Of a stretch of 64,000 nucleotides of DNA, positions 1 to 64,000 are shown one piece after another (positions within the stretch are counted from its first letter, which is position 1; the number at the start of each line of letters is the position of its first letter). The stretch lies in the sequence record NC_054927.1; one strand, 5' to 3'. The translations under genes were made by a program, and so were the position numbers. Under the pieces are notes generated by a model that was not told where the DNA came from, made no database searches, and was given only the letters and a program-made list of their open reading frames with translations. This DNA comes from Escherichia phage vB_EcoM_Ozark.

Positions 1-11
1 AATTTTCCTTA

Positions 12-2189
12 TTAGGCCGCAAGGGCCTTCATAGTTTTAGCGATTTGGGAAACTTCATCATCACTTAAAGAGTTGCGATAACCGATGAAGTCGGAAACAA
101 TACGGAATTTCTTGGTAAACTCAGCAACCATTTTATCACTATTTTTTGAAGCATTACGTGATAATTCATCAAAGAGATTAGTTACTGTCCAGATATCATG
201 ACCGATGGTATCTTTTCCACCATTGAAATACACACCGCGTAATGAACTAACCATATTACCAAGTCGTGTATATTCTTCAGAAACTTCATCTGTACTGAAG
301 TACTTCATCATAAAATCTAGTTCAGGATACTTGATAATTTTATCAATATATCGTTGAGCTGAACTTGAATAACCTACGTACTTATCATAATCTACATCAT
401 CAAAAGCATCTACATATAAATCACGCAAAGCTTCAAAAATACATTGGCACTGACCGAGTTCTTTTACCTTTTTCTGTAAAAGCGGACGAATAACATAAAA
501 TTCATTAATGCCAATAAGATTAGCCATACGAATCAAAATATTCATAGATGGATGACAAAGTGATGTAGTACCATCCATAGAGAAAATATCAGAACGATGC
601 ATATACGCTACATAACCAGTAATTTCATCTGCTTCTGACGTAAGTGTAAATAATTCCTCTTTTTCCCAACGCCCATCTTTAATTTCAAACTTAAATGCTG
701 TAGCAGCTTTAGGACGAGGAGCTTTACTTTTAACTACCTTTGGAATATAGCTTTTAACTAAAGCTTCAATTTCTGACAAATAATGAATGTTAACTTCATC
801 ACTTTCAAACATTGCCATAATATCAGGTAGTAAATCAATCTGCGATTCTACTTCCGGATTAATAAATAGAAGACGCTCATTGTGATGAATATTTAAAGTG
901 TTATTAAATTCACTATCATCTAGCGCATGTGCTAATCCACGGACAATATTAACACGATTTTTAATATTATCAATAACGATATTAATTTTTGTTGTATTAA
1001 TACCAAACAGACGATAACTTGACGCAACGGCTGATGTTTCATGACTTTGCTTAATGCGCTTCAGTCGAGGGTCAAGATTTACTTCATACACAACTCCTGC
1101 ATTACATAACTTACTGTCAGGTTCAAACATGCTCTGCATTTTCTTATATGACAGATTTTTAGTCGTGAATTTGACTGAATTACTAATCATATAATCTCGA
1201 GCAGAATACCCCATCTTCATCAATTCACGATATGTGTGACGAGGAGATGTAGATTCTTTAAATCGTTTTACATCTTCATTAAATGCTTTCTCACTAAGCT
1301 CTTTAACTCGTTCAATAATATTTTTACGAGTGCGATCATCTAATGAAAGAGCTTCACGTGATGGAGCAATATCAAGTGAACCCATTGGAAATTTAATGTA
1401 ATTCACTTCATTACGAATGCTTAGCCAGTTACGGTCTCTAATAACACCATCGATAGGATAAACAATACCACCATAGATAGCATATAATCCACCACGATCA
1501 GGCCAGTATCTTTCTGGATTTACACCGTAATAGTCATCAAAATCCGGAAAATAATCAATTTCGCGGTCAAGACCATTAATGATAGCCAAATCTTTGAACG
1601 GTCGCATGATATAAGAAACTTCATAAGCAAAGTTTCTAAAGTCTTTTTCTTCAACTGGAACTACGATTTCAATACCAGTTTTATCATCTGGACCCATTTC
1701 TTTCACGAATGTAGGTTTAATTTGTGGACCATCGCCATCCATGTAAGCTACATAACCACGAATTTCACCTTTATGATACGAAGTAATACTAAATGTATCA
1801 GTATAACTAAACGGAGATTTAGAACCTAAACCAAATCCGCCAATGAAATCGTTAGATTCAGCCTTAGATGAACTGAAGTATGAATTATACAAACCAGGAG
1901 AATTATCATCACCCTGAATATCAAAATCACTCATACCCGGACCAAAATCTCGGCAAACAAATCGTGGATCTAAACGTCCAGGAACTTGAATGATAAATTT
2001 TTCAGGATTTCCATTGAGAGCATGGGCATCAATCATGTTGGTAATCAATTCACGGACTACTGCGCGAATTTTGTTTGTATACAAATCAGATGACAGAATT
2101 TTAAATACTTTAGGAGATGCTGTGATGCTAAATGCTTTTGATTTAGAACCATTGCCAAGAATAGTTTCTTTTTCAGTGGTGATAATCAT
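12..2189 (-). CDS. rIIA: rIIA membrane-associated protein (725 aa)
   Basis: 725-aa ORF, size and position match T4 rIIA at start of map; N-terminal GHKL-like ATPase motifs. Confidence 0.9.
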
Positions 2190-2199
2190 AATTTCCTCA

Positions 2200-2403
2200 T
2201 TAATTCATATTGCGTTTAATAACTTCAGCAACTTCTAGTAGTTCGTCTTTAGTTGCGGTGTCGGATTGAATTTTATCTCTAATATCTTTAAAGCGGTTTT
2301 TAAATTCTTCGGCTTCTCCCATATCGAAAAAGCGTTGAATGATTCTATATTCTCGATGAACTGCTTTATCAAAAAGTTCTAAATTTACTTTATATGATTT
2401 CAT
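2200..2403 (-). CDS. rIIA.1-like small protein (67 aa)
   Basis: 67-aa ORF directly upstream of rIIA, same strand. Confidence 0.55.
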
Positions 2404-2428
2404 TCCAATATCCTCATTTGCCCAATTA

Positions 2429-2458
2429 ATTATACCACATCCTTGTGGTAAAGTAAAC
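2429..2458 (-). promoter_or_regulatory. T4 early-type promoter (minus strand): GTTTAC -35, 18-nt spacer, TATAAT -10
   Basis: fwd gtaaac 2453-2458 and attata 2429-2434; lies between gene 39 stop and rIIA.1 start. Confidence 0.6.
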
Positions 2459-4278
2459 TACTGGCTCATCCATTCTTTGCGAAGGTCAGCATTATCTCCC
2501 ATGAGCATTTCAAAAAGCTCTTTCCAGTTCTCAGGAAGTTTAACAACATCATATACTGGATTTTGAATCATCTCACGATATTCAGATTTTTCCAAAGAGC
2601 CAAGTCCTTTAATATAACGGATGCTATGTTTAGGTAGAGCATCTTTGGCACTCTCATATTCAGCGACTGTATAAAACCATTCTTGTTTTTTACCGACCTG
2701 AGCGATGATTACAGGAGTTTTGACAAAGCGAATTCGTCCTTGCTCAAACAGTTCTGGCCAATTACTAAAAAATCCAAGAAGAGAAGGATAAATGCTTCCT
2801 AGACCATCATGGTCAGCATCAGTCATAATAGCAATATTATGATAATTCAAGTTTTCAGCTTTTTCACCAAGAACTAATCCAGTGATTGCGCAAATATCAA
2901 ATAGTTCTTTGTTTTTAAGCATATCAGCATATGACATACCCCAACTGTTGAGAACTTTACCACGCAATGGATAACCACCATGAAGTTCTTTATCACGAAC
3001 ATCAATAAGATATCCGATAGCAGAATCACCCTCAGTCAAGAAAAGAGTAGTATCAGCATCTTTACCGCAAAGATTCGCTTTGATATGTTTATGAACTTTA
3101 GCTTTAGAAGCCTTTTTAGCTGCTTTAGTTTCAGCTGCTTTTTCTGCTGCCAATTTACGAGCTAGTGCAGCTTCAATAATTGGCATCAGAATTGCTTCAT
3201 TATTTAGAATAGCGCGTGAAATCTTTTTAGCGTCAAGTTGAATATGACTACGGATTTCACCAAATGGAGAAGTCAAACGCTCTTTAGTTTGAGAATCAAA
3301 TCGCATGTTTTTCATATCACGGACAAACATAACGATAGTCAAACATTCTTTGACACGTGCTTTAGTTACATCAATTTTGAACTTACGTTTGATTTGTGGA
3401 ATAAGGTCTTCACAAATATCATCCATAACACAGTCAATGTGATGGCCACCATTCTTAGTGTGAATGTTATTCACATAAGTTAATTGGCGAAATCCATCCG
3501 GTGAACGACCAACCGCAATAGAACAATTTTCTTGTTCTTGAACAATAGCATGTTCATCATACTGTCGTGCATATTTCTTAAAATTGCCCTGAACCTTTTT
3601 ACCATTAAAGGTAAATTGAATATCAGGATAAACTACTGCAAGTGTCTGGAGACGATCCAGTGTAATGTCAAGATAAACTTGGGACAGCTCATTAGTTTCA
3701 AATGACATAAAATCTGGAATGAAAGTAACACGAGTTCCTTTCCATTTTCCAGGAATAGTTTCCCAGGATTTATTTTCCATGCCATTTGAACAACGAACTA
3801 CAATATTATTTTGACCATCGCCAGTTTCACCGACAAACATCACAGAAAAAATGTTAGTTAAACTAGAACCAACACCATTCATACCACCGGTGACACGTTC
3901 TTTATCATCACCAAAGTTACCACCCGCTTTTGGAATAGTCCAAGCAGCAACTGGACCAGGAATTTCTTCACCGGTAGGTGTTTTAACCATCGCTTGTGGA
4001 ATACCACGACCGTTATCTTCAACTGTTACTTGATTGTTTTTGATAGTAACATTAATTTTATTTGCGAATTTAAACTTAGTACGAATACCTTCATCTACTG
4101 AGTTATCGATAATTTCATCAATAAGCTTAACAAGACCAGGTACATACTGAACACTTTCCCATTTACCAAACAGAAAGCGCTCATGCATTTCATTAGCAGA
4201 AGAGCCAATATACATGCCGCTACGCTTTTTGATATGTTCAATATCGCTCAGAATTTTAATTTCATTCTTAATCATCAC
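2458..4278 (-). CDS. 39: DNA topoisomerase II large (GyrB-like ATPase) subunit, gene 39 fused with gene 60 region (606 aa)
   Basis: GHKL ATPase and TOPRIM-like motifs; continuous 606-aa ORF as in T2-type phages, no mobA or split gene 60. Confidence 0.9.
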   Translation of the reverse strand: MMIKNEIKILSDIEHIKKRSGMYIGSSANEMHERFLFGKWESVQYVPGLVKLIDEIIDNSVDEGIRTKFKFANKINVTIKNNQVTVEDNGRGIPQAMVKTPTGEEIPGPVAAWTIPKAGGNFGDDKERVTGGMNGVGSSLTNIFSVMFVGETGDGQNNIVVRCSNGMENKSWETIPGKWKGTRVTFIPDFMSFETNELSQVYLDITLDRLQTLAVVYPDIQFTFNGKKVQGNFKKYARQYDEHAIVQEQENCSIAVGRSPDGFRQLTYVNNIHTKNGGHHIDCVMDDICEDLIPQIKRKFKIDVTKARVKECLTIVMFVRDMKNMRFDSQTKERLTSPFGEIRSHIQLDAKKISRAILNNEAILMPIIEAALARKLAAEKAAETKAAKKASKAKVHKHIKANLCGKDADTTLFLTEGDSAIGYLIDVRDKELHGGYPLRGKVLNSWGMSYADMLKNKELFDICAITGLVLGEKAENLNYHNIAIMTDADHDGLGSIYPSLLGFFSNWPELFEQGRIRFVKTPVIIAQVGKKQEWFYTVAEYESAKDALPKHSIRYIKGLGSLEKSEYREMIQNPVYDVVKLPENWKELFEMLMGDNADLRKEWMSQ

Positions 4279-4327
4279 TTATCCTCGTTTGGTTTCGGGA
4301 ATATTATACTCCGGTAATCATAAAGCT

Positions 4328-4345
4328 AAAGGCCCGAAGGCCTTT
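4328..4345 (-). terminator. GC stem-loop with UUCG loop on minus-strand RNA (AAAGGCC-UUCG-GGCCUUU)
   Basis: perfect 7-bp stem, 4-nt loop, immediately 3-prime of the 4345..4614 stop. Confidence 0.5.
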
Positions 4346-4614
4346 TATTTAAAACGAATAGTTGAATCCTTAAAGAACAGCCCAGAACATAATGTTCCTT
4401 CTACTTTCTGCCCAGTAGATCCAACAGCACGAAATCCAGTATGTTGGAAATCATTTTCAGAGCAACCGAACCAGTTATATCCAGTGATTTCAATATTCGT
4501 AAAACCACTTGATGATAAAATTTTAGTTGCATTATCAGCATCAGTGCATCCTACTAAAGATACTGCTAATACTAATGCTGCGATAGAACGATTAACATAT
4601 TTCATAATTTTCAC
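4345..4614 (-). CDS. predicted lipoprotein (39.1-like), signal peptide with LVGC lipobox
   Basis: N-terminal hydrophobic signal plus LVGC motif. Confidence 0.5.
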   Translation of the reverse strand: MKIMKYVNRSIAALVLAVSLVGCTDADNATKILSSSGFTNIEITGYNWFGCSENDFQHTGFRAVGSTGQKVEGTLCSGLFFKDSTIRFK

Positions 4615-4982
4615 TTAAATTTAATGGCTTGAAGGAGACTAATAATTCTTAAACGGCTTCTTTCATCTTTAACTGTAAAAGAAAGAGGGTCGCCAGATTT
4701 CATAGTAATAGTGCATTCAAAATCAAAATCTTCTGTGACTTCTTCGAAGAAGTCAAATTCTTCATCATAAATTAGAACACTACTTTGCAGACTGTGGAGA
4801 GTTTTTCCAGCATTTCCAGATGCTGTACCAATCATTGTAACATTATGACCTTTCATATCTTCAACGATAAATTCGTTTGTCAATATTACAGCATTAATAG
4901 AACTATTCCTATTACTAACAGAAAGTAGAAATTTCTGTTCTTCACCTTCACGAATACGATATTTCTTACCAATTTTAAACAT
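4611..4982 (-). CDS. hypothetical protein (123 aa)
   Basis: ORF, ATGA overlap with downstream gene. Confidence 0.45.
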   Translation of the reverse strand: MFKIGKKYRIREGEEQKFLLSVSNRNSSINAVILTNEFIVEDMKGHNVTMIGTASGNAGKTLHSLQSSVLIYDEEFDFFEEVTEDFDFECTITMKSGDPLSFTVKDERSRLRIISLLQAIKFK

Positions 4983-4984
4983 AA

Positions 4985-5161
4985 TTACCCTTTAAGTAAG
5001 TCGTAAAAACCACCATTCACATGCTTAGGAGCAGAAGGCCGACGAGTAGACAGACGATGACATTTAGGGCAAACATCATTTTCTCGTTCAGAAATCTTTT
5101 TAATTTTTTCATATTCATGCCCGCAATCTTCGGATTGGCATTTATAATCATACATTGGCAT
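4985..5161 (-). CDS. small zinc-ribbon protein (58 aa, two CxxC pairs), not in supplied ORF track
   Basis: translated by hand: MPMYDYKCQSEDCGHEYEKIKKISERENDVCPKCHRLSTRRPSAPKHVNGGFYDLLKG. Confidence 0.4.
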   Translation of the reverse strand: MPMYDYKCQSEDCGHEYEKIKKISERENDVCPKCHRLSTRRPSAPKHVNGGFYDLLKG

Positions 5162-5163
5162 AA

Positions 5164-5589
5164 TTATTCCTTAAAATGTGCTTTCAACATCTGATACAAG
5201 GACCATGCATGTTCATTATTTTCAATAGTAACTTTCATGACCGGGAATTCTGTGAAATCTTCTATTTGTTCTTGCTCTTTCTCTTCCTGCTCTTGCTCTT
5301 CGGCTGCCTGGTATGGATTTTCCACTTCATCAAAGAACACAGCTTCGCTCGTTGAAAGCCAGATAAAATCTTCATCCAAAATATCTTTACCAGAAGATAA
5401 CGCCAATTTTCCACTAGATGTCACAAGTTTAGTAGGACGACCAAGATAGTCAATATCTGTAACTCTAAAAGGTTCCATACCAAGACGACGTGCATAAATT
5501 CCGTTTTCAGTATGGTCCTTGATAAAATCTTCTTGAGCTTGTTTATTTTTAAATTGATACCATTTATTAACTTCAAATTTAATAGCCAT
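5164..5589 (-). CDS. goF: goF (comC-alpha)-like acidic protein (141 aa)
   Basis: 141 aa, acidic [12 protein letters not shown] tract; size and position as T4 goF. Confidence 0.45.
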
Positions 5590-5804
5590 TAATAAGTTTC
5601 CTTCCAGTAAGTTGTGCCATCTTCAGTAATTTCACGAAATACACCGTAAATTGGTTGTTTATCACCAACCTTTTCATACACATAAACCGAAGTCAAGTGA
5701 GTAAACTTAACGGTATGTTCTTTTTGAACTACTACCAAATCTGGATCGAATAGTACATCTTCAAATTCGTCATTAGTGCAATTCTGAACAATTTTACGTT
5801 TCAT
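5589..5804 (-). CDS. cef-like small protein (71 aa)
   Basis: 71-aa ORF at the position of T4 cef; assignment by size and position only. Confidence 0.35.
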
Positions 5805-5817
5805 TACAATTTCCTCA

Positions 5818-6099
5818 TTAATTGAACAGTGGAGCGATGCGTTTCAGAAGAGTAGCAGCACCTTTAGCGAATTTTACATCATGAAAAACAGTTTCTTCTT
5901 CCGTTACAACACGAGCTTTAATGTTTTCACAATCCCAATTTTTGCGAACAATCTTCAAAAGCTGCAGTAAATCTTTACATTCAGCAATATCGATAACACA
6001 TCCACGAGAATCTTCCATTATCGCACGATAACCGTAAGCCATACCATAATCATTGAAAGATTGCTCGATGATAATTAAATTTTCCATTTTATTCTCCAA
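5818..6099 (-). CDS. hypothetical protein (93 aa)
   Basis: ORF on minus strand. Confidence 0.4.
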   Translation of the reverse strand: MENKMENLIIIEQSFNDYGMAYGYRAIMEDSRGCVIDIAECKDLLQLLKIVRKNWDCENIKARVVTEEETVFHDVKFAKGAATLLKRIAPLFN

Positions 6100-6184
6100 G
6101 TTGTTTTCTGTATCAGTAGTTGATATTGATATAGTACCATAATCAACTACTGATGTATATAGTTTTATGAAAAAATTTTAAACT

Positions 6185-6676
6185 TTATGCATAGCGAGCT
6201 TTGCTATAGTGTTTAATCCAACTTTCAGGAATGACTTTGTATGTTCCTAAAAATACCGCGTTGTATAACTTAACGCCATCTTCTACCCATTGATCAGTAA
6301 TGTATGCACACATAGCGCGAGTACGGTTAACAACACCTTCCTCACCTTCAGTAAATTCAAACTCATAAGGAGCAACGAACTTGATAGCCTGACCGAGTTT
6401 CCACTTAAAGTCTACACCTACATGCGAAGTATCAATCGTTTCAATTCCTTTAGCAGGAACAGCTTTTAAAAACGCAGATTCAAGAAATTTCGCACGAACA
6501 TAGCCAAACTGGGGTTTAGACTTTCCATCTTTAGGAATGATACGCACTTTTACTTCAGAATCTTCATCTTTAACACCGTGTTTAAGCTGAATGCTTACAA
6601 CTTCAACCAATTTTCCTGCTGCTTTAGAACGGGATTTATCAGATACACGAGCTAATTCACCAATATTAATAATCAT
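6185..6676 (-). CDS. motB: MotB-like early protein (163 aa)
   Basis: size and position between cef region and dexA as T4 motB. Confidence 0.45.
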   Translation of the reverse strand: MIINIGELARVSDKSRSKAAGKLVEVVSIQLKHGVKDEDSEVKVRIIPKDGKSKPQFGYVRAKFLESAFLKAVPAKGIETIDTSHVGVDFKWKLGQAIKFVAPYEFEFTEGEEGVVNRTRAMCAYITDQWVEDGVKLYNAVFLGTYKVIPESWIKHYSKARYA

Positions 6677-6720
6677 AGTTATCTCTCACTTGTTAAAAAG
6701 ATTTTATACTCCACAGGACC

Positions 6721-6750
6721 ATTATACTCTGGTCCCAAGAGTTTGTAAAC
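6721..6750 (-). promoter_or_regulatory. T4 early-type promoter (GTTTAC / TATAAT)
   Basis: fwd gtaaac 6745-6750, attata 6721-6726, 18-nt spacer; upstream of 6185..6676. Confidence 0.55.
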
Positions 6751-7124
6751 TAGCTTACACGAACATTAATCACTGCGCTACGAGGAACTACAGAGTATTC
6801 TCCAGCATGAACTACGTTCAGAAGTTCAACGCCATCTTCAATCCACTGATCAGTTACCCAACCGCCGACCGGATTCGCGAATGGACGACGAATGTAAACT
6901 GCCTTACACAACAAATCAGTCGGATCTTCAGGTTTTTCAATTTCTGTCAATAGATTAAAATCTTCTTCATAGATGATAAATGATGATACTATTCCATGAT
7001 AGTTTCTAATTTCCATGTATACTGTACCAATAAGAATTCCGCTATTAACGCTAATAACAGTAAAAGGATACCCATAAGTTACACCAAGAAGGTCCCAAAA
7101 CTTACCATAAGTCGTATTAGACAT
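6750..7124 (-). CDS. paralog of the C-terminal domain of the adjacent MotB-like protein (124 aa)
   Basis: C-terminal alignment with 6185..6676 (TDQW[VI]EDGV.L.N.V..G.Y.V[IV]P). Confidence 0.45.
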   Translation of the reverse strand: MSNTTYGKFWDLLGVTYGYPFTVISVNSGILIGTVYMEIRNYHGIVSSFIIYEEDFNLLTEIEKPEDPTDLLCKAVYIRRPFANPVGGWVTDQWIEDGVELLNVVHAGEYSVVPRSAVINVRVS

Positions 7125-7193
7125 TGTTGATAAATCAATTTTAGGGGATTTTTCAATTTGTAAACAGTATTAATTTTAATCATGATTTTCTCT

Positions 7194-7736
7194 TTAGTCT
7201 AAAGTAATAAAGCCTTTTAATTCAGCATGCGATTTACGGAACATTACTTGATGCCCACCAATGATAACTTGATCATCTGGCACTTCGTATACAGCAAGAT
7301 AAAATCCTTTAGAAGATAATTCTTCACGCTCTTCTCGTGTGAACCATCTCATCATATCATATTCGCTAGCGAAACCAAAATGATAAAGAGCTATAAACCA
7401 TCCGGGAATATAATGATCTACGCCTACATATTCTTCTTTCTCAAAGTTAGTATTAATTGCTATATTAGCATTTTTAACTAATAATTTGTCTTCGTGCGGA
7501 AGAGGAATTCTTTTATTATCATTACTATGATGCATAAAATTAGGTCTGTCATAACCTACGTGTAATAACCACTCTTCGCTCCATGAATCTATTATACTCC
7601 TGTATGGCGTTATTTGAACACAAAGATTTCGACGTATTGTTATAGCATCTTCATAATTAAGAATACTAAAAGATGATTCAACACGATAAATTTTCATTTT
7701 ATTATCCTCAGTAGCTATGGTGTTATAATACCACAA
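7194..7736 (-). CDS. hypothetical protein (180 aa)
   Basis: ORF downstream of dexA. Confidence 0.45.
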   Translation of the reverse strand: MWYYNTIATEDNKMKIYRVESSFSILNYEDAITIRRNLCVQITPYRSIIDSWSEEWLLHVGYDRPNFMHHSNDNKRIPLPHEDKLLVKNANIAINTNFEKEEYVGVDHYIPGWFIALYHFGFASEYDMMRWFTREEREELSSKGFYLAVYEVPDDQVIIGGHQVMFRKSHAELKGFITLD

Positions 7737-7754
7737 CTAACCGAGGAAGTAAAC
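7725..7754 (-). promoter_or_regulatory. T4 early-type promoter (GTTTAC / TATTAT)
   Basis: fwd gtaaac 7749-7754; -10 at 7725-7730. Confidence 0.45.
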
Positions 7755-7760
7755 AACTTT

Positions 7761-8444
7761 TTATCGTTTTGTTGGAAGAGATAGAGGATCGCATTCTTCC
7801 TCTGACGGAGCATCTTCAAGACCCATAGCATATCGCAAAGCATACTTCATCATCAGAATATCTTTCGCACAGTCATGAATAGAATCATGTGCAACGAATC
7901 CATCTAAAGTTCCCTTTGGAAGAGGACATGTGGTCATATCACGAACAAGCAGAAGTGCTTCAATTCTGGTACGAATATCACGCTGATTCCAGAATTTACA
8001 AGGTTCTAACTTAAATGTATCAAGCTCATTCTCGGAAACGCCGTTAAGACGTTGAATATCGCGAATGAGATCGACTAAAATTGGAAAATCAAACGACATT
8101 CCACGGCACCAACCTTGAGATTTCCAAGGATCGATGTTATGTGCATTGATGTAATCATTAAATTTTGCAATACCATCGATAGTGCTTACATCTTCATTGG
8201 ATGGTGCAATATTTTTTCGAGCTTCAGGAGATTGATTCTTCCACCATTCGATAGTGCTTTTAGTAAAAAGACGATGTCCTTTTTGACTTTTTAAATCAAA
8301 TTTGATTTTAATGCCACGTGAAACTAATTCATCAAATGTTTCAACTACTTCTGGATTAGGGTCAAAAGCAATTACAGCTAAATCAATAACCGCTGCTTTT
8401 TCACCACTTCCCATTGTTTCAAAATCTATAATAAAATCAAACAT
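7761..8444 (-). CDS. dexA: exonuclease A (DnaQ-like 3-5 exonuclease), 227 aa
   Basis: N-terminal DFETMG Exo I motif; 227 aa as T4 DexA. Confidence 0.8.
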   Translation of the reverse strand: MFDFIIDFETMGSGEKAAVIDLAVIAFDPNPEVVETFDELVSRGIKIKFDLKSQKGHRLFTKSTIEWWKNQSPEARKNIAPSNEDVSTIDGIAKFNDYINAHNIDPWKSQGWCRGMSFDFPILVDLIRDIQRLNGVSENELDTFKLEPCKFWNQRDIRTRIEALLLVRDMTTCPLPKGTLDGFVAHDSIHDCAKDILMMKYALRYAMGLEDAPSEEECDPLSLPTKR

Positions 8445-8701
8445 TAAATTTTCCTTGCTAAATCGCGAATTTGACCTACAGTATAATCTTGAATATAAAC
8501 TTTATTAATAGGCTCATCAATAAATTTTGCCATAGATTCAATATCTTTTTGTATCTCTTCAAGACTGTATACTATCTTTAAAGCTTTTTCGCGAATAGTA
8601 ATATTTTCAGGACCCTGATTTTCTTCAATGACAGCTTTAACATTTGTCATAAGAGATTTAAATTGGTACCAACTTAATTCAATCATTAATAATCGCCTCA
8701 T
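8444..8701 (-). CDS. small protein, member of tandem paralog set (85 aa)
   Basis: shares LEEI[QE][KR]D[IL]...[IV].DY..G[QE]I motifs with 8679..8939. Confidence 0.4.
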   Translation of the reverse strand: MRRLLMIELSWYQFKSLMTNVKAVIEENQGPENITIREKALKIVYSLEEIQKDIESMAKFIDEPINKVYIQDYTVGQIRDLARKI

Positions 8702-8939
8702 AAAGATAGCTAATTTCGCCTAAAACATAATCATTAATTGTAACAGTTTTCACTTCACCGCAAAAGAATTCTAACGCAATTAAATCTCGTTCAATTTCTT
8801 CTAATTGAAGCATCAACTTACTAGATTCAATTTTTACAGTTTCACGATTTTTACCATGAGCAATTTCATAAATTTCGCTAACTTTATCCTGAAGAAGATA
8901 AAACTGATCTTTAGTTATTTCCACGAATAGCTTCCTCAA
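8679..8939 (-). CDS. small protein, member of tandem paralog set (86 aa)
   Basis: paralog of 8444..8701. Confidence 0.4.
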   Translation of the reverse strand: MRKLFVEITKDQFYLLQDKVSEIYEIAHGKNRETVKIESSKLMLQLEEIERDLIALEFFCGEVKTVTINDYVLGEISYLYEAIIND

Positions 8940-9171
8940 ATTTAATTAGTAATTTACAGACACTTTCATCTAGTGTAATTACCGTATCTGTATTACTGTG
9001 ATATGATTGTTTTTCAATTCGTTTAATTGCTAATATAGTATCACTTATAAGATAAAGCTTATGAAGGAGCTCAGCTCCTGTTACCATAACATTAAGATTA
9101 TCTTGCTTATTAGTATGCTTCCTTATACCATCTATTAGACGATTTAAATATTTTGAATTGATGTTAATCAT
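8911..9171 (-). CDS. small protein (86 aa)
   Basis: ORF between dexA and dda. Confidence 0.4.
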   Translation of the reverse strand: MININSKYLNRLIDGIRKHTNKQDNLNVMVTGAELLHKLYLISDTILAIKRIEKQSYHSNTDTVITLDESVCKLLIKFEEAIRGNN

Positions 9172-9177
9172 ATATCC

Positions 9178-10497
9178 TCACACATAAAACACATCATAAC
9201 GACCACGAGTGACACCAACATAAAGAAGCTGCTGAGCTAATTCAGCATCTGCATAATGAATACAAGGCGTATAAATGAAAGCACGGTCTACAGACATACC
9301 CTGCGCTTTATGGAATGTTGATGCAGGAAGTGCTTTCACTTTACTAAACTGTGATTTAGCATCCCAAAAATCGCTCCACGGAGCTTTTCCGCCTTTGTTC
9401 CAATTTTTATAAGTTTCTGCCGTTTTACCTAAAAATAGGTTAAACTTATACAATTCTTCATCGGATGAAATTATTTTAATCTTTTCACGATAATATTCAT
9501 CATCGCCGTAAGTTTCTACTGTTAAATCCCAATGACGAATTAGATATTCCCCAGGAACACCACGAGCTTTAACAAACGTTGATGTATACTCAGCTTCTAT
9601 AATACGAACTAATTGTCCGTTATTAAAAATAATTTCTGATACAGGCTTTCCATCAATTTTATATGTTTTAATTAATGGTTCCTGCATTACAATAATTTCA
9701 CCGACAATAAAATCTTTATCAGTTTCAAAAATCTTTTTACGAATAATGCTATTTAACTTGTCAACAGATTTATTCGTAAATGCCATTACGCGATTTTCAA
9801 ACAAATCATCTAAAGATTTGACGATTGAAAAATAATTTACCATAAAATCGCGTAAAGCGGTATCACCAGTAAATCCACGTACTCCATGCCCGTCAACAAC
9901 TTTATCATAAATCCACTTACCGTTACGAACGTCAGTAGCTACATCAATAATAGGAGCATTACTGCGTTTAACTTCAGTAAGTTCACACTGATAAAAATCT
10001 TTATGTGTAAAGAATGGACTGATATAAGCAGTGTTTTCTCCTGGGTCAACAGGTCTAATTTGCTTATTATCGCCTATTCCAATTATAGTACACCAAGGTG
10101 GGATAGTTGAAAGCAGAATTTTAAACAGCTTTCTATCATACATTGACACTTCGTCACAGATTAATACTCTGCATTTAGCTAAATCTGGTACTTCCTTCTG
10201 CTCAAAGAGGACATTTTCTTCATATGTTACTGGGTTAATTTTAAGAATACTATGAATAGTACTCGCTTCTTTCCCTGATAGTTTTGAAAGAATCTTTTTA
10301 GCTGCATGAGTAGGAGCTGCTAAAATAATACCAGTTTCACCCGTAGATATTAAAGCTTCAATGATGAACTTAGTAAGAGTAGTCTTACCGGTACCGGCAG
10401 GTCCATTAATAGTTACATGATGTTTCTTTTCTTTAATAGCCTTCATAACAATGTTAAAGGCATTTTTCTGGCCTTCGGTCAAATCATCAAATGTCAT
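9178..10497 (-). CDS. dda: Dda DNA helicase (SF1B), 439 aa
   Basis: Walker A GPAGTGKTT; 439 aa as T4 Dda. Confidence 0.9.
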   Translation of the reverse strand: MTFDDLTEGQKNAFNIVMKAIKEKKHHVTINGPAGTGKTTLTKFIIEALISTGETGIILAAPTHAAKKILSKLSGKEASTIHSILKINPVTYEENVLFEQKEVPDLAKCRVLICDEVSMYDRKLFKILLSTIPPWCTIIGIGDNKQIRPVDPGENTAYISPFFTHKDFYQCELTEVKRSNAPIIDVATDVRNGKWIYDKVVDGHGVRGFTGDTALRDFMVNYFSIVKSLDDLFENRVMAFTNKSVDKLNSIIRKKIFETDKDFIVGEIIVMQEPLIKTYKIDGKPVSEIIFNNGQLVRIIEAEYTSTFVKARGVPGEYLIRHWDLTVETYGDDEYYREKIKIISSDEELYKFNLFLGKTAETYKNWNKGGKAPWSDFWDAKSQFSKVKALPASTFHKAQGMSVDRAFIYTPCIHYADAELAQQLLYVGVTRGRYDVFYV

Positions 10498-10805
10498 CGT
10501 AAATTCCCTGCAATTGGTATACTAACAATACGCCCAGTATCTAAAATTCGCTGATATAATCTTTGCGTGTCTACGTCAGGCTTAACATGTTTAACTTCTA
10601 TTTTATTAAACCAAAATTTACGTGGAGTCTCAACTAATCTTGGAATTCCCTTACCTAAAGCTAGTCGATACTGCTCTTTAAGAGTAGTAAATACTTTATC
10701 AGCAATATTCCATTCAAAAAATACAGCAGGACGATGTTCATCAAGCGGAACTGGCGCCGTAAATCCGTCTTTGTCTCGGTAAACTATCGCGTATACATAA
10801 ACCAT
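10494..10805 (-). CDS. hypothetical protein (103 aa)
   Basis: ORF, ATGA overlap with dda. Confidence 0.45.
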   Translation of the reverse strand: MVYVYAIVYRDKDGFTAPVPLDEHRPAVFFEWNIADKVFTTLKEQYRLALGKGIPRLVETPRKFWFNKIEVKHVKPDVDTQRLYQRILDTGRIVSIPIAGNLR

Positions 10806-10806
10806 A

Positions 10807-11553
10807 TTATCCTCGGATAAGTTTAAAAATTGAACAATTTAGCGGGTATCCTCTTTTCAGTTTAAGTTTATCAATAAAAGACAAATTTTGATACCGCTCT
10901 ACACCTTGAATAATTTTATCACACATATCATATTGCATTTCTGCTTCTGACAGCTTTTTCACAATTTTCCAATCCGAGCCTTTAAGAAGAACGTTCAATT
11001 TAACAACTTCAGCGCCTTCTGCTATGCGAGAACCATCAATACGTGCTTTAAGTGCTATAATCCTTAGCTTAATGTCAGAGGTCTGTTTTGATTTAGAAAG
11101 CTGAGAAATGTGTTCAATTCGGTTTTCACGTTTTTTCTGTATAGCTTTAATTTGATTATAAGTCTTTTTGATTTTAGCCCATTTCTTTTCATCTAAATTT
11201 AGTTTATGAACTTTTTTCGCAGATGAACGACCAATTCGCAAAGCAAATAAATCACGCTTTTCAATCAACTCTTCTAAAGTATAATCAGAACGAAATGTAT
11301 TATACTTTTTCTTTACTGCAATAACATTCCCTTTAATGTATCCAACGTTATTATCAAAACGTTCTAATGATAATTTCTCTCCTTCAACACGATTATCAAA
11401 AGGTTCTCCTGAGTAAGCACAAACTTTCTGATCTAAAATGTTCTTAATGTAATTGAAGTCTAAGTTAAAATCTTTAGAACGTCTTTTTGCAGATGCCTGG
11501 GTATGCTCTAGACGACGTTTAATTTTACGAATTTGGTTATTAGACAGCTTCAT
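10807..11553 (-). CDS. basic early protein, srd-like by position and size (248 aa)
   Basis: 248 aa, Lys/Arg-rich; positional equivalent of T4 srd; assignment uncertain. Confidence 0.4.
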   Translation of the reverse strand: MKLSNNQIRKIKRRLEHTQASAKRRSKDFNLDFNYIKNILDQKVCAYSGEPFDNRVEGEKLSLERFDNNVGYIKGNVIAVKKKYNTFRSDYTLEELIEKRDLFALRIGRSSAKKVHKLNLDEKKWAKIKKTYNQIKAIQKKRENRIEHISQLSKSKQTSDIKLRIIALKARIDGSRIAEGAEVVKLNVLLKGSDWKIVKKLSEAEMQYDMCDKIIQGVERYQNLSFIDKLKLKRGYPLNCSIFKLIRG

Positions 11554-11589
11554 ATTTTTCTCACATCTTACGGACGGTTAACTACTTAT

Positions 11590-11619
11590 ACTATAACATT
11601 TTTACTTTAACTTGTAAAC
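11590..11619 (-). promoter_or_regulatory. T4 early-type promoter (GTTTAC / TATAGT)
   Basis: fwd gtaaac 11614-11619; -10 at 11590-11595. Confidence 0.45.
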
Positions 11620-11631
11620 AACTTTATGAAA

Positions 11632-11658
11632 AATGCTTTAAAACTTTCATGGTATAAT
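11632..11658 (+). promoter_or_regulatory. plus-strand MotA-box middle-type promoter (aaTGCTTTA, 12 nt, TATAAT)
   Basis: tgcttta 11634-11640, tataat 11653-11658; would run antisense into the mod genes. Confidence 0.4.
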
Positions 11659-11675
11659 GAATCTAAGTCCTTCCA

Positions 11676-12278
11676 TTATAGATTAAATCCTTCAAAATCA
11701 AGAGTATAGATAGTATATGTTGAATACTTTTTATACTCATATCTATCTGCAATTCTAAATACACTTCCAGCTGGTATCATTACTTCTTGTTCATCTGAAA
11801 CTAATTCCATATTACGATAACGATGGCTATCCGGAAACTTAAAGTTTGGATTGTATTCTTTACAGCGTAGAGCTTTTATAGCATACTCCTGGAAATTGAA
11901 TACCATAGGAGCTTTGAATTCAAAAATAACTTGTGTGTTATACTCTAAACCGGAAGCAAAATGTAGAGCTATATTTTTATCATATGAAGCTGATACTACT
12001 TTATCAAATGTAATAATATCAATTTCTTGATTTAATACTTGCTTAGTCTCAGCTGGAACACCTCTCCAAAGAGGTTTATCGTTTGGTTCCAAACGAGATT
12101 TGATTATTTCATTTAACCAAGTATGGTCATCTGGTTTATTAGTAATACAATGAATTAAAAGTTCAATTTCAGATAAATTAAACCCTTCAGAAAGTAATTC
12201 TTCACGAATAGAAGCACGCACCGATGCATCCATTGATTTTATTTTAAAATCTTTTAGTTGCATTACTGAGTATTTCAT
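11676..12278 (-). CDS. modA: ADP-ribosyltransferase, Mod family (200 aa)
   Basis: R...STS...EQE motif (RGVP, SASYD, EQEVMIP); A/B assignment by size only. Confidence 0.65.
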   Translation of the reverse strand: MKYSVMQLKDFKIKSMDASVRASIREELLSEGFNLSEIELLIHCITNKPDDHTWLNEIIKSRLEPNDKPLWRGVPAETKQVLNQEIDIITFDKVVSASYDKNIALHFASGLEYNTQVIFEFKAPMVFNFQEYAIKALRCKEYNPNFKFPDSHRYRNMELVSDEQEVMIPAGSVFRIADRYEYKKYSTYTIYTLDFEGFNL

Positions 12279-12898
12279 TCAACTACCTCAATATCATAAA
12301 CTTTAAATGTTCCAAATGAATCGTGTAATTTTTCTTTTGAAATAGAAGTTATTCTATACTTTCCAATTGGAATCATCCATTCCTGTTCACGCACAATCAT
12401 CATTAAGTTATCAGTACGCTCTGAATCTAATCCATCAGTATCTTCATACGTGTACTTAAACTCAGTATTAGGAGAAGAAAGTATAATATCGCTGATATGG
12501 TCAGAATAATTAAAAGCTTTATTAGTTTTTAAGCGAAGTATTATTTTAGTAAAATATTCAGCGTAAGAAAAAGAACATGCTGTGAGTAAACTAGTAGTAA
12601 ATGAATCTACCCTGTTCGTTGAAAACACTTCTCCAACTTGTAAATCTTTAATAAGTTCTTCTGTTGATTTTGATATACCACGATATAACTGATAAGGTGA
12701 TTTAGTTAAATGCTTTTTAATGATTTTATTCAACTGCCGATGAAGAGCTTCATTCTTTTTGGCTTCCATACATTGCCAAAGAACAGACTGCTCAAAATCA
12801 GTAAATTTTTCACAGACCTTTTTATACATATCATATTGAAAATCAACGCTTTCAGCTTTTATAGATAACTGTTCAACATCTGCAAGATTAATAATCAT
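12275..12898 (-). CDS. modB: ADP-ribosyltransferase, Mod family (207 aa)
   Basis: paralog of 11676..12278 (YRGIS, STN, EQEWMIP). Confidence 0.65.
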   Translation of the reverse strand: MIINLADVEQLSIKAESVDFQYDMYKKVCEKFTDFEQSVLWQCMEAKKNEALHRQLNKIIKKHLTKSPYQLYRGISKSTEELIKDLQVGEVFSTNRVDSFTTSLLTACSFSYAEYFTKIILRLKTNKAFNYSDHISDIILSSPNTEFKYTYEDTDGLDSERTDNLMMIVREQEWMIPIGKYRITSISKEKLHDSFGTFKVYDIEVVE

Positions 12899-12924
12899 GA
12901 TAGCCTCCGTATACTTCAGAAGCT

Positions 12925-12954
12925 ATCATATCATCGTTAGGAAGGAAAGTAAAC
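12925..12954 (-). promoter_or_regulatory. T4 early-type promoter (GTTTAC / TATGAT)
   Basis: fwd gtaaac 12949-12954; upstream of mod genes. Confidence 0.45.
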
Positions 12955-12965
12955 AACTTTTTGAA

Positions 12966-13148
12966 TTATTTTGCCCAGGGAGCCCAAGGCGGAGGGTCAA
13001 GATGGTATGAAGCTAGTTCTTCTAGAAGAGCATCTGGGGCTTCAATTCCATAATTCTGTAATACTATACGGTATTCTTTCTTATAATCACTAGAATCATT
13101 CTGGATATTCGTAGAATGATTATCTTCTAACATCTCAAATAAATCCAT
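12966..13148 (-). CDS. hypothetical protein (60 aa)
   Basis: ORF. Confidence 0.35.
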   Translation of the reverse strand: MDLFEMLEDNHSTNIQNDSSDYKKEYRIVLQNYGIEAPDALLEELASYHLDPPPWAPWAK

Positions 13149-13156
13149 ATTAATTC

Positions 13157-13627
13157 CTAGCGATAAAAACCAAAATAACGATTAGTTTCAATAATCTTTC
13201 TTTCTTCTTCTGACATTCTCCAGCGTAGTCCAACATCAAAATGAGCCCAGACCATCTTAACAAATGCATTTATATCTTTAATATCTTCAATAATGAATGT
13301 TTTACTTTTGGAAGGCTGACTCGCTAATTTAACTTTATCGTCTTCAAACAGGTCAAAAAGACCATATTCATGAGCTCTTTTATAGCCTTTAATAGTTAAA
13401 GCTTCGGAAGAAGAAAATGGTGAATCTGTATTCTGCAAAATATCTTCAGTATGCTTTATAATTAGAATAACATTTTCTGGATATTTTCTTTCTTTTATAT
13501 CTTTAATTAAAAGATCCGGATTTTCTGCTAAAGGAATAATTAATGAGCACTTTTTATCAAGTGTATTTACTGATTTACCTTCTTTGGACATAAATTCTAT
13601 TGAATAATGTTTTGCTACTTCAATCAT
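13157..13627 (-). CDS. hypothetical protein (156 aa)
   Basis: ORF. Confidence 0.45.
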
Positions 13628-13780
13628 GTGATTTCCTTTTGCCTACTAATGGACCGTCAGGAATTTTATTTTCCTGAATGTATTTTTCATTTTCTTCCAT
13701 CATTTTACTGCCAATTTTAAGAAGCAAATCCATTGCTTCATTTGCTTTAGCTTTAGCCTCTTCTAACATTATATCTTTGT

Positions 13781-13984
13781 TCACGATTTATCCCCATAGA
13801 TGTCTCTCATTAATTTAAGCGCTGAGCGTTCTAATTTCTTTTCTTTCTCAGCACTAATCATTGATTTCATCCATTCTTCCGATTCGTTCTGCATTTCTTT
13901 ATTTGCCTGTTCAACCCAACCATCATCAATATACATTGAGTTTGGTCTATTGAACCATTCAAGCATTTTCTTCAGAACTTTCAT
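13781..13984 (-). CDS. hypothetical protein (67 aa)
   Basis: ORF. Confidence 0.35.
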
Positions 13985-14456
13985 TTGTTTTACCTAAAAC
14001 AATAGTAGGAGCATCGTCAAATTCATGAATTTTTAGCAATTTTGGATTTAAATTATTCCATACATAATAAATAAAGTATGATAAAGCATCTTCACTCGCA
14101 ATTATAAATTTATTTCCTTCATTTATTTTCCAGTCATATACTGAATCGTACGAATAAAAAGATAAAGGATTACCATTATATTGTTCTGCGCTAACATTAA
14201 TGTATTCGGATTTAGTAAATGCTTCAATTGCTCTAAACGGACTATTTGGCACAGTTTCAATAATTCCGATCTTTTTAAGTTTTATTTCAACATCTTCTGG
14301 AACTGGCATTGAAACGAAATTTTCTACGAGATACATAGGGTTACAATAACCCTTATCAATCACTACGGCTACAGTAATTGGAACATCTTTAGCAAACGAC
14401 ATGCTATTACTGCTAATATACATTTCAAACAAAATTGCTTCCATAATTTTCCTCAA
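13959..14456 (-). CDS. hypothetical protein (165 aa)
   Basis: ORF. Confidence 0.45.
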
Positions 14457-14794
14457 TCACAAGATGTAGATGAACAACTAGAATCACAAGAACTTCCACA
14501 TGAATCGCCCGTCCATACATGAACAGGAACATTAGTATCATATGAATCAGAACTAGACTGTGTTTTCTGTGCATTAGATGATGTAGTAGGTACTGACCAG
14601 CGCCAAGGATTTTTATAATATTCTTGGGCTTCTTCATAAGTCATAGTAACTGCTTCTACTGTTCCATCTCCCATATAAACATACTCAACTACAGTTAAAG
14701 GAAGGTAGTCATTTGAAATAGGAACTACACCTTCTCCGGGAGTTGTAGAGAAAAAATCCGTAAAGAAACTTTTAAACCAATTAAAGATAAACAT
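14453..14794 (-). CDS. hypothetical protein with Cys/Ser-rich C-terminal tail (113 aa)
   Basis: ORF ending [18 protein letters not shown]. Confidence 0.4.
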
Positions 14795-15000
14795 TACAAA
14801 AAGCCTCTTTTGAATTCAACTTGTTTATCGCCATAATCATATCGAATCTCTGCATTAAATTCGACAGAGCCATCTGCGTACATCATAAATGAATGCACAA
14901 CAACTTCTGTAGACCATGGTTGTAGTTCATACTTCTTCATTACATGCCGTGAAATGATAATATCTAAATCTTCATTTGGTTTAATCCAGCGATTTAACAT
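14794..15000 (-). CDS. hypothetical protein (68 aa)
   Basis: ORF downstream of soc. Confidence 0.4.
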   Translation of the reverse strand: MLNRWIKPNEDLDIIISRHVMKKYELQPWSTEVVVHSFMMYADGSVEFNAEIRYDYGDKQVEFKRGFL

Positions 15001-15026
15001 AGTGCTCTCCTCTATAAGATAATTCT

Positions 15027-15056
15027 ATTATACCATACTCATTTTGGAAAGTAAAC
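15027..15056 (-). promoter_or_regulatory. T4 early-type promoter (GTTTAC / TATAAT)
   Basis: fwd gtaaac 15051-15056, attata 15027-15032. Confidence 0.55.
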
Positions 15057-15070
15057 CATTTAAATGAAAA

Positions 15071-15092
15071 AAGGACTCCCGAAGGAGTCCTT
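15071..15092 (-). terminator. intrinsic terminator after soc (9-bp GC stem, UUCG loop, U tract)
   Basis: AAGGACUCC-UUCG-GGAGUCCUU, then UUUUCAUUU on minus RNA, 7 nt after soc stop. Confidence 0.65.
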
Positions 15093-15098
15093 GAATTA

Positions 15099-15335
15099 TT
15101 AACCACCTATTTCTGTTGGCGTAAACATTGCAGCATTCTTAGTTTTCCAGTCAGCTGCATCAGAAACTACAGTAGAATATGCTGCCTTTTCAGAAGGAAA
15201 GGTCTGATAATGAGAATCTGCAATACGATGCTCGTTAGAATAGATTTCAAACGGAACAGAAACTTCCATACCTTTAACTTCTTTGCCTTCACCTGCTGGA
15301 TGAGTAAAGGTCTTGATGTTAACGAAACCGCCCAT
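15099..15335 (-). CDS. soc: small outer capsid protein Soc (78 aa)
   Basis: YVNIKTF...HYQTFPSEKAAYSTV motifs as recalled for T4 Soc. Confidence 0.8.
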   Translation of the reverse strand: MGGFVNIKTFTHPAGEGKEVKGMEVSVPFEIYSNEHRIADSHYQTFPSEKAAYSTVVSDAADWKTKNAAMFTPTEIGG

Positions 15336-15366
15336 AATAAACTCCTTTATTGTTTAATTACAGGTG

Positions 15367-15374
15367 TATTTATA
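15367..15374 (-). promoter_or_regulatory. late promoter TATAAATA upstream of soc
   Basis: fwd tatttata 15367-15374, about 32 nt upstream of soc ATG; AAAGGAG RBS follows. Confidence 0.6.
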
Positions 15375-15544
15375 TCAATCTTCAATTAAAACTTGTGCCA
15401 GGAATTCATGTTCATCTTGAATTTGTTTATATAAAGCCATTACAGCATTTATGTTAGAGCTATCTACTTTAAGTTGATAAGCATACCACTCATGTAAATT
15501 AATTAAAGCTTTTTGACGTCTAATAAATTCTTCTTTGGATATTT

Positions 15545-15745
15545 TCATTTTGAATGCTCTATAATTAATTTTAAAGCTTCTTCACTTACAAAAATTTCGT
15601 CAGGGCCTTCTTCTGCAACCCAATCAACCATACGAAGCTGATTAGATAAGAGCTCACATACGAGCTCCTTGTCATAATCTTTAAATAGCTGGTCAATACG
15701 TTTCTTGCGGGCTTTCTTGAGCTGGCGTTTATTTAAACGAGCCAT
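15545..15745 (-). CDS. hypothetical protein (66 aa)
   Basis: ORF between 56 and soc. Confidence 0.4.
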   Translation of the reverse strand: MARLNKRQLKKARKKRIDQLFKDYDKELVCELLSNQLRMVDWVAEEGPDEIFVSEEALKLIIEHSK

Positions 15746-16263
15746 TAATAACCTCGGTCTTGACGAGCGAAGTTTTCAGCATTTTTCAGATAATAAAGTT
15801 TAAAGATTTCTTCAGCTGACATTCCAAGAGCAATAAATTTATTCATGAAAAAGTGAAATTGGTCAATCAGTTCAAATTTAATTTCAAGTTGATCTTCAGG
15901 AGATAAATCTTGAATTTTCTTGGATTGCATTTCAGAATAACGTTTCTTCCAAGGTTTCCATACGGCAGAAGCTTCTTTTTCACCATTACTCATACCGCCA
16001 AGAGAAGTATATAGCTCGCGAGTTTCGTCTGCGATATAATCGTCTTGGTTTCGCAGCCAAGCAAGAACTTCTCCTGCAGTTTCAAGTGAATCAGGATGAC
16101 GATTTGTTTCTGGTTTATCATTAGCCAAACGAATCTGTAAATGCCGCTGCATGTCAAGCATAACCTGCAATGGGTCAATACTGTGCATAATATACTCAGC
16201 ATATGCACGATTTGCTTTATCAACACCTTCGATCAAATGAGCACATTCATTAAAGTGAGCCAT
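15745..16263 (-). CDS. 56: dCTP pyrophosphatase (MazG-like), gene 56, 172 aa
   Basis: start moved to ATG at 16263 (AGGA RBS); ORF-track N-terminal extension is hydrophobic read-through. Confidence 0.8.
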   Translation of the reverse strand: MAHFNECAHLIEGVDKANRAYAEYIMHSIDPLQVMLDMQRHLQIRLANDKPETNRHPDSLETAGEVLAWLRNQDDYIADETRELYTSLGGMSNGEKEASAVWKPWKKRYSEMQSKKIQDLSPEDQLEIKFELIDQFHFFMNKFIALGMSAEEIFKLYYLKNAENFARQDRGY

Positions 16264-16297
16264 TATTTTTCCTTTCAATTCATGGGTTAGTAGATTA

Positions 16298-16322
16298 ATT
16301 ATACAATAAATATATAAAGCAA
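16298..16322 (-). promoter_or_regulatory. MotA-box middle promoter upstream of gene 56 (TTGCTTTA, 11 nt, TATAAT)
   Basis: fwd taaagcaa 16315-16322, attata 16298-16303. Confidence 0.5.
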
Positions 16323-16334
16323 TAAGGAGGACAT

Positions 16335-16535
16335 ATGGTACAAAAATTAATGGCACTTGTTAATGCCATCAAAGGTAATAAAAAGCGTATAGCTTTTACT
16401 ATTTCTGCTATGATAGGAATTTTACTTTGGAACTTTATTTTATCACCTGTTGCAATTGCACATGGTATTAATATTCCAGTAGTTACTCTTGATACATTCG
16501 TAGATTTAGCATTTGCTTTAGTTGGGTTAATTTAA
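16335..16535 (+). CDS. plus-strand small membrane protein (66 aa, 2 predicted TM helices)
   Basis: AAGGAGG RBS 4-5 nt before ATG; hydrophobic; convergent with gene 61. Confidence 0.45.
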   Translation: MVQKLMALVNAIKGNKKRIAFTISAMIGILLWNFILSPVAIAHGINIPVVTLDTFVDLAFALVGLI

Positions 16536-17560
16536 ATCTTAGCATATTTAGATAGCCGCATTTTAGCCATCAACCCCTGTGCAATATTATTTTTCATATA
16601 TTCCATAATTTGTTCAGGGGTTGCACCTTCCTTTCTAATCATATCATTAACATCTTTTGATTTCCAGGGAGATTTATCCCAAAACATAACCCTTTCTCCT
16701 GCATCAACTAATTTAGTCATTCGCTTAATAGTGTCAGGATGACGAGGTTCATTATCTAAAACCCACACACGTCTATCTTTAAATGGAACAACTTCTAGGT
16801 CTAATTGACCACCTGTAATAGCTATACCATTTTCAATAAAAAGTGAATCTATAGGTCCTTCTAGAACATATACATCACCATCTTTAACTCGTTCGACTCC
16901 ATAGATTTTTGTTGCCTCAGGATAAGCTTTGATGGTGATATATTTTTGAGGAGCATCTTTCTTTAATGCACGTCCTTGAAAAGACTCAGCTTTTCCATTA
17001 GCATTATAAATTGGAATAACAAGACGAGGCTCAGGTATTTCCTTTTTATATGTTCCCGGTGCTATACTATTAACTAATTTAGGCCATTCGGTTGTAAACC
17101 AAAGATATTTCCATTTATCCTTTGGAATACAACGAGCTTTTACATATTTTATAATTGGATGGTCTTCCGCCAGTTTATCTAATCTAACACATGACGGAAG
17201 AGATTTAATTATTTTCTTCTCAGGTTGCTTAGGAAGTTCTTTAGGTTTTTCTACTGGACGACTTTTACCTTTTTCTTTTCTTATTTCAAAGATATACTCA
17301 CGATATAAATCAGGTTCAAACTCCTTTAAATATATTCCGATTGGTGCATGATAATTACAGTTATAACAATGAATATTTCCTTCATTATTATCACCATAAT
17401 ACCATCCACGAGCTTTATTCTGGTCGGTTTTTGAATCTCCACAAACAGGACATCTAAACCGCAATTTAAAAGTTGAACTATTATTTACTTGTGTGAATTT
17501 AGGTAAATGAGCCAATGCACGATACGCAAACTCATTATCAATCCAAGGTATTGATGACAT
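16532..17560 (-). CDS. 61: DNA primase, gene 61 (342 aa)
   Basis: N-terminal CPVCGDS...CYNC zinc ribbon; 342 aa as T4 gp61. Confidence 0.9.
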   Translation of the reverse strand: MSSIPWIDNEFAYRALAHLPKFTQVNNSSTFKLRFRCPVCGDSKTDQNKARGWYYGDNNEGNIHCYNCNYHAPIGIYLKEFEPDLYREYIFEIRKEKGKSRPVEKPKELPKQPEKKIIKSLPSCVRLDKLAEDHPIIKYVKARCIPKDKWKYLWFTTEWPKLVNSIAPGTYKKEIPEPRLVIPIYNANGKAESFQGRALKKDAPQKYITIKAYPEATKIYGVERVKDGDVYVLEGPIDSLFIENGIAITGGQLDLEVVPFKDRRVWVLDNEPRHPDTIKRMTKLVDAGERVMFWDKSPWKSKDVNDMIRKEGATPEQIMEYMKNNIAQGLMAKMRLSKYAKI

Positions 17561-17728
17561 TTTTACTCTTCTTTTTCTTTAGATTCCTCTTTTTTCTTTT
17601 TAGGAATCTGTTCAGGACCTTTATTTACTACAGCACCTGATGTTGTTCCAGTAGAGATATTTTCAGGATTACCACCTGAATCTCCAGCGACCATATCTTC
17701 TTTAATAAATTCTTTATATGTTTTCATA

Positions 17729-18085
17729 TTAACCTCTATTCATAAAAGCATTAAAAATTTGGTCATCAATAGATGGCGCAGTAATATTTTCTGCATCATT
17801 TAGCAAATCATTAATTTCATCAGATAGCATAACACATGTACCTTTATTTCCTGTAATTGTTACTGCACAATTACGAACGTTTTCTTTATCAAATTTTAGG
17901 TTAATATTTTCGTAGTGAAAATCCTTTAATGCCGAATATATCTTTAAAATGAAATTGTCTTTTACTACAATAAACCCAACCTCACTATTAAAACGCGGTT
18001 CATGGAAACTGTAATAAACCTTTTCATCTATAAAATCGTATGAAATTTTTTCCATTTTTAAATATGAAAATTCAGAACTATACAT
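17729..18085 (-). CDS. hypothetical protein (118 aa), shares C-terminus with neighbour
   Basis: C-terminal IDDQIFNAFMNRG. Confidence 0.45.
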   Translation of the reverse strand: MYSSEFSYLKMEKISYDFIDEKVYYSFHEPRFNSEVGFIVVKDNFILKIYSALKDFHYENINLKFDKENVRNCAVTITGNKGTCVMLSDEINDLLNDAENITAPSIDDQIFNAFMNRG

Positions 18086-18086
18086 A

Positions 18087-18719
18087 TTAACCTTTATTCA
18101 TAAAAGCATTAAAAATTTGATCGTCAATAGAAACTTTTACTTTAGGCTGTTCTTCAAACGGTAATTCATATCCACATATTACAATTTTGTGATCGATACC
18201 AAAATACACAGAAGCAATATTATTAATATTATTTTCAGTGAAATCTAAATCAACATCAATATCTTTTTGGCTAACGCTCAAAGGATAATTAATACGAATA
18301 ATTCGATTATCTTTAACAAAGATTCCACCGACATACTCTGTGCTGCGTTTAAAGTTTACACGTTTCCTAAATGAAAAATATTCAGGTTCTTTATGGGCTC
18401 GACTCATAGGGCTTAAAGTGTATTCCGAATATGAAATATCAAATCCTACACCTTCAATATGAGCCAAAGTGTCATGATTAAACCAATTATAATCGTATGC
18501 CAAATCCATTAAATTGTAATATGTGAAAGGCACCGGATTAACATCATATGTTGTACCTTTAAAATCTGCCCAGGCAACGATTTCGTTATCTTTAACAATT
18601 ACAAAAATTGTGCCAATAAGATATCCACGGTTATTTTCATCAGGCGTTATATTATAACATTGTGCATCAGGAAATTTACCGTATTTAAACGGTGGATTTT
18701 TGTGCATATAATAAATCAT
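18087..18719 (-). CDS. hypothetical protein (210 aa), shares C-terminus with neighbour
   Basis: C-terminal IDDQIFNAFMNKG. Confidence 0.45.
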   Translation of the reverse strand: MIYYMHKNPPFKYGKFPDAQCYNITPDENNRGYLIGTIFVIVKDNEIVAWADFKGTTYDVNPVPFTYYNLMDLAYDYNWFNHDTLAHIEGVGFDISYSEYTLSPMSRAHKEPEYFSFRKRVNFKRSTEYVGGIFVKDNRIIRINYPLSVSQKDIDVDLDFTENNINNIASVYFGIDHKIVICGYELPFEEQPKVKVSIDDQIFNAFMNKG

Positions 18720-18720
18720 A

Positions 18721-19014
18721 TTATTCGCCTGTGATTTCGGTTACGATATTTTTGTTATTAAAGTTTTTATCGCAATACAGAACATAATTATACTGCATTA
18801 CACCACCAGACTTAAGTTGTTTTTGCACTTCAACTTTCATTTCAGGACGATCACGCTCAACGATATTCATAATATCTGCTTCAATTTGAGTTTCAACCTC
18901 AGTCTGATCCGCAGTCATAGACCATTCGCACAAATCTTTATCATAACCTGCCATAGCAGGCTGAGCAGCACAAGAAGCTAAAGCAAAAATTGTGGCAAAG
19001 ATAAATTTTTTCAT
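18721..19014 (-). CDS. sp: periplasmic protein, spackle (61.3)-like, 97 aa with signal peptide
   Basis: cleavable signal peptide, 97 aa, position after gene 61. Confidence 0.55.
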   Translation of the reverse strand: MKKFIFATIFALASCAAQPAMAGYDKDLCEWSMTADQTEVETQIEADIMNIVERDRPEMKVEVQKQLKSGGVMQYNYVLYCDKNFNNKNIVTEITGE

Positions 19015-19065
19015 GATAATCTCCTCAGTAGTTTATATAGTATCTCAATTTCTAACAAAAGTAAA

Positions 19066-19320
19066 CTATTTTATTTCCTCAAGTTCGTTAATCAATAAAA
19101 GTTCTCTGACGCTAAAAACAAAGAAAAATGTGTTCCCATCAACCAGAGCATGACCGCTAATAGAACACCCTCTGCGGAATTTAGAAACTTCACAATCTAG
19201 AACTGTAAAGGGTTTTAATCCTATGACTTTAGCTGTGCGTCTATTCAGTTCACAACCACTTGCGAATTTTTCCAAATCTTCTTCTGATTTAAACTGATAT
19301 TCTCTATTAACTAGCATCAT
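19066..19320 (-). CDS. hypothetical protein (84 aa)
   Basis: ORF. Confidence 0.4.
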   Translation of the reverse strand: MMLVNREYQFKSEEDLEKFASGCELNRRTAKVIGLKPFTVLDCEVSKFRRGCSISGHALVDGNTFFFVFSVRELLLINELEEIK

Positions 19321-19351
19321 TTTCTTTTCTCCGCGATTAGCTGATAGAATT

Positions 19352-19381
19352 ACTATAACACAACTCTATCAGCTTGTAAAC
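19352..19381 (-). promoter_or_regulatory. T4 early-type promoter (GTTTAC / TATAGT)
   Basis: fwd gtaaac 19376-19381. Confidence 0.45.
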
Positions 19382-19383
19382 TA

Positions 19384-19626
19384 CTATTTTACTAGCATCA
19401 ATAACTGTTTCTCTAACTTGACTATTTTACGAAAGTATCTTTTGCATTGACGAATCTGTCGCTTCGTAGGGCGCACAGCAAACTTAATAAATTCCACTCG
19501 ACCAAATAGAGGGCTTTCTTCTGCTGGAATATCTAACACCAATTCCCACGTATCCGCAATAAGTGCCTTGAATTGAGTATTTTTCCTAACATTATACGGA
19601 GTAGGTTTAAATAAAACCGTATGCAT
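19384..19626 (-). CDS. hypothetical protein (about 80 aa)
   Basis: start placed at ATG 19626 with GAGGA RBS just after dmd stop; ORF track extends to 19668. Confidence 0.4.
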   Translation of the reverse strand: MHTVLFKPTPYNVRKNTQFKALIADTWELVLDIPAEESPLFGRVEFIKFAVRPTKRQIRQCKRYFRKIVKLEKQLLMLVK

Positions 19627-19627
19627 A

Positions 19628-19810
19628 TTATCCTCGGCAATCCACTTCACATACTTTCTTGTCATCAATGAAAGCTTTAACTAATGCTTTATTAACTTCA
19701 GCATATTGAGTAGTAGCCCATTGAACGTCATCTTTCATCATTGTGATTTCTTTAGTAAACATGCTTTCATTCTTAAACCACCCCATAAAAACTACCTTTA
19801 CCAATTCCAT
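19628..19810 (-). CDS. dmd: Dmd (discriminator of mRNA degradation), antitoxin against RnlA/LsoA, 60 aa
   Basis: 60-aa protein MELVKVVFMGWFKNESMF... matching recalled T4 Dmd. Confidence 0.7.
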   Translation of the reverse strand: MELVKVVFMGWFKNESMFTKEITMMKDDVQWATTQYAEVNKALVKAFIDDKKVCEVDCRG

Positions 19811-19839
19811 AAAAATCTCCTCATTTAACCAACAAGACT

Positions 19840-19869
19840 ACTATACCATAGTCTTGTCAGCTTGTAAAC
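19840..19869 (-). promoter_or_regulatory. T4 early-type promoter upstream of dmd (GTTTAC / TATAGT)
   Basis: fwd gtaaac 19864-19869. Confidence 0.5.
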
Positions 19870-21296
19870 TAAAATTTTAATTCATTCGCCAAAGCATCTA
19901 ACTGAGCTCGAGTAGATTCATTTCTTTGATAGCGATTCTGTTCAGCCTGAATCTGTTGTGAACCTGCTACTTCACTCACTTCAGTTGGAGTAGAATCTTG
20001 TTCAATTTCTACCCATTTTTGATTTCCTTTTTGAACACCCATCAAAAACTTATTCCACTTATTCTTATCACCATATCGTGATTTGATTTGCTTAATAAGT
20101 TGTTGTTCAGCAGCTGCTAGCTCCTCGGTTTCAATGACCGCAAGCATAAAATCAGCTGTTGCTGGAAGACCGGCAGATTCTGCAATATCGCTCATGTTAA
20201 CATCAGAAGAGTCCCAAGCTTGTTTACCAACCTGCGCTGCAGTCCAAAGAACAGTTTCGGTTTCAACAGCAAGAGCACGCAATTCCTCTGCAATAGCTTT
20301 AACAGTTGTGTAACTATTTTCTGAATAAACTCTAATGCGGCAAGATTTACAAATACCTAGATAGTCGACAATAATGATTGTTGGAACAAAATTCTTTTTG
20401 AGCTTCAATTCATTCAAGAGAGACCTGAATGTGTTAGCATCTGCTCCACCAGTAGGATACTGTTTAACAATTAAACGACCGAGAGTAGATTTCTCACGCC
20501 ATTTTTCCATTTTTCCTTTATACTCAGCGTAAGAAATATGTCCATCATCAATGTCATCAAGAGAAACATCAAGCATATTAGCGTCAATACGCTTAGCACA
20601 GACTTCTTCTGCCATTTCCATGGAAATGTAAAGAACATTATGTCCGAGCTGTAAATAATCTGCTGCCAATGAACACAGACCTAATGACTTACCAACGTTA
20701 ACGCCAGCCATTAAAACGTTCAGCGTTCCAGTCTCAGCTCCGCCTTTAGTAATTTTGTTTAGAATTCTGAGTTTAAATGGAACCTTACGAGCTTTATTCA
20801 TATAAGATAGCCAGCGTGCTTCGTAGTCATCCATCCAATCATGACCAACGTAGCTATCAAATGAAATTGATAATGCTTGGCGCATGATGTCAGGAATAGC
20901 ACCAACATCCGGCATTTTCTTATTTCGTTTTTCCGGAGGAAGCTCAGCATTAGTTTGAATTTCGATTATTTTAGACGTAGCATTAAACATCGCCCTTTGC
21001 TGAACATATTTTTCTGTTTCTTTTATTAACCAACTGTGGTCTTCCGGAGAATCAGCCAGTTTTGAAATAAGTGTTTTTACACCAGAATATTCTGTTTCAG
21101 TAAATGAACTATTTTCTAATGCAACATTTAACGCATTAATAGATGGAACGCTATGGTACTCATTAACATGAGATTTAATTAATTTGAATGTATTTTTAGC
21201 TGGACCACTTTCAAAATATTCTGAATCCATATATGGCCAAACTTTTGAAAAATAAGCTTGATCAAATATGAGATGAGAAAGAATAATTTCTACCAC
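19869..21296 (-). CDS. 41: replicative DNA helicase (DnaB-like), gene 41, 475 aa
   Basis: Walker A GVNVGKS; 475 aa as T4 gp41. Confidence 0.95.
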   Translation of the reverse strand: MVEIILSHLIFDQAYFSKVWPYMDSEYFESGPAKNTFKLIKSHVNEYHSVPSINALNVALENSSFTETEYSGVKTLISKLADSPEDHSWLIKETEKYVQQRAMFNATSKIIEIQTNAELPPEKRNKKMPDVGAIPDIMRQALSISFDSYVGHDWMDDYEARWLSYMNKARKVPFKLRILNKITKGGAETGTLNVLMAGVNVGKSLGLCSLAADYLQLGHNVLYISMEMAEEVCAKRIDANMLDVSLDDIDDGHISYAEYKGKMEKWREKSTLGRLIVKQYPTGGADANTFRSLLNELKLKKNFVPTIIIVDYLGICKSCRIRVYSENSYTTVKAIAEELRALAVETETVLWTAAQVGKQAWDSSDVNMSDIAESAGLPATADFMLAVIETEELAAAEQQLIKQIKSRYGDKNKWNKFLMGVQKGNQKWVEIEQDSTPTEVSEVAGSQQIQAEQNRYQRNESTRAQLDALANELKF

Positions 21297-21305
21297 ACTT
21301 ACTCC

Positions 21306-21668
21306 TTAAAAGAATTTAAATTTTTTCTTTGACCTTTTATTAAATGCATCTTGCAGTTGCATTGTAATACATTTTTCTACATGAGGAGCTAACTCAGCTT
21401 TTCTTTCTTGGTCAAGAACAGCAAAGTCCATTACAACCTTTCCATCAACCCAATCCAGTTTAGTTACATACACTATATGTGTAGAACCATCTTCTAGTTT
21501 AATGACAATCTCCTGGATAACATTTTCCATAGCGGATTTAATTATCTTAAGAGACTCATTAAAAAGACGTTCTTTTCTTTCTTCTTCCCCCTCCGAAGAG
21601 GGGGATTCATCGATAATTTCTAGATCTAAATCTAAATCATCTTTATTCATTAAATTCTTCCATATCAC
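21306..21668 (-). CDS. 40: gene 40-like protein (head vertex assembly), about 114-120 aa
   Basis: position between uvsX and 41; start may be the internal Met. Confidence 0.55.
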   Translation of the reverse strand: MIWKNLMNKDDLDLDLEIIDESPSSEGEEERKERLFNESLKIIKSAMENVIQEIVIKLEDGSTHIVYVTKLDWVDGKVVMDFAVLDQERKAELAPHVEKCITMQLQDAFNKRSKKKFKFF

Positions 21669-22824
21669 TTAACTGTTCGAGGTCAGTTTCTAAATCAGCA
21701 GCTGATTTACTTTTACTTTCTGGAGATTTAAATTTTTCAACCTTTGAGTTAATCAATTCATCAACTTCAGCTTCAACAATTTCATTACTATCAATAGCAC
21801 CTAACTGATAAGCACGTTTAATAGCATCTCGGAATGGTTGATGCTTAAATAAAGGACCCCAGAATGTAGTGCAGTTGGTATCTTTTGCACGCCAAGATTT
21901 TTCTTCGCGAATCATCTCGCCGGTTTCTTCATCAAGAAATTCACGAGCATACCAACCATTTTTAGGTTTTACAACAAATCCTAATTCTAGAGCCATATCT
22001 AACAATCCAGAATAAGGATCGATACCACCGTCAAATTTAACATCAATAAAGAATTTACTTTTTTCTTTAACGGTACGAGATTTTTCTACATTTAGAACAA
22101 ATTGATACCCCTGAAGATCAGAACCATCTTTAATCTGGCGTTTACCGATAATGAATACGGTATCAGCCGAATACATTACACCTGTACCACCTGTCATCAC
22201 GGTTTTACTAAACATTTCAATTGTTTCAATTGTATGGTTAACCGCAACGCATGGAATATTTTTAATGCTAAAGTAAGGAGTAACAATACGGAATAACGAC
22301 TTCAGTGATTTAGCACGAGTCATATCTGCCACAGATTTTTCATTTAAGGCATCTTCCGTTTCTTTCTTAGAAGCCATATTACCAATTGAGTCGATGAATA
22401 CAATAACCTTTTCACCGCGCTCAATAGCTTCAAGCTGATTCACCATATCAATTTTCAGTTGTTCAACTGACTGGATTGGTGTATGAATTACTCGTTCCGG
22501 GTCAACTCCCATGGATCGCAAATAAGCTGGAGTAATACCAAATTCGCTATCATAAAATAGACAAACCGCGTCAGGATATTTGTTCAAATATGCCGCAACC
22601 ATAGTCAAAGACATATTTGATTTAAAGTGTTTAGAAGGCCCTGCGAAAATAGTTAAACCAGACTGCATACCGCCATCAATCGCACCGGAAATAGCGATAT
22701 TAAGCATTGGAATTTTTGTACGGATTACATCCTTTTCATTAAAGAATTTAGATGTAGTCAGTTCAGCAGTCATTTTAGAAGTGGAAGCTTTAATCAAACG
22801 GGATTTTAAATCTGCAATAGACAT
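21643..22824 (-). CDS. uvsX: UvsX recombinase (RecA-like), 393 aa
   Basis: RecA fold motifs, C-terminal acidic tail. Confidence 0.95.
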   Translation of the reverse strand: MSIADLKSRLIKASTSKMTAELTTSKFFNEKDVIRTKIPMLNIAISGAIDGGMQSGLTIFAGPSKHFKSNMSLTMVAAYLNKYPDAVCLFYDSEFGITPAYLRSMGVDPERVIHTPIQSVEQLKIDMVNQLEAIERGEKVIVFIDSIGNMASKKETEDALNEKSVADMTRAKSLKSLFRIVTPYFSIKNIPCVAVNHTIETIEMFSKTVMTGGTGVMYSADTVFIIGKRQIKDGSDLQGYQFVLNVEKSRTVKEKSKFFIDVKFDGGIDPYSGLLDMALELGFVVKPKNGWYAREFLDEETGEMIREEKSWRAKDTNCTTFWGPLFKHQPFRDAIKRAYQLGAIDSNEIVEAEVDELINSKVEKFKSPESKSKSAADLETDLEQLSDMEEFNE

Positions 22825-22901
22825 TCATTTTTTCCATAGGCATCATTATATTTTCCTCACTGGTTAAAGATAGAGTAATTATAACACAATAAATTTAGGC
22901 A

Positions 22902-23750
22902 TTAATCAACTGCTATTGGATGAATAGCATTAAACTTGTGAAATGCTTCTGATTTTTCTTTACGCGAAACACACATGCGAAGAACCTTTAATGGCTCGTC
23001 TTCTTCACCCAACGATTTTCGTTTTTCAATATTCGATGTTTTCCAACGAGCTTGCTCTGGAAACTCTTTATTGATTTGCTCAAGCGCTCTATTATGTTTA
23101 GAATTACTACGAATTGAACTACACCCGCCAGGAGCTTGTGCTTTTCCAGATACAACCAGATATTTGAACAAAGCCAAATGCGGATAACCTTGATTAATTA
23201 AATTGAGAAATGCATACATATCTTCGCACAAATCAATTTTTCCATACCCAATTTGTTCTGTCGTAAGTTTTCCAAGGTCATACCATGTATTCGTGAATCC
23301 ATATGAATTTTCACGATAATTACCCCAAGATGAAGTAATTTTAAAAATTGGTAGACGAGCATGGCCATGATAATACCCGCAATCCATGGCATCTTCAACG
23401 TATTGAATCAATTCATAGAACTGTTCACGAGTCAATTGATTGACTTTATCTACGCAACGACGATCATCTCTTTTTCGCATTGAACTCATACGAATAGTAG
23501 TATCATCGTCAATCATCCAGATTCGTTGACCTGCATACATATCAGTAATTGCTTTACGAGTACCGGCAATTCCGTTTACATCATCAGGAATAGTTATAAT
23601 TTTAGCTCTAGACCCATAGGCGTCATAATAAGCTTTTTCTTCATGTTCACGTACTACGATATGAGGTTCATAATCAGTCGGAAACATATCAAGGGCAGAA
23701 ACTGCCCCTACACGTTGATAGCTCGGAATTACGAATTGAATCATTTCCAC
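22902..23750 (-). CDS. GT-A-like glycosyltransferase (DxD motif WMIDDD) at the beta-gt locus; candidate DNA glucosyltransferase, 282 aa
   Basis: DDD motif; sits between uvsX and gene 42 where T4 has beta-gt. Confidence 0.45.
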   Translation of the reverse strand: MEMIQFVIPSYQRVGAVSALDMFPTDYEPHIVVREHEEKAYYDAYGSRAKIITIPDDVNGIAGTRKAITDMYAGQRIWMIDDDTTIRMSSMRKRDDRRCVDKVNQLTREQFYELIQYVEDAMDCGYYHGHARLPIFKITSSWGNYRENSYGFTNTWYDLGKLTTEQIGYGKIDLCEDMYAFLNLINQGYPHLALFKYLVVSGKAQAPGGCSSIRSNSKHNRALEQINKEFPEQARWKTSNIEKRKSLGEEDEPLKVLRMCVSRKEKSEAFHKFNAIHPIAVD

Positions 23751-24481
23751 TCACCGTTATAATCTTTTTTCACAATATGAGTTTCGCCAGTATTCCACCA
23801 ATGATCAACCAAGTAAAAATGACGAGAATATACATGAAGACTTCCAACATTCCATATAATAGAACCTGCTTTATACTGACGAGTTGAATCGCCTGCATTC
23901 AAATCAGATACTAATTTATCTAATACGTATTTTTGCCATGCATAATCATTACGGAATCCGAAGACCACGTCATTTGAGCGCATGCTTACTACTGCATTGA
24001 CTTTCTTGTCACGAATCAGATACTGTACGGTATTCGTACACATGAAATCTGACATACCATCTTTATTATAGTCAAACTGCATAGATGGACGAGTATAAAT
24101 CATGATACCACGTCGAGAATCAGGATTTTGACCAAGTTCAGCTAAACACATATCATACTGGGCATAGTTATCTTCTGACCAAATAGCCCAACCATAATTC
24201 GAGTTAATTTCGCCTTTAGAAGATGCTACCTGCTGCCAAATCTTTGGTGTTTCACCTGGAATATCTTTAACAAACAAGCTCTTAGATTTATACCATTCAA
24301 GTTCACGCTGAATGTATTCATCATTAAGAGCGCCAAAAATAAACGGTTCATCTGCTACAAATGATGCGCCAATAATTTCAATAGTTTTAACACCGGTTTT
24401 ATCAACTACGAAATCTTTTTCTTTTAATGCAAGCCCCAAACGAAGACGGATTTCTTCAACTGTCATAGAGTCACTAATCAT
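23741..24481 (-). CDS. 42: dCMP hydroxymethylase, gene 42 (246 aa)
   Basis: thymidylate-synthase-like fold; 246 aa as T4 gp42. Confidence 0.9.
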   Translation of the reverse strand: MISDSMTVEEIRLRLGLALKEKDFVVDKTGVKTIEIIGASFVADEPFIFGALNDEYIQRELEWYKSKSLFVKDIPGETPKIWQQVASSKGEINSNYGWAIWSEDNYAQYDMCLAELGQNPDSRRGIMIYTRPSMQFDYNKDGMSDFMCTNTVQYLIRDKKVNAVVSMRSNDVVFGFRNDYAWQKYVLDKLVSDLNAGDSTRQYKAGSIIWNVGSLHVYSRHFYLVDHWWNTGETHIVKKDYNGEWK

Positions 24482-24488
24482 TTAAACC

Positions 24489-24638
24489 TCAATTGATACA
24501 TTCATATTTAACTTGTAACAGTAATAAGCTCCAACCTAAAATAATAGTTGGAATCATAAGAGGAACCGTTACACTATAGTATATACTTATTATAATCATC
24601 AAGATTAAAAGCAACACTGTTATAATTTTGCTTTTCAT
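24489..24638 (-). CDS. small hydrophobic peptide (49 aa), not in ORF track
   Basis: hand translation MKSKIITVLLLILMIIISIYYSVTVPLMIPTIILGWSLLLLQVKYECIN; ATGA overlap with imm stop. Confidence 0.35.
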   Translation of the reverse strand: MKSKIITVLLLILMIIISIYYSVTVPLMIPTIILGWSLLLLQVKYECIN

Positions 24639-24886
24639 TCCTTCTCTCTGATGATAATTACCTGATTTGGTTGTGCAGACTTTTTAGTTTCACCCGCAAT
24701 TGACCAAATAAATGTAATAAACCAACCAATAATTGACCAGTTAAACAGTAAAGATGTGAAAAAGATTCCTACTGTCGATTTTGACCCACGCATCAAGGCG
24801 ATAAACCATGGAAGCATGTATATAATAATAGCCAACACACCTGAAACTAAAACCATAAAAATTGAACCTGCTACTAAAGTTTCCAT
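24635..24886 (-). CDS. imm: Imm immunity (superinfection exclusion) membrane protein, 83 aa
   Basis: 83-aa two-TM protein upstream of gene 42. Confidence 0.7.
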   Translation of the reverse strand: METLVAGSIFMVLVSGVLAIIIYMLPWFIALMRGSKSTVGIFFTSLLFNWSIIGWFITFIWSIAGETKKSAQPNQVIIIREKE

Positions 24887-24893
24887 GTTTTCC

Positions 24894-25274
24894 TCACTTA
24901 GTCAAATTTTTTACACATGAATTATAAGAATTCACTACATACTCCATCGGAGCATTTTTACCAGTACGCCATTGATAATTATTAGCCCAATTAGCCCAAA
25001 TTTCGGCGCAGTAATTTTCAATTTTTTCTTCGCGTGTAATTACATCCGAATTACGATATGCTTGAGCAGATTCATCTGGACGAATAGCTTCGTCAAAATT
25101 CGCCTGCATTTGTTCTACTGTTTGCTTTGGAGCTTCTTTATAACACTTGACATTAGGATTATAAAATTTGCTTGAACAGTTTACAATTTTTCCTACATCA
25201 GACTGATTTACTACTGGTCCTTGAGCTACACAACCAGTAAGACCTAATGCAATAACCAAAATAGCGATTTTCAT
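24894..25274 (-). CDS. predicted lipoprotein (126 aa)
   Basis: signal peptide with LTGC lipobox. Confidence 0.5.
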   Translation of the reverse strand: MKIAILVIALGLTGCVAQGPVVNQSDVGKIVNCSSKFYNPNVKCYKEAPKQTVEQMQANFDEAIRPDESAQAYRNSDVITREEKIENYCAEIWANWANNYQWRTGKNAPMEYVVNSYNSCVKNLTK

Positions 25275-25286
25275 AATAATTTCCTC

Positions 25287-25538
25287 TTAAAACTTAACAA
25301 ATAACTTTAAAGCATCTTCAGTTTTAATTCCTTTTCTTACACCCATAACAGAAATTGGCTGTGACTGAAATTTTCCTTTACCATTATAAATTTCTAATCC
25401 AGTAACCATTCCATTTTGTTCTATAATACCGTAAGTGTTACCTTCATTTTCAAATTCTTTAACTTTAAAGAGTTTATTAGCTTTTTCTGCGTTAACAACT
25501 TTTAAATTTTGAATAAAATTAGTTTGAATATTTTTCAT
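25287..25538 (-). CDS. hypothetical protein (84 aa)
   Basis: start moved to ATG 25538 (GGAGGA RBS); the upstream part of the track ORF covers the promoter. Confidence 0.45.
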   Translation of the reverse strand: MKNIQTNFIQNLKVVNAEKANKLFKVKEFENEGNTYGIIEQNGMVTGLEIYNGKGKFQSQPISVMGVRKGIKTEDALKLFVKF

Positions 25539-25566
25539 TTTGTGTTCCTCCGTAGTTGATAGTTGT

Positions 25567-25596
25567 ATAGTACCATGGAAGAACAGGGATGTAAAC
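25567..25596 (-). promoter_or_regulatory. T4 early-type promoter with A/T-rich UP element
   Basis: fwd gtaaac 25591-25596, -10 TACTAT; same 40-nt leader as at 51898-51937. Confidence 0.55.
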
Positions 25597-25684
25597 AGTT
25601 TTGTGAAAAAATTTTTTAATGAATTCAAAGGGTCCAGAATCATCTGTTTTTCATAAGTATAGATTTATATTACTTGTATGAAAA

Positions 25685-25702
25685 AGGGACCCGGAGGTCC
25701 CT
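25685..25702 (-). terminator. intrinsic terminator after gene 43 (AGGGACC-UCCG-GGUCCCU then U5)
   Basis: 7-bp stem and U tract on minus RNA. Confidence 0.6.
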
Positions 25703-25714
25703 AGATTTATTCTA

Positions 25715-28411
25715 TCAGCCAAACAGGAAGTCTAACGAAGCTTTTTCTTCATAGTCCATACCAGCCGATTCGCACATGCCTGCAAGCGGTTTAACAAACG
25801 ATTTTTGGAACAAAGTTGAGTAGTCAATCCAAGATAGTACATCAGAACGAATTTCTTTTGGAAGTTCTGTACCCGACGGCCAAGCAATGCACTTATCACC
25901 AAATGGATTTCCTTCACGCAATGGAAGAACCATTACCTTATTTCCATCCAAAATTGGAGCTACACCTAAACCGCTAACAGCTCGACGATAAGTTAGCACA
26001 CCACGAATATGGAACGGGCATTTAAATCCTGGCCAACCTTTATCATCATATTTCGCTATATCGTTCGCAGTTTTTACTTCAGCAATAACTTTATAGTCAA
26101 GTTGACGATATTCTTTCTCGAAGTTCTTGTAATATTCTTGGACAGACTCTTCACCTTCCTGAAGAATGCGACGAATACTTTCTTCGAGAGCTTCTTGTAC
26201 TGCTTTTGGTGTTGAACTCTGTTGAGTTTCCATACCCATGATTTTTAGATGCGGTTCAGCAAATCGCTTATCTTCCATATCATAAACGTTTAGAGCATAA
26301 CGCTTTTTCGCTTTCCAAAATCCACCAACGCCCTTTGAACCAAGCGGAGGACAAGAAATAGCTTCACGGTCCATATGCATCAGATGCTCGCGGTTATTCA
26401 TATAATCACATAACTCACGATATGCAACATCAATCATAGGTTCCATCTTTTTCTTACCGAACTGATTCATGAATTCAACTAAATCGTTCTGCTCTTTGAA
26501 TCGGTCAAGACCAACTTTTTCAATAACTTTATCTACGCAAACATATACCGAATCAGTATCACCTGCCGCGATGAAATCTTCACCATTAGTTCCGCATACT
26601 TTATTCAGATATTCATTAATTTTACGAGCAATCCACTGAATCCCAACTTGGCCGAAAATTGTGATAGCAGTAGCATTTCGCAAATCATAGTAACGGAAAT
26701 GAATATTACCAAGAGCACCGTAAAGACTGTTAATAAGAATTTTACGGTTCAGCTGATTTGTGTTAGCAAGTGTAGCCGCTTTTTCACATTCTTCAATCAG
26801 ACTATTGAGAACAGATTCGGTGTAATTCGACAGTTCATTTAAAAAATCATCAGTGAACTTAACATATCGTTCAACTTCTGGTTTAGTTGAACAAGACCCT
26901 GCGCCTTTCATAATAATCTTTTTAATAGCTTCGGCATTCATTTCTTCAGCGAACATTTTCTTTTTCCAATCTTTACGCTGGAAAAATACTTTAGCGATTT
27001 CCTTTGGAATGATACCTTCTTGATGCTTATCATACATCCATCCATTCGGAGAACAAGAATATTCTTCACTTGGCTTAGGAGCTGTTCCTGCAATATATTC
27101 ATGAATTGGATGAACTTTAAACTGACCACGAATAGTCTCAGGACTAATGTTAACCTGACGAATAATGCTAGGATACAGAGACGTTAAGTCAAAACTCATA
27201 ATGTATCGACGAGCAATTGGTTTAGGTTCAAACACAAATGCACCCGGAAAACTCTGTTTAACATGCGAACCTTGTTGAGGAATAACCTTATGTTCACCTT
27301 TCAATGAGTTAAAAATAATAGCATCCCAAGTTTTAATAGGACTCATTACACCAGAAAAAGGCATTTTAGCGTAATAAGACATACTTAAAACTAGATCGAT
27401 AAACCCGCGAATTTTATCAATTGCTTGAACTGATTCTACGTCAATGATGTTATAACTAATGTATCGTTGATGATTAGTCTCACGAAGTTTATTAATAGGA
27501 CCGTCGTATGGTAATTTACCTTTTTTGGTTTCATGTTGAGCAACTGATTCCAAAGAGAATGACGGCAAATTAGTAAATGCGAATTTCTTGTACAAATCTA
27601 AATAATCAAGAATAGATACGCCATCAATAGAATAAATTTCTTTGCTACCGTACATATTTTGAATTAGTTTAGATTTTACTCGACCGATTGGAGAGAAGCG
27701 TTTCATACTGCGTTCACCTAGAATCATTTTAACACGATTCATGATATACGGAACGTCAAATCCCTCAATATTCCAACCAGTAAAAATAGCAGGTCGTTTC
27801 TGTTCCCAGAGATTGATATATTCCATGAGCATATCACGCTCATTATCGAATGGCATATAAATTACTCGGTCAAGAATTTCTTGAGGAACTTCATCACCAC
27901 CTTCACAGTCAAGCTTAGCAGCTAACTTTGCATCCCATTTTGATACTGAACCATACATTGAATTCAAAAGGTCGAAAACATAAAAACGATCGTCAATTGA
28001 ATCATAATGAGTGATAGCATCAATTTCATATTCTGCTTTCATTGGGTCAGGAAATTTATCACCAGTAACCTCAATGTCACAGTTAGCTACACGAACAAAT
28101 TTTCGGTCATAAACAATTTCTGAACCATACGTATCACTGATATAAGCGAGTTTAAAATCGTTCATACCGAGAGCTTCGAGACCGATGTCTTCCATTCGTT
28201 TCATCCAATCTCGAGCATCTTTCATTGATGGAAATTTTTGAGGAGCGCAGTTTTTACCATAGATGTCTTTGTACTTTGACTCTTCCTTACAATGCCTAAA
28301 CATAGTCGGAAGATATTCTACTTCACGAGTACGTTCCTTTCCGTTTTCATCAATATAACGTTCAACAATGTTATTTCCGACTGTTTCAATAGAGATATAA
28401 AATTCTTTCAT
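25715..28411 (-). CDS. 43: DNA polymerase (family B), gene 43, 898 aa
   Basis: exo and pol motifs; 898 aa as T4 gp43. Confidence 0.97.
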   Translation of the reverse strand: MKEFYISIETVGNNIVERYIDENGKERTREVEYLPTMFRHCKEESKYKDIYGKNCAPQKFPSMKDARDWMKRMEDIGLEALGMNDFKLAYISDTYGSEIVYDRKFVRVANCDIEVTGDKFPDPMKAEYEIDAITHYDSIDDRFYVFDLLNSMYGSVSKWDAKLAAKLDCEGGDEVPQEILDRVIYMPFDNERDMLMEYINLWEQKRPAIFTGWNIEGFDVPYIMNRVKMILGERSMKRFSPIGRVKSKLIQNMYGSKEIYSIDGVSILDYLDLYKKFAFTNLPSFSLESVAQHETKKGKLPYDGPINKLRETNHQRYISYNIIDVESVQAIDKIRGFIDLVLSMSYYAKMPFSGVMSPIKTWDAIIFNSLKGEHKVIPQQGSHVKQSFPGAFVFEPKPIARRYIMSFDLTSLYPSIIRQVNISPETIRGQFKVHPIHEYIAGTAPKPSEEYSCSPNGWMYDKHQEGIIPKEIAKVFFQRKDWKKKMFAEEMNAEAIKKIIMKGAGSCSTKPEVERYVKFTDDFLNELSNYTESVLNSLIEECEKAATLANTNQLNRKILINSLYGALGNIHFRYYDLRNATAITIFGQVGIQWIARKINEYLNKVCGTNGEDFIAAGDTDSVYVCVDKVIEKVGLDRFKEQNDLVEFMNQFGKKKMEPMIDVAYRELCDYMNNREHLMHMDREAISCPPLGSKGVGGFWKAKKRYALNVYDMEDKRFAEPHLKIMGMETQQSSTPKAVQEALEESIRRILQEGEESVQEYYKNFEKEYRQLDYKVIAEVKTANDIAKYDDKGWPGFKCPFHIRGVLTYRRAVSGLGVAPILDGNKVMVLPLREGNPFGDKCIAWPSGTELPKEIRSDVLSWIDYSTLFQKSFVKPLAGMCESAGMDYEEKASLDFLFG

Positions 28412-28469
28412 AGATATTCCTTAGTTTATAGCCCGAGTTATTAGGCTCTTGATATATTATACTCCAAAT

Positions 28470-28487
28470 AAGGGGCCGAAGCCCCTT
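28470..28487 (-). terminator. GC stem-loop with UUCG loop after regA
   Basis: AAGGGGC-UUCG-GCCCCUU, 3 nt after regA stop. Confidence 0.5.
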
Positions 28488-28489
28488 GC

Positions 28490-28858
28490 TTAATTACCAA
28501 TCGTATATTTAGGAACGAGTTTCCATTCATGTTTTTGTTTAAAAGAAATAACTCGGAAGTTATTAGTTAAATCTTTCATAAAAGTTCTTTGACCAGGAAC
28601 GATTTCAATCAGTCCCCAATCTTCTAATAGCCATGCAATCGAATCACGACGAACTTCATCTTCTTCTGTCATTTCAACTTGACGACCATCCATACGAAGC
28701 ATTTCTTTAAAATGAACGATATAGTATAGTCCTTTTTTCTGAAGAATATGACAGGACTGATACAGAACTTTATCTTTATTATTAGCAATTCCCATACGAG
28801 TCAAAGTTTCTTTTACTTTCAGAAAATCTTCAGGTTTTTTAAGAGTAATTTCAATCAT
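28490..28858 (-). CDS. regA: RegA translational repressor (122 aa)
   Basis: 122 aa between 43 and 62. Confidence 0.85.
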   Translation of the reverse strand: MIEITLKKPEDFLKVKETLTRMGIANNKDKVLYQSCHILQKKGLYYIVHFKEMLRMDGRQVEMTEEDEVRRDSIAWLLEDWGLIEIVPGQRTFMKDLTNNFRVISFKQKHEWKLVPKYTIGN

Positions 28859-28859
28859 T

Positions 28860-29423
28860 TTACCATTCCAATGCTAGTTTTTTGAGTTGTTTCTGTTCTT
28901 TTACGTTCTTAGTCACTTCTTTCAAAAAATCATCCGTGACTAAACCTTTTAGTTCTTTTAATACTAAAGGTAGTTTTCCATTTTTAGTAAGAATTGATTT
29001 ATAGTTAATTGCATCATTTGTATTAACTTGATACCGCTTAGCAAGTAACTTAATAATCAATACTTCAGTAGAATCTTCGACCAGTTTTGCCCATTTACCA
29101 TATCTTTTACCCCGAGGAACAGCAGCCATCAGGTAATTAAAATGGGCTTCATCGCTTAAACCTGATCCAATTAAATTCATAGCATATACAGCTGGCATGC
29201 ATTCAGGAAATTGTGATAATGCATTCTCAACCATGTATTTTGAATAATCTTTTTGAGCAATAGAGCATTTAGTTTTATTATTAATAGCTCCAATTATTTC
29301 AAAAAACTCATTTTCAGCTTTTTCTTTAAAAGAATCAGCAGCAGATTGGACAGCTGTCCAATCTTTTGAATACCAAGCAACTTGATGCTCGTTTAATTGA
29401 ATATCATCTTCAAATAAGCTCAT
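28860..29423 (-). CDS. 62: clamp loader small subunit, gene 62 (187 aa)
   Basis: size and position. Confidence 0.85.
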
Positions 29424-29424
29424 A

Positions 29425-30399
29425 TCACTTCCACTGCATTTCGCATGCCAATTGAATGAAAAGATATGCTAAATGTAATTCCGTATTAGCCGCAATTCCG
29501 TGATACTGGTTATTTTCACCAACAATTTCATACATACGAATAATACTTTGTGGAGTTACGCGTGTATAGATTTCTTCGGCAAGTTTACCAACGAACCACG
29601 AATAATCAGCCGCATATTTTGGTGCTAAAGCTCTGAGTTGTTTAACATCTTTATTTTTGAGAGACTCAAGAACATCATCAATAGCACCACGATCGTTAGT
29701 AACCAGTGATAAAATACCAGCATCCAAAACACCTTTAGACGAATAACTATCGAGCTCGCCAATAGTTTTACGAAAATCAGGAAAATTCTTTTTAACCAAA
29801 GCTGCTACAACTTTCATATCAGCTATAGCAATTCCTTCATGCTTACAGATTTCAGTCAATCGACGAATCATCTGCTTCATCATTTCAATTTTATCTTCAT
29901 CGGTTGGTTGACCGAACGTAATAACTCGGCAGCGTGACTGAAGCGGTTTAATAATACCATCAATATTGTTAGCAGTAATAATAATACTACAGTTTGAACT
30001 ATAAGCTTCCATAAAGGAACGAAGATGTCGCTGAGACTCTGCTAGCCCTGAGCGGTCAAATTCATCAATAACAATTACTTTTTGACGACCATCAAATGAA
30101 GCTGCACTAGCAAAATTAGTCAAAGGACCGCGAACAAAATCAATTTTACAATCTGACCCATTCACAAACATCATATCAGCATTTACATCATGACACAATG
30201 CTTTCGCTACGGTTGTTTTACCTGTTCCTGGAGAAGGAGAATGAAGAATAATATGTGGAATTTTACCTTTACTTGTAATAGATTTAAAGGTTTCTTTATC
30301 AAAGGCGGGAAGAATACATTCATCGATAGTAGATGGACGATATTTCTGTTCAAGAATGTGTTCTTTTTCATTTACGGTAATCATAATTTCCTCATTCAA
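29425..30399 (-). CDS. 44: clamp loader AAA+ subunit, gene 44 (324 aa)
   Basis: Walker [15 protein letters not shown] Walker B. Confidence 0.95.
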
Positions 30400-30418
30400 G
30401 TTTTAGTGTAAATTATAA

Positions 30419-30432
30419 AGGGCCGAAGCCCT
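30419..30432 (-). terminator. short GC stem-loop with UUCG loop after gene 45
   Basis: AGGGC-UUCG-GCCCU. Confidence 0.4.
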
Positions 30433-30435
30433 CTA

Positions 30436-31122
30436 TTAAAAATCGTGGGTAGAATCAGCTTCAAGAGCTACTACATAATTCGCGTGTTCACCTTCAAATT
30501 TAGCAGCACCTTGTTTACCTTTTGCCCAGAGCAGAAGTTTATAATTTCCTGGTTGCATTTTCATATTTGCCATATTGATAATGAAATTAAATGTATTTTC
30601 ACCATCATAATCACCAAGAGTCAAAGAATATTTAACACGGGTCAGAGCAGAATCTTCTACTTTATTAAAACCGTTAATTACGATTTTACCTTCTTTTACC
30701 GTGATAGCAATTGTATCAATTTGCAGACCACGAGATACACGCAACAGTTGTTGAAGGTCTTCAGCTTTAATTTCAGTAACAACAGATGCTACCGGGAATG
30801 GAATTGGTTTATTAGGAGCAACTACTGTACTCGGATCGGCTGCTGGCCAAAAAATTGTTGAGCGGGCATCAGCAATTTTAATATTTCCATCTTCTGACTG
30901 GGAAATTTCTGCATCATCATTAACTAGAGACAGAATACCGAGAAAACCGTTCAAATCGTAAATTGCTACATCAAAATCAATAACGTCAGAAATATTTGCT
31001 TCCGCATAAGTTGTACCATTAACTGCACGAGTCATAATAAATTGACCGGATTTAAGCATAATACCAGAGTTAATAGTAGCGAAATTTTTAAGCAGAGCAG
31101 TAGTATCTTTAGACAGTTTCAT
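30436..31122 (-). CDS. 45: sliding clamp, gene 45 (228 aa)
   Basis: 228 aa; position. Confidence 0.9.
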   Translation of the reverse strand: MKLSKDTTALLKNFATINSGIMLKSGQFIMTRAVNGTTYAEANISDVIDFDVAIYDLNGFLGILSLVNDDAEISQSEDGNIKIADARSTIFWPAADPSTVVAPNKPIPFPVASVVTEIKAEDLQQLLRVSRGLQIDTIAITVKEGKIVINGFNKVEDSALTRVKYSLTLGDYDGENTFNFIINMANMKMQPGNYKLLLWAKGKQGAAKFEGEHANYVVALEADSTHDF

Positions 31123-31153
31123 GTAATTTCCTTCAATTCAAATGGGATTTAAT

Positions 31154-31177
31154 TTTATAACTAATTTAATAAAGCAA
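31154..31177 (-). promoter_or_regulatory. MotA-box middle promoter upstream of gene 45
   Basis: fwd taaagcaa 31170-31177, -10 TATAAA. Confidence 0.5.
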
Positions 31178-31567
31178 TTAACGATTAAAATCAGCCGCAA
31201 TTGTTTCAGCAACAATTTGAGCAGCAACAATTAGACGTTCATCTGCATTACCACAATAATCATCTTCAAGACGTTCACCGCATGAAGTCATAATAAATTT
31301 AGCACCGGCGTTTAGGGATTCTGCAGTATGTTTGCGCATTAGTTCAATCCATTTATTACTTACTTCACGATCGATAGCTTCATAATACGCATGACGAGCA
31401 GGTGCAGATTTAATTTTGTTCTGAATAACTTCCATTGCGTTATCAGAAAGAGACAAAACCCATGCTCGACGAATTTTATTTTGGTTTTGTGGATTTGATT
31501 CAGAACGCACGTGTTTTGGCTGAATATCTTTTACATCAACAGTATAATTCACAGTAATTTTAGTCAT
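31178..31567 (-). CDS. rpbA: RNA polymerase-binding protein RpbA (129 aa)
   Basis: 129 aa upstream of gene 45. Confidence 0.7.
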
Positions 31568-31576
31568 AATACACCT

Positions 31577-31768
31577 TTAGTCATAATAATCAGTAACAGT
31601 CCAAGCTTCATTTCTGTTGGACATTATTTTCGTATATTCTGATTTAAATGCATTCTTAAGCATAGATTCAGTAACTATATGCTCTTCATTAGAAAAATTA
31701 TTTCTCAGAATATATCGTTTTATTTCAGGAATAGTTAATAGATGCTGTCCAGTTGAATATTCTGCCAC
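31577..31768 (-). CDS. hypothetical protein (63 aa)
   Basis: ORF. Confidence 0.4.
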   Translation of the reverse strand: MAEYSTGQHLLTIPEIKRYILRNNFSNEEHIVTESMLKNAFKSEYTKIMSNRNEAWTVTDYYD

Positions 31769-31819
31769 AGTTCCTCCGTATAAATATGTTTATCACTCGC
31801 TGTATCAAAAGGATATGTT

Positions 31820-32536
31820 ATGAATTATAAACTAATTTATGAAAAGTTAATCTCTAATGCTAAATCTCGAAAACTTGATTGCTATACTGAATCTCATCAC
31901 ATTATACCACGCTGTTTAAATGGAAGTGATGATGCTTCAAACTTAGTAGATTTAACACCAGAAGAGCACTATGTAGCTCATCAACTTTTAGTAAAAATTT
32001 ATCCTTCTGAACCAAAATTAGTCTATGCTGCTAATATGATGACAGTTTCTACGAAATACGCTAAACGCAACAATAAAACTTTCGGTTGGATTCGTCGTAA
32101 ACTCTGGGAAATAGAAAAGAACAAAGAATTCTCCCAGGAGACACGAAAGAAAATGTCTGATGCAGTAGCTAATAAAGCAAGACTAACTTGTCCTCATTGC
32201 GGTAAGTCTGGATTAAGCGGAAATATGAATCGTTGGCATTTTGATAACTGCCCAAATCACCCTAATCCTAAAGTTAGACCACCAATGTCTAAAGAACACA
32301 GAAATAATATCTCAAACGGGCTTAAAGCAATCGTTCTTGAAGAAACATCCTGCGAATTCTGCGGAATGATAGGCAAGAAATGCGTTATCGCAGCGCATAG
32401 AAATTTCTGCAAGAAAAATCCAAATGGACGCAAGAAAACTGAAAAGACTGGTACTTGCGTCCATTGCGGTAAAGTTACCACTTTCGGAAATTTATCAAGG
32501 TGGCATAATGATAACTGTAAATATAAACCTAGCTAA
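31820..32536 (+). CDS. free-standing HNH endonuclease with three C-terminal Cys/His zinc-knuckle repeats (238 aa), plus strand
   Basis: ESHHIIPR...N...EEHYVAH motif; repeats CPHCGK..RWHFDNC, CEFCG..AAHRNFC, CVHCGK..RWHNDNC. Confidence 0.7.
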   Translation: MNYKLIYEKLISNAKSRKLDCYTESHHIIPRCLNGSDDASNLVDLTPEEHYVAHQLLVKIYPSEPKLVYAANMMTVSTKYAKRNNKTFGWIRRKLWEIEKNKEFSQETRKKMSDAVANKARLTCPHCGKSGLSGNMNRWHFDNCPNHPNPKVRPPMSKEHRNNISNGLKAIVLEETSCEFCGMIGKKCVIAAHRNFCKKNPNGRKKTEKTGTCVHCGKVTTFGNLSRWHNDNCKYKPS

Positions 32537-34217
32537 TCTTAGCTAAACTAAATCTACCAACTTTTTCCATTTGAATATGCTGACCATATTCTTGTGGGTC
32601 ATGGTCTTTATGTGAAATTATGAAGAAGTTGGTATCCTTCAAACCATCTAAAATTTTAGCTACATTTTTAATACCTTCAGCATCAAATGCACCGTCATAC
32701 ACTTCATCAAGAAATAAACAACTTATTTTAACACCTGAAACTTTTTCAGCAATATCACGCCAAGTAAATAAAAGAGCAATATCAATTCGTGCTTTTTCAC
32801 CTTGACTAAATGAAGCATAACTAAAATCTTCACGACCACGAGATTTAATTGTCTCATTAAATTCTTCATCTAATGTAAACACATAATCCGCTTCCATTAT
32901 TTTAAGATAATGGTTAATTTGCTTATTAAATAATGGAATGTACTTTTTAATAATAGCACCTTTAATACCAGAATCTTTGAGCATATCAGTCAAAATTCCT
33001 CGGTGGTATTTTTCCATTACTAAATTAGTTTTTGTCTTAACAATTTTATCAAGTTCTTCTTGAAGCAGTGCTATTTCATCAGCATGGTCAATAAACTCAG
33101 AAGATGCTTTTTCTATAGCTGCTTTAACTTTTTTGGCTTTATCTACCGTCGTGATTAGAGATTGCTTTTTATTGCGAATATCATTTGCCAACGACTGCTG
33201 AGTTTTAATATTATCTCGGTATTCATCAACAAGAACTTTTAAATTATCACGGTGTGTTGAAAGCTGTTCAAACGAATGCGTACATTCAGAAACTTTATCT
33301 TTAATTTTAGAAACAACTTTATCACCGGAACTTAATTGTGACAGGCAGGTTGGACATAATCCACCTTCGTGATACATATTAATGACTTTATTGTACGAGT
33401 CAATTTTTGATTTAATTAAAACTGCTTCTTGACCGATTTTATTAAATGCATCAGTCGGGTCTTCATCTAAAACAATATTAACTAATCTTTCATTAGCTTC
33501 TTCTATTTCCGATTTTAGCGTTCTAGCTTCTTTTGCCAAATCATCATACATATTTTGTAGACGAGTAAGGTTGTCACCAGTTAATTTTTTCTGGCGTTCA
33601 ACGTTATCATTATATATTTTAATTTGTTGGATAATACTATCTTTTTTAACATCAAGCACTTGGTTTTGTGAATTTAATTCACGTATTAGTGCTTTATTAA
33701 GCTTATCCATTTCAGCTAATGTTCCTACCTCAAGCAGGTCTTCCACAAGCTTTCTTCGCGCAGGGGTCGACAAACCCATGAAAGGGGTATACCCTGCTGT
33801 ACCAAGGACAACAATCTGCTTGAAACTGGCATATGACATTCCGATAAGCTGTTCAAATTCTGCTTGGAAATCTTTACTGCTGGCAGATTCATTAAGACGT
33901 GTACCGTTAACGGTGATTTCGAAAACGTTCGGTTTTTGTCCTCTTTTGATATAGTACTTTTTCTCATCATATTCCATCCACAGTTCAACTAAAAGTTCTT
34001 TCTTATTTGTGCTGTTTATTAATTGACCTTTCTTTACATCACGAAATGGCTTTCCAAAAAGCCCAAATGTGATGGCTTCTAACATAGTAGACTTACCACC
34101 GCCATTTCGTCCAGTGATAAGAGTTTTTTGAACCTTATCTAATTGAATGTCAATAGGATTTCCACCTACTGACATTATATTTTGATACCTAACTCGGTTT
34201 AGTTTAAAATTCTTCAC
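32529..34217 (-). CDS. 46: recombination nuclease subunit (Rad50/SbcC-like), gene 46, 562 aa
   Basis: Walker A GRNGGGKST, coiled coil, signature and D-loop. Confidence 0.95.
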   Translation of the reverse strand: MKNFKLNRVRYQNIMSVGGNPIDIQLDKVQKTLITGRNGGGKSTMLEAITFGLFGKPFRDVKKGQLINSTNKKELLVELWMEYDEKKYYIKRGQKPNVFEITVNGTRLNESASSKDFQAEFEQLIGMSYASFKQIVVLGTAGYTPFMGLSTPARRKLVEDLLEVGTLAEMDKLNKALIRELNSQNQVLDVKKDSIIQQIKIYNDNVERQKKLTGDNLTRLQNMYDDLAKEARTLKSEIEEANERLVNIVLDEDPTDAFNKIGQEAVLIKSKIDSYNKVINMYHEGGLCPTCLSQLSSGDKVVSKIKDKVSECTHSFEQLSTHRDNLKVLVDEYRDNIKTQQSLANDIRNKKQSLITTVDKAKKVKAAIEKASSEFIDHADEIALLQEELDKIVKTKTNLVMEKYHRGILTDMLKDSGIKGAIIKKYIPLFNKQINHYLKIMEADYVFTLDEEFNETIKSRGREDFSYASFSQGEKARIDIALLFTWRDIAEKVSGVKISCLFLDEVYDGAFDAEGIKNVAKILDGLKDTNFFIISHKDHDPQEYGQHIQMEKVGRFSLAKIS

Positions 34218-34429
34218 AAAAGATTCCTTTTAATGTATCTTTTAGACCATTCTATCATATCATCATAATCTAAAAAGTATTCATCAAATTCAGCCATGCA
34301 AATAACACCTTGTGCTGCTTTTGATGTGATATAAATTATTCCAACATATCTAGAATCTTCTTCGGTATAATCAATGTTTGCTATGAATTCATCATTAATG
34401 TCAAATGTCGAAAACTTCACAGTATGCAT
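34214..34429 (-). CDS. hypothetical small protein (about 71 aa; start uncertain)
   Basis: ATGA overlap with gene 46; alternative start at 34477. Confidence 0.3.
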   Translation of the reverse strand: MHTVKFSTFDINDEFIANIDYTEEDSRYVGIIYITSKAAQGVICMAEFDEYFLDYDDMIEWSKRYIKRNLL

Positions 34430-34664
34430 CCTTAATACAAGATACAGCCATATCTCGCAATGATTTAGGTGTGTCATTATCTAAAATGTTGAAGTTAAAA
34501 GATACAGCCCAATCTGTACAGACCGTAACTTTTTTAATACAATTATCTTCAACTTCTAGTGGTTCAAACCAGTATTCAATAATTTCTTTATGACCAATAT
34601 CATCTTTTACTTCACATTCAAAATGCTGACTCATCATAACATTTTTAAATTCATCAAAAGTCAT
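34401..34664 (-). CDS. hypothetical protein (87 aa)
   Basis: ATGA overlap with gene 47 stop. Confidence 0.45.
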   Translation of the reverse strand: MTFDEFKNVMMSQHFECEVKDDIGHKEIIEYWFEPLEVEDNCIKKVTVCTDWAVSFNFNILDNDTPKSLRDMAVSCIKDAYCEVFDI

Positions 34665-35680
34665 TGTGTTGCCTCTACATATAACTGATTTGCATATTGA
34701 ATAAGTGCTTCACGATCAGAATCAGTGATGTCTGGAATTGCATTAATATACTCTTCCATCAATGTCTGAAGCGATTGAACTTCAACTTCTTCACTGTCAT
34801 CTGACTCGACAGAGTTATCAATCTTTGACACAACTCGTAATGAATGCACAACTTTCTCTAGTTCAGATTCGAACTTCGTCAGATTTTTGTCTACTTCAGT
34901 TACTATAACACGTACTGATAGATTTGTAAAATCTTTATAGTCAATTTTTCCTTTGAATGGATAATGAATTCTACGATGCCAGGTAGTATTGTTTGGAATA
35001 AATTCCATTCGTTCTGTTTCTGTGTCAAACATCCAGAACCCACGAGGGTCATTCTCGTCACCTGCAGTTAGTGTCCATGGTGTCCCAATATATCTGACGT
35101 TTGCAGCCTCAGAAATAGTATGGAAGTGACCAGACCACACTTCTTTATAAGTCTTAAGGAAATCAGGTTCAAGACCATGAGATTTCATTCCTTTATAAAA
35201 ATAAAATCCGTTCAGTTCCCAGTGACCAACACAAAAAGAAGCAGATGAAGTTTTAATATGTTCAAGAATTTCACCAGTATTTTCTTCGCACATCCAAGGA
35301 ATTAAATCAATCAAACATCCGTCAAAATCTACTGTAGTAGGCTTATCATATACTTTAACATTAGGATATTTAGCCAAAAGCTCAGTAGAAGCATTTGGAG
35401 TTAAAGTATTTTTAAAGTGCATATCATGGTTTCCTACAATAGTATGTAGTGTAATACCAGCATCATCAAGCATTTGAACTATTTCACGAGCGAACTCCAT
35501 AGTTTTATGCGTGATTGCTTTTCGCACATCAAAAATATCGCCGTATTGAATCCATGTAGTAATTCCATTTTTCTTAGAATATTCTATTGCTTGTTTAATT
35601 CCATCCAACTGAATGGATTGAACCCACTCATCATCAGCTTTAACGCCTAAATGCCAATCACCTAAATTTAAAATTTTCAT
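34661..35680 (-). CDS. 47: recombination nuclease subunit (Mre11/SbcD-like), gene 47, 339 aa
   Basis: metallophosphatase motifs DWHLG, GNHD. Confidence 0.95.
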   Translation of the reverse strand: MKILNLGDWHLGVKADDEWVQSIQLDGIKQAIEYSKKNGITTWIQYGDIFDVRKAITHKTMEFAREIVQMLDDAGITLHTIVGNHDMHFKNTLTPNASTELLAKYPNVKVYDKPTTVDFDGCLIDLIPWMCEENTGEILEHIKTSSASFCVGHWELNGFYFYKGMKSHGLEPDFLKTYKEVWSGHFHTISEAANVRYIGTPWTLTAGDENDPRGFWMFDTETERMEFIPNNTTWHRRIHYPFKGKIDYKDFTNLSVRVIVTEVDKNLTKFESELEKVVHSLRVVSKIDNSVESDDSEEVEVQSLQTLMEEYINAIPDITDSDREALIQYANQLYVEATQ

Positions 35681-35817
35681 ATATCAAGAACCGTCATTGA
35701 AATGCAAAATAAAATTATTGAAATAAATCCATCTGGAGTGCTAAAGAACCCAATCCAACATGCTTTAGTGAATAGATAAAATGCAAGAAAAAGTATCACA
35801 TATTCAAGAAATATCAT
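35677..35817 (-). CDS. small hydrophobic peptide (46 aa), not in ORF track
   Basis: hand translation MIFLEYVILFLAFYLFTKACWIGFFSTPDGFISIILFCISMTVLDI; stop overlaps gene 47 ATG. Confidence 0.35.
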   Translation of the reverse strand: MIFLEYVILFLAFYLFTKACWIGFFSTPDGFISIILFCISMTVLDI

Positions 35818-35840
35818 TATATCAAACTCCGTATAAAGCT

Positions 35841-35858
35841 AAAGGGCCGAAGCCCTTT
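35841..35858 (-). terminator. GC stem-loop with UUCG loop overlapping alpha-gt stop
   Basis: AAAGGGC-UUCG-GCCCUUU; near-identical 30-nt module at 4316-4348. Confidence 0.5.
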
Positions 35859-37059
35859 ATTTTGTAATAATGTCAAACTGTTCTTTAAAGCAGAAGCTTG
35901 AATCTTGATGCTGATACAAAAATTCATAAGCTTTTTCGCGTTCGCGGTCATAAAGAGTTCGGTCAGATGACAGTTCTTTAATACGTTCAAATGTTGATTC
36001 CATGTCATTTTCATCAAACCAAATGATACCGCTATCATGCGAGGTCAAAGGAGTATTATCAACACGGAATTTTAAATTTTCGCCAGTAGATTTCCAAAAT
36101 ACCGGAATTGTTCCACATGCACCAAGCTCGAGATGAGTATATTCTAAAGAACGTTGTAGATATTTTTTATCCAACTTACTCAACTGATAACCAAAACCGG
36201 ATTTACTCATACGTTCAAGCATTTCGCTATTTACATAACGGTCAAGAATTTGCGTTGGCAAATTAGGAGCAATTTTAATTTGGTCTACTTGATGAAGACG
36301 ATAATACTCGTATGGAATTCCTTTTTCTTTAATAGGAATGAACGCTGGAGAACGTTCCAGACCTTCCATAATAGTACTTAGTCCTGCAGGTTTAAGATGT
36401 TTTTCATGAAAATCAAACATCTGATAAAAACCTTTCCATGTAGTCGTACGACCAATCCAACGGTTGATATTCATGTTAATTTCAGAAACATCTTTCCAGT
36501 AGGTTGACCGAACCTTCGCAATATCCATAGGAGGCTGAAAGTTATATACTGTCGGTGCTTCTTCAATATCATCAAACAGAGAAACTGTTTCAGGATACCA
36601 TTCTTTCATCAGAACTTTATTAAAATCACCATTATCAGAATGGCTAAAAATAACATCAGCTCGACGAACAGTTTCTTCTAATCCCAAATTTCGGCGCAAA
36701 GAAAGAGAAGAATGGTCATGTTGATAAACTACAACACGAACAGAAGGTTTAATGTTATCAATAATTTTTTTATAGTTATTAATAGTGTCTTCTTCAACTG
36801 AAGTAGCAGGAACTGAATTTATAATTAGAATATCACAATCATTTACCAGTTTAAGTGTTTTATCGTATTCTTTTGCCAATAAAACCGGAATTGAAAATGA
36901 TTTATAATCATGTGCACAGTTACGAGTAAATGATTTATCTTTAGCATAAACCAAAGTTACTTCATGACCATTTTTAATAAACCAATCACGTTGCTCAAGA
37001 GAAAATTTAGTTACACCGCAACCTTCAAGACCTCGAGCCATAAAAATACATACTTTCAT
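35857..37059 (-). CDS. agt: DNA alpha-glucosyltransferase (400 aa)
   Basis: 400 aa, MKVCIFMARGLEGCGVTKF start as recalled for T4 alpha-gt. Confidence 0.9.
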   Translation of the reverse strand: MKVCIFMARGLEGCGVTKFSLEQRDWFIKNGHEVTLVYAKDKSFTRNCAHDYKSFSIPVLLAKEYDKTLKLVNDCDILIINSVPATSVEEDTINNYKKIIDNIKPSVRVVVYQHDHSSLSLRRNLGLEETVRRADVIFSHSDNGDFNKVLMKEWYPETVSLFDDIEEAPTVYNFQPPMDIAKVRSTYWKDVSEINMNINRWIGRTTTWKGFYQMFDFHEKHLKPAGLSTIMEGLERSPAFIPIKEKGIPYEYYRLHQVDQIKIAPNLPTQILDRYVNSEMLERMSKSGFGYQLSKLDKKYLQRSLEYTHLELGACGTIPVFWKSTGENLKFRVDNTPLTSHDSGIIWFDENDMESTFERIKELSSDRTLYDREREKAYEFLYQHQDSSFCFKEQFDIITK

Positions 37060-37083
37060 TTAATATCCTCTTTGTTTTGGTTT

Positions 37084-37108
37084 ATTTTACCAAAAATTTA
37101 TAAAGCAA
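37084..37108 (-). promoter_or_regulatory. MotA-box middle promoter upstream of alpha-gt
   Basis: fwd taaagcaa 37101-37108, -10 TAAAAT. Confidence 0.5.
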
Positions 37109-37110
37109 TA

Positions 37111-37128
37111 TAGGAGCCGAAGCTCCTA
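37111..37128 (-). terminator. GC stem-loop with UUCG loop
   Basis: UAGGAGC-UUCG-GCUCCUA. Confidence 0.45.
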
Positions 37129-37302
37129 TCCACATAATACGCCATACAGAGGCTCATTAGAACTTTTAAATTTTATGCGCTTATATGTTATAGTTCCTTC
37201 TGCTTTAGCTTTATCATGAGACTCTTTAAAGCGTCTCATCATTTCCTCTTTAGAGGAACGAATTTTATTATAATCTATTTCAGAAGTCTGGGTGTTCATC
37301 TT

Positions 37303-37509
37303 TCACATTTGCCACCATTTTTTGACTTGATAAGAATCAACCCACACTTTCATATTAGGGTCTGCTCTTACAATAGGAGGATTAACTTCTTTAATTGAAC
37401 TATCATGGTATTCTTTTTCAGAAATTTTCACGCAAAGATGACCATTCAAAGATTCAGTAAATCCTGCATTAATTTTAAGACGCTTGAATTTTACGTGTGT
37501 AAGCATCAA
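37303..37509 (-). CDS. hypothetical protein (68 aa)
   Basis: ORF. Confidence 0.4.
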   Translation of the reverse strand: MMLTHVKFKRLKINAGFTESLNGHLCVKISEKEYHDSSIKEVNPPIVRADPNMKVWVDSYQVKKWWQM

Positions 37510-37792
37510 TCATATCCTCAATTTGCGATCTAGTAGTCTTCCAAAGAATACTGATGAGTTCATCGTTATATGGCTGTTTTAGAATATCCCGACTTTTCTT
37601 GATAGCATATTCGTATTGAGCAAAATTATTATTTTCAGCTGCGATCTGAGCGTGCTTATAAAGACGATTCAGTTCGCGTTTGTTTTTAGACAATAACTTA
37701 TTTGCTTTTCTTTCTGCTTCAAGACGGTTCTTTTCTTCAATAGAAGAAATAAGCTTTTCCACTTCATCATTAATTTCGGGTTTATCAGTCAT
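37475..37792 (-). CDS. hypothetical protein (105 aa)
   Basis: ORF. Confidence 0.4.
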   Translation of the reverse strand: MTDKPEINDEVEKLISSIEEKNRLEAERKANKLLSKNKRELNRLYKHAQIAAENNNFAQYEYAIKKSRDILKQPYNDELISILWKTTRSQIEDMIDAYTRKIQAS

Positions 37793-37793
37793 A

Positions 37794-38012
37794 TTATTTC
37801 TCTAATATAAAATAAAAATCATCATCTGTTAAATGATACCGATAGTTTAATTCTACACCATTAGATTTAAAAGCGGTATCATACGGATTTTCTGGATCAA
37901 TATCAATGTCAAGAGCTAAAACTTCCCTGAGATACATTTTAAGTAAATAGGGAATAGCTTCAACTTCAGGTATTTCTTCCAAGAATCCGGAGAGGTTAAT
38001 CGTTAGCCTCAT
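37794..38012 (-). CDS. hypothetical protein (72 aa)
   Basis: ORF. Confidence 0.4.
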
Positions 38013-38553
38013 ATAAAAAATCCAAACTAGGAGAATCGTCTACAACACTTTTCTTTTCAGCCCCCGGTGTTCTATAGGTTGATTCTTCGTAATGCGTCAT
38101 TTTATCGTAGATGTCTTGAATAAAAGTTTCATCTACTAACGCAACCATATCGTCGTCACGACTGTCATAGACATTGTGAACGAAGTAACTATATTTCTTT
38201 GCAACTTCCTTACGTTCTTTTTTAATACGTTGGACGAATGCATTAAAACAAGCTTGAGTTATATATGCATGTGGGTTTTTATATTTCGTTTCATCAAAAT
38301 TATGAAGCCCCTTAATAGAAGCTTCTATACCATCTGCAATCATTTCTTGTTTCCAAGACTGGGTGTATCCTGAAAAGTTGAAACGTTTAGATAAGCCTTC
38401 TGCAATAAGCATAATGGCTAATCCGATAGTATCATTCTGACGAACTACTTTATTTGGGTCTTTATTATTTGCTAATTCTGTTTTCCAATCAATAATAGCT
38501 TGTAAAAGCTCTTTATTGTTTACGTAATTATATTTAGGCTTAGTTTCTGACAT
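37996..38553 (-). CDS. 55: late sigma factor gp55 (185 aa)
   Basis: start set to ATG 38553 ([20 protein letters not shown]; AGAGGTGA RBS); the track start 38559 is a GTG. Confidence 0.9.
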
Positions 38554-38631
38554 TTTCACCTCTTAGCTCAATTCATAGATCTATTATATCATAATATTTG
38601 AAGATCTATCTTAAAGCATAGAGGATATCAG

Positions 38632-38901
38632 TTATCTAAGTAAACAGTATGCTTGGAACACTTTCTCCATCATCTTTTTAAATTCATGAATATCTATATA
38701 ATGACTAGTTAGATCAGCATGATATAAAAAGTCTAAAAACTTTTCATGTGTACTAACATATTCACTTTCATTTAATTCAGAAACATGGCTTTCCCAATAT
38801 CCAACACCAGTCTTATTTGGGAAAAATGAAATTTTCATGTATTGGTCAACATAGAAAATGCCATAATTTTCAATAGTAATAGAAATATTAATAAATTTCA
38901 T
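38632..38901 (-). CDS. hypothetical protein (89 aa)
   Basis: ORF. Confidence 0.4.
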   Translation of the reverse strand: MKFINISITIENYGIFYVDQYMKISFFPNKTGVGYWESHVSELNESEYVSTHEKFLDFLYHADLTSHYIDIHEFKKMMEKVFQAYCLLR

Positions 38902-39113
38902 ACATTCATCAACTTAGCCGCTTCAAGAGCTGCATCTAGTGAATCAAATTGGTCAACGTATTCAATCAATTCGCCATAATTGGCATATAACCACCATTGG
39001 CTAAATTCATACTCAAGGATGAATCCGTTTCCTTCAATTTGAGTTAAACCAATGCCATTTGTATTTACTTCATATCCAGCAAGACGCAAATCGTTAATAA
39101 GAGCTTCGTTCAT
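38898..39113 (-). CDS. hypothetical protein (71 aa)
   Basis: ORF. Confidence 0.4.
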   Translation of the reverse strand: MNEALINDLRLAGYEVNTNGIGLTQIEGNGFILEYEFSQWWLYANYGELIEYVDQFDSLDAALEAAKLMNV

Positions 39114-39115
39114 AA

Positions 39116-39442
39116 TTATACCTTAGTAATTTTCAGGTCTGCAAATTTTTTCTTGCGTTGATTTTTCATGCGACGAATAGTTTTATCGGAAATTTCATGT
39201 TTTTGATAAGCTTTAGATTCTACACCAAAAGCTTTAACATCAAATTCTGACAAGATATATTGAACCAACAATTCACGGACAGTGTTGCGTCCAATCTTCT
39301 GATCATTCTGTTTCATCATCTGATGAAGCTCTTTTTCCCATTTATCCAAAATTTGAGGAGTTACAATATCGCCTTTTTCTAGCAAAGAAACTACTTTATC
39401 ATATGCGTAAGAATTAATGGCGTTTTTAATTTGAATAGTCAT
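39116..39442 (-). CDS. hypothetical protein (108 aa)
   Basis: ORF. Confidence 0.4.
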   Translation of the reverse strand: MTIQIKNAINSYAYDKVVSLLEKGDIVTPQILDKWEKELHQMMKQNDQKIGRNTVRELLVQYILSEFDVKAFGVESKAYQKHEISDKTIRRMKNQRKKKFADLKITKV

Positions 39443-39481
39443 ACATTATCCTCAATTACGTTAAAATTTTATTATCCAAAA

Positions 39482-39497
39482 AAGGGCCGAAGCCCTT
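39482..39497 (-). terminator. GC stem-loop with UUCG loop followed by U-rich tract
   Basis: AAGGGC-UUCG-GCCCUU. Confidence 0.5.
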
Positions 39498-39696
39498 AGC
39501 TAAACTTTTTGGCACCCTTCCAGCCTTCGTACATCATTGCGGCTGATATTAATATTGCTCCTGAGCAACTTGAATATTTGTGATTCCAAAACCAGTTTAG
39601 AAAAACTTCGTCATCAATACCCTGGGCTATCATATTTTCAAAGAACTGACGACGAGCTTCGGCAATTCGCTGCGATAATTTAGATTCAGGATTCAT
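39496..39696 (-). CDS. hypothetical protein (66 aa)
   Basis: ORF. Confidence 0.4.
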   Translation of the reverse strand: MNPESKLSQRIAEARRQFFENMIAQGIDDEVFLNWFWNHKYSSCSGAILISAAMMYEGWKGAKKFS

Positions 39697-39828
39697 TTAA
39701 ATTTCCCAATTGCCATTTTCATCAATAAATTTAATCCAGTCATTTACTGACCACTTGGTCGTATCGCCTTTTGGAGTAACATTTAAAGTGTATAGTCCTT
39801 GCTTAAAAAGCATTCGTTTGATATTCAT
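39697..39828 (-). CDS. hypothetical small protein (43 aa)
   Basis: start set to ATG 39828 (GAGGA RBS); the track ORF extends to 39912. Confidence 0.3.
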   Translation of the reverse strand: MNIKRMLFKQGLYTLNVTPKGDTTKWSVNDWIKFIDENGNWEI

Positions 39829-39835
39829 ATTTTCC

Positions 39836-40174
39836 TCAGCTGTAACGATAACACTCGTTTGATTTACGTTTAGCAACTCGTTGAGAAGTATTATAATCAA
39901 AATCATCGTCAATGTAAACTGATTTTTTCAACTTTCTTACTTCACCGCGTAATTGACGATTTAACTCATCTTTAACTTCTGAATCAATACCTTTCATTCT
40001 ACGCCATTTATCTGAGCGAAAAATGTTTTCAACCATATCTTTATGACTTACACCATCAGGAGCTTTACGCTTTCCAAAATAGTCATAATCACGCACTTTT
40101 AAGTCTTTACGACGATACGTTTTACCCATGGAGTTTAATTTCCTTAGCAACTGAACTAAATACAGCACGGTCAC
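39836..40174 (-). CDS. basic hypothetical protein (up to 112 aa)
   Basis: Lys/Arg-rich ORF. Confidence 0.35.
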   Translation of the reverse strand: MTVLYLVQLLRKLNSMGKTYRRKDLKVRDYDYFGKRKAPDGVSHKDMVENIFRSDKWRRMKGIDSEVKDELNRQLRGEVRKLKKSVYIDDDFDYNTSQRVAKRKSNECYRYS

Positions 40175-40334
40175 AAATCATGCGTTTATGTAACTTGAGT
40201 ATAATATAGCAAACTTCAAAACTATTTACATGAGTAACACGAACAGCATTACCATTAATGAGATAATACTGTCCCTTTTTAATTTCTTTATCAACCACAA
40301 CCATATCAAATCCTCAAAGGTAATTCATATGTTA

Positions 40335-40364
40335 ATAATACCACGGTTTGAACTTGTTGTAAAC
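40335..40364 (-). promoter_or_regulatory. T4 early-type promoter with UP element
   Basis: fwd gtaaac 40359-40364, -10 TATTAT. Confidence 0.45.
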
Positions 40365-40445
40365 AACTTTGTGAAAAATATTTTAGGGAATGATAAGAAG
40401 GGAACGATAGCTTAGAATGGTAATATACAGAATGTAAGAAAGAAA

Positions 40446-40458
40446 GGCCCAGAGGGCC
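40446..40458 (-). terminator. GC hairpin (GGCCC-AGA-GGGCC) after nrdH, followed by U-rich tract
   Basis: 5-bp GC stem, immediately after 40463 stop. Confidence 0.45.
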
Positions 40459-40462
40459 CGTC

Positions 40463-40771
40463 TTAATCTTCTATGATATCTCTATCATATCCAAGTGAAA
40501 TGAGAGTTTCTTTGAAGTGTTTAATGTTCTTTTGTCTAGAATCATTAATGAAAATGACTGGATAACGAATGTTAAGAGATGTGAATCCAGCGCGTTTAGC
40601 AAGAGATACAATCAGCGGACGATCATACTCAATCTTACCATTATTTGTAAGAACTTTATAGAAAGTAAAAGGAGCATTGAGCTCCTTTAGAAGTTTTGTA
40701 ACTGATTGACATCCAGGACAACGACCTACTTCATCTGGAATTCCATAGACTTCAATCTTATTTTGTTTCAC
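40463..40771 (-). CDS. nrdH: glutaredoxin-like protein NrdH (CPGC active site), 102 aa
   Basis: CPGC motif near N-terminus; next to nrdG. Confidence 0.65.
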   Translation of the reverse strand: MKQNKIEVYGIPDEVGRCPGCQSVTKLLKELNAPFTFYKVLTNNGKIEYDRPLIVSLAKRAGFTSLNIRYPVIFINDSRQKNIKHFKETLISLGYDRDIIED

Positions 40772-40773
40772 AA

Positions 40774-40986
40774 CTATTCCTTACTAAGAGCAGCATTCAG
40801 CTTGTTAGTAATTTTATCCAGACGCTCATTAAACTCACTAGAAGATAAGCCCTTTTCTGGAGAAATTAAACTAATCACGAAAAATATAGCAATAAAAGGA
40901 ATAAGGAAAATAGCTCCAACTGCCATAAACAGAAAGAATGTTACAGTTGTAAGAAAATCAGCTAAACCTTTACGAAATTTATACAT
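40774..40986 (-). CDS. small membrane protein (70 aa)
   Basis: one long hydrophobic helix. Confidence 0.4.
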   Translation of the reverse strand: MYKFRKGLADFLTTVTFFLFMAVGAIFLIPFIAIFFVISLISPEKGLSSSEFNERLDKITNKLNAALSKE

Positions 40987-41101
40987 ATTTTACCCTTAAT
41001 TGATTAACCAAGCATTGATAAGCACTAAACTATATTGCGAATAAAATTCTGGACCAAAATGAAAAATCATATCATTTATAGTGTCCATAATATAATTCAA
41101 T

Positions 41102-41572
41102 TTAATCATGTTTCCACACCCCATCGGTATTTGACCAAAGTCGCTGATTATCTGATCCTCGCCACAGCTTTTTAGTCGGAAGATTTTTCTCATACTTCCC
41201 ATCAATAATAACATCAACATATTTAAGCATTTCTAGTTGTTTAATATCTTCAAACTTATATCCTGTCCACAACCAAATGCTTTTATTGGGATAAAGATTT
41301 TTTACTGTTTGAACTACAGAGTGAATCACGTCTCTGTTATCAGGATAAAGAGGGTCACCTCCGGTTATAGTTAATCCTTCTATATAATCATTATTCAAAC
41401 ATTCAATCAATTGTTCTAGTGTTTCACCAGTAAATGGAATACCATTTCTAGCATTCCATGTTGATTTATTATAACACCCTTCGCATTTATGCAAACAACC
41501 TGTAACGAAAAGAACGGTCCTGCAGCCAGGACCATTAACAAAGCAGCACGGGTATATTCTGTCATAATTCAT
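41102..41572 (-). CDS. nrdG: anaerobic ribonucleotide reductase activating protein NrdG (radical SAM), 156 aa
   Basis: Cys cluster CCFVNGPGC...CLHKCEGC. Confidence 0.9.
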   Translation of the reverse strand: MNYDRIYPCCFVNGPGCRTVLFVTGCLHKCEGCYNKSTWNARNGIPFTGETLEQLIECLNNDYIEGLTITGGDPLYPDNRDVIHSVVQTVKNLYPNKSIWLWTGYKFEDIKQLEMLKYVDVIIDGKYEKNLPTKKLWRGSDNQRLWSNTDGVWKHD

Positions 41573-42401
41573 TTATATATTTCCAATTATAGCCTTCAAC
41601 ACTTTTACGTTCGCCATTTAAACATTTTAAAATATTTCCTTTGCTAGAAATATTAAAATATTTTGCTGCGTCTGGTATATAATTAAATGTTTTTAAAAGA
41701 ACACCATCTTTATATGCGCCAAATAAATTAAGAGTATATTTTTCTCGAAGACGCTGATGTTTCCTTTTCATAACCTCAGGATTTGCATACGCCAACTTCA
41801 ATGAATTTCTGTGTTTTTCTTTTACTTCAGGTTTTTGCATTGCTAACTTAGTTAGCCTGGAAATTTTATTTCTAACTTCGTCAGTTTTCATTGCATTTGA
41901 CAAATTTAATAAAGTTTTATTTCTAACTTCAGGTTTTTGCATTGCTAACTTAGTTAGTTCTCTATGTCTTTTTCTAAAATCGTCATCCTTCCATATATTT
42001 TTCGATAATTTTGACATAGAGCGGTGAAATAATTCCTTTTCACTGGAATACAATTTAAAAATTTCATCCAATTCATCCGCATTAAATCTATCGGTATTCG
42101 AGTTTATCATTCTATGAAAGGCATAACACATTTTACTATTGCTTGTTTTAGCTAAATAGTAATGAGCTAACGCATGGTCATAATATGACAAATTAACAAT
42201 ATTCCATTTATCTGTTTTATATTCAGGAAATATAGATTTGGGAAGCACGTGATGTGCTTCCGTTTTTCCTTTTATTTTAGGATTATTATAATTTTTTGTT
42301 ATCAAATCAACATATGACAATAGTAAATCATTATTTTCTTCAAATATTAAAGCTAATTTATCATTCACAAAATCGCAAGGATAAAATCTATCATAATTCA
42401 T
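41562..42401 (-). CDS. HNH homing-endonuclease-like protein (mobC-like) with repeated DNA-binding motifs, 279 aa
   Basis: EAHHVLPKS...DHALAH motif; tandem LTKLAMQKPEV repeats; sits between nrdD and nrdG. Confidence 0.65.
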   Translation of the reverse strand: MNYDRFYPCDFVNDKLALIFEENNDLLLSYVDLITKNYNNPKIKGKTEAHHVLPKSIFPEYKTDKWNIVNLSYYDHALAHYYLAKTSNSKMCYAFHRMINSNTDRFNADELDEIFKLYSSEKELFHRSMSKLSKNIWKDDDFRKRHRELTKLAMQKPEVRNKTLLNLSNAMKTDEVRNKISRLTKLAMQKPEVKEKHRNSLKLAYANPEVMKRKHQRLREKYTLNLFGAYKDGVLLKTFNYIPDAAKYFNISSKGNILKCLNGERKSVEGYNWKYINEL

Positions 42402-44215
42402 TGGTGTTTAACCCTATGCATGATTTCTTTATTTTTACCGAGATTAAATCCGCGTTCGTTCGGATTTCCCAAATAACCACATGTTCTTCTTATGGTATTC
42501 ATCTTTTTAGGATCAGTTTCTCCACAAATAGAACAAACAAATCCGTTTTCAGTAGGAGTCATTTCATGGGTGCTTCCGCATGTAAAACATTTATCTACTG
42601 GCATATTAACACCAAAATAATCTAAATGTTGTGCAGCATAATCCCAGACGGCCTCAAGTCCCTTTAAATTGTTTTTCATATCAGGAAGTTCAACATAAGA
42701 AATGTGACCACCTGTTGCAATGAAATGATATGGGGCTTCGCGAGAAATCTTTTCAAACGGAGTGATATTTTCTTCTACTGAAACATGGAAACTGTTAGTG
42801 TACCAGCCTTTATCAGTAACATCCTTTACACTTCCATATTTTTCAGTATCAAGTTTACAGAAGCGATAGCACAGGTTTTCAGCAGGAGTAGAATACAAGC
42901 TAAAAGCAAAACCGGTTCTTTCAGTCCACTGCTTAAGACGAGCATTCATTTTAGTTAAAATTTCCTGTCCAATATCACGACCGACAAGAATATTCAATTC
43001 GTGAATACCAATGTATCCTAGGGACACTGAACTTCTACCGTTTTTAAATAACTCAATTATGTCGTCATCAGGTTTAAGACGAACCCCGAATGCACCTTCT
43101 TGGTAAAGAATAGGAGCAACAGTCGCTTTAACTCCTTTTAAGGAACTAATTCTACACATCAAAGCTTCAAAACACAAATCCATTCGTTCATTGAATAATT
43201 CAACAAATTTCTGTTCATTGAACTGTGTTCCAATATAAGAATCTAACGCGATGCGAGGAAGATTCAGTGTTACAACACCAAGATTATTACGTCCATCAAG
43301 AATTTCATTACCAGTCGAATCTTTCCATACGCTCAAGAAACTACGGCAACCCATTGGAGAAACAGGAACAGATGAACCAGTGATAGCTTTATTGTTCTTA
43401 GCTGAAATAATATCAGGATACATCCTTTTGCTTGCACACTCTAGAGCAAGCTGCTTAATATCATAGTTCGGATCGTCTTTGTAAAGATTAACGCCTTCTT
43501 CGACGAACATAACAAGCTTAGGAAAAATAGGAGTTATCCCATCACGACCGAGACCTTTAATACGATTTTTCAGAATTGCTTTCTGAATCATTCGTTCAGT
43601 CCAGTCAGTTCCCGTACCAAATGTAATTGTTACAAAAGGAGTCTGTCCGTTTGAACTAAAGAGAGTATTTACTTCATATTCATAAGCTTGGAATGCATCG
43701 TATACGTCTTTTTCTGTTTTAGATTGAGCATAATTCAACGCATCAGCGATTTGCCATTTTTCTGCGTCCTCAATATGTTTTGCATAGGTGCGTTTAACAT
43801 AAGGAGAAAGTACTTTATCTACATTAGCAAAAGTCGTTCCGCCATATTGATGGGAAGCAACTTGCGCAGTAATTTGTGCCATAATTGCAGTAGCAACTCC
43901 AATTGATTTAGGAGTTTCAATCTGCGCATTACCAAGCTTAAATCCATTCTCAAGCATTCCTTTTAAATCTACTAAACAACAATTAGTAAATGGAAGAGCA
44001 GGGGAATAATCAATATCGTGGAAATGAATAATTCCGCTTTCATGCGCTTTCATAATAAAAGACGGGACCATATTTTTGGCAATGTGTTTAGACACAATAC
44101 CAGCCATAAGGTCCCGTTGAGTTGGAAAAACACGAGAATCTTTATTAGCATTCTCGTTTAAAAGGTCTTTATTAGTTTTATGAATCAATCCTTCAATTTC
44201 TTTTTCAATTGTCAT
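42398..44215 (-). CDS. nrdD: anaerobic ribonucleoside-triphosphate reductase NrdD (glycyl radical enzyme), 605 aa
   Basis: C-terminal glycyl-radical RTCGYLG and Cys zinc ribbon. Confidence 0.95.
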   Translation of the reverse strand: MTIEKEIEGLIHKTNKDLLNENANKDSRVFPTQRDLMAGIVSKHIAKNMVPSFIMKAHESGIIHFHDIDYSPALPFTNCCLVDLKGMLENGFKLGNAQIETPKSIGVATAIMAQITAQVASHQYGGTTFANVDKVLSPYVKRTYAKHIEDAEKWQIADALNYAQSKTEKDVYDAFQAYEYEVNTLFSSNGQTPFVTITFGTGTDWTERMIQKAILKNRIKGLGRDGITPIFPKLVMFVEEGVNLYKDDPNYDIKQLALECASKRMYPDIISAKNNKAITGSSVPVSPMGCRSFLSVWKDSTGNEILDGRNNLGVVTLNLPRIALDSYIGTQFNEQKFVELFNERMDLCFEALMCRISSLKGVKATVAPILYQEGAFGVRLKPDDDIIELFKNGRSSVSLGYIGIHELNILVGRDIGQEILTKMNARLKQWTERTGFAFSLYSTPAENLCYRFCKLDTEKYGSVKDVTDKGWYTNSFHVSVEENITPFEKISREAPYHFIATGGHISYVELPDMKNNLKGLEAVWDYAAQHLDYFGVNMPVDKCFTCGSTHEMTPTENGFVCSICGETDPKKMNTIRRTCGYLGNPNERGFNLGKNKEIMHRVKHQ

Positions 44216-44685
44216 TTTAAACTCTTTCTAAGCTGCTTCTTAAATGAAGCTATTAACTGTGTTTTGGTGTCAGATTCATTATATTCAAATCCTCTTTGAA
44301 GCATCTCGGCCATCATTTCCTCTTTTCCTAAACGAGAAAATTCCTTTGATTTATCTCCAACAAAGTTAGGGTGAATATTATTTTGGGTGTAATCGGATTT
44401 TAAATAAGTAAGTAAATTTTCTAACCATTCAAGATAATCAACACCTTGTCCCTTTAAGCCAGAACGATTAAATTTGTGCTTCATTTGACCTTCTGCAGCA
44501 TTGCAGAGATTACAAAGCAATCCACGTACCTTTCCTGCTTTTGGTCCATTTAATTCATGGTCATGATCGAGGTGATTAGCTTGAACATCAGGATTTAGTT
44601 CTCGTTGGCAAATTAAGCATTTACCGTTTTGCGCATCATAAAATTTCTGTTTTTCTTCTTTATATAATTTGCCAGTCAATAACAT
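44212..44685 (-). CDS. 49: endonuclease VII (Holliday junction resolvase), gene 49, 157 aa
   Basis: CLICQRE...HLDHDH...CNLCN motifs; 157 aa. Confidence 0.9.
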   Translation of the reverse strand: MLLTGKLYKEEKQKFYDAQNGKCLICQRELNPDVQANHLDHDHELNGPKAGKVRGLLCNLCNAAEGQMKHKFNRSGLKGQGVDYLEWLENLLTYLKSDYTQNNIHPNFVGDKSKEFSRLGKEEMMAEMLQRGFEYNESDTKTQLIASFKKQLRKSLK

Positions 44686-44726
44686 AATAAACCCTTACCT
44701 TAAATAGATAAGGGTATTTATTATTT

Positions 44727-45230
44727 TCAAGTATTGTAAAACATTTGATTCAATCGCTTATATTGCCGAATCTTTTGGTCAGAAAAAGAAATTTGGGTTT
44801 CAAGCCATTCAATATATTCTGCCGCAGCTTGCATCAAATTTCCTTCATAGCCATCGTTATTTTCTTGTGCAGCTAATTTAGCTAATGCGTATGAAATACG
44901 TTCACCTTGAAAATCGGCTTTAGGCTTCTGAACAACTTGATTAGTTCGCTCTACAACTTCTTCAATTTCGCCATTTTCAACGGATTCAGTATTCCATAAG
45001 CACCAATACGTAATTGGCTTATCATAGATATTAATAATCTTTCCGTCGGAAAGTTCAATTTCAATAATTCCAGTATCAGGCTCTATATCATCTTCGCATT
45101 CTTTTGCAAGTTCACGAACTTTAAAGACAGTACCTGCACTAAGTTCCGGCCAGTAATTACACAGCCCTGTATCAGCACGATTAATTCTAAACCACTTATC
45201 TACTGTAATCATGTCCCATCTCCATATCAA
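44727..45230 (-). CDS. hypothetical protein (167 aa)
   Basis: ORF. Confidence 0.4.
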   Translation of the reverse strand: MIWRWDMITVDKWFRINRADTGLCNYWPELSAGTVFKVRELAKECEDDIEPDTGIIEIELSDGKIINIYDKPITYWCLWNTESVENGEIEEVVERTNQVVQKPKADFQGERISYALAKLAAQENNDGYEGNLMQAAAEYIEWLETQISFSDQKIRQYKRLNQMFYNT

Positions 45231-45335
45231 TTAAGTCATTTATCGTTGGTTCATTATATACTGTTTCTTCATCAGTGTAAACCGGTTCTTCCGGCTCTGG
45301 CTCTACAGTTTCCCATCTAGCCGCCCACCAAGGTT

Positions 45336-45656
45336 TTATAGCGTAATCCATTCTCGTACTATCTGAGTTACTACACGTTCACGGGGCTCGACTAGTTCAA
45401 CAGTCGGAACTGCATAATACCAGTCAGAATGATAAGAACCTGACCGAGATTCATTTACCGCTACATGTACATTATGTTTTGGACTAAAGTAAACACACTG
45501 ACGATATTGGCATTTACCATCTTGCACCCAGTCTTCTATTTCGATAGGTTTAAGATAATCGGAAAAATCGAAATCATAGTTTTCCGAAAATGCATCATGG
45601 TCTTCAATGATTTCGCTCAGAACTGCATCAACATCTAATTTATTTTCAATAGTCAT
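45336..45656 (-). CDS. hypothetical protein (106 aa)
   Basis: ORF. Confidence 0.4.
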   Translation of the reverse strand: MTIENKLDVDAVLSEIIEDHDAFSENYDFDFSDYLKPIEIEDWVQDGKCQYRQCVYFSPKHNVHVAVNESRSGSYHSDWYYAVPTVELVEPRERVVTQIVREWITL

Positions 45657-45666
45657 TTTTCACCAA

Positions 45667-45876
45667 TTAATTTCGCAATTTATTAAGTTCTTCATCATCA
45701 ATCCAGGATTCTAGTCCTGATGGCAGGTCACATTCAATTTCCCAAAGAAGTTCTTCAATTTTATGAAGACGATCTAGTTCTTCAGCAGGAATAGTAACCA
45801 TTGACGGAGCTCTTGCTACATTAATATCGTAAATCATATTTACCCCAGTTTGACCATACAATCGCCGTATTTCCAC
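45667..45876 (-). CDS. hypothetical protein (69 aa)
   Basis: ORF. Confidence 0.35.
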   Translation of the reverse strand: MEIRRLYGQTGVNMIYDINVARAPSMVTIPAEELDRLHKIEELLWEIECDLPSGLESWIDDEELNKLRN

Positions 45877-46055
45877 TTAGAAATAGACTTTTCACCATTA
45901 GAATAATAAACTTCAAGTTTAGCACGATTATTTTTAATTTGAATAACCTTGGCTGTCATCAAAGTTCCATACCCATAATAAACTGCAACTTCATCACCTA
46001 CATATACCGCGCTTCCGCGGTAATCATGAATATAGTCAGTTCCTTCGAGCATCAT
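45840..46055 (-). CDS. hypothetical protein (71 aa)
   Basis: ORF. Confidence 0.35.
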   Translation of the reverse strand: MMLEGTDYIHDYRGSAVYVGDEVAVYYGYGTLMTAKVIQIKNNRAKLEVYYSNGEKSISKWKYGDCMVKLG

Positions 46056-46315
46056 TTAAAATATTCTCGCAGTTGGTCAAATCCACCAATATGACTTCCA
46101 TCAGGAGCAAATACCTGAGGCATTGTCAAGCCGATTTGAGTATCACGACCTAGTTTCGTCAGAAGCTCAGCAATTTTCTCATCATCAAAAACACCTTTTT
46201 CCGGCATAATGTTGATAAATTCAAACGGCTGTTTCTTCACAGTCAAAAGACGTTTTGCATTATCGCAATACACACATTTATGGATGTTGCTATCATAACC
46301 ATATACTTTAAACAT
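46052..46315 (-). CDS. nrdC: thioredoxin/glutaredoxin NrdC (CVYC active site), 87 aa
   Basis: CVYC motif; 87 aa as T4 NrdC. Confidence 0.85.
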   Translation of the reverse strand: MFKVYGYDSNIHKCVYCDNAKRLLTVKKQPFEFINIMPEKGVFDDEKIAELLTKLGRDTQIGLTMPQVFAPDGSHIGGFDQLREYFK

Positions 46316-46316
46316 A

Positions 46317-46559
46317 TTATTCCTTAATTCCTAGTACTTGTTTAAAAGTCTCGTCGTAATCAAGACTTTGGCCCGTTTGTTCTTTATGTTTGTATATAAT
46401 ATCACTTACTTCTGATAGCATATTTTTGTATGAACGAGTTACAGCAGATTTAAGCACGCTGTATCTATCAGGAAATTTACCATGTTCATTATAATAAGCT
46501 ATTGCTAATTCACGGACTGCCTTTTCAGCAGTCTCCATATATTCTTTACGCTTGGTCAT
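46317..46559 (-). CDS. hypothetical protein (80 aa)
   Basis: ORF. Confidence 0.4.
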
Positions 46560-46561
46560 TT

Positions 46562-46951
46562 TTAATCCAAAATATTATTAGGCATTGGTTGAACACTCAC
46601 AAGTTCTTTAAAGAACTCAGTAGAGTCAGGCAATTTAACCATTTCCGGAGCATGCTTATTAAATTTATGTTTACAATGACGGCATTTATATTCAAGCTCT
46701 GGTTTACGCCAGTTAATCAATTGAACTTGTTCAGTACCGCATTCAGGGCAATTAGGAACGTTTTTAGAAGCTCTTTCACGTCGTTCAACCATAGCCATAA
46801 TAGCATCCCATGCTGGAGGTTTAAAATCTAAATCGTCGCAGCCGTGAATCTTTCCACGCATTTCCATATCATCTTCCTCACCAGCCATAATAATTTTAAT
46901 TAAACTGGAATTACTTGAAGCTGCAATGTCTTCTAATAAACGCTTTTTCAT
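46562..46951 (-). CDS. zinc-ribbon protein (129 aa)
   Basis: CPECG...CRHCKHKF. Confidence 0.45.
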
Positions 46952-47877
46952 TTCAATACCTCAATAGCATTACGTAAACCATTTGCTTTTGCATTAAGAG
47001 CTTTTAACAATTTGGTGTGTTCTGCAATTTGGGCTTCAACTTCAATCAAACGGGCATTGAGATATTCGCGTTCTTCACTCAGATTATCAACCTTTTCTAC
47101 TTTAGGCTCTTTTACAACTGTCTTATATGTATTAGGGTTCTTCAGTTTAATTAGAATGCGTGAACTGTATAACATTGAACCATTATCTTCGGTTTCGTCA
47201 TACATTTCCACTACGTCCATAATTTTTAACATCATGCGGAGTTTATAAGACAACGAACGAATAGTTTTGTTGTGCTTATTAATTTCTTTAGCTGTCATGG
47301 TGCCAAGATTACGTGAGTAATAATAAGGAACCTGGATATTAATTAATACTGATGAACCACCTGGCTTGTGTGTTACTTCATCAGCAATAACCCAGTCCTT
47401 AACATGAACTGTATTTGTACGATCATCGCCCGCGGTGAACAGTTTGCGAGCATGCTTAAAAAGCATATTCACTTGGTCATTGAATTGGCAAGCAAATTTA
47501 TCAGCAAATTTGGTTTCAGGAATGGTAGAAAACCAATTAGCCAAATGAGTCTTTTTAACATCATTAACAATAGTAAATTCAACCAAATCGGTTATAGATG
47601 TCTCAGATTTAATAAAGCTCGGCTTCATAAAGTTTTTAATGTTATCGTGAGCTACAGTAGAAGATAACATACGAGAACGTTTAAACCATTCAAGCAAATT
47701 GCCTAACGAATGAGAATAAGCGTTTTGAGTATCTTTACAGATATGATTTTCCTGGCCAACATATTGAAGGAAATCACGAAGAATATTATTGATTACTGCT
47801 CTGTGTCCTATCTGATAATTACGATGTTTAGTAATAAGACTGTCAAAATAATCAATATAATGTTTACGAGTTTTCAT
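46948..47877 (-). CDS. paralog family member with C-terminal coiled coil (309 aa)
   Basis: weak similarity to 47930, 48989, 50017 ORFs; C-terminal heptad region. Confidence 0.45.
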   Translation of the reverse strand: MKTRKHYIDYFDSLITKHRNYQIGHRAVINNILRDFLQYVGQENHICKDTQNAYSHSLGNLLEWFKRSRMLSSTVAHDNIKNFMKPSFIKSETSITDLVEFTIVNDVKKTHLANWFSTIPETKFADKFACQFNDQVNMLFKHARKLFTAGDDRTNTVHVKDWVIADEVTHKPGGSSVLINIQVPYYYSRNLGTMTAKEINKHNKTIRSLSYKLRMMLKIMDVVEMYDETEDNGSMLYSSRILIKLKNPNTYKTVVKEPKVEKVDNLSEEREYLNARLIEVEAQIAEHTKLLKALNAKANGLRNAIEVLK

Positions 47878-47929
47878 GTTCTTCTCACTTGGTTAATGAT
47901 TTATGCTCCGAGCCATCCTTGGCTTTAAA

Positions 47930-48961
47930 TTACTTAATTAACTGTAAAGCTTGTTCAAGACGATCCAAGCGATTGACAGATTCTTCCCAAATCTTTTTAG
48001 CCTGCTCATATTCTTTCTGCGCTTTATTAGAAATTTCTAGAACTTCTTTATAAGCTTTTTCTAATGCAATAACTTCTGGACGAATTTCTGCCGGTTCAGG
48101 CGAATCATCAAGATTATCCATTAGTTCCTCAAGGGTAGTTTCTTCTTTAGAAGTATTCACAATTTCCTCACATTTTTGTTGATAAATTTCTTTATCAGTA
48201 GGTGAATAAGCACATTTCACTTCACGAAGACTAATTACAATTTTATATCCTTCCCATCCGCATATATTCTTAAAAGGATATGTATGAATATTTTCTACTG
48301 TTTCCATACAAAGTAATGCAGTCTCTAACTGACGAGTTATAGTGCTAGCAATTGAGAAAAATTTATTAATATTCTTTTGGTTAGCGTTTGGTGTAAAAAA
48401 TCCATAATTCACAAAAATAGCTACTTTATTTTCATCAAGCTCATATTCTTTTACGATAATCATATCAGAAGCCAAAGGATGAATTTGACGATAATCGCCA
48501 TAACATAATTTAGAAGCTGATTTTAGAATTTGTCCTTTGAAAAGTCTGAAATTACTAATCCAACGACGAGTAAAAATATTCTCAGGGTCTTCTTTATTAT
48601 TAAGATGATAAGAATTAACATCACCGAACCAATTATATCCTACTACATCTTTGGTTCGTTTAATTTCTTTCCCAAAATTACCAAGAATATCCCGATTAAC
48701 CAAATATGAAAGAAGACGAGACTCTTTAAAAGTTTTTTTGATAACATCTTTATCTACACGGCTAGAAATTTTACGAATTTCATGAATAAATTTAGTAGAA
48801 GAAACAATACTTGCATCAACACTATTGAGCCATTGATTGATAATAGAAAGAACGATATTTTGACCAAACATCGGTATAGCTTTATCATCAATAACGCTGT
48901 TGAACGATTTAATATATTCGTTGCGAGTCATATTAATCTCCTCAGTAGAAAGTAAGAACAT
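47930..48961 (-). CDS. paralog family member with C-terminal coiled coil (343 aa)
   Basis: W-R..F.LF...ILKSASKL block shared with 48989..50008. Confidence 0.5.
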   Translation of the reverse strand: MFLLSTEEINMTRNEYIKSFNSVIDDKAIPMFGQNIVLSIINQWLNSVDASIVSSTKFIHEIRKISSRVDKDVIKKTFKESRLLSYLVNRDILGNFGKEIKRTKDVVGYNWFGDVNSYHLNNKEDPENIFTRRWISNFRLFKGQILKSASKLCYGDYRQIHPLASDMIIVKEYELDENKVAIFVNYGFFTPNANQKNINKFFSIASTITRQLETALLCMETVENIHTYPFKNICGWEGYKIVISLREVKCAYSPTDKEIYQQKCEEIVNTSKEETTLEELMDNLDDSPEPAEIRPEVIALEKAYKEVLEISNKAQKEYEQAKKIWEESVNRLDRLEQALQLIK

Positions 48962-48989
48962 TATACCACATCCTTGTGGCGAAGTAAAC
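48960..48989 (-). promoter_or_regulatory. T4 early-type promoter, near-identical to the one at 2429-2458
   Basis: fwd gtaaac 48984-48989, attata 48960-48965. Confidence 0.55.
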
Positions 48990-50008
48990 TAGTTTAGTGC
49001 ATTTAGTGCGTTGTTCAGTTTAGAACGTTGCTTCGTGAGATTTTTGACTTTTTCTTGTGCTTTTTCTAGCATCTTTTCAGCTTCTAACACTTCATTGGTC
49101 GCTTTAACGAGTTCATCATCTACTGCCTTAAGAGACTTCTCAATCGCATCCGCGTGCCATTTTTCAACAGGTTTAAGACTCGGATTTTCAATAGGAAGAA
49201 AATTCGCTTTATTAAATTTCCATGCATCTTTATTACCTGAGCTATACATCCAAAATTTAGGATCGTTTGATGAGCAATTAGATAAATTTAAGTTATCTTG
49301 CACTTCCTGCTTTTTCTCTTGCGTGACTTCGTCTTTTCTCAAAAAATCATATTTAAATGAAACGATCATATCAAGTTCATATGTTGTTGTATGTTCCCAA
49401 TTTCGCTCAAAACGAGGTAAAATCTTAGACTGAACAGCGGCAACAACATCCATATACTTAAATGCTTCTGTCAACTGTGATTTAAGGCATTCACAAATTG
49501 AAAGAGAATTTTTTGTATTAGGTTTAAAGCTAATTCGTGCAGTTCTATTATTTTCTTTTAACGGTCTTACTTCCATCTGAAGAGTATAACCATCAAATTT
49601 CAGATTCTTTAAGTTAATATCAGAGCCTTTTAATCGACTAGCAGTAGACAAAATTTGCTTTAATTGTTTACGAAATAGAGCAATAAATCTCCATTCAATA
49701 CGATAATGATTTGGATTAAAAAATCCTGTTGATAAATCAACCTTACTCTGACCAACGCCTTGAACAAATAGAGGATTTTTATAATCAATAGTTTTACAGA
49801 AATCGGTGAGCTGCTCACGAGCAGTCATTTGTGTAATATATCCCGCTTTACTAAAATGACGTAACCATTCACTGCTATTCATATACTTAAAGTGAATATC
49901 ACGATTAACTTTATCAGGGTCTAAATTATTTTGGCACAAAAATGTCATAACATTACGTGTATAGCTGGCATTACGAACCATATCTTCAATTTGAGAACGA
50001 GTTTTCAT
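48989..50008 (-). CDS. paralog family member with C-terminal coiled coil (339 aa)
   Basis: see 47930..48961. Confidence 0.5.
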   Translation of the reverse strand: MKTRSQIEDMVRNASYTRNVMTFLCQNNLDPDKVNRDIHFKYMNSSEWLRHFSKAGYITQMTAREQLTDFCKTIDYKNPLFVQGVGQSKVDLSTGFFNPNHYRIEWRFIALFRKQLKQILSTASRLKGSDINLKNLKFDGYTLQMEVRPLKENNRTARISFKPNTKNSLSICECLKSQLTEAFKYMDVVAAVQSKILPRFERNWEHTTTYELDMIVSFKYDFLRKDEVTQEKKQEVQDNLNLSNCSSNDPKFWMYSSGNKDAWKFNKANFLPIENPSLKPVEKWHADAIEKSLKAVDDELVKATNEVLEAEKMLEKAQEKVKNLTKQRSKLNNALNALN

Positions 50009-50016
50009 GGTGTTCC

Positions 50017-50925
50017 TTAAGATTTAAGTAAATCAACAATTTTAATTAATTTTTCACGCTCAGATTTAGCTTTACTACTCAATCCAGATAGTCTGAAAAT
50101 TTCATCGTCATACTGTTGAATAGAAATATTCAGCTCTTCAATTTGCTTATTAAAATAATCAATTTGCTCAGAATGTTTTTCATTACTGCGAACTGGTACA
50201 GGTTTTGTAGGCAATTTAGTTAAACTGGATTCATCCGGGCGATAAATTAAAATACAACTTGAACCAATCGGGCATTTAGCACCAGACACATATTCTAATG
50301 TTCCGGCTTCTTTTAAAACTTCAAAAGCTAAACAGAGATGATGCCCCATATTAACATAATCTGTAGAGCGAGCTCTGACGTAATAATCATCGCCGCGAAT
50401 ACTAAATTTAAAGCATTTAAGGTCTTCTGTATTATTGGTCTTAAAAATCATTTGTTTATCTAGACCTTTAGCTAATCGAGCGCCTAATGCTAATAATCGT
50501 CGTTGATTTTCCCACAAATCCGCAATCATTTGATCGAATGATAATTTCGGCATTAGTCGACCATAAAGGTCATATCCTTTATTATAATTGCGAAGGATTT
50601 CACTCGCGTTAATACGAGACAACGCTCCAATTTTATTAAGGGCTTTCATGATGCGATTAGATAAACCCATTCCAGACCCGTTTGTTCGTTGTAAATGTTT
50701 ATCTAATCCAAACCCAATATCAACTTTAAATTTATCTAAAATTTCAGCATGAACATCTCTGTCAATAACATTCAAATCCAAAGTTGGGTTAAATCTATGA
50801 AAAAATTTATCTGGCTCTCCACGACGAAGTATAGTCCATTCATTCAATTTTTTATTAACTAAAGATTTAATTACTGCATTGACATTATTAATTACTACTG
50901 ACATATTTTCCTCACTCAATTTCAA
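50017..50925 (-). CDS. paralog family member with C-terminal coiled coil (302 aa)
   Basis: weak shared blocks; coiled-coil C-terminus. Confidence 0.45.
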   Translation of the reverse strand: MKLSEENMSVVINNVNAVIKSLVNKKLNEWTILRRGEPDKFFHRFNPTLDLNVIDRDVHAEILDKFKVDIGFGLDKHLQRTNGSGMGLSNRIMKALNKIGALSRINASEILRNYNKGYDLYGRLMPKLSFDQMIADLWENQRRLLALGARLAKGLDKQMIFKTNNTEDLKCFKFSIRGDDYYVRARSTDYVNMGHHLCLAFEVLKEAGTLEYVSGAKCPIGSSCILIYRPDESSLTKLPTKPVPVRSNEKHSEQIDYFNKQIEELNISIQQYDDEIFRLSGLSSKAKSEREKLIKIVDLLKS

Positions 50926-51319
50926 TTTTACTAAATATACAGAATAAGATGGAACAGACTATATAAGCACCACACACAGATTGAACTAATACCATTCCAA
51001 AGAACCAAACAATATTATCAAACAATGTCTGTTTTACGTCGAAAGGACGTAAACTTACAGTAATATTATCGCCTTTTTCTATTGATGAATACATCTCTGG
51101 TGAAATATATTCGCTAAATCTATAACCGTCTTTGAGTTCATATACAGCAATAAACGATAAACTAGACCCCTTTCCTTGAGTTCCTGTAAAGGTATTAACT
51201 ACAGTAACATCATAATCTTTATAATGCATATAATCATTAATTGCGTAATAACTATATGCAACTACTACGCACAAACAACATATCAATAAATTCAATCTTT
51301 TAATTATCAACTGTTTCAT
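50912..51319 (-). CDS. membrane protein (135 aa, N- and C-terminal TM helices)
   Basis: hydrophobic segments. Confidence 0.45.
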   Translation of the reverse strand: MKQLIIKRLNLLICCLCVVVAYSYYAINDYMHYKDYDVTVVNTFTGTQGKGSSLSFIAVYELKDGYRFSEYISPEMYSSIEKGDNITVSLRPFDVKQTLFDNIVWFFGMVLVQSVCGAYIVCSILFCIFSKIEIE

Positions 51320-51374
51320 AATAATCTCAATTAAAAGGGCTTAGAACCATTATACCATCCTTGGTATAAAGCGG

Positions 51375-51902
51375 TTATGCGAGTACCGTCTTTAACCGTT
51401 CTTCAAACTTCCGAAGAGTATTTTGGCGTTCAGCTCTTTGCTTTTTGTAAGTTTCAATACGCTCTGAAATGAGAGTGTATCGTTCATTTACTGATTCTTT
51501 CATAAAATCAGGAATTTCACGAGAAGCTTTAATCTCATCAAATTTATCAATAACAGCTTGCTCTTCAGCAATTAAGTTATCATACATCAAAATATCTTTC
51601 TTGATGAACTCAATATCTTCTTGAGTTACACGAGATAATTTAGATGCTTTATCCTTTTTGTACTGTTCGTTAGTATCACGAGACCAGTGTAATGTACGAT
51701 TTTTATTCGTATTCTTGTAAATTTCTACAATACCAATCTCATCGATAATAACGATCCAATTCCAACGAGATTTGTAAATTTGTCCTCCGTCAACCGTGAT
51801 TTCACCTCCGATTGAGATGTCATTAAAGAACTTGCTTTGTGCTTCTGATTTAAATTTACCATCGTTGTAATTTACCAGGTTGAAAATATCTTTAGCGTTC
51901 AT
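51375..51902 (-). CDS. hypothetical protein with C-terminal coiled coil (175 aa)
   Basis: GGAGGA RBS; leader identical to that of 25287..25538. Confidence 0.5.
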   Translation of the reverse strand: MNAKDIFNLVNYNDGKFKSEAQSKFFNDISIGGEITVDGGQIYKSRWNWIVIIDEIGIVEIYKNTNKNRTLHWSRDTNEQYKKDKASKLSRVTQEDIEFIKKDILMYDNLIAEEQAVIDKFDEIKASREIPDFMKESVNERYTLISERIETYKKQRAERQNTLRKFEERLKTVLA

Positions 51903-51930
51903 TTTGTGTTCCTCCGTAGTTGATAGTTGT

Positions 51931-51960
51931 ATAGTACCACAAAGGAACAGTCTTGTAAAC
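51931..51960 (-). promoter_or_regulatory. T4 early-type promoter
   Basis: fwd gtaaac 51955-51960, -10 TACTAT. Confidence 0.55.
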
Positions 51961-51962
51961 CG

Positions 51963-52277
51963 CTAAAAGAAACTTCTTTCACAATTTTTTCCACTGAACC
52001 ACGCGCTCACCGCTTTCTTAGTCTCAGGAGCAGTGTTATCCATAAACCATTCAAAAGCAGCCTTTTTATGATTCTGGAGGGCTTCTCGGGCTTTAATCTG
52101 CTCACGGTCTATTAACACTAACATATGAGCCTTTCTTGTCACCATGGGCTTCTTATGATTTTTTGAATACTCCCAATCATTTGTCCATCGCATCGTTGTT
52201 GCGAACTGAAATACTGCTTCTTTAATTTTAGTTTCGTAAATCTCACGAGCCTTTGAGTATAACATCACTACCTCCAT
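51963..52277 (-). CDS. hypothetical protein (104 aa)
   Basis: ORF. Confidence 0.4.
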   Translation of the reverse strand: MEVVMLYSKAREIYETKIKEAVFQFATTMRWTNDWEYSKNHKKPMVTRKAHMLVLIDREQIKAREALQNHKKAAFEWFMDNTAPETKKAVSAWFSGKNCERSFF

Positions 52278-52366
52278 TTACCAGTTTAATTCTAATCATC
52301 TTTTTGATGGCAGTCCATATAATCTATTTCTGAACTGCCTTTTTGTCATAGAAGGCCTCTTATGAA

Positions 52367-53335
52367 TTATTTCAGAAGAGTAACCTCAGCAATTTCTTCC
52401 CAACCGTTTTTGTCGGTCATAATAAAGTCAGCAAGATAAAGTGCAGTACGCAGTGAAACATTGCGTAAACGATTAACATTGACTTTCATCCATGATAATG
52501 CTTTATAAGTTTCTTCATCAGAAAGACCGCGTTTTTGCATCATGTCAGTTGAAAGAATAACATCTTCAACCCTGACCATAATTTCTTCATTAGTGTGAAC
52601 ACCCAAATCTAAATAAACTGAGCGGGAAACTAATGCTTGTAAATGTGGAGCAAGTTTAGTACCACGATCTAATTCGCGGTCAATATCAACGTTTGTGATA
52701 AAAACAATCGTTCCTTTAAATTCAAACTCACGCTCAATGCCTTTTTCTTCTAAGTAAGAAGATGCAGTGCTCCAGCAGACTTTACGGGTCTCTCCAGTGT
52801 CCAGAGCAGCTTTTAGAAGATTAAGAATGTCCATATCAGAGAAAACATCCACATCATCAATCAAAAGGACAGAATTCTCTTCACGATTATTCCAAAGCTG
52901 TTCATAAAGACCGATACCGGAGATTTTACCGTTAATGCTTTTATATTCAATGTATCCAATATCATTTGCTTTATTTAAAGCTTTATCTAAAGAATACGTT
53001 TTACCAATACCTGCCGCACCAGAGATAATTAATGAACGAATGTTTCCGTTAATAATACCATTCGTCATCATTCCCATAACATTAAATCTTTTATTAATGC
53101 GGGTTTTCATATCTTCATACGATTCTTTAACTTCTTCAACTTTTACACCATCATATGAAATGTCTGATTTGTAAACCCAAACACCGCGACGCTTACCGTC
53201 AATTTCAACAAAAACTTTACCATCTCCTTGTGCATCTACCGGAGCATTATCTGGGAACCATTCACCTAAGAGCTCAAAAGTTCCAGAGATTTCTTTACCG
53301 AAGTAGATACCCTTATTGATAGTTACAGTTTTCAT
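52367..53335 (-). CDS. P-loop ATPase, AAA+-like (322 aa)
   Basis: Walker A SGAAGIGKT, Walker B VLLIDDVD, sensor-1-like VFITN. Confidence 0.6.
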   Translation of the reverse strand: MKTVTINKGIYFGKEISGTFELLGEWFPDNAPVDAQGDGKVFVEIDGKRRGVWVYKSDISYDGVKVEEVKESYEDMKTRINKRFNVMGMMTNGIINGNIRSLIISGAAGIGKTYSLDKALNKANDIGYIEYKSINGKISGIGLYEQLWNNREENSVLLIDDVDVFSDMDILNLLKAALDTGETRKVCWSTASSYLEEKGIEREFEFKGTIVFITNVDIDRELDRGTKLAPHLQALVSRSVYLDLGVHTNEEIMVRVEDVILSTDMMQKRGLSDEETYKALSWMKVNVNRLRNVSLRTALYLADFIMTDKNGWEEIAEVTLLK

Positions 53336-53392
53336 TTTATTCTCCTTTGATTTGATAGGACTACTATAACATAGTCCTATCAGTTTGTATAC

Positions 53393-53593
53393 TTATTTTG
53401 ACATTTCTTCGATGTCACGACGATACCCGTCACGAACTTCACGAAGAGCTTCAAGGCCACACATAGGCTCGATACCTGTAATGTGAACTTGATTAATCTG
53501 ATACTCTACATCTTCTAACTGAGCGAAAACATAACGACGTTCAGCTGCACAACCAGATTTAGCTTTACCGAAACGTTTATTCAAAGTAGTCAT
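53393..53593 (-). CDS. hypothetical protein (66 aa)
   Basis: ORF just downstream of promoter. Confidence 0.4.
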   Translation of the reverse strand: MTTLNKRFGKAKSGCAAERRYVFAQLEDVEYQINQVHITGIEPMCGLEALREVRDGYRRDIEEMSK

Positions 53594-53631
53594 TTTGTAT
53601 CTCCAATTTACTCATTTGTTTTGATAGGTCT

Positions 53632-53661
53632 ATAGTATCAACAACTACAGACCATGTAAAC
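53632..53661 (-). promoter_or_regulatory. T4 early-type promoter with UP element
   Basis: fwd gtaaac 53656-53661, -10 TACTAT. Confidence 0.55.
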
Positions 53662-53692
53662 CGTTTTGTGAAAAATTTTTGAAATAAAAAAA

Positions 53693-53710
53693 GGGAGCCC
53701 GAAGGCTCCC
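53693..53710 (-). terminator. intrinsic terminator (GGGAGCC-UUCG-GGCUCCC then U7)
   Basis: 7-bp GC stem and U-run on minus RNA right after 53713 stop. Confidence 0.7.
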
Positions 53711-53712
53711 TA

Positions 53713-54726
53713 TCATTTATAATAACTTCGGTGGTTTTCAAGATAGACCTTCTCAAGGAAGTCATCCCAGAAACTCATGTCTACTGTTTTAGGCATACCG
53801 TTCTTAGAAGCTTCAGTAGATGCTGCTTCTACTTGATCGACCACATCTTCCAAAAACTCTTGAACTGTTTTAAATGGATGTTTACCCAACTTCACGTCGA
53901 GAATAAATGGAGCATCTTGAAGTGGATAGACTAAGTCACCAGTTTTGTAAATTTCCAATAGTTGGAGTCCACCACGACAAGCATGACTCAAAGCTTTCCA
54001 GTCAATACCTTCATTGGCTTCAGCCTTACGAGCACGTTCACCGTATTCAGCATCTAATTTGTTCAGTGACTGCTTAAGCTCAATAAGAGAAAGCGTTGTC
54101 TGATATTTACGACCCAACACTGTGTAAAACGTCTGTGGGCCTGTTTTCTCATGATTATGGAACACCCATTCACAGAATTCGTTTTCTGGAAGACGATGCT
54201 TAATATCTTCAACTTTAGTACGACGCTGCTTAATGGAACCGTCTTCTTGGTAATCAACCCATTGCTCAGGGATTTGATTAACTACTTTCAATACATCGCG
54301 TAATGCAGCCAAACGAGAACCCTTGACACCGTATTTAGAAGCTTGCTTGCGGACATATCCTAAATAGGATTTCATGTTAGTCGTATAAAAACGAGAACGG
54401 TTGTCTTGAATAAACTTCCACACATCAGGCAAATCAGATTTAACCACTAGTTCAGGTGGAGTGTGAAGCATATCCAATGCTACAGTTTCACCATCTGCTG
54501 CTAATTTAAAGAAATATTTAAGACTGTATAGTTCATGGTCAATATCATCTTTAGTGTTTTTAGATGATGTATTGTTAGTGTTTTTACTCATGTGCTCTTT
54601 GACATTTCCGATAAGAATATCGCGAGCAGGAGGAACAAAGATTTCTTTAAAATCTACATCAGATTCTGGGGTAGAAGTTCCATAAAGATGACTACCAAAA
54701 TAGCTTTTCATTACTGTTTTCATCAT
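53713..54726 (-). CDS. predicted nucleotidyltransferase, Pol-beta superfamily (337 aa)
   Basis: N-terminal FGSHLYGTSTPESDVDF then DIDHE: G[GS]x(n)[DE]h[DE]h signature. Confidence 0.5.
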   Translation of the reverse strand: MMKTVMKSYFGSHLYGTSTPESDVDFKEIFVPPARDILIGNVKEHMSKNTNNTSSKNTKDDIDHELYSLKYFFKLAADGETVALDMLHTPPELVVKSDLPDVWKFIQDNRSRFYTTNMKSYLGYVRKQASKYGVKGSRLAALRDVLKVVNQIPEQWVDYQEDGSIKQRRTKVEDIKHRLPENEFCEWVFHNHEKTGPQTFYTVLGRKYQTTLSLIELKQSLNKLDAEYGERARKAEANEGIDWKALSHACRGGLQLLEIYKTGDLVYPLQDAPFILDVKLGKHPFKTVQEFLEDVVDQVEAASTEASKNGMPKTVDMSFWDDFLEKVYLENHRSYYK

Positions 54727-55184
54727 TCAGCCTTATATTCAATAACAGGACATACTTTAGCTTTACGAGCTTTTAAAAATTCGACGATAATCGATTTCTT
54801 AGGTTGAATAGGAGGTAAACCTTTATACGCCCTATCAATATTTTCTACGTGTAAAGCATAATCCTTTTTCCATTTATAATCTTTATATTTTTCACGCAAA
54901 TGTGCAGGAATAACAAATGAACCGATAATAAGTAAAACAACCAAAAGCGCAAGTATAAATGCTGATGGAAGCAAAGTCCATAAACTACCAAAAATAAGCC
55001 AACGTTGTAGGCTTTCTGCACAAATAATTGTTAGCCCTACGAGTATAGCACATCCAAAAATAGAAACGAAAAATGTAGGAATGGCAATAGACCAAAAATA
55101 TGCGCATAGTGTCTTAGGTCGTTGCCATTCATCGTTAAACAATTTGAATAATTTATAGTGCCAAGAGTTTTCATTAATAATCAT
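54723..55184 (-). CDS. integral membrane protein (153 aa, about 3 TM helices)
   Basis: hydrophobic helices; stop overlaps NTase ATG (ATGA). Confidence 0.5.
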   Translation of the reverse strand: MIINENSWHYKLFKLFNDEWQRPKTLCAYFWSIAIPTFFVSIFGCAILVGLTIICAESLQRWLIFGSLWTLLPSAFILALLVVLLIIGSFVIPAHLREKYKDYKWKKDYALHVENIDRAYKGLPPIQPKKSIIVEFLKARKAKVCPVIEYKAE

Positions 55185-55186
55185 AA

Positions 55187-55708
55187 TTATCCTTTCATTG
55201 AAGGCGTAACAGTTGTTAAATACTTAATCATAGCTTCAGCTTCTGATTTTGATAATGAAATTTCTCCATTGTTTTGACGAATAGAAATAAAATCCGGATG
55301 ACGGTCACCACCAGCTTTTAAAACACACATATAAGTATCAACTTCATCTTCAATATTTGAAATGATTGAAGCAGTTCCACATGAATGCGGTTTTTGATAA
55401 ATCAATGCAGCTTTTCTTCCGCCATTTGACTGTTCATAAACTTTTAATACATCAAACAAATCACTTCTTTTATCAATAGCTAAAATGTTATTTTCATCTT
55501 CAATGTTAAATCCTTCGGATACTTCATAAAGTGTCACCCATAAATCGCCAATATCAATAACAGCGTTCACTTTTCCATGACTTTCAAGAGCATGACAAAT
55601 TTTCTTGATTTCGTCATAACTCATTTTAATAATATCATCTCCTTGAATAAGAAAGATGTCATTTTTAAATTCAACACGAATTAAACCACTTCCACTTGAA
55701 ATAAACAT
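55187..55708 (-). CDS. hypothetical protein, tandem paralog A (173 aa)
   Basis: C-terminal SKSEAEAMIKYLTTVTPSM resembles neighbour. Confidence 0.45.
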   Translation of the reverse strand: MFISSGSGLIRVEFKNDIFLIQGDDIIKMSYDEIKKICHALESHGKVNAVIDIGDLWVTLYEVSEGFNIEDENNILAIDKRSDLFDVLKVYEQSNGGRKAALIYQKPHSCGTASIISNIEDEVDTYMCVLKAGGDRHPDFISIRQNNGEISLSKSEAEAMIKYLTTVTPSMKG

Positions 55709-55714
55709 ATTTCC

Positions 55715-56260
55715 TCACTTTGAAATCATAGTTGGAATAACAGAATCAAGATAAGTCTTTAGTGCAATAGCTTCGTCTTTGGTAAATGTGACAATATGTG
55801 CTCGAAAATCATCAATTTGACGAATAGTTAAGACATCTCCATCTTCATAACATTTTGATACGTTTAAAACAGTTTCATCATTCTGATTGCAAGCGTTAGT
55901 AATAATAGCATTGCAATTTTTAAACCATTTTAAACTATGTTTTCTTTCATTAGAATAATAAAAATATTTAATCTTATCTATAAAACTATCCCAATGGATA
56001 ACTGATAAGCATATTGACTCGCTTTCAATATTAAATCCTGGGCATGAAGAATAAAAATGAATTTTATGCTCATCATTAATGCTTACAATTTTATCAGTAT
56101 AAGGATTTTCAATTTTGGTTAAATGAATGATTTCACTAGGCGTAAAATACAGCATATCGTCTTCTTGTGTCAAACGATACATATTATTTACTTTTTCTAT
56201 AGCTAATTCACCAAAAAGTGAACTAACTTCTAATACTAATCGTTTCGCCGCTACCGTCAT
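55715..56260 (-). CDS. hypothetical protein, tandem paralog B (181 aa)
   Basis: C-terminal TKDEAIALKTYLDSVIPTM; GFNIE block shared. Confidence 0.45.
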   Translation of the reverse strand: MTVAAKRLVLEVSSLFGELAIEKVNNMYRLTQEDDMLYFTPSEIIHLTKIENPYTDKIVSINDEHKIHFYSSCPGFNIESESICLSVIHWDSFIDKIKYFYYSNERKHSLKWFKNCNAIITNACNQNDETVLNVSKCYEDGDVLTIRQIDDFRAHIVTFTKDEAIALKTYLDSVIPTMISK

Positions 56261-56392
56261 TACATACTCCTCTGAATCATATCAATAATGTTGTTCACCA
56301 GATTATAAGTAAACATTGGGTAATTATATTGAATCATTACATACACAACAAACAAAACTTTCATTCTCTTCTCCTTGGCAGTTGACAAGATT

Positions 56393-56422
56393 ACTATACC
56401 ATAACCTTGCCAACTTGTAAAC
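56393..56422 (-). promoter_or_regulatory. T4 early-type promoter
   Basis: fwd gtaaac 56417-56422, -10 TATAGT. Confidence 0.45.
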
Positions 56423-56587
56423 CATTAAATGACGTTTTCAATAAAATTCTGAAGCTTTGTGTGAGCATCAACCATGATTTTCATTTCTTCTTTTGCGAAA
56501 GCTGTACCTCTTTCCCGAGCAGAATACTCATAGTCAGAAACTGCATTAGCATATTCTTCAATTAGCTTCATTAAAAACATCTGCTTT

Positions 56588-56782
56588 TCAGTTTTCATTA
56601 TTCCACCTAATCATTTCAAGATATTGAACTAACTTAGCTTTGGATTTATCCAAATCTCTTTTAGCTGCTTCTATACCGTCGTATGAATATCCTTCACAAT
56701 GCTCAACTGCTAATTGATATGAATCTATTTCAATATCACGTGCTAATTTAATGATTTTTTCAAACTGTTCACGTGTTAGCAT
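56588..56782 (-). CDS. hypothetical protein (64 aa)
   Basis: ORF. Confidence 0.4.
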   Translation of the reverse strand: MLTREQFEKIIKLARDIEIDSYQLAVEHCEGYSYDGIEAAKRDLDKSKAKLVQYLEMIRWNNEN

Positions 56783-56784
56783 AA

Positions 56785-56988
56785 TTAAACTCTCGTATTA
56801 TGATCGATAATTTCATCAAGAAACATATCTAACGCTTCTAAAGCATTATCAACTTTAGCTTCAAGTTCTTCAATACCTTTATTTGCAATGCCTGACGAAA
56901 ACCAAGCAAAGTCACTAAATTCCTCATCTGCTTTGCGAATTAAAGCTACCAATTCCTTAATTTTATCCGCTTGTTCGATACTAATCAT
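56785..56988 (-). CDS. hypothetical protein (67 aa)
   Basis: start set to ATG 56988 (GGTGGA RBS, TAATG overlap with upstream stop). Confidence 0.4.
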   Translation of the reverse strand: MISIEQADKIKELVALIRKADEEFSDFAWFSSGIANKGIEELEAKVDNALEALDMFLDEIIDHNTRV

Positions 56989-57176
56989 TATTCCACCACA
57001 TATGAAAGAGAGAATATTGCACACGCCATGTGAGTTGCAACTTCATCACACATATTATAACGTTTCTTAAGAAGTTCTACAAGTTCTTCACTAGTAACTT
57101 CATCCATGTCGACGAAAAAATCACCATTAATGATGACGTAGATATTTCCTTCTTGATTGAGTGCTTCAATTTTCAT
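56988..57176 (-). CDS. hypothetical protein (62 aa)
   Basis: start set to ATG 57176 (GAGGAG RBS) downstream of promoter. Confidence 0.4.
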
Positions 57177-57204
57177 GATGTTCTCCTCTTTATCTGATAG
57201 TTGT

Positions 57205-57234
57205 ATAGTACCACAGCTCAAACGGAAAGTAAAC
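57205..57234 (-). promoter_or_regulatory. T4 early-type promoter
   Basis: fwd gtaaac 57229-57234, -10 TACTAT. Confidence 0.5.
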
Positions 57235-57249
57235 CGGTAAAATGAAAAA

Positions 57250-57267
57250 AGTCTCCCGAAGGAGACT
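57250..57267 (-). terminator. intrinsic terminator (AGUCUCC-UUCG-GGAGACU then U6)
   Basis: 7-bp stem and U-run after 57272 stop. Confidence 0.65.
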
Positions 57268-57271
57268 AATG

Positions 57272-57658
57272 TTATTCGAGGGAAAGAAGATACTTACTCT
57301 GATAAAACATTCCAGTAATATCATCTATCGTGCTTTGGATGGCTGGAGGCATTTCTTTATAAATGCTGTTAGATTGGTCTAGTATGCGATCAATCATTTT
57401 AATTGTGTCGGTAGGAAGTTTACTGGCATCTGGAATTGAAGGTGTGTATTTTCTACCAGAATACCCCAAATATTGCTCACCAAATTTATCAATCAAATCT
57501 GGCAACTCGGAGAAAATAAAATCGTATGCTTTGTGTCTAGCATAATTTTTAGTTTCAAAATGTGCAGAATGAAAATAAGCTTGTGCAGCCATTAATAAAC
57601 CTAAGTATTCATCTGCCTTTGAAGGTTTTCCACTTTGTGAAAAGTCGCTGAATTTCAT
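57272..57658 (-). CDS. hypothetical protein (rI.1 position), 128 aa
   Basis: ORF overlapping rI stop. Confidence 0.45.
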
Positions 57659-57948
57659 TCAGTCTCCAATTTAATGTTCATAATTCTAGCGTATGATTGT
57701 GCCATCTCCGCGCCTCGTTCTATACATTCAAAATCAGAAGAGCACGGGTCATTTTTATAGGTCGTTCGCATAAAACTATAGAACTGTTCAGATGATTCTA
57801 CGCTTTTATTTTCAAAAAGCATATAAACATGTCTAATGCCAGATTCCATAAATTTATCAAAATGAGGATCGACATTTGCTTCAATCGGTGGAGATAAAGC
57901 AAACGCTAATCCTAGCATGGCAAATAGTGCCGTTGCTTTTAAGGCCAT
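57655..57948 (-). CDS. rI: lysis inhibition regulator RI (periplasmic, 97 aa)
   Basis: MALKATALFAMLG signal anchor; matches recalled T4 RI. Confidence 0.8.
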   Translation of the reverse strand: MALKATALFAMLGLAFALSPPIEANVDPHFDKFMESGIRHVYMLFENKSVESSEQFYSFMRTTYKNDPCSSDFECIERGAEMAQSYARIMNIKLETE

Positions 57949-57960
57949 AAAGGCCTCCTA

Positions 57961-58173
57961 TCATTTTTGTCCTGTATTTACTTTATGCCGATGCACGGCC
58001 TTAACTTTATCAAGGTATTTTTCAAAATTTCGCAATCTAGTATAGTCTGCCGGAGATTGGTTGAGTGATACTTCTCGACGCAAAGCTGAAATGATATTTC
58101 CAACTTCCCTACGAATTTCATCTAATTGAAGAACAGTAAGATTGCGAAGTTGCTTTTCAGTTAATTGTAGCAT
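57961..58173 (-). CDS. hypothetical protein (70 aa)
   Basis: ORF between rI and tk. Confidence 0.4.
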
Positions 58174-58198
58174 ATATACCCCTTTAGTTAGATAAACC

Positions 58199-58206
58199 TA
58201 TTTATA
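58199..58206 (-). promoter_or_regulatory. late promoter TATAAATA
   Basis: fwd tatttata 58199-58206 between tk and the 70-aa gene. Confidence 0.45.
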
Positions 58207-58215
58207 ACTTTTGCA

Positions 58216-58797
58216 CTAACCGAGCTTTTTAGTTAATCCATTCCAATGTTTTCTGCACAAAGAAACATAAATTTCATCACCAATACAGATTTGATTACCT
58301 TCTTTAACTGGTGTTCCATCTTCCATTAATCGAGCTGTCATAATAGCTTTTTTACCACAATGACAAACTGCTTTTAGTTCAATAAGTTTATCTGCAATCG
58401 CCAAAAGTTCTTTAGAACCTTCAAATAATTTTCCAGCGAAATCAGTCCTTAGCCCATAAGCCATAACAGGAACATTATATGTATCAACAATTCGGCTTAA
58501 TTGATGCACCTGTTCAGTTTTTAAAAACTGAGCTTCATCTACAAATACACAATGAATATCTTTTTGTGCTTCAGCCCATTTATAGAATTCAAAAATATCC
58601 ATATCATCCGTAATAATATTCGCTTCCTGTTTAATTCCAATGCGAGAAACGACTTCACAGACAGAATCGCGAGTATCAATAGCAGGCTTAAGAACTAATA
58701 CACCCATTCCGCGTTCTTTATAATTATGCGCAGCAGTCAAAAGAGAAGCAGATTTTCCAGCATTCATTGCTGCATAAGTAAAAATTAAACTCGCCAT
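58216..58797 (-). CDS. tk: thymidine kinase (193 aa)
   Basis: P-loop AMNAGKS; C-terminal Cys zinc ribbon. Confidence 0.9.
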   Translation of the reverse strand: MASLIFTYAAMNAGKSASLLTAAHNYKERGMGVLVLKPAIDTRDSVCEVVSRIGIKQEANIITDDMDIFEFYKWAEAQKDIHCVFVDEAQFLKTEQVHQLSRIVDTYNVPVMAYGLRTDFAGKLFEGSKELLAIADKLIELKAVCHCGKKAIMTARLMEDGTPVKEGNQICIGDEIYVSLCRKHWNGLTKKLG

Positions 58798-58806
58798 ATC
58801 ACCTTC

Positions 58807-58992
58807 TTAAAGCGTATTCACATAAGCTATTAATTCGTTTTCTTTCTTATCAAACCGATCAGCAAATTCTTCCTGTTGTTCGGGAGATAGCGGGCCGTAT
58901 TCATCATAAAAGGTGTTTGCTTCTGTATGCTCATCTAGAAGTTCATGGATAAGCTCAAACAATTTATCTTTTTGTTCTTTACTCAGACTCAT
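58807..58992 (-). CDS. hypothetical acidic protein (61 aa)
   Basis: ORF. Confidence 0.4.
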   Translation of the reverse strand: MSLSKEQKDKLFELIHELLDEHTEANTFYDEYGPLSPEQQEEFADRFDKKENELIAYVNTL

Positions 58993-59158
58993 ATATTAAT
59001 TTCCAGGAGTTTTAAAATAATTCGCTTTTGCTTAAATATTTCCATGGTTAAATGACCAGTATCTTTTTGACCGATTCCAATGGCAAAACCTTTATTGACA
59101 GCGAGTTCAATTAAATTATCAAGCTCACGTAACACTTCATATTGTAACTCAAAACTAT

Positions 59159-59386
59159 TCATTTTGGTTTACCTTCTTTAACGAAATCAGGATAAGGATA
59201 AAATCCTGAATAAAATCCTTCACCTTTATGATTGATGCATCCTTTATTAGAACAATAGCACCAATAATCGAAATCACAAGCCATTTCATCATTACATAAA
59301 GCAAAAACAACCGGCCATTCACACTTTTCGCAGTGGGCATTTTTAAGAATACTTGTTTGGCTCATAACCATGTAACCTTTAAGCAA
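59159..59386 (-). CDS. Cys-rich small protein (75 aa)
   Basis: CEKC...C...C..C.C...C motif. Confidence 0.4.
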   Translation of the reverse strand: MLKGYMVMSQTSILKNAHCEKCEWPVVFALCNDEMACDFDYWCYCSNKGCINHKGEGFYSGFYPYPDFVKEGKPK

Positions 59387-59574
59387 TATTCTTCTACGTG
59401 CTGTTTACGACCTTTCTTATCAATAAAGGTATATTCAACGAATGTTCCAATATAGTCTTTATCTACATCATGCGGACTATTAATTGGACATTTAGTACGG
59501 CAAATGCGTTCCCATTGACGAATAATTTCCACTTTGTTTTTAGGATCAAACGGATGCGGGTAATGTACTTTCAT
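59362..59574 (-). CDS. hypothetical protein (70 aa)
   Basis: ORF. Confidence 0.4.
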   Translation of the reverse strand: MKVHYPHPFDPKNKVEIIRQWERICRTKCPINSPHDVDKDYIGTFVEYTFIDKKGRKQHVEEYCLKVTWL

Positions 59575-60025
59575 AATCCACCACTATTAAATCAATATCA
59601 GGAGTAAACATGTCGATTAATTTAGAAACCTTATCCCAATCGCCGCCAGCAATACCGCAACCTATGCGTGGAATGTAAATTACTGGTTTAAACAAAAGGG
59701 TTTCTGCCTGTAGATTTAATTCTATCATGCAGTTTACTAAAGCACCATAATCAAGATTAGGACCCGGTTCATATTGCGTATACAGGTTATAGCATATACC
59801 AAATCCTGTAGGATTATGTTTAAAAACAATAGACATATCGCCTAATTTATCACGAGAACCGTACTCGGTAGTGGTTTTATCTATTTCCAAAATTTTAGGA
59901 TAGGCTCTTGCTAATTGACCTGCTACGCCGGAGCCCATTGTATGGAAGCAATTGCACCCGTGTGCAATAATATTACCTTGAAGAAATAGGGCGACAATAT
60001 CGCCCTTGATATATTTTACAATCAT
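59546..60025 (-). CDS. macrodomain protein (ADP-ribose binding/hydrolase-like), 159 aa
   Basis: GDIVALFLQGNIIAHGCNCFHTMGSGVAG and PRIGCGIAGGDW motifs typical of Macro domains. Confidence 0.6.
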   Translation of the reverse strand: MIVKYIKGDIVALFLQGNIIAHGCNCFHTMGSGVAGQLARAYPKILEIDKTTTEYGSRDKLGDMSIVFKHNPTGFGICYNLYTQYEPGPNLDYGALVNCMIELNLQAETLLFKPVIYIPRIGCGIAGGDWDKVSKLIDMFTPDIDLIVVDYESTLPASV

Positions 60026-60369
60026 CTAGTACTCAATCCTCGATTATAAGAATCTACTAAACGGTCAACCATTGAATGACAAGCGGCTTTATCTTTCTCC
60101 TCCGCAACTGAACATTCTAAGGTATTCCACTTTTTAGCATATCGTTTTAACAATGTATCATTTTTGTATCTGCTTGATTTATCTCTTTCTCCGTCTTTAT
60201 ATGCATATATTAATTTCTGCGCAAATTCAGCTTGGCATGCTTTATTTTTCCCACAATAATCCGCGGCAGTACGGTTTACATACTCTCTAATTTCAGTATA
60301 TGATGTATCTGCTGATGCAGAAGCAGAAAATGAAATTAATCCTATACATAAAACCAAAATTTTAGTCAT
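60022..60369 (-). CDS. secreted Cys-containing protein (115 aa, signal peptide)
   Basis: N-terminal signal peptide ending ASADT. Confidence 0.45.
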   Translation of the reverse strand: MTKILVLCIGLISFSASASADTSYTEIREYVNRTAADYCGKNKACQAEFAQKLIYAYKDGERDKSSRYKNDTLLKRYAKKWNTLECSVAEEKDKAACHSMVDRLVDSYNRGLSTR

Positions 60370-60907
60370 TTACTATTTCCAAAAGTTTATTATTTTTAAG
60401 GTAATTAGCCTTTTCTAGGACTTCAGAAGCATATTTAGAACCAGCTTTAACATTCCATCCCGAATTATAAGAGGATATTGCTTTTCTTATATCGCCCTTA
60501 TGTATATTTAACCAATAAGAAAGTTCAATGTACGCCCATGAAGCTGAATTGGATCGTTTATTCAACATTCTTTTTATTTCAGCATCGGTCATATTATAAC
60601 CAAGTTCCTTAACTCTTGCTCGCATAGTAGGCAAATAATTTTGGAACATTCCATAGGCGTGATGCTTTGGTTTAGATTTTAAATTAACTCCGCCAGAGCT
60701 TTCTTGCCATAAAATGGCTGCCATTATATGACCTAATCCGCTCTTGTGGATATTTTTATGTGTTTTATATTTTCCATCCTTAGAAAATTGTTCCCCGAAT
60801 TGATACGCGTAACGCATGTTATCGAGTTGGACATTACTGAAAGTATGCTCGGAGCTATGTGCCATCATTGAAATGGCCAATAGACCAGCGAGTAGTGCTT
60901 TTCTCAT
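60362..60907 (-). CDS. secreted lytic-transglycosylase-like protein (181 aa)
   Basis: signal peptide; WQESSGG...YGMFQN...YNSG resembles SLT catalytic motifs. Confidence 0.5.
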   Translation of the reverse strand: MRKALLAGLLAISMMAHSSEHTFSNVQLDNMRYAYQFGEQFSKDGKYKTHKNIHKSGLGHIMAAILWQESSGGVNLKSKPKHHAYGMFQNYLPTMRARVKELGYNMTDAEIKRMLNKRSNSASWAYIELSYWLNIHKGDIRKAISSYNSGWNVKAGSKYASEVLEKANYLKNNKLLEIVND

Positions 60908-60914
60908 GCTTACC

Positions 60915-61376
60915 TCATTGAGTTTTAATTACTGCTTTAGAAGCCTTTCCTGGTAAACGACGACTGTTAATAATTGCCATCCTACATTGAAGTGACGGGT
61001 CTTTGAACTTCTCATTAGGTTTACAAACTGTAAATCCAAGCCAAAGATTTCCATCTGTGATTTCTAAACGTCCAGGACGATATTCAACCCCATCAATAAA
61101 ATCCTCGTCAATGTCAGGACGCGGAGGCATACTCAGGAATTCATTAACTTCTAAAACATGGTCTTTTATTTTATGGAATAATTCAAAAACATATGTCTCA
61201 TCAATCTCCCGCTGAATTGCGCGATCAAGAAGATGCTGAGAATATTTTAGATGAAACGATGAGACCCCTGCTGCTTTTGATGCCTCACGAATCTCATTGT
61301 TAATTTGACGAAACTCCGACTCAAAGTGACGACGAAGCTTATTTCGACGGATAAAAACTTCTGTATTGATAGTCAT
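60915..61376 (-). CDS. regB: RegB endoribonuclease (153 aa)
   Basis: 153 aa; matches recalled T4 RegB. Confidence 0.8.
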   Translation of the reverse strand: MTINTEVFIRRNKLRRHFESEFRQINNEIREASKAAGVSSFHLKYSQHLLDRAIQREIDETYVFELFHKIKDHVLEVNEFLSMPPRPDIDEDFIDGVEYRPGRLEITDGNLWLGFTVCKPNEKFKDPSLQCRMAIINSRRLPGKASKAVIKTQ

Positions 61377-61403
61377 GTTGTTCTCCTCTTAACTGATAGA
61401 AAA

Positions 61404-61433
61404 ATTATACCACAGTCAAGAGGAAAAGTAAAC
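61404..61433 (-). promoter_or_regulatory. T4 early-type promoter upstream of regB (GTTTAC / TATAAT)
   Basis: fwd gtaaac 61428-61433, attata 61404-61409. Confidence 0.55.
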
Positions 61434-61435
61434 AG

Positions 61436-61756
61436 TTATTCTTTAAATCTGATCAATTTATTCATAGACTTTGAAACTTCTGCACGAACCTCATGTAGAT
61501 TTTTGAGCTGTTCAAGACGCTGCGTATAGTAAGCAATTTCATCTTCTTCGAGACAGTCCTGTGAATCTTCTTTAAGATAACGTGCATAGTCCTGAAAAGC
61601 GTTACGAACTACTTCCTGAAAATCATCAAGACTTTGAATTTTCTTAGGAGCAGCAAATACACGACGAGGGGCAGTATAATACTCATAACCAAACCCTGCG
61701 CTTAATTGAGCCATTAGTATTTTTCCTCTGGTTGGAACACTGCACGACAAGCCCAC
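61436..61756 (-). CDS. hypothetical protein (106 aa)
   Basis: ORF. Confidence 0.4.
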
Positions 61757-62016
61757 ATACTGGCTTCTTTGAGTTTCGTTTTAGCAATAGTTAACTGATC
61801 GAGGCTTTCGGTGTAATTCTTCGCGAGTTCATCATCTTCACAGCTATCAAATGCTTCCCAAAATTCATCGTATAAAGCATCAAAGATAAGTCCTAAACGA
61901 ACTTCAGCGTCTTTAATAGCATTTACTTTACCGATTTTTTCGTCGGTATGTGGCTTATAACCTTTAATATCTTCAATCATATTTGACTTCCTCACCAGTA
62001 CATAAATCGTATTCAA
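61714..62016 (-). CDS. hypothetical protein (100 aa; start likely internal)
   Basis: ORF. Confidence 0.4.
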
Positions 62017-62194
62017 CTAAACGAATAGGTTCATGAATGCCATATCCATGAACAGAAATTTCTGTAGTAGGATAAATTCCATTAATATCACCCATGTTCC
62101 ATGCTTCGTTAAATTGCTGTTCGCCTGAATTACTAAACCACTCGGCGAAAGCATTTAGCACATCTTCAGAACCTTCAATAATTATCTTTGCCAT
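61973..62194 (-). CDS. hypothetical protein (73 aa)
   Basis: ATGA overlap with upstream gene. Confidence 0.4.
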   Translation of the reverse strand: MAKIIIEGSEDVLNAFAEWFSNSGEQQFNEAWNMGDINGIYPTTEISVHGYGIHEPIRLVEYDLCTGEEVKYD

Positions 62195-62556
62195 TACAAA
62201 CTCTCGGTAAAGGTACGAGCGATAACATCGCGCTGCTGTTCCGGAGTCAGAGAGTTAAAGCGAACTGCATAACCGGATACACGGATGGTCAGCTGCGGAT
62301 ATTTTTCCGGATGCTTAACTGCATCTTCCAGAGTTTCGCGACGCAGAACGTTTACGTTCAGGTGCTGACCACCTTCAATTTTAACTGTAGGCTGTTGCTC
62401 AATTTCAATTTCACGGGCATGCAAACCGTAGAAAATTTCTGGGTCTACAAAAGAGTCCTCTTTAAAGGTTTTAGAGACAATAATTCGTGCTTGAATACCA
62501 TCTTCAAAATAAATAGTGCCTTTGTGTGTGCCTTCAAGAATTTGATATGCTTTCAT
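62194..62556 (-). CDS. autonomous glycyl radical cofactor (GrcA/YfiD-like), 120 aa
   Basis: C-terminal RVSGYAVRF glycyl-radical motif; 3-prime half GC-rich and host-like. Confidence 0.8.
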
Positions 62557-62563
62557 ATAAACC

Positions 62564-62893
62564 TCAATTAGAAAATAAATTTATCCAAGATTGTTCTTTA
62601 ATTAAAAATGGCTCAGAATCATATGCCATTAAACTTTGGGTAATTAATCCTTTAAAAGGTCCATCAATAAATTCCATGGTAAAATATGGAATTTTATTCA
62701 TTAGCCGCGCATTAGGAGCAGTGCACAAAACTCTGCATCCTTTGAATACGCCTTTTTGTAATTTGTATTGCTTGGGATAAAATTCGCTCAAAATGTTGTT
62801 ATTTGCCAAAATTTCAAAATGATTCACCAATTTATTTTTAATAGTTTTTGGCGAAAAATAAAGATATTCGAAAAGCTGAGTGTCTGTCATCAT
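62564..62893 (-). CDS. hypothetical protein (about 109 aa)
   Basis: start set to ATG 62893 (ATGA overlap with upstream stop). Confidence 0.4.
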
Positions 62894-63429
62894 TGCATTC
62901 CGATTACGAAAAACTGTGGACGAGTAATACCACCAATGCAACATTTAATATTACAGCAGCAGTGTACAGTGTCAATATGGACACTATAAATCTTATCCAT
63001 ATCAGGAGATTTGACAGGCTCATCAATTATATATAAAATTCGCGAAAGCTTTAAACCTCTGAACTTGCTTCCTTTATTACCGATAAAACTGCGCACAGAA
63101 TCAGTAAATAAACGAAAACGTATATCATCATTAGAATAACGCGAAAATTCCTTTTTAATGTTATTTGCAGAAATTTTAGCGTAAGCTGAAGTATTAGAAA
63201 GAACAATAACTGTTCCGCCATCATACAACCAATTAGCAGCAAAGTTAGTCACAGCAATTGATTTACCGGATTGACGTCCACCGTCTAGTCGAAGTGTGCA
63301 ATACTGTTTAAGTAATTCTTCAAATGGCGGGATATATTCGTTTTTACAAATTTCTTCTACTCTAGCATCAGAATGGTGTGTAAAAGCATTCATCAGGGAT
63401 AGATAAGGACCAGTTAAAAATGTTCTCAT
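62890..63429 (-). CDS. hypothetical P-loop-containing protein (179 aa)
   Basis: GGRQSGKS Walker-A-like motif. Confidence 0.4.
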   Translation of the reverse strand: MRTFLTGPYLSLMNAFTHHSDARVEEICKNEYIPPFEELLKQYCTLRLDGGRQSGKSIAVTNFAANWLYDGGTVIVLSNTSAYAKISANNIKKEFSRYSNDDIRFRLFTDSVRSFIGNKGSKFRGLKLSRILYIIDEPVKSPDMDKIYSVHIDTVHCCCNIKCCIGGITRPQFFVIGMQ

Positions 63430-63569
63430 TTCTTCTCTCTAAATTTGGGCCATTCCGTGGCGCATGAATTGTCCATTTCTGTATTTACCCATTACCGCAC
63501 TTGGGCTCGACCTTATTACAGGTTGGCGGGAATCCCTCACAGAATCATGAGGTCCAGGTTGTTCCCATA

Positions 63570-63968
63570 TTATTTGAACGATTTAACGTACTGAATAGAA
63601 CCTTTACTATTCACGAAAGCGATTTTACCATTTTTATTATACATGGTAGCAGTACGCTGATAGCCATAAGTTTGCTTACCAGATTGATAACCAACTAATG
63701 CAAAATTATCTTCACCCATTTTATTCTGTTTAGCGCGAATGCGTTCATGACCATGTGCCATAAGAACCTTAGCATCACCAGTTGCAATGGATCGACGAGT
63801 TTTTTCATCTTCAACTGTATTAACAAAGTCGTCAAATGAATCAAATTTAGCATGAGATTTATTATACAGTTTTCCATCTACTGCATAATTATATCCCTGT
63901 ACATCCATCTCAACTTCTGTACCATCATCCAATACAGCAGTGATTTTCTGTCCTTTTTTAAATTTCAA
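63570..63968 (-). CDS. hypothetical protein (132 aa)
   Basis: ORF near window end. Confidence 0.4.
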   Translation of the reverse strand: MKFKKGQKITAVLDDGTEVEMDVQGYNYAVDGKLYNKSHAKFDSFDDFVNTVEDEKTRRSIATGDAKVLMAHGHERIRAKQNKMGEDNFALVGYQSGKQTYGYQRTATMYNKNGKIAFVNSKGSIQYVKSFK

Positions 63969-64000
63969 AAGATCAGTAAAAGATTCAGCAATAATTTGAG

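What the first reader, a model, noticed from the sequence alone, without database searches (positions are those of the whole stretch)
6185..7124. Tandem duplication of the MotB-like C-terminal domain
The 124-aa ORF at 6750..7124 aligns with the C-terminal half of the adjacent 163-aa MotB-like protein (RPFANPVGGWVTDQWIEDGVELLNVVHAGEYSVVP against RAMCAYITDQWVEDGVKLYNAVFLGTYKVIP). T4 MotB is a DNA-binding modulator of gene expression; a second stand-alone copy of its C-terminal domain suggests subfunctionalisation.
Basis: partly seen in the sequence, partly recalled or inferred. Interest (0 to 1): 0.4.

Follow-up and report, generated by a model that had tools for sequence, protein, structure and literature searches.

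The report
Known motB / motB.1 paralogue pair
The two neighbouring genes are the already published motB and motB.1 paralogues of T4-like phages, which share a conserved C-terminal domain; motB.1 is not a bare copy of that domain, because it has its own N-terminal barrel, which a one-base frameshift cuts short in this record.

Summary
The 163-aa ORF (6185..6676, -) is MotB and the 124-aa ORF (6750..7124, -) is MotB.1 of a T4-like Tequatrovirus. Its exact protein is YP_010072577.1 of phage vB_EcoM_Ozark. Their C-termini match far above chance: BLASTP 16/29 identical, E 4e-10; profile-profile E 5e-15 over 37 columns. Intermediate family members extend the homology to the whole C-terminal domain, about 65 residues.

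Son et al. 2021 (PMC7827196) described the shared MotB/MotB.1 C-terminal domain and proposed a duplication. Kim et al. 2025 (PMC12152347) showed that MotB.1 has its own N-terminal LSm/SH3-like barrel, related to GoF and Frd.2. So MotB.1 is a two-domain protein, not a stand-alone domain copy.

The ORF is 124 aa only because this record has A5 instead of A6 at 7149..7153. Relatives encode 143-145 aa starting from the ATG at 7183.

Three small additions came out of the work. The T4 reference motB.1 carries an extra G inside the conserved module that two re-sequenced T4 genomes lack. A Klebsiella T4-like phage has a single gene at this locus, with a KOW-type N-terminus and a MotB.1-type C-terminus. 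The shared domain is the most conserved part of both families and is acidic or neutral. Function of MotB.1 remains unknown. Interest is low.

The parts
6185..6676 (-). motB, 163 aa including stop: KOW-like N-terminal barrel, a linker predicted to be disordered, and a beta C-terminal domain.
6209..6319 (-). MotB residues 120-156: the directly alignable shared module (RAMCAYITDQWVEDGVKLYNAVFLGTYKVIPESWIKH).
   Evidence: hhalign E 5e-15. BLASTP E 4e-10.
6203..6415 (-). MotB residues about 88-158: the whole C-terminal domain. It is homologous to the MotB.1 C-terminal domain by transitivity and carries a roughly 15-residue extra hairpin (about 105-119) that MotB.1 lacks.
   Evidence: The KOW-plus-MotB.1-type-CTD group aligns with MotB over its full length (129 columns, E 4.9e-25) and with MotB.1 over 65 C-terminal columns (E 1.9e-35).
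6750..7124 (-). The motB.1 reading frame as it stands in this record: 124 aa, starting at the internal Met21 of the family's 144-aa form.
   Evidence: phrog_2333 E 1.6e-58. The exact sequence equals YP_010072577.1 of phage vB_EcoM_Ozark, found on 1 contig. Four of the other six members of its 90% cluster are 144 aa; the other two are a 90-aa partial sequence and the 144-aa representative P0001.
6954..7183 (-). motB.1 N-terminal domain (GoF/LSm/SH3-like barrel, residues 1-77 of the 144-aa form), interrupted by the frameshift. The canonical ATG is at 7183..7181, 10 nt after the motB.2 stop.
7149..7153 (-). A5 run where ECO07P2 and T4 have A6: a one-base deletion that puts the canonical start out of frame. 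From that start the recorded sequence would give a 34-aa peptide ending at 7079.
6756..6953 (-). MotB.1 C-terminal domain: residues 58-123 of the 124-aa ORF, equal to 78-143 of the 144-aa form.
   Evidence: hhalign with the bridging group, 65 columns, E 1.9e-35. Mean pairwise identity within the MotB.1 family is 83% here, against 45% in the N-terminal domain.
6765..6875 (-). MotB.1 shared module: residues 84-120 of the 124-aa ORF (NPVGGWVTDQWIEDGVELLNVVHAGEYSVVPRSAVIN).
6677..6749 (-). motB.1-motB intergenic region: early promoter TTTACA-N17-TATAAT (6749..6721), GGAG at 6712..6709 followed by an A-rich tract, and a stable hairpin around the -10 element.
   Evidence: Promoter scan, 11/12 match. 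From the promoter -35 element onward the region is identical in ECO07P2 and differs from T4 at one base. RNA fold -22.1 kcal/mol, z -3.09. The motB promoter and the GGAG plus A-rich RegB/S1 cleavage site are described in PMC1702504.

Best explanation
**Shown: what the genes are.** This is the motB-motB.1 gene pair of a T4-like phage (Tequatrovirus). Both genes lie in the dispensable early region, in the order dda, dexA, motB.2, motB.1, motB, cef, goF. The two products are paralogous in a C-terminal all-beta domain of about 65 residues. Its last 37 residues (W/Y-x-TDQW-x-EDGV-x-L-x-N-x-V...G-x-[YF]-x-V-x-P) are the most conserved part of both families.

- MotB combines this domain with a KOW-type small barrel.
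- MotB.1 combines it with a different small barrel that is related in sequence to GoF.

**Inferred: how the pair arose.** An ancestral single gene of the form KOW plus C-terminal domain duplicated in tandem. A Klebsiella Kanagawavirus still has only such a gene at the syntenic place.

- The copy that became MotB kept the KOW barrel, and its C-terminal domain diverged and gained a hairpin.
- The copy that became MotB.1 kept the ancestral-looking C-terminal domain but acquired a GoF-type N-terminal barrel by domain shuffling among neighbouring early genes.

**Shown: the state of motB.1 in this record.** A one-base deletion in an A-run truncates the gene at its 5' end. Whether that is a sequencing error or a real lesion in a dispensable gene cannot be decided here.

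**Inferred, low confidence (about 0.35): how the proteins work.** The constant C-terminal domain is a shared docking or oligomerisation module, acidic or neutral in charge. The variable N-terminal barrels supply the nucleic-acid contact: the lysine-rich KOW barrel for MotB's non-specific DNA binding and interplay with H-NS, and an LSm-like barrel of unknown ligand for MotB.1.
For: - **Identity of the genes:** Pfam and PHROG matches, synteny with T4, an exact protein match to phage Ozark, and 96% nucleotide identity to Tequatrovirus genomes.
- **Homology of the C-terminal domains:**
- **Old duplication held by selection on the protein, not recent gene conversion:** nucleotide identity in the module is 57%; by codon position it is 58%, 68% and 45%.
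- **MotB.1 has its own N-terminal domain:**
- **That domain is related to GoF rather than to MotB:** the MotB.1 HMM hits the GoF-family ORF at 4611..4982 with E 5.6e-6, and phrog_2333 and phrog_622 cross-hit. The N-terminal profiles of MotB and MotB.1 give only E 0.07-0.25.
- **Three architectures exist among only 24 representatives in 1.84 billion proteins**.
- **Single KOW-plus-CTD gene at the syntenic locus of Klebsiella phage KLB31**.
- **The C-terminal domain is the most constrained part:** 83% against 45% identity in MotB.1, and 60-70% against 55% in MotB.
- **Charge:** the module is net -1 to -4 in MotB.1 (mostly -3 or -4) and 0 to -4 in MotB. The +5 of T4-type MotB sits in the KOW domain.
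- **Frameshift:**
- **Published background:** PMC7827196, PMC12152347 and PMC6070864.
Against: - The direction of the N-terminal swap rests on one outgroup locus examined in detail. No rooted phylogeny was made.
- The C-terminal domain of the MotB.1 model has low confidence (pLDDT 57-71).
- Son et al. predicted the MotB C-terminal domain to be an OB-fold DNA-binding domain, which would make the shared domain the nucleic-acid binder. I could not run a search on the domain alone.
- Many MotB homologues are acidic overall, with pI about 5, so the charge argument is weak.
- No function of MotB.1 has been found experimentally.
Confidence: 0.75

Rival explanations
1. Whole-gene tandem duplication with no domain swap. 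MotB and MotB.1 are homologous from end to end, and the two N-terminal small barrels (KOW-like and LSm/GoF-like) are one ancestral barrel that has diverged beyond recognition by sequence.
For: Both N-terminal domains give SH3-like barrel hits, and many PDB entries appear in both lists: 5ohq, 6hq9, 1m1g, 6hum, 6if4, 3fc3, 5hh7, 9fhl and 4ytl. Foldseek aligns the MotB model with MotB.1-type proteins over 133-195 columns, with E from 1.6e-5 to 1.5e-4. The N-terminal starts look alike: MIINIGELARV, MIKINTVYKL, AIEIGKTYKL.
Against: Once the module is removed, the N-terminal profiles do not match (E 0.07-0.25, probability below 1%). The MotB.1 N-terminal domain does match the GoF family significantly. 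The Foldseek TM scores are about 0.3, and its E-values include the strong sequence signal from the module.
Confidence: 0.2
2. One reading: a partial duplication copied only the MotB C-terminal domain, leaving a stand-alone domain protein.
For: The ORF as recorded is short (124 aa), and only its C-terminal third aligns directly with MotB.
Against: Residues 1-57 of the ORF, plus 20 upstream codons lost to a frameshift, form a separate, confidently predicted barrel that is conserved in the 143-145-aa and longer homologues. The only stand-alone module peptides seen are remnants: the 29-aa RB69 ORF, which lies in a frameshifted motB.1, and the 43-aa P0264, a MotB.2/MotB.1 fusion left by a deletion.
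Confidence: 0.03
3. Functional rival: the shared C-terminal domain is an OB-fold nucleic-acid-binding domain, as HHpred suggested to Son et al. On this view both MotB and MotB.1 bind DNA or RNA through it, and MotB.1 is a second nucleoid- or RNA-binding early protein.
Confidence: 0.3
4. The similarity is kept high by recent gene conversion between the adjacent copies rather than by selection on the protein.
For: The copies are adjacent, and one short stretch of DNA (GAAGATGGCGTT) is identical in both.
Against: Over the module the DNA is only 57% identical, and third codon positions (45%) are less conserved than first (58%) and second (68%) positions. The two module types stay distinct across genera.
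Confidence: 0.02

Closest known systems
T4 MotB / MotB.1 pair as described by Son et al. 2021 (Viruses 13:84, PMC7827196)
   Same: Same genes and same synteny. That paper already reports the conserved C-terminal domain shared by two adjacent early genes and suggests that one gene arose by duplication of the other. Its 'categories' with other N-terminal domains correspond to the three architectures found here.
   Different: In this record motB.1 is frameshifted at its 5' end and reads as 124 aa. The T4 reference protein used in the literature is truncated at its 3' end inside the module and reads as 119 aa. Most relatives encode 143-145 aa.
[quoted passage not shown] 2025, PMC12152347)
   Different: They found no similarity with conventional BLASTP. 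Here a family HMM of MotB.1 detects the GoF paralogue at E 5.6e-6. In this record the first strand of the barrel is out of frame.
eIF5A / EF-P type two-domain proteins (SH3/KOW-like barrel followed by an OB-like beta domain)

Membership tests
Pfam PF17613 (motB, 'Modifier of transcription') | Score at or above the curated gathering cut-off of 25 bits | tested here: met
   MotB scores 334.8 bits over profile positions 1-162. The 124-aa ORF scores 33.2 bits, but only over profile positions 118-153.
Pfam PF17613 (motB) | Full-length match including the KOW-like N-terminal half | tested here: not met
   This applies to the 124-aa ORF (MotB.1). The N-terminal two thirds do not match the MotB profile. 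MotB itself meets the feature.
MotB.1 family (phrog_2333; 'Category 2' of Son et al. 2021) | GoF-type N-terminal domain followed by DPTDLLC...GWVTDQWIEDGVELLNVVH...VVPRS | tested here: met
   phrog_2333 E 1.6e-58. Alignment with 143-145-aa homologues at 85-98% identity. The first 20 residues are missing because of the frameshift.
GoF/MotB.1/Frd.2 LSm-like fold family (Kim et al. 2025) | N-terminal bent five-stranded antiparallel beta-sheet (SH3/LSm-like barrel) | tested here: met
GoF/MotB.1/Frd.2 LSm-like fold family | RNA-related activity | not testable with these tools
   Kim et al. saw no reporter effect for MotB.1.
KOW / SH3-like barrel (MotB N-terminal domain) | Fold-level match to KOW domains of Spt5 and NusG | tested here: met
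OB-fold, cold-shock DNA-binding type (proposed by Son et al. for the shared C-terminal domain) | Five-stranded barrel with OB strand order and matches to OB-fold structures | tested here: inconclusive
Non-specific DNA-binding, H-NS-associated protein (the experimentally defined MotB function) | DNA binding and copurification with H-NS and StpA | not testable with these tools
   Shown for T4 MotB only (PMC6070864 and PMC7827196). This MotB is 89% identical to the cluster P0124, whose members include a Shigella sonnei entry and a UniRef 'Transcriptional regulator' entry. Nothing is known for MotB.1.

The most novel reading that the evidence does not exclude
The MotB family is a modular set of early proteins: one constant, strongly constrained C-terminal beta domain carries interchangeable small-barrel N-terminal domains (KOW-type, GoF/LSm-type, or duplicated GoF-type). 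After a tandem duplication of a single ancestral KOW-plus-CTD gene, the two T4 copies each kept one ancestral half. The constant domain would direct both proteins to one common partner, for example H-NS/StpA or the nucleoid. On this reading MotB.1 would be a second effector aimed at the nucleoid. The published negative results for MotB.1 would be uninformative, because they were obtained with the T4 reference form that is truncated inside this domain.
Probability: 0.15. Interest if true: 0.45.

Novelty: already known. Interest (0 to 1): 0.15.

Why it matters
The finding itself adds nothing to the published picture of motB and motB.1.

The side results have modest practical value for people who work on T4 early genes:

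- The domain shared by MotB and MotB.1 is the conserved core of a very small, phage-restricted family, with only 24 representatives at E <= 0.001 among 1.84 billion proteins.
- Three reference records carry motB.1 alleles broken by single-base indels: this one, T4 NC_000866 and RB69.
- The form studied experimentally so far (13.8 kDa, 119 aa) lacks most of the conserved module, so functional tests may need repeating with the 143-aa allele.

Tried and rejected
- **Further copies of the module in the window.** An HMM scan of all six frames found none; the next best hit had E 0.38.
- **Direct homology of the two N-terminal domains.** Profile-profile comparison with the module removed gave E 0.02-0.25 and probability at most 2.3%.
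- **Solved structures by sequence.** Family profiles found nothing for MotB and only a chance kinase hit (E 0.56) for MotB.1.
- **The 842-aa Ig-repeat protein P0268.** It matched with seven stretches at E 4.4e-4 in the representative search. I read this as a chance resemblance of the Ig 'YQWQKNGVSLTN' strand pair to 'DQWIEDGVELLN', not as a family member.
- **Gene conversion.** Rejected on the codon-position pattern of identity.
- **Intrinsic terminator between the genes.** None was found by the consensus scan.
- **Programmed frameshift or transcriptional slippage at the A5 run.** There is no supporting evidence. The run is short, relatives have a plain A6 in frame, and the internal ATG at 7124 has no Shine-Dalgarno-like sequence upstream.

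Full report
**What is at the coordinates.** The minus strand carries ORFs in the order of the T4 early region. From the upstream end they are dda (9178..10497), three small ORFs, dexA (7761..8444), a 180-aa ORF (7194..7736), a 124-aa ORF (6750..7124), a 163-aa ORF (6185..6676), a 93-aa ORF, cef, goF and an FmdB-like ORF.

- The 163-aa protein is MotB. Pfam PF17613 scores it at 334.8 bits over the full length, and phrog_1671 gives E 3.5e-76.
- The 124-aa protein belongs to phrog_2333. It occupies the position of T4 motB.1, and the 180-aa ORF occupies that of motB.2.
- The DNA is 95-96% identical to many Tequatrovirus genomes.
- The exact 124-aa protein is YP_010072577.1 of Escherichia phage vB_EcoM_Ozark.

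**Check of the observation.** The quoted peptides are present and their similarity is far above chance.

- BLASTP gives 16/29 identities, E 4e-10.
- The local alignment score is 98, against 27.7 +/- 4.8 for 2000 shuffles, and no shuffle reached it.
- Pfam's motB model scores MotB.1 above its gathering cut-off, but only on profile positions 118-153.
- Profile-profile alignment of the two families gives E 5e-15 over 37 columns.
- A module HMM finds exactly two copies in the 64-kb window.
- At the DNA level the module is 57% identical. Third codon positions (45%) are the least conserved, so this is an old duplication maintained by selection on the protein, not recent gene conversion.

**How far the homology extends.** Compared directly, only the last 37 residues align. 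With them removed, the remainders do not match (E 0.02-0.25).

I searched a MotB.1-family profile against 1.84 billion representative proteins. It returned only 24 proteins at E <= 0.001. Those I examined fall into three architectures:

- a GoF-type N-terminus with a MotB.1-type C-terminus, sometimes with the N-terminal domain duplicated;
- a KOW-type N-terminus (MKIGSRVYVSxLSxSKVAGE...) with a MotB.1-type C-terminus;
- MotB proper.

The second group bridges the other two. It aligns with MotB over the full length (129 columns, E 4.9e-25). It aligns with MotB.1 over 65 C-terminal columns (E 1.9e-35). By transitivity, MotB residues 88-158 correspond to residues 58-123 of the 124-aa ORF, and MotB carries an extra hairpin of about 15 residues.

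**MotB.1 is not a stand-alone domain.** Close homologues are 143-145 aa and start 20 codons further upstream with MIKINTVYKLKKSPKIDLST.

- In this record the run TTG-AAAAA-TCC (7149..7153) has five A where ECO07P2 and T4 have six.
- Adding one A restores a 144-aa ORF from the ATG at 7183. That ORF is 141/144 identical to P0001.
- As recorded, the canonical start gives a 34-aa peptide, and the 124-aa ORF begins at an internal Met with no obvious ribosome-binding site upstream.
- The 124-aa form occurs on one contig only. Four of the other six members of its 90% cluster are 144 aa; the remaining two are a 90-aa partial sequence and the 144-aa representative.

I could also detect that relation by sequence. 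The MotB.1 family HMM hits the 123-aa ORF at 4611..4982 with E 5.6e-6. That ORF is a GoF-family member (phrog_622, the same family as GoF at 5164..5589).

**Evolutionary reading (inferred).**

- Klebsiella phage KLB31 (Kanagawavirus) has one family gene at the syntenic place, in the order dexA, a hypothetical gene at the motB.2 position, the family gene, cef, goF. That gene has a KOW-type N-terminus and a MotB.1-type C-terminus.
- Tequatrovirus has two genes at this place.
- RB69 and ST0 (Mosigvirus) have three family copies in a different order.

The simplest account is tandem duplication of a KOW-plus-CTD gene. MotB then kept the KOW barrel while its C-terminal domain diverged. MotB.1 kept the ancestral-looking C-terminal domain and gained a GoF-type barrel.

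The rival account is whole-gene duplication with extreme N-terminal divergence. It is not excluded. Both N-terminal domains are SH3-like barrels, and Foldseek aligns the proteins along most of their length, but with TM scores of only about 0.3.

**Function.**

- Published experiments show that T4 MotB binds DNA without sequence specificity and is toxic to E. coli.
- It doubles burst size, copurifies with H-NS and StpA and changes H-NS footprints.
- A motB knockdown barely changes the T4 transcriptome.
- MotB.1 has no known function. Its deletion gives no phenotype, and it had no effect in an mRNA reporter assay.

My own data add two things. First, the shared C-terminal domain is the most constrained part of both families: 83% against 45% identity in MotB.1, and 60-70% against 55% in MotB. 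Second, the shared module is acidic or neutral, whereas the positive charge of T4-type MotB lies in the KOW domain.

On that basis I favour, with low confidence, a constant docking or oligomerisation domain combined with variable N-terminal barrels that bind nucleic acid. The alternative is Son et al.'s prediction that the C-terminal domain is an OB-fold DNA-binding domain. It remains open, because I could not search with the domain alone.

**Comparison with what is known, and novelty.** The shared C-terminal domain of MotB and MotB.1, and the suggestion that one gene arose by duplication of the other, were published in 2021 (PMC7827196). The separate N-terminal domain of MotB.1 was published in 2025 (PMC12152347). 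The intergenic early promoter and the GGAG plus A-rich RegB/S1 site upstream of motB are classical (PMC1702504).

**New minor points.**

- The 5' frameshift in this record.
- An extra G in the T4 reference inside the conserved module (next paragraph).
- The bridging architecture and the single-copy locus.

**T4 reference allele.** NC_000866.4 has ATTGGAAGATGG where T4T, T4 'wild', ECO07P2 and this window have ATTGAAGATGG. This ends the annotated protein at 119 aa (...WIGRWR), inside the conserved module. The 143-aa form is seen on 256 contigs and the 119-aa form on 2.

**Verdict.** Interest is low.

Noticed in passing
L001 (T4 NC_000866.4) 2292-2651, record 7291-7650; compare L006 and L007: The T4 reference motB.1 has an extra G (ATTGGAAGATGG). 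It shifts the frame inside the conserved module, so the annotated 119-aa, 13.8-kDa protein lacks EDGVELLNVVHAGEYSVVPRSAV. T4T (HM137666) and T4 'wild' (KJ477684) lack the G and encode 143 aa, and in KJ477684 the gene is not annotated at all. The 143-aa form is on 256 contigs and the 119-aa form on 2. Published MotB.1 experiments quote the 13.8-kDa form.
   Followed up: yes
L004 (RB69 NC_004928.1) 3177-3763: RB69 motB.1 also looks frameshifted. The GoF-type N-terminal domain is in one frame (3278..3763), and the module is split over two other frames (3180..3278 and 3253..3363). The annotated 29-aa ORF RB69p012, which is 'Category 3' of Son et al., is therefore probably the detached C-terminal end of motB.1 and not a gene of its own.
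   Followed up: partly
L005 (phage ST0 NC_041990.1) 2731-3324: An open frame with both a MotB-type KOW N-terminal domain (E 3.7e-26) and the module (E 6.6e-25) lies in a stretch that has no annotated CDS in this RefSeq record. It sits between the motB.1-like gene and the annotated MotB-like gene.
   Followed up: partly
window 4611..4982 (-): This 123-aa ORF lies just beyond the FmdB-like (39.2-type) ORF, on the side away from goF, roughly where T4 has the short gene 39.1. It is a second GoF-family protein (phrog_622 E 2.1e-28, the same family as GoF at 5164..5589), and the MotB.1 family HMM also detects it (E 5.6e-6). The region thus holds three proteins with related small-barrel N-termini.
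   Followed up: partly
window 5818..6099 (-): A 93-aa ORF (phrog_3720, unknown function) lies between motB and cef, where T4 has only a gap of about 170 bp.
   Followed up: no
window 6677..6749 (-): The motB.1-motB spacer is identical in ECO07P2 and differs from T4 at one base. It holds an early promoter (TTTACA-N17-TATAAT) whose -10 element sits in the loop of a GGGACCA/TGGTCCT hairpin. It also holds the RegB/S1 site GGAGTATAAAATC, and a second hairpin that pairs the motB Shine-Dalgarno region (GAGAGAT) with ATCTTTT. The RNA fold is -22.1 kcal/mol, z -3.1.
   Followed up: partly
P0264 (43 aa), P0252 (251 aa), P0254 (246 aa): P0264 joins the first 15 or so residues of MotB.2 (MKIYRVESSFSIL.YED) directly to the last 27 residues of MotB.1. 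This looks like a deletion across motB.2 and motB.1 at a short YED/EDG homology. In P0252 and P0254 the MotB.1 profile matches in two stretches; P0252 visibly carries two GoF-type N-terminal domains before one C-terminal domain, and P0254 has an extra N-terminal region ahead of one.
   Followed up: no
P0030, P0085 and similar 180-aa MotB.1 homologues; P0023, P0027 (166-169 aa): A short motif (D-x-D-[VI]-x-[SC]-x-Y-x-x-P-[VI]-K) occurs in two different places in MotB.1 homologues. In the 180-aa forms it lies before the N-terminal domain. In the 166-169-aa forms, and in the KOW-type bridging group, it lies between the N- and C-terminal domains. Some 141-aa annotations of the same genes start after it, so its status as coding sequence or remnant is unclear.
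   Followed up: no

Follow-up and report, generated by a model that had tools for sequence, protein, structure and literature searches.

Between uvsX and gene 42, phage T4 carries segA and the 351-aa beta-glucosyltransferase (b-gt). In Escherichia phage vB_EcoM_Ozark (sequence record NC_054927.1; hereafter Ozark) the same place is taken by a minus-strand reading frame of a different kind, which raises the question of which sugar transferase it encodes and what that enzyme would do to the DNA of the phage. [quoted passage not shown] Here we follow up that proposal within the whole stretch of Ozark DNA analysed (the window; 64,000 nucleotides) and against related phage genomes, protein families and published measurements of phage DNA.

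Position, start codon and expression of the gene

The placement of the gene between uvsX and gene 42, where T4 has segA and b-gt, is borne out by the open reading frame (ORF) map and by comparison with T4, and the order 41, 40, uvsX, ba-gt, 42, imm, 43 is common to Ozark, T2 and T6 (Table 1). The earlier note was also right that alpha-gt is intact. Of its 282-aa protein the ORF stands (22902..23750, minus strand, read from GTG 23750 in the ORF map) and the length does not. The two additional codons of the GTG reading fall within gene 42. We rejected that reading because the ATG at 23744 overlaps the stop codon of gene 42 as ATGA (23741..23744, minus strand), because the spacing of the GGTGAG upstream of it is that of a Shine-Dalgarno-like element, and because an 843-nt coding sequence (CDS) is annotated from the equivalent ATG in T2, EH2 and RB14. 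The true start is thus almost certainly ATG 23744, giving a product of 280 aa whose numbering is used below.

The ATGA overlap suggests translational coupling, by which ba-gt would be read together with gene 42. In a sigma-70 promoter scan of the locus the consensus was matched 17 times where 9.9 matches were expected. No match was convincing for ba-gt, whose transcription appears to be by read-through from gene 42.

Table 1. Features of the ba-gt locus and of its partner gene alpha-gt in the Ozark window
Feature	Position	Strand	Basis or remark
gene 41	19869..21296	-	ORF map
gene 40	21306..21668	-	ORF map
uvsX, 393 aa, downstream flank of ba-gt	21643..22824	-	Pfam T4_UVSX_C and RecA
ba-gt (ggt / TAGT) CDS, 280 aa and stop	22902..23744	-	sequence, DNA and protein identity, family models
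Glu174-Asp175 'ED' motif, about 95 residues past DxD, candidate catalytic base	23220..23225	-	conservation, GT2 analogy
Asp79-Asp80-Asp81 (GAC GAT GAT), DxD metal/nucleotide-sugar motif of the GT-A fold	23502..23510	-	sequence and conservation
Arg11 codon (CGT), N-terminal IPSYxR motif	23712..23714	-	family-invariant
gene 42, dCMP hydroxymethylase, 246 aa	23741..24481	-	PF00303 (thymidylate-synthase family); T2/T4/T6 orthologue annotation
GGTGAG, Shine-Dalgarno-like	23750..23755	-	5 nt upstream of ATG 23744, read from sequence
imm	24635..24886	-	Pfam Imm
gene 43	25715..28411	-	ORF map
alpha-gt, DNA alpha-glucosyltransferase, 400 aa, intact	35857..37059	-	PF11440, E 4.3e-237, positions 1-354 of 355

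Identity of the gene

Copies of the gene with at least 90% DNA identity are carried by 473 phage records (megablast), including T2 (98.0%), RB14 (98.5%) and EH2 (within 98.0-98.5%). The hosts of the matching records are mostly Escherichia, Shigella and Yersinia, and the named top matches are Tequatrovirus. Many of the 473 records label the gene beta-glucosyl-HMC-alpha-glucosyltransferase and some label it 'beta-glucosyltransferase'. The surroundings of ba-gt place Ozark among the T-even phages, with 24 kb that are 96-98% identical to many Tequatrovirus genomes such as teqhal, AV120, NR1 and RB51.

The protein matches the family models and proteins of the T2/T6 ba-gt over its full length. PHROG 842, a family of the same name, was matched at E 1.4e-89 (positions 3-269 of 270), and Pfam PF20691 (TAGT, 'TET-associated glycosyltransferase') at 38.9 bits, above the curated cutoff of 27.5 (E 1.2e-9, positions 2-205 of 205); the NCBIfam models gave no match for either ba-gt or alpha-gt. 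In pairwise comparison 277 of the 280 residues are shared with T2, the differences being R11H, K226R and P251S (Ozark to T2), and 279 with both EH2 and RB14, where K226R is the sole change. Lys226 is also found in the cluster representative P0001, which covers 485 member sequences. The gene further takes the slot of the T4 segA and b-gt genes between uvsX and gene 42, shares its genome with intact genes for a dCMP hydroxymethylase and a DNA alpha-glucosyltransferase, and encodes R11, D79-D80-D81, D175, G186, G206-G207 and R212.

We therefore consider it very probable that the ORF at 22902..23744 encodes the T-even beta-glucosyl-HMC-alpha-glucosyltransferase (ba-gt, also called ggt or TAGT), whose product would be gentiobiosyl-hmC. 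The agreement with PHROG 842, with Pfam TAGT and with 473 phage records puts this assignment, made from sequence, far beyond chance. The gene is already known and common, and it is characterised genetically and biochemically in close relatives; Winkler and Rüger reportedly cloned the T2 and T6 ba-gt genes in a 1993 Nucleic Acids Research note. For the Ozark enzyme, a beta-1,6 transfer of glucose from UDP-glucose to alpha-glucosyl-hmC is the predicted activity, supported by way of these near-identical genes. The T2/T6-like transferase that the earlier note gave as its example is thus upheld by the protein identities and the T2/T6 gene order, and also by the DNA of EH2, which contains alpha-gentiobiosyl-hmC and no beta-glucosyl-hmC (PMC13390438); its other option, another transferase, went unsupported, the gene being the ba-gt of T2 and T6.

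Fold and conserved residues

Searched with a profile, a set of 1.84 billion representative proteins yielded 2147 family members at E <=0.001, and conservation was read from an alignment of 123 diverse representatives of these, with 17-64% identity to the Ozark protein. Only R11, D80, D175, G186 and G207 are invariant in all 123, and D79, D81, R63 and R212 are conserved in at least 90%. By count, the DxD aspartates are present in 121 (D79), 123 (D80) and at least 121 (D81) of the 123 sequences, while D175 is found in 123 and its neighbor E174 in 95. The Ozark protein keeps all of the invariant and near-invariant residues of the family.

The GT-A reading of the earlier note, which had pointed to a DxD motif in WMIDDD, proved sound. 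The motif is present at residues 76-81 and, in an AlphaFold2 model built from ten homologues, comes right after the strand E74-78, as expected of a DxD at the end of a beta-strand; a metal-binding role is predicted for it from the motif. The model is of moderate confidence (pLDDT 69.9, pTM 0.72), with residues 1-80 scoring 84-95 and residues 126-151, 203-211 and the C-terminal tail modeled poorly. It predicts a single Rossmann-like nucleotide-sugar-binding domain and has structural matches to solved GT-A enzymes. A sequence search of the PDB with the Ozark protein returned chance matches only (E at least 1.5) and no solved family member; since no member of the family has a solved structure, the fold is assigned from the predicted model and the roles given to residues are analogies. 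The assignment agrees with the description of the T6 TAGT as a GT-A fold in a sister group to GT2 (PMC13216743).

By analogy, D79-D80-D81 would hold a divalent metal and the UDP pyrophosphate, Arg11 in the IPSYxR loop would contact the nucleotide-sugar, and Asp175 is the likely catalytic base, activating the 6-OH of the acceptor glucose. The E174-D175 pair appears similar to the ED motif that provides the catalytic base in inverting GT2 enzymes, and the beta-1,6 linkage in gentiobiose agrees with an enzyme that inverts UDP-alpha-glucose.

Predicted modification of Ozark DNA

In the proposed pathway, gp42 would make hydroxymethyl-dCMP, which is incorporated instead of cytosine, and alpha-gt would then place an alpha-linked glucose on about three quarters of the hmC. 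The alpha-glucosyl-hmC so formed would be the substrate of ba-gt, a GT-A enzyme predicted to be inverting and to use UDP-glucose as donor, which would join another glucose to the first by a beta-1,6 bond and yield gentiobiosyl-hmC. About a quarter to a third of the hmC would stay unglucosylated, because the acceptor of ba-gt is the glucose of alpha-glucosyl-hmC and not bare hmC. For Ozark virion DNA we accordingly predict no beta-monoglucosyl-hmC, some 25-35% bare hmC and a remainder that is mostly gentiobiosyl-hmC, that is, the pattern of T6 and EH2 and not that of T2.

Measurements by HPLC/MS are available for phages of the Durham collection, including EH2 and NR1, in which about one third of the base is 5-hmdC and about two thirds alpha-gentiobiosyl-mdC, with alpha-glucosyl-mdC as a trace only and the beta-glucosyl form absent; in these phages TAGT lies at a position syntenic with the T4 beta-GT (PMC13390438). 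The EH2 enzyme is one residue away from that of Ozark, and NR1 is among the closest listed matches to the 24-kb surroundings. The Durham phage groups differ among themselves, at 1:2:2 and about 1:0:2. T2 and T6 are without b-gt, and the extent of gentiobiosylation is 5% in T2 and 72% in T6 (PMC13390438; bioRxiv 10.64898/2026.02.25.707755). Since near-identical enzymes differ so greatly in this extent, a quantitative pattern is unsafe to read from sequence. T6 without ba-gt has alpha-glucosyl-hmC only and shows increased sensitivity to Brig1, and the deletion also turns its DNA into a substrate of BapA (PMC11078745; bioRxiv 10.64898/2026.02.25.707755).

The main value of the present result lies in a correct annotation and in the phenotype that it predicts, in which gentiobiosyl-hmC, some bare hmC and no beta-glucosyl-hmC would be expected. 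In relatives with this pattern the disaccharide shields virion DNA from the alpha-glucosyl-hmC glycosylase Brig1 in vitro and the glucosyl hydrolase BapA cannot take off the gentiobiosyl sugar, and the DNA is still open to 5hmC-specific defences (Brig3) and to restriction enzymes of the GmrSD/BrxU type. What is known of T-even DNA modification is unchanged by the Ozark gene.

Residue 11 and variant alleles

All three T2 records that were translated encode His11 (CAT, from CGT; 4037..4039 in T2 locus L001, and also in L007 and L008). An exact match to T2 over the opening 64 nt of the CDS (ATG to codon 21, which takes in codon 11) was found in only 8 records of the phage collection, of which seven bear the name T2 and one SV76; the next tier differs by one base. 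The R11H allele of T2 may thus be hypomorphic, which would answer the old question of why T2, although it has the same gene, reaches 5% against the 72% of T6. We offer this tentatively, as an idea that deserves attention and could well prove wrong; in the papers examined, His11 was not found stated as the cause of the low gentiobiosylation of T2. If the idea is true, Ozark with its Arg11 would be a high-gentiobiose phage, and the glycosylation pattern of T-even DNA could be predicted simply from the residue at position 11. It is because Ozark has Arg11 that a T6/EH2-like pattern is predicted for it.

Two T6 records have apparent lesions in ba-gt. In MH550421 (L002 4138..4980) there is a TAG at codon 10 and the CDS is annotated from Met20, giving 261 aa; in AP018814 (L004 1031..1870) codon 10 is intact and one Asp of the near-invariant DDD is missing, giving 279 aa. 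Defective alleles therefore exist in the records, and these lesions may reflect divergence among laboratory stocks or errors in sequencing.

Alternative readings

Three other explanations of the gene were weighed, all of them very unlikely because its product is identical at 279 of 280 residues to the enzyme of a phage with measured gentiobiosyl-hmC. The one that survives best grants family membership and takes the Ozark gene for a weak or inactive allele, or for one that makes another linkage or transfers another sugar, so that the DNA would be essentially alpha-monoglucosylated, like that of T2, or differently decorated. The spread between T2 and T6 shows that near-identical enzymes can yield very different extents, damaged copies are on record for laboratory T6 stocks (MH550421 with its TAG at codon 10, AP018814 with DD for DDD), and the possibility of two kinds of TAGT has been raised (PMC13216743). 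We nevertheless judge this very improbable, given that the Ozark ORF is full length and has all of the invariant residues, including the Arg11 that T2 lacks, and that the DNA of EH2, with its almost identical enzyme, is about two thirds gentiobiosylated. Only one residue separates the two enzymes, K226 in place of R226; this conservative exchange falls in none of the conserved motifs and is shared by the P0001 cluster.

The genomic slot shared with T4 b-gt, together with the 'beta-glucosyltransferase' label of the orthologue in some GenBank records, would also suit a functional analogue of that enzyme, one that adds a single beta-glucose directly to the bare hmC left by alpha-gt. This is extremely unlikely. 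The BLASTP comparison proposed in the earlier note gave no similarity to T4 b-gt (best E 2.2) beside the 277 of 280 residues shared with T2, PF09198, the family of T4 b-gt, found no match in the Ozark protein, and the two differ in fold class, GT-A against GT-B. Close relatives with ba-gt show no detectable beta-glucosyl-hmC and keep about one third of their hmC bare (PMC13390438), and deletion of ba-gt in T6 removes the second glucose and not the first (PMC11078745; bioRxiv 10.64898/2026.02.25.707755). We also considered, and rejected, a b-gt or segA gene elsewhere: neither lies in the 64 kb, because tblastn over the window with T4 b-gt (best E 1.4) and with T4 SegA found nothing, and there is no segA between uvsX and ba-gt. 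A similar tblastn search of the window for a second TAGT copy found none, the best other match (E 0.017, 70 aa, 4725..4913) being judged a chance one.

Just as remote is a transferase that stands among DNA-metabolism genes by accident and modifies not DNA but, for instance, a phage protein or a glycan of the host envelope, since deletion of the near-identical T2/T6 gene alters DNA glucosylation (PMC11078745; bioRxiv 10.64898/2026.02.25.707755), the ATGA overlap points to co-translation with gp42, and it is the association with DNA base-modification genes that defines the family (Pfam TAGT; PMC13216743). The T-even ba-gt thus stays the preferred reading.

Other elements of the locus

Within codons 10-21 of ba-gt, about 30 nt past the start, lies a GC-rich hairpin of about 15 bp (23683..23716, minus strand; core GGGGCAG-UUU-CUGCCCU) followed by a U-rich stretch; its 81-nt context has a minimum free energy of -24.7 kcal/mol (z -2.9). 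The hairpin is conserved in T2 and T6, the base change of the T2 R11H codon sits in its stem, and in the GenBank record of phage DalCa a 'terminator' is annotated among the first 64 nt of ba-gt. It might serve in the attenuation of transcription or translation coming from gene 42.

In the intergenic stretch that separates ba-gt from uvsX (22825..22901, minus strand) TGCCTAAA followed by TGTTATAAT can be picked out by eye, and together they look like a putative T4 middle-mode promoter (MotA box and extended -10) for uvsX.

The gap between imm and gene 42 is filled by a very hydrophobic 49-aa ORF, MKSKIITVLLLILMIIISIYYSVTVPLMIPTIILGWSLLLLQVKYECIN (24489..24638, minus strand), whose start codon and the stop codon of imm share an ATGA. 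T4 and T2 both have the ORF intact, changed by conservative substitutions only. It is unannotated in the T4, T2 and T6 records examined and has no Pfam match; it may be an overlooked gene for a small membrane protein. Another ORF, of 118 aa (25287..25643, minus strand), lies between imm.1 (24894..25274) and gene 43; in the equivalent position T2 annotates a shorter hypothetical protein of 83 aa (L001 2213..2464), and T4 and T6 annotate nothing there.

Comparison with known systems

T4 b-gt (PF09198) shares with Ozark ba-gt its slot, with gene 42 upstream and uvsX downstream, its UDP-glucose donor and beta bond, and its part in completing the hmC glycosylation started by alpha-gt. The sequences, however, are unrelated, the fold of T4 b-gt is GT-B whereas that of Ozark ba-gt is predicted to be GT-A, and the acceptor is bare hmC for the T4 enzyme but the glucose of alpha-glucosyl-hmC for ba-gt. 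T4 also has the homing endonuclease gene segA at the locus, which Ozark lacks.

Cellular inverting GT-A enzymes of the GT2 type, such as TarP, TarS and the catalytic domains of cellulose and chondroitin synthases, have only 7-17% identity to the Ozark protein, in which the Pfam GT2 model found no match. Unlike theirs, the acceptor of ba-gt is a sugar on duplex DNA, and its C-terminal part (about residues 195-280, with a GGCS.xR motif) is specific to the ba-gt family.

With the ba-gt of T2 and T6 the Ozark gene shares the position between uvsX and gene 42, the ATGA overlap, the alpha-gt partner and the conserved motifs, and it is set apart by point differences only. Residue 11 is Arg in Ozark, T6, EH2, RB14 and the whole family but His in T2, residue 226 is Lys in Ozark but Arg in T2, T6 and EH2, and residue 251 is Pro in Ozark but Ser in T2; both T6 lesions, the TAG at codon 10 (MH550421) and the loss of one Asp (AP018814), are absent from Ozark. 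The pairing of alpha-GT with beta-GT as in T4 is rare (6 among 753 phage genomes that encode glucosyltransferases), and alpha-GT with TAGT is the common Tequatrovirus arrangement (PMC13216743). The gene that Ozark has at the beta-gt locus is thus the ordinary one for T4-like phages, and the T4 reference arrangement is the rare one.

Follow-up and report, generated by a model that had tools for sequence, protein, structure and literature searches.

To our knowledge, targets have been mapped for only two of the five Mob proteins of phage T4. MobE nicks the nrdB gene of T2 about 120 nt inside this neighbouring gene, and genomes that carry mobE are immune by virtue of polymorphisms in nrdB (PMC2790892). 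Free-standing homing-endonuclease genes (HEGs) of the GIY-YIG class adjoin a conserved gene, cut inside that neighbour when it belongs to a HEG-less phage, and co-convert the flanks (PMC2988022). The locus considered here lies in Escherichia phage vB_EcoM_Ozark (NC_054927.1), in a stretch of 64,000 nucleotides that we refer to as the window. An open reading frame (ORF) on its plus strand, adjacent to gene 46, is in all probability a free-standing HEG of the Mob family, and we call it the HEG in what follows.

The gene, its neighbours and its distribution

The window is the replication and recombination block of a Tequatrovirus (T4-like phage), with genes on the minus strand. Among its 47 ORFs of at least 150 aa the HEG alone is on the plus strand, the remaining 46 being on the minus strand, which bears out an earlier note on this DNA that described it as the sole large plus-strand gene in a minus-strand block. 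It is intergenic and free-standing, between 45.2 and 46 and outside any intron:

28860-29423, minus strand: gene 62
29425-30399, minus strand: gene 44
30436-31122, minus strand: gene 45
31178-31567, minus strand: rpbA
31577-31768, minus strand: gene 45.2, left neighbour of the HEG, with a start codon that is now GTG (M-A-E-Y...)
31820..32536, plus strand: HEG ORF, ATG start, 238 aa plus stop; free-standing HNH gene of the Mob family
32529..32536: overlap of HEG and gene 46, 8 nt, both 3' ends, tail-to-tail
32530-32545: imperfect palindrome TAGCTAA-TC-TTAGCTA, which includes the stop codon of the HEG and two bases of that of gene 46
32529..34217, minus strand: gene 46, Rad50/SbcC-like recombination nuclease subunit; neighbour of the HEG and its presumed target
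between 46 and 47, minus strand: 46.1 and 46.2
34661-35680, minus strand: gene 47
between 47 and a-gt, minus strand: 47.1
35857-37059, minus strand: a-gt

Two details of the arrangement differ from what the earlier note had stated. The immediate left neighbour is 45.2 (31577-31768) rather than rpbA, and the overlap at 32529-32536 is with the stop end of gene 46, not with its start: since gene 46 is on the minus strand, with its start at 34217 and its stop end at 32529, the 8 shared nucleotides are 3' ends that converge. We considered the palindrome as a bidirectional terminator and rejected it, its hairpin stability being no better than that of shuffled sequences (z = 0.78). A search against Rfam gave no family at its gathering score; the sole match, to RAGATH-8 (21.5 bits against 86.7), is sub-threshold and chance-like, and does not indicate an intron.

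Upstream of the ORF there are two putative expression signals:

31779..31786, plus strand: T4 late-promoter consensus box (TATAAATA), 41 nt before the ATG of the HEG
31809..31813, plus strand: Shine-Dalgarno-like AAGGA, 6 nt before the ATG

The window has three copies of TATAAATA against 10.9 expected, and the copy at 31779-31786 is the single one on the plus strand. The box recurs 41-53 nt upstream of the ORF in RB32, MHG19, F2 and L022, the leaders being otherwise diverged, and AAGGA is kept in the leaders of MHG19, F2 and L022; leaders of the Klebsiella and Enterobacter orthologues have TAAATA only. The match to the consensus thus predicts a late promoter for the HEG. A sigma-70 promoter scan of 31400-32900 gave sites not above those in shuffled sequences, and no intrinsic terminator was found in the same interval. 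With no terminator at the junction, late transcription of the HEG would continue antisense into gene 46, while gene 46 transcripts of the early or middle period would cross the HEG antisense. A MotA-box-like match lies antisense within the ORF (32304-32329) in the window and in RB32. We do not take it for a replacement MotA-type promoter, as it is without counterpart in the MHG19, L022, Klebsiella and Enterobacter orthologues and may plausibly be due to chance.

The gene was already known, the HEG protein being 99.6% identical to RB32 ORF054w, which has the same neighbours and has been annotated since 2006; RB51 ORF057 is the same gene at the same site. In RB32 and RB51 it is annotated as 'putative site-specific intron-like DNA endonuclease, similar to mobB'. 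RB32 has been counted with two 'mob-like HNH' genes (Petrov et al. 2010; PMC2993671, Table 5), of which the HEG is presumably one. No experimental work on the HEG or its orthologues was found in the T4 mobile-element review (PMC2988022), the MobE paper (PMC2790892), the 2023 phage HEG survey (PMC10448857) or a full-text literature search.

Presence of the gene is polymorphic. Megablast matches the region, at the Tequatrovirus level, in 651 phage records, and in 58 of these the match extends over at least 80% of the region; the protein is encoded at 95% identity or more by 58 records, and the ORF DNA is matched by 57 records plus Ac3. An orthologue is carried by eight of 55 Dhakavirus-like records. 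The possibility raised in the earlier note, of a syntenic gene in all T4-like phages without presence/absence polymorphism, therefore fails at both levels. Diverged orthologues are found in other phages, all in the same convergent position against gene 46:

Yersinia phage MHG19: 63% protein identity
Escherichia phage F2: 58% protein identity
IME281 (here L022, Dhakavirus-like): 64% protein identity
Klebsiella phage Squirrel_ER27: 42% protein identity
Enterobacter phage EC-F1: 44% protein identity

Identity ranges from 42 to 71% over the wider set of orthologues, and for each diverged orthologue there are closely related phages in which the site is empty (L013 for F2; L023, L024, L030 and L037 for L022). 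A bacterial origin, or a copy in an E. coli prophage, was rejected on the basis of zero matches in 5,426 complete genomes.

Catalytic core and C-terminal modules of the protein

The HEG protein falls into phrog_655 'homing endonuclease' (E = 8.6e-69), which is also the best PHROG of T4 MobE and of MobB, and 2304 database proteins match it at E <= 0.001. The BLASTP comparison with the mob family that the earlier note had proposed gives 35% identity to T4 MobE over the full length (E = 3e-34) and 44% to T4 MobB over residues 1-110 (E = 6e-30), with no similarity to MobB by BLASTP beyond them. The RB32 label 'similar to mobB' is thus half right.

31889..31981, plus strand: HNH (beta-beta-alpha-metal) catalytic core, residues 24-54 (E24, H26, H27, N41, H50, H54)

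The HNH domain is N-terminal (residues 1-100), with the core pattern E24-x-H26-H27-IIP-x-C-x-x-G-x-D-x-x-x-N41...H50...H54. The catalytic motif recognised in the earlier note is indeed present, and its six residues are invariant in both an 11-sequence and a 120-sequence alignment. A profile built from the latter aligns the core with the HNH motif of EcoKMcrA (E = 6e-4), and also with those of Cas8-HNH and a group II intron maturase, while residues 19-104 align with the IscB HNH region in NCBIfam (E = 3.7e-5). The Pfam HNH model (PF01844) scores the HEG protein at 16.9 bits, under the gathering cut-off of 21.4, and T4 MobE, at 24.6 bits, clears it. Among the copies in the window, RB32 and RB51 dN/dS is 0.05-0.10, which indicates that the ORF is maintained by purifying selection. 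The nuclease activity of the protein and its target site are both predictions.

The C-terminal half consists of helices and cysteine-histidine modules:

32126..32170, plus strand: NUMOD3-like helix, residues 103-117, FSQETRKKMSDAVAN; modelled helix 106-117
32189..32251, plus strand: predicted CCHC finger 1 (C124, C127, H140, C144); modelled beta-hairpin 121-132, helix 133-140
32351..32410, plus strand: predicted CCHC finger 2, a variant (C178, C181, H193, C197); modelled strands 175-186, helix 187-195
32456..32518, plus strand: predicted CCHC finger 3 (C213, C216, H229, C233); aligns with the MobE C-terminus

For the first of these, Pfam NUMOD3 (PF07460) gives 12.6 bits and does not reach the gathering cut-off of 20.4, which is passed by many homologues and by MobE; in the alignment its counterpart is the first NUMOD3 repeat of T4 MobE (46 bits). 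A second C-terminal helix (residues 158-170) lies between fingers 1 and 2.

The earlier note had described three C-terminal zinc-knuckle repeats of the pattern C.HCGK...RWH.DNC. Three Cys2-His-Cys modules are present; the pattern, however, fits fingers 1 and 3 only, finger 2 being a degenerate form (CEFCGM...AAHRNFC) whose H193 is invariant in the 11-sequence alignment. Nor are the modules knuckles of the retroviral type. In these the CCHC spacing is CX2CX4HX4C, and the spacings here are, in order, CX2CX12HX3C, CX2CX11HX3C and CX2CX12HX3C, so that the CX2CX11-12HX3C ligand spacing rules out a retroviral-type knuckle. In an AlphaFold2 model from the 120-sequence alignment (mean pLDDT 95.1) a beta-hairpin leads into a helix in every finger, a topology like that of beta-beta-alpha zinc fingers, and we describe the CCHC modules as predicted zinc fingers. 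Searches with the fold of the whole model gave no significant match, and the finger module matched no zinc-finger family in Pfam or NCBIfam at threshold, only generic zinc-ribbon models below it. Finger 1 is conserved among the site-specific orthologues. The four ligands of finger 3 are at least 90% conserved over the 120 homologues; the wider family conserves this finger only, and not fingers 1 and 2. The C-terminal half would read DNA through its NUMOD3-like helices and three fingers.

The insertion site and the divergent tract of gene 46

T4 lacks the gene at this site, as the earlier note had said, the start of 45.2 and the stop of gene 46 being separated by 55 bp. Aligning the window to T4 and other T4-like genomes, which the note had proposed as a way of defining the insertion point, locates the end of homology at 31761 (the 45.2 start codon) and its resumption at about 32546-32549, within the end of gene 46:

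31762..32548: segment that replaces the T4 46/45.2 spacer of about 55 bp (alignment to T4)
32537..32747, minus strand: divergent tract, comprising the final ~70 codons of gene 46, which encode the Walker B, D-loop and H-loop region, with the new tail ...GRFSLAKIS*

Precise empty sites are found in T4, L009-L014, L013 and L023/24/30/37, and in the empty L023, L024, L030 and L037 the stop of gene 46 and the start of 45.2 share the sequence ATGA. The spacer of all six HEG-less Tequatrovirus loci examined holds a MotA-type middle-promoter consensus, TGCTTTA-N11-TATAAT, which is missing from the insertion allele in the window. Because the homology break falls inside the end of gene 46, gp46 terminates in ...GRFSLAKIS* and not in ...GRFTVMV*. 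In HEG-less loci, across genera, the C-terminus is QMKKVGRFT[VI]M[VE]* (27 of the 30 examined), and all HEG-carrying alleles but one depart from it; the L022 allele carries the HEG and has a near-unchanged QMKKVGRFTIME. RB51 and RB68 have a junction variant in which the HEG ends in ...NDNCKHKH and gp46 in ...GRFSVATIN*.

The alteration of gene 46 extends well beyond its last codons. Compared with five HEG-less Tequatroviruses, the window shows 0-4 mismatches per 100 nt over most of 5 kb, and 22-35 per 100 nt in 32600-32699 and 8-18 in 32700-32799; against RB32, which carries the HEG, it shows 1-3 per 100 nt across the tract. When L022 is compared with its relatives, and F2 with L013, the last 200-300 nt of gene 46 have 25-37 mismatches per 100 nt. 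In all three clades the tract is about 210-280 bp long, against a background of 0-5 mismatches per 100 nt, and the peak is one-sided, with no mismatch excess on the 45.2 side. In the window its left edge is sharp, at about 32747, immediately following TTTACWTGGCGTGATATTGCT, a fully conserved block coding for FTWRDIA. Values of dS and dN are 0.52 and 0.129 in the tract, compared with 0.127 and 0.008 in the rest of gene 46, and 18 of the 25 amino-acid differences between this gp46 and that of T4 are within the last 90 residues. Identities to the tract in BLAST are bimodally distributed (58 records at 95% or more, two at 90-95% and 461 at 80-90%), and HEG and tract occur together in 57 of the 58 records. 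Such a HEG-linked tract is a signature of co-conversion or target immunity, and with the membership in phrog_655 it agrees with the earlier note's reading of a homing-endonuclease insertion in opposite orientation between conserved genes.

Between HEG-carrying clades the tracts are 70-73% alike, no closer than in any two genera, and a recent common donor is therefore rejected. Divergence here could also partly reflect a general hypervariability of the 3' part of gene 46, since T4 and L012, neither of which has the HEG, share 79% identity in the tract and 98% in the body of the gene.

The one record in which tract and HEG are separated is KMB22 (vB-Eco-KMB22). Its junction is empty and T4-like, gene 46 is T4-like over its final ~65 nt, and despite the empty site it carries HEG-type alleles from about 32595 to 32805. 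The patch is as expected from a break inside gene 46, repair from a HEG donor and early resolution, the analogous products in MobE crosses being mobE+ I-TevIII- progeny (PMC2790892), although it could be the result of an ordinary double crossover.

Proposed homing at gene 46 and comparison with known systems

We consider it quite likely that the ORF is a Mob (HNH) homing-endonuclease gene acting at gene 46 in the following manner. The HEG would be transcribed late, from its own TATAAATA promoter and on the strand opposite to its early and middle neighbours. The N-terminal HNH domain would be the nuclease active site, and the DNA would be read by three fingers and one or two NUMOD3-like helices, arranged as 'beads-on-a-string'. 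During co-infection the enzyme would, as MobE does, nick or cut the 3' region of gene 46 in an empty-site relative, and repair by recombination from the HEG genome would copy in the HEG and, with it, the adjacent 3' end of gene 46. The carrier would be self-immune through this substituted 3' end with its different C-terminal tail. By analogy with MobE, SegG and SegF it is fairly probable that the HEG is currently active and has its target in the gene 46 3' end; as for the position of the cut, we lean slightly towards one 60-250 bp inside gene 46, in the tract 32595-32805, over one at the insertion point.

A cut at the insertion point would resemble classical intron homing. The same enzyme would then have a recognition and cleavage site that spans this point, and the tract would be co-converted donor DNA only, which seems to us the less probable arrangement, albeit one to be taken seriously. 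The 12 codons with which gene 46 ends (QMKKVGRFTVM[VE]*) are highly conserved in nucleotide sequence among HEG-less phages from several genera and altered in nearly every allele with the HEG, and the junction itself is destroyed by the insertion, be it the Dhakavirus-like ATGA overlap or the T4 spacer. These points speak for a recognition site located there. However, KMB22 bears its HEG-type patch deeper in gene 46 next to a T4-like junction, the L022 allele retains QMKKVGRFTIME* nearly intact, and the one-sided tract of ~210-280 bp in three clades fits a cut at the far edge of the tract; MobE and SegG, the closest studied relatives, also cut at a distance (PMC2790892; PMC2988022).

One may also consider that the gene is not mobile at all, i.e. 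that it is an old, vertically inherited resident, often deleted and kept for another role such as competitor exclusion or the provision of transcription signals. Orthologue identities of 42-71% are roughly in step with the divergence of the host-phage backbones, which argues for long residence at a single site. Some regulatory entanglement is also possible, since the insertion removes the T4-type middle promoter for 45.2/rpbA/45, and there is the antisense MotA-box-like match at 32304-32329. Nevertheless, we regard immobility as improbable: simple deletion would leave neither a sharply bounded linked tract, 5-10-fold more diverged, in three clades, nor empty sites that are perfectly clean, with the middle promoter or the ATGA overlap intact. 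Moreover, between F2 and the window the HEG is 58% identical and gp46 82%, whereas the HNH domains of F2 and L022 are 85% identical on backbones that are just 63% identical, and these contrasts point to lateral movement. Orthologues do not share the antisense promoter-like match, and competitor exclusion would be a consequence of homing rather than an alternative to it. It is more improbable still, indeed very much so, that nuclease activity has been lost and that the protein acts through its zinc fingers only, as a sequence-specific DNA-binding or regulatory factor. The sub-threshold Pfam HNH score could be read in this way, and some homing endonucleases, such as I-TevI, do moonlight as repressors (PMC2988022). 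Yet every catalytic and metal-ligand position of the HNH motif is intact and shows no variation among the 120 homologues, purifying selection is strong across the whole ORF, and a tract that looks co-converted implies breakage of DNA.

A broader reading, which we offer tentatively and with somewhat less than even confidence, is that of an old, genus-spanning parasite of gene 46 that nicks the Walker B/D-loop/H-loop region and makes the C-terminal ATPase lobe of gp46 a hotspot, its finger array being an uncurated module exchanged with NUMOD3. The nick would be ~60-250 bp from the insertion point, and repeated invasions and immunity substitutions would drive recombination and hypervariability. 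The module would be the triple CX2CX11-12HX3C beta-beta-alpha array, and the exchange would have occurred within the Mob family.

The element is an ordinary, selfish one, already annotated in RB32 and about 57 other T4-like records, and the comparative details are modest additions that do not amount to a new kind of system. These additions are the cross-genus orthologues at the same site, the one-sided tract, the KMB22 patch, the three-finger array and the late-promoter box. Practical value is limited: existing annotation is confirmed and the 'similar to mobB' label corrected toward MobE. The analysis does yield a testable prediction, that a hitherto uncharacterised Mob endonuclease cuts the 3' end of gene 46, and natural substrates are at hand in T4 (empty, of the predicted sensitive type), KMB22 (empty, with a HEG-type tract) and RB32 (occupied). 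Since few Mob targets have been mapped, a HEG/target pair with a three-finger array could interest engineers of HNH nickases. The HEG would also account for the mosaic C-terminal ~90 residues of gp46 in phage-therapy isolates that are otherwise near-identical.

Among known systems, RB32 ORF054w differs from the HEG by point differences only. I-HmuI, a nickase, and I-TevIII resemble the HEG protein in having an HNH domain followed by an extended modular DNA-binding region; they are intron-encoded, whereas the HEG is not inside an intron, and PDB searches with the HEG protein gave no sequence match to I-HmuI. The gene 46 tract and the patterns in KMB22 match the outline of the free-standing GIY-YIG HEGs, which, unlike the HEG, belong to an unrelated catalytic family and are experimentally proven double-strand cutters. 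MobB resembles the HEG protein in its N-terminal HNH domain only, and the best full-length relative in T4 is MobE. Like the HEG protein, MobE has an N-terminal MNY...E-x-HH...N...H...H domain followed by a NUMOD3 helix, as well as a C-terminal CxHCxK...RWHxDxCK finger. However, it has four NUMOD3 repeats and one finger, compared with one or two NUMOD3-like helices and three fingers in the HEG protein, and its NUMOD3 repeats are found at the positions of fingers 1 and 2. Whereas mobE is co-oriented with its neighbours and has no promoter of its own and an internal terminator (PMC2790892), the HEG converges on gene 46 and carries a putative late-promoter box of its own. Both genes are free-standing and adjoin a conserved essential gene, mobE being located between nrdA and nrdB, and the presumed targets are nrdB for MobE and gene 46 for the HEG. 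Just as genomes with mobE have a polymorphic neighbour in nrdB (PMC2790892), those with the HEG have one in gene 46.

Expression across the 45.2/46 junction

In HEG-less Tequatrovirus loci the spacer between gene 46 and 45.2 (positions 1448-1502 of the T4 locus, L003) includes, directly upstream of 45.2, a middle promoter of the MotA-type consensus, TGCTTTA-N11-TATAAT, and this promoter is kept in all six such loci. The allele carrying the Mob-family HNH homing-endonuclease gene (HEG; allele at window 31762-32548) is devoid of this T4-type spacer promoter and, with the promoter lost, expression of 45.2, rpbA and 45 would have to differ between HEG-carrying and HEG-less phages. In the HEG carrier F2, a MotA-type middle-promoter box is retained between the HEG and 45.2. 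The HEG ORF itself contains one MotA-box-like match:

window 32304-32329, minus strand: TGCTTTA-N13-TATTAT, antisense within the HEG ORF

This might act as a middle promoter, embedded in the ORF, that serves 45.2, rpbA and 45; among HEG orthologues the match is not conserved, and it is plausibly there by chance.

Around position 4680 of the HEG-less Dhakavirus-like loci (L023, L024, L030 and L037) the gene 46 stop overlaps the 45.2 start in an ATGA, an arrangement that suggests translational coupling in these phages, and in the HEG-carrying, Dhakavirus-like IME281 (L022) the HEG insertion places the same stop and start 771 bp apart.

As a separate observation, the late-promoter octamer TATAAATA is rarer than expected, with 3 copies against 10.9 +/- 3.1 in shuffled sequences, a depletion that concerns the early/middle gene block and was counted over the whole window.

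Mosaicism at the 3' end of gene 46

In phage vB-Eco-KMB22 (L040, OR539217.1; 2487-2800) the 45.2/46 site is empty and the end of gene 46 is T4-like, yet the gene bears a HEG-linked tract of the type found at window 32595-32805; we read this tract as a natural patch of conversion that lacks the HEG. When T4 is compared with L012 and L014, all of them HEG-less Tequatroviruses, the body of gene 46 is 98% identical versus 79% for the last ~250 nt; the 3' end is a mosaic hotspot even in the absence of the HEG. In the F2-like phage L013 (IMG/VR 2974739009; ~4660-4750) the site is empty, and gp46 nevertheless ends in an extended tail (...GRFTVMTVS*) similar to that of HEG-carrying F2 (...GRFTVMKAS*), the usual tail being ...TVM[VE]*. 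This extension may be the footprint of a lost HEG.

Endonuclease genes at other sites

F2 and EC-F1 have nuclease genes on either side of gene 46, those directly upstream of it being:

F2 (L005) 4889-5711: MobD-like homing-endonuclease gene
EC-F1 (L007) 4886-5416: "HNH endonuclease motif protein"

In Yersinia phage vB_YenM_P8 (PP693301.1), a HEG at 84754-85350 is 76% identical at the DNA level to the IME281 orthologue over the latter's first ~600 nt and adjoins the topoisomerase II medium-subunit gene; judged by this identity and position, a close relative of the 45.2/46 HEG lineage occupies a different site there.

In T4, a-gt is followed immediately by mobB, an HNH homing-endonuclease gene (T4 37885-38679). 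In the corresponding part of the window (37060-38560), only small ORFs lie between a-gt (35857-37059) and a 187-aa ORF that we take to be gene 55 (37996-38559), and the mobB site therefore appears empty in the window, where the 45.2/46 site is occupied.

Follow-up and report, generated by a model that had tools for sequence, protein, structure and literature searches.

Organisation of the nrdD–nrdG junction

The window, that is the whole stretch of 64,000 nt that was analysed, carries on its minus strand an nrdD without an intron, an ORF for an HNH homing endonuclease and an intact nrdG (Table 1). The ATG of the nuclease overlaps the stop codon of nrdD as ATGA. Its own stop, a TGA, occupies nt 9–11 of nrdG and creates an 11-nt overlap, bearing out the original prediction that the nuclease would end within the first codons of nrdG. 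Three parts make up the nuclease ORF: 13 codons come from the resident nrdG, the downstream nrdG copy supplies the stop codon, and between them lies a private body. The GC content of the body is 27.8%, compared with 35–37% in the flanking genes. Moreover, the point of insertion (nt 40|41 of nrdG) falls in the 5′ arm of the nrdG hairpin.

Table 1. Coordinates of genes and sequence features at the nrdD–nrdG junction of the window.
Feature	Position	Strand	Description	Basis
nrdD	42398..44215	-	anaerobic ribonucleotide reductase large subunit, 605 aa	Pfam NRDD 1e-171, Gly_radical 1e-25
HNH homing-endonuclease ORF	41562..42401	-	complete, 279 aa, starts MNYDRFYPCDFVN	PHROG, MobC-core homology, dN/dS
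Left copy	42362..42401	-	resident nrdG nt 1-40 (common 'S' allele), now nuclease codons 1-13 + 1 nt	
Private cassette body	41573..42361	-	789 nt (263 codons), own start and stop codon absent	sequence comparison
HNH core	42150..42266	-	aa 46-84, EAHHVLPKS...WNIVNLSYYDHALAH	predicted beta-beta-alpha fold
Helical repeats	41739..41990	-	five tandem repeats of ~17 aa (PEVRxK...), aa 138-221	repeat search, structure model
C-terminal module	41586..41699	-	like NUMOD1 / I-HmuI helix-turn-helix, aa 235-272	below-threshold matches
nrdG	41102..41572	-	radical-SAM activase of NrdD, 156 aa, intact, starts MNYDRIYPCCFVN	Fer4_12 1e-48, Radical_SAM 2e-7
Right copy	41533..41572	-	element-borne nrdG nt 1-40 ('R' allele, MNYDRIYPCCFVN); gives functional nrdG start and nuclease stop	
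8-substitution cluster	41543..41561	-	nrdG nt 12-30, incl. GAT to TGC (D10C)	R vs S allele
Hairpin	41513..41536	-	10 bp, then U-rich tail, nrdG nt 37-60	

The nuclease begins with a copy of the nrdG start

The original prediction put the likeness of the two gene starts at about 75%. Direct comparison upheld this, with 30/39 or 31/41 nt and 11/13 aa identical. The likeness does not extend upstream, as just 17/60 positions match in the 60 nt preceding the two ATGs. A repeat search recovered the pair as a 41-nt direct repeat of 78% identity, spaced by 829 nt. Elsewhere in the window, counting both strands, the nrdG 41-mer was matched without gaps at 24/41 at best. Moreover, when the heads of all ORFs were compared (4278 pairs; mean 14.1, sd 2.9), the nuclease and nrdG were the sole pair at or above 30/39. 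We therefore reject chance similarity of the two starts.

The left and right 40-nt copies differ at 9 positions and are identical over 11 nt at one end of the repeat and 10 nt at the other. Eight of the changes that separate the R from the S allele are crowded into nt 12–30, a density of 8/19 where the background is 17/415 (binomial P = 4e-7), and the R variant encodes the peptide MNYDRIYPCC. From its sequence, this patch is a candidate determinant of self-immunity or of resistance to recombination between the copies.

We also considered other kinds of insertion. A target-site duplication made by a transposon was rejected, given 9 differences between the 40-nt copies and a right copy whose divergence across genera goes along with that of the element. 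No terminal inverted repeats were found at the cassette, whose sole ORF is the HNH nuclease. A group I intron was ruled out, there being no Rfam family in 40500–44500 at E ≤ 1. Read-through of the intein type is impossible because the nuclease ORF is out of frame with the downstream nrdG.

Empty sites and the origin of the two copies

In ~560 related phages nrdD is followed directly by nrdG, and what they are missing is exactly the 829-bp segment from ATG to ATG. The cassette is present in 20 Tequatrovirus and 10 Klebsiella-phage records, with the same junction in all. Flanks of cassette-bearing and empty records are 96–100% identical. The HNH cassette is thus polymorphic for presence at a fixed site among close relatives, which argues against the two starts being a constant feature of these genomes.

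The left copy agrees with the nrdG start of nuclease-free contigs at 40/40 positions. When nt 1–100 of the left junction served as query, over 200 GenBank phages without the nuclease gave matches at 100%, all of them ending exactly at nt 40. Among cassette-bearing Tequatroviruses we found three S sub-alleles as left copy, each of which also occurs in nuclease-free genomes. As judged from these comparisons, the two copies differ in origin: the upstream one is the 5′ end of the resident nrdG and the downstream one apparently travels with the element. It had been suggested that the duplication derives from the target and is tied to insertion of a homing endonuclease, and the empty sites, together with a left copy that equals the resident nrdG start, favour exactly this. 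The proposed location needs amending, however. There is an insertion, but it does not lie in a spacer between nrdD and nrdG; the actual site is in frame inside nrdG, after nt 40.

A scan of IMG/VR for exact patterns returned just 2 T4-like contigs. A metagenome scan brought up no further cassette-bearing contigs and yielded 10 nuclease-free S-type nrdG starts instead. R-type nuclease-free genomes are rare (~3/560), and therefore the absence of R-type left copies is uninformative and was dropped as evidence of immunity.

Domains and fold of the nuclease

The ORF product matches PHROG 655 ('homing endonuclease', 7e-37) and PHROG 12434 ('HNH endonuclease', 7e-15). It possesses the HNH catalytic core (HH...N...H) by which T4 Mob-type homing endonucleases are recognised, with H50, H51, N67, H76 and H80 invariant in the alignment. 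The model of the core has strands at 47–51 and 68–72 and a helix at 73–84, with pLDDT ~90. Pfam HNH gave no direct match to the 279-aa protein. BLASTP against the T4 MobC core gave E 1e-7, and the MobC core is itself above the Pfam HNH cut-off.

The tandem LTKLAMQKPEV repeat of the original prediction is real, consisting of a 42-nt repeat of 90% identity, 102 nt apart. It belongs to a region that includes a recent 102-nt duplication and that is modelled as five helices with a 17-aa period. On the proposed resemblance to NUMOD modules the evidence is mixed: Pfam NUMOD3 is silent on the repeats, but they align with the part of homologue P0007 that passes the NUMOD3 cut-off. The C-terminal module matches PF22083 (2.4e-4, 21.1 bits, cut-off 27) and PF07453 (5.7e-3), both below cut-off. 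The AlphaFold2 model as a whole has a pLDDT of 73, and its first 10 residues are of low confidence. Searched against the PDB with Foldseek, this model had no counterpart at E ≤ 0.001; PDB sequences searched with a profile yielded no meaningful match either, and NCBIfam gave spurious weak matches only, so that these searches did not bear out an I-HmuI-like fold.

Residue 14 (DKLAL), the first after the nrdG-derived part, is also where homology to paralogues such as that of T6 sets in, and the N-termini of the paralogues are unrelated. Among 155 family sequences (listed representatives of 50% clusters plus earlier matches) no NrdG-like N-terminus was found outside the nrdG-linked clade. Similarly, we could not identify capture of a gene start in 26 distant Mob-family loci from IMG/VR, the best start match being 20/39 nt. 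Therefore, capture of the start appears to be a trick specific to the nrdG-linked clade.

The same cassette in Klebsiella phages

T4-like phages of Klebsiella carry the same cassette at the same nucleotide, with an ATG-to-ATG segment of 826 bp. Here the left copy again follows the recipient, that of phage Roth04 being 39/39 identical to the native start (MNFDRIYPSDFVN) of the nuclease-free phage Roth20, and comparison of this pair shows that the foreign tract has a sharp end within nt 1–40. The right copy encodes MNYDRIYPCCFVN in Tequatrovirus and in the Klebsiella phages (IYPCC variant). Between the window and the Klebsiella phages it is identical at 34/40 positions, with 6/6 differences synonymous. 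Identity across the two genera is 85% for the right copy and 84% for the nuclease body. All of this points to the right copy belonging to the element. The gene upstream of nrdG in the Klebsiella phages is a 78-aa ORF and not nrdD, and thus nrdG nt 1–40 is the sole left homology shared by the two genera.

Could the shared N-terminus be functional mimicry or convergence, for instance a peptide or mRNA segment needed for expression or for binding NrdD? The peptide is in frame in both ORFs and occurs in three lineages (the window, the Klebsiella phages and T4, where it is shorter), as such a role would have it. However, in each lineage the left copy equals the local nrdG allele at synonymous sites, indicating identity by descent rather than convergence. 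Moreover, the low confidence of the first 10 residues in the structure model and the unrelated N-termini of the paralogues speak against such a role, and we regard mimicry as highly improbable.

Between the two genera dS is 0.86 for the nuclease and ~2.0 for the adjacent nrdG. Since the former is less than half of the latter, the cassette moved after the hosts diverged. The dN/dS of the nuclease is 0.08, a sign of purifying selection. These substitution patterns, together with the low GC content of the body, indicate that the nuclease is a functional protein that has moved horizontally and is younger than the host genes surrounding it.

These rates bear on a different history, namely a single ancient entry followed by vertical inheritance, in which most nuclease-free genomes would be losses by recombination between the copies and the protein may be inactive or repurposed. 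In its favour, the activity of T4 MobC is listed as 'ND' (PMC2988022). The identical ends of the repeat (11 nt and 10 nt) permit scarless loss that would yield R-type or S-type nrdG; deletion across the 10-nt TTTGTGAATG repeat could in principle be the origin of nuclease-free S-type genomes. R-type nuclease-free phages (U5, ESh24) and mosaics (ERS-1, F1) do exist, and a natural variant of the nuclease gene that lacks one internal repeat shows that repeat-mediated deletions happen. However, the low dN/dS speaks against decay, and the low dS of the nuclease, the patchy spread of the cassette between near-identical flanks and left copies that follow the local sub-alleles all count against ancient residence. 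D10 of the S allele presumably agrees with NrdG of E. coli, in which case S would be ancestral, and this too counts against it. We consider such a history unlikely.

A second alternative concerns segH, a GIY-YIG gene that reportedly takes the place of mobC in T6 (Sandegren et al. 2005). In T6 segH occupies the same nrdD–nrdG junction beside an R-type nrdG 5′ allele, overlaps both neighbours and brings a re-coded end of a host gene. It differs from the present cassette in its nuclease family (TIGR01453 / NUMOD3), in having no copy of the nrdG start and in that the re-coding affects the final 78 nt of nrdD instead of the nrdG 5′ end. Given that the R allele is shared with T6 segH, and with nuclease-free U5 and ESh24, the substitution cluster could reflect the history of SegH. 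The re-coded nrdG allele would then be a footprint of SegH, beside which an HNH cassette recombined, and the duplication a neutral scar of illegitimate insertion. The R allele of T6 is identical to the right copy of the window over nt 1–47, nrdG of PST (HNH-bearing) and of T6 (segH-bearing) differ at just 3/471 nt, and segH is the commoner of the two (73 records vs ~30); its own re-coding of a host-gene end fits as well. Against this, the Klebsiella cassette also has the IYPCC copy, with synonymous divergence equal to that of the nuclease body, and a search at megablast sensitivity brought up nothing resembling segH in Klebsiella phages. The sharp end of the foreign tract in the Roth04/Roth20 pair also counts against it. 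A SegH footprint therefore seems to us less likely still than ancient residence.

Comparison with other T4-like homing endonucleases

The original prediction called the nuclease mobC-like, which is apt for its position and architecture but not for homology, as T4 MobC aligns over the 60-aa HNH core only (38% identity). Orthology to T4 mobC was rejected because there is no full-length similarity; the best tblastn match in T4 is mobD (32%). T4 mobC nevertheless sits at the same position, overlapping both nrdD and nrdG, with its ATG overlapping the nrdD stop. It opens with 21 nt that repeat the nrdG start (MNYDRIY), its stop lies in nrdG codons 3–4 and gives the same 11-nt overlap, its C-terminus ends ...WKY..EL, and Pfam HNH recognises its core at 27.6 bits. 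In contrast, it has 210 aa rather than 279 and a left copy of 7 rather than 13 codons, and is associated with another nrdG allele (MNYDRIYPCDFVN) together with a ~300-nt nrdG tract resembling Klebsiella phages. A longer, decayed left copy in T4 mobC (SNLVN vs PCDFVN, with a one-codon gap) was discounted, matching by hand at ~11/21 nt. On this sequence evidence T4 mobC shows a shorter or reduced form of the same arrangement.

The MobA / gene 60 bypass cassette of T4 was reportedly described by Bonocora et al. 2011. Like the cassette described here, it places a Mob-type HNH nuclease within a conserved coding gene. Unlike it, MobA divides the topoisomerase gene between two ORFs and requires a 50-nt translational bypass; nrdG is unsplit, with its first 13 codons duplicated and the nuclease fused to the resident copy. 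The T4 MobA element, in gene 60/39, has around its nick site a divergent copy of host sequence that stems from the insert (bioRxiv 10.1101/2022.08.31.505936). In both systems divergent, host-derived extra sequence preserves host function; for MobA it also guards against self-cleavage (bioRxiv 10.1101/2022.08.31.505936), a protective effect that would be shared by the nrdG cassette. Similarly, mobE in nrdA of Aeh1 is an HNH homing endonuclease in the coding sequence of a ribonucleotide reductase whose function is kept, but the nrdA of Aeh1 is a gene in pieces that yields two polypeptides with added tails, whereas nrdG here is a single intact ORF.

A review gives T4 mobC the position nrdG/nrdD, lists its activity as 'ND' and its target as 'unknown' (PMC2988022), and MobC was still described in 2022 as 'inserted between nrdD and nrdG' (bioRxiv 10.1101/2022.08.31.505936). 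Among the papers that they covered, full-text literature searches returned no account of the duplicated start.

A probable mobile cassette inside the nrdG 5′ end

Taken together, the sequence comparisons make it probable that a mobile homing-endonuclease cassette resides inside the 5′ end of nrdG and not in an intergenic region. In the window this cassette is 829 bp long, comprising the HNH body and the re-coded nrdG nt 1–40, and sits in frame after resident nt 40. The reading frame of the nuclease opens at the resident nrdG ATG, so that the first 13 resident codons are its N-terminus, and closes within the spare copy. The latter, followed by resident sequence from nt 41 onwards, makes up the present nrdG.

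We propose that in a mixed infection the enzyme would nick or cut a nuclease-free nrdG near nt 40. Repair off a cassette-bearing genome would then copy the body and the spare 5′ end, and the recipient's own nt 1–40 would stay in place as left copy. The crowded changes at nt 12–30 of the spare copy may shield the rebuilt nrdG from being cut again and curb deletion between the copies, and translation of nrdG would be coupled in a chain from nrdD through the nuclease. Since both homology arms lie within the conserved nrdG, the cassette could enter phages with other upstream genes.

T-even free-standing homing endonucleases have been described as intergenic. As far as the sequences tell, at least one nuclease at the mobC position is an in-frame insertion inside nrdG that uses the translation start of its host gene and supplies a spare 5′ end. 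Whether this extends to a general strategy is a finer balance, tilting slightly to the negative: a cassette lacking start and stop codons might establish itself in the coding 5′ end of a conserved gene if it brings a re-coded spare of the first 13 codons. If true, this would be a further way of living in an ORF, beside introns, inteins, tailed split genes and translational bypass. With homology arms inside the target gene, such a cassette would cross phage genera whatever lies upstream, which offers an explanation for transfer between Escherichia and Klebsiella T4-like phages with differing upstream genes. The predicted target of nucleases at the mobC position would be nrdG around nt 40, and the predicted target site and immunity determinant would span nrdG nt 12–41, notably GAT to TGC at nt 28–30. 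This is a refinement in a well-studied field and not a novel type of system, although the arrangement is unusual for such an element in a coding region. It would represent one more solution by which a selfish gene can occupy coding sequence without destroying the host gene.

A duplicated nrdG start flanks the HNH nuclease gene

In this Tequatrovirus (T4-like) genome nrdD, an HNH ORF and nrdG all lie on the minus strand. The start codon of the HNH ORF overlaps the nrdD stop codon (ATGA), and its own stop is a TGA at nt 9-11 of nrdG, inside the first codons of that gene as originally predicted. At 27.8%, the GC content of the nuclease body is below that of the genes on either side (35-37%). The window's nrdD is uninterrupted; a group I intron with I-TevII is found in nrdD of T4 and PST.

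Features of the nrdD-nrdG region in the window
Feature	Position	Strand	Description
nrdD	42398..44215	minus	605 aa, without intron; Pfam confirms NrdD
HNH ORF	41562..42401	minus	279 aa; PHROG 655 'homing endonuclease' 7e-37, PHROG 12434 'HNH endonuclease' 7e-15
nrdG	41102..41572	minus	Pfam confirms radical-SAM activase NrdG
Tandem duplication	41814-41855 and 41916-41957		102 nt (34 aa), helical repeat region of nuclease
Hairpin	41513-41536	minus	nrdG nt 37-60, terminator-like

The HNH ORF begins MNYDRFYPCDFVN and nrdG begins MNYDRIYPCCFVN. The two starts are identical at 30/39 nt (31/41 nt) and 11/13 aa, and the 60 nt 5′ of each are similar only at chance level (17/60). A repeat search recovers them as direct repeats of 41 nt spaced 829 nt apart, the next-best unrelated 41-mer on both strands of the whole window reaching 24/41. 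Among 4278 pairs of ORF heads (mean 14.1, sd 2.9) this is the only pair with at least 30/39 identities; the claimed similarity of the two starts is therefore well above chance.

Empty sites place the insertion within nrdG

Megablast of the locus returned 1020 phage records, of which 28 span the entire query. Hundreds give two-piece matches without 829 bp, the exact ATG-to-ATG distance, and comparison with genomes in which nrdG follows nrdD thus reveals an insertion polymorphism. In RB27, a nuclease-free phage, nrdD is followed directly by nrdG with an ATGA overlap, and the first 39 nt of its nrdG match the HNH ORF start at 38/39 and the window's nrdG start at 30/39. The RB27 record (L001, KM607000; 703-1173) annotates nrdG from an internal start (703..1095), so that nrdD seems to be followed by a 74-nt 'gap'; the complete reading frame begins at 1173, where it overlaps the stop codon of nrdD. 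S-type nrdG starts, the common allele of nuclease-free phages, are found on 12 nuclease-free metagenome or IMG/VR contigs, 6 of which match the nrdG-like head of the HNH ORF (the left copy) at 40/40.

Twenty records cover the whole of a 160-nt query spanning the left junction, and positions 1-100 of this query (60 nt of nrdD and exactly 40 nt of nrdG) are matched at 100% by >200 nuclease-free genomes. Since the junction matches end at nrdG nt 40 and the nuclease-free starts match the left copy, the left copy is the resident nrdG 5′ end. Judged from these alignments, the foreign DNA runs from nt 41 through the end of the downstream (right) copy. Three S sub-alleles occur as left copies among cassette-bearing Tequatroviruses: the common one; that of PST, with T36 as in RB27; and C9/C24/T27 in Ec_MI-02, HZ_ZJUN4 and TB004, also present in a nuclease-free contig (L046). 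This distribution indicates that the left copy follows the local nrdG allele.

Taken together, these data show that the cassette is an in-frame insertion after nt 40 of nrdG, that the nuclease uses the resident nrdG ATG and 13 codons and stops in the spare copy, and that nrdG is restored by the spare 5′ end travelling with the cassette. The original prediction was essentially right and the finding is real, with refinements: a polymorphic insertion with a target-gene-derived duplication is upheld, but the site lies inside nrdG after nt 40 and not in the nrdD-nrdG spacer.

The nuclease lacks its own start and stop codons

The closest paralogue outside the locus lies between genes 47 and 46 of T6 (36% identity). 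It aligns convincingly only from residue 14 (DKLAL / EKLAL), where the nrdG-derived part ends, and has 18 unrelated residues before this point. As the nrdG-derived ATG is the only one in frame 5′ of the homologous region, the private 789 nt of the nuclease contain neither start nor stop codon. The NrdG-like N-terminus is confined to this clade among 155 family sequences compared (those representatives of the 16,689 members that were listed, together with earlier matches), and start capture from a neighbouring gene was found in none of 26 distant IMG/VR loci.

In an AlphaFold2 model (mean pLDDT 73), residues 47-84 fold as a beta-beta-alpha unit, residues 140-221 form five helices that recur every 17 residues, and the C-terminus has a hairpin plus helices. 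As for the proposed NUMOD-type repeats, the PEVRxK repeats align with a segment of a homologue (P0007) that scores above the NUMOD3 cut-off; the NUMOD1 / I-HmuI-like Pfam matches at the C-terminus are below threshold. Fold and sequence searches of the PDB with the nuclease were uninformative. The repeat region contains a recent tandem duplication, and a natural variant (P0002) lacks exactly one 34-aa repeat unit. A group I intron was rejected, as Rfam recognises neither this nor any other family here; terminal inverted repeats are likewise absent.

The cassette has moved between phage groups

The same nuclease is found in 10 Klebsiella T4-like phages at 86% aa identity. In one of these, Roth04, the nuclease begins MNFDRIYPSDFVN and nrdG begins MNYDRIYPCCFVN, whilst nrdG of its nuclease-free relative Roth20 begins MNFDRIYPSDFVN. 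Against the Roth20 start, the Roth04 left copy matches at 39/39 and the right copy at 29/39. The segment absent from Roth20 measures 826 bp, again the ATG-to-ATG distance, and past nt 40 the two phages are identical over >70 nt. In Klebsiella T4-like phages a 78-aa ORF, and not nrdD, lies directly 5′ of nrdG, and therefore the left-hand homology shared with Tequatrovirus is the nrdG start only. This ORF (L006 1296-1529, L008 896-1129) sits between nrdD and nrdG, overlaps both and is MazG-like according to one record.

The right copies of the window and Roth04 differ at 6/40 positions, all synonymous, so that each encodes MNYDRIYPCCFVN. Their identity (85%) matches that of the nuclease body (84%), indicating that the right copy belongs to the mobile element. 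Between these phages the nuclease body has a dN/dS of 0.08, signifying purifying selection on the protein, and a dS of 0.86 compared with ~2.0 for the adjacent nrdG (69% nt identity), which indicates that the cassette moved between the phage groups after their divergence. Thus, two genera are polymorphic for the cassette, its protein is under selection, and it has been transferred horizontally.

A re-coded nrdG 5′ end

The R allele, the re-coded variant forming the window's right copy, differs from S by eight substitutions within nt 12-30, including GAT to TGC (D10C), and also at nt 55-56. The density within nt 12-30 (8/19) exceeds the background (17/415; P = 4e-7). R also occurs beside segH in T6, identical over nt 1-47, and in the nuclease-free phages U5 and ESh24. 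With only ~3/560 nuclease-free junctions of R type, R is strongly linked to a nuclease here, though not uniquely to that of the window. In the nuclease-free phages F1 and ERS-1 the nrdG 5′ end (nt 1-60) is an R/S mosaic, F1 (L049) carrying the R markers at nt 55-56 only and ERS-1 (L050) the nt 12-30 block only; such mosaics show that short patches are often exchanged here.

A terminator-like 10-bp hairpin, AATGGTCCTG-GCTG-CAGGACCGTT followed by CTTTTCGTT, is kept in S, R, Klebsiella-type and T4 alleles (-14 to -19 kcal/mol), and its 5′ arm contains the insertion point (nt 40|41). The pair nt 42-55 covaries, with T-A in the window and T6 where S, Klebsiella-type and T4 have C-G. The mosaics U5 and F1 have a mismatch at this pair, and Ec_MI-02 has lost the hairpin. 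The hairpin may be no more than a by-product of the need to encode VNGPGCRVV.

Comparison with T4 mobC and segH

T4 mobC (210 aa) occupies the same position, beginning at the nrdD stop. Its first 21 nt are common with nrdG (MNYDRIY), its C-terminus is ...WKYKDEL, and it overlaps nrdG by the same 11 nt. However, MobC aligns with the window nuclease over the 60-aa HNH core only (38% identity), and the best T4 match is mobD. The predicted 'mobC-like' character therefore extends to position and architecture, the window gene being a different Mob-family nuclease. T4-type mobC is found in 32 records, segH in 73 and the window nuclease in ~30.

The T4 nrdG (L003, NC_000866; 4447-4917) is a mosaic: over nt 121-300 it matches Klebsiella phage Roth20 at 88-100% and the window at only 45-72%, whilst over nt 301-471 it matches the window at 98-100%. 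These figures suggest the arrival of an intergeneric tract of ~300 nt together with T4 mobC. The segH cassette of T6 (L009, MH550421; 1562-1650 and 739-745) likewise carries the end of a host gene in re-coded form. T6 nrdD matches the window at ~97% up to ~78 nt before the stop, and at 53-67% from there. The SegH start ATGCATAGG corresponds to native nrdD codons ATG CAT AGG (9/9) in a different frame relative to nrdD, and its stop codon overlaps the nrdG ATG.

A possible mechanism

Characterised T-even homing endonucleases offer a model, as does the MobA cassette, in which divergent sequence derived from the host likewise surrounds the nick site (bioRxiv 10.1101/2022.08.31.505936). On this model we propose cleavage or nicking of S-type nrdG by the enzyme close to nt 40. 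When the double-strand break is repaired, the recipient 3′ end would keep its own nt 1-40, and the spare copy, lying inside the gap, would always be copied. The nt 12-30 substitutions may block re-cleavage and reduce recombination between the copies. Translation of nrdG would come to depend on termination-reinitiation after the nuclease; a good Shine-Dalgarno for nrdG is absent in either context, as noted for mobC (PMC2988022). Scarless loss of the cassette would follow from recombination within the identical ends of the repeat (11 nt and 10 nt) and would yield R-type (U5-like) or S-type nrdG.

T4 mobC has been described as free-standing at nrdG/nrdD, its activity not determined and its target unknown (PMC2988022), and as inserted between nrdD and nrdG (bioRxiv 10.1101/2022.08.31.505936). 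We found no description of the duplicated start in the full-text papers searched, and an earlier mention, for example in the 2005 SegH/Hef paper, is possible. The cassette varies the architecture of a known type of element and offers a clear experimental prediction.
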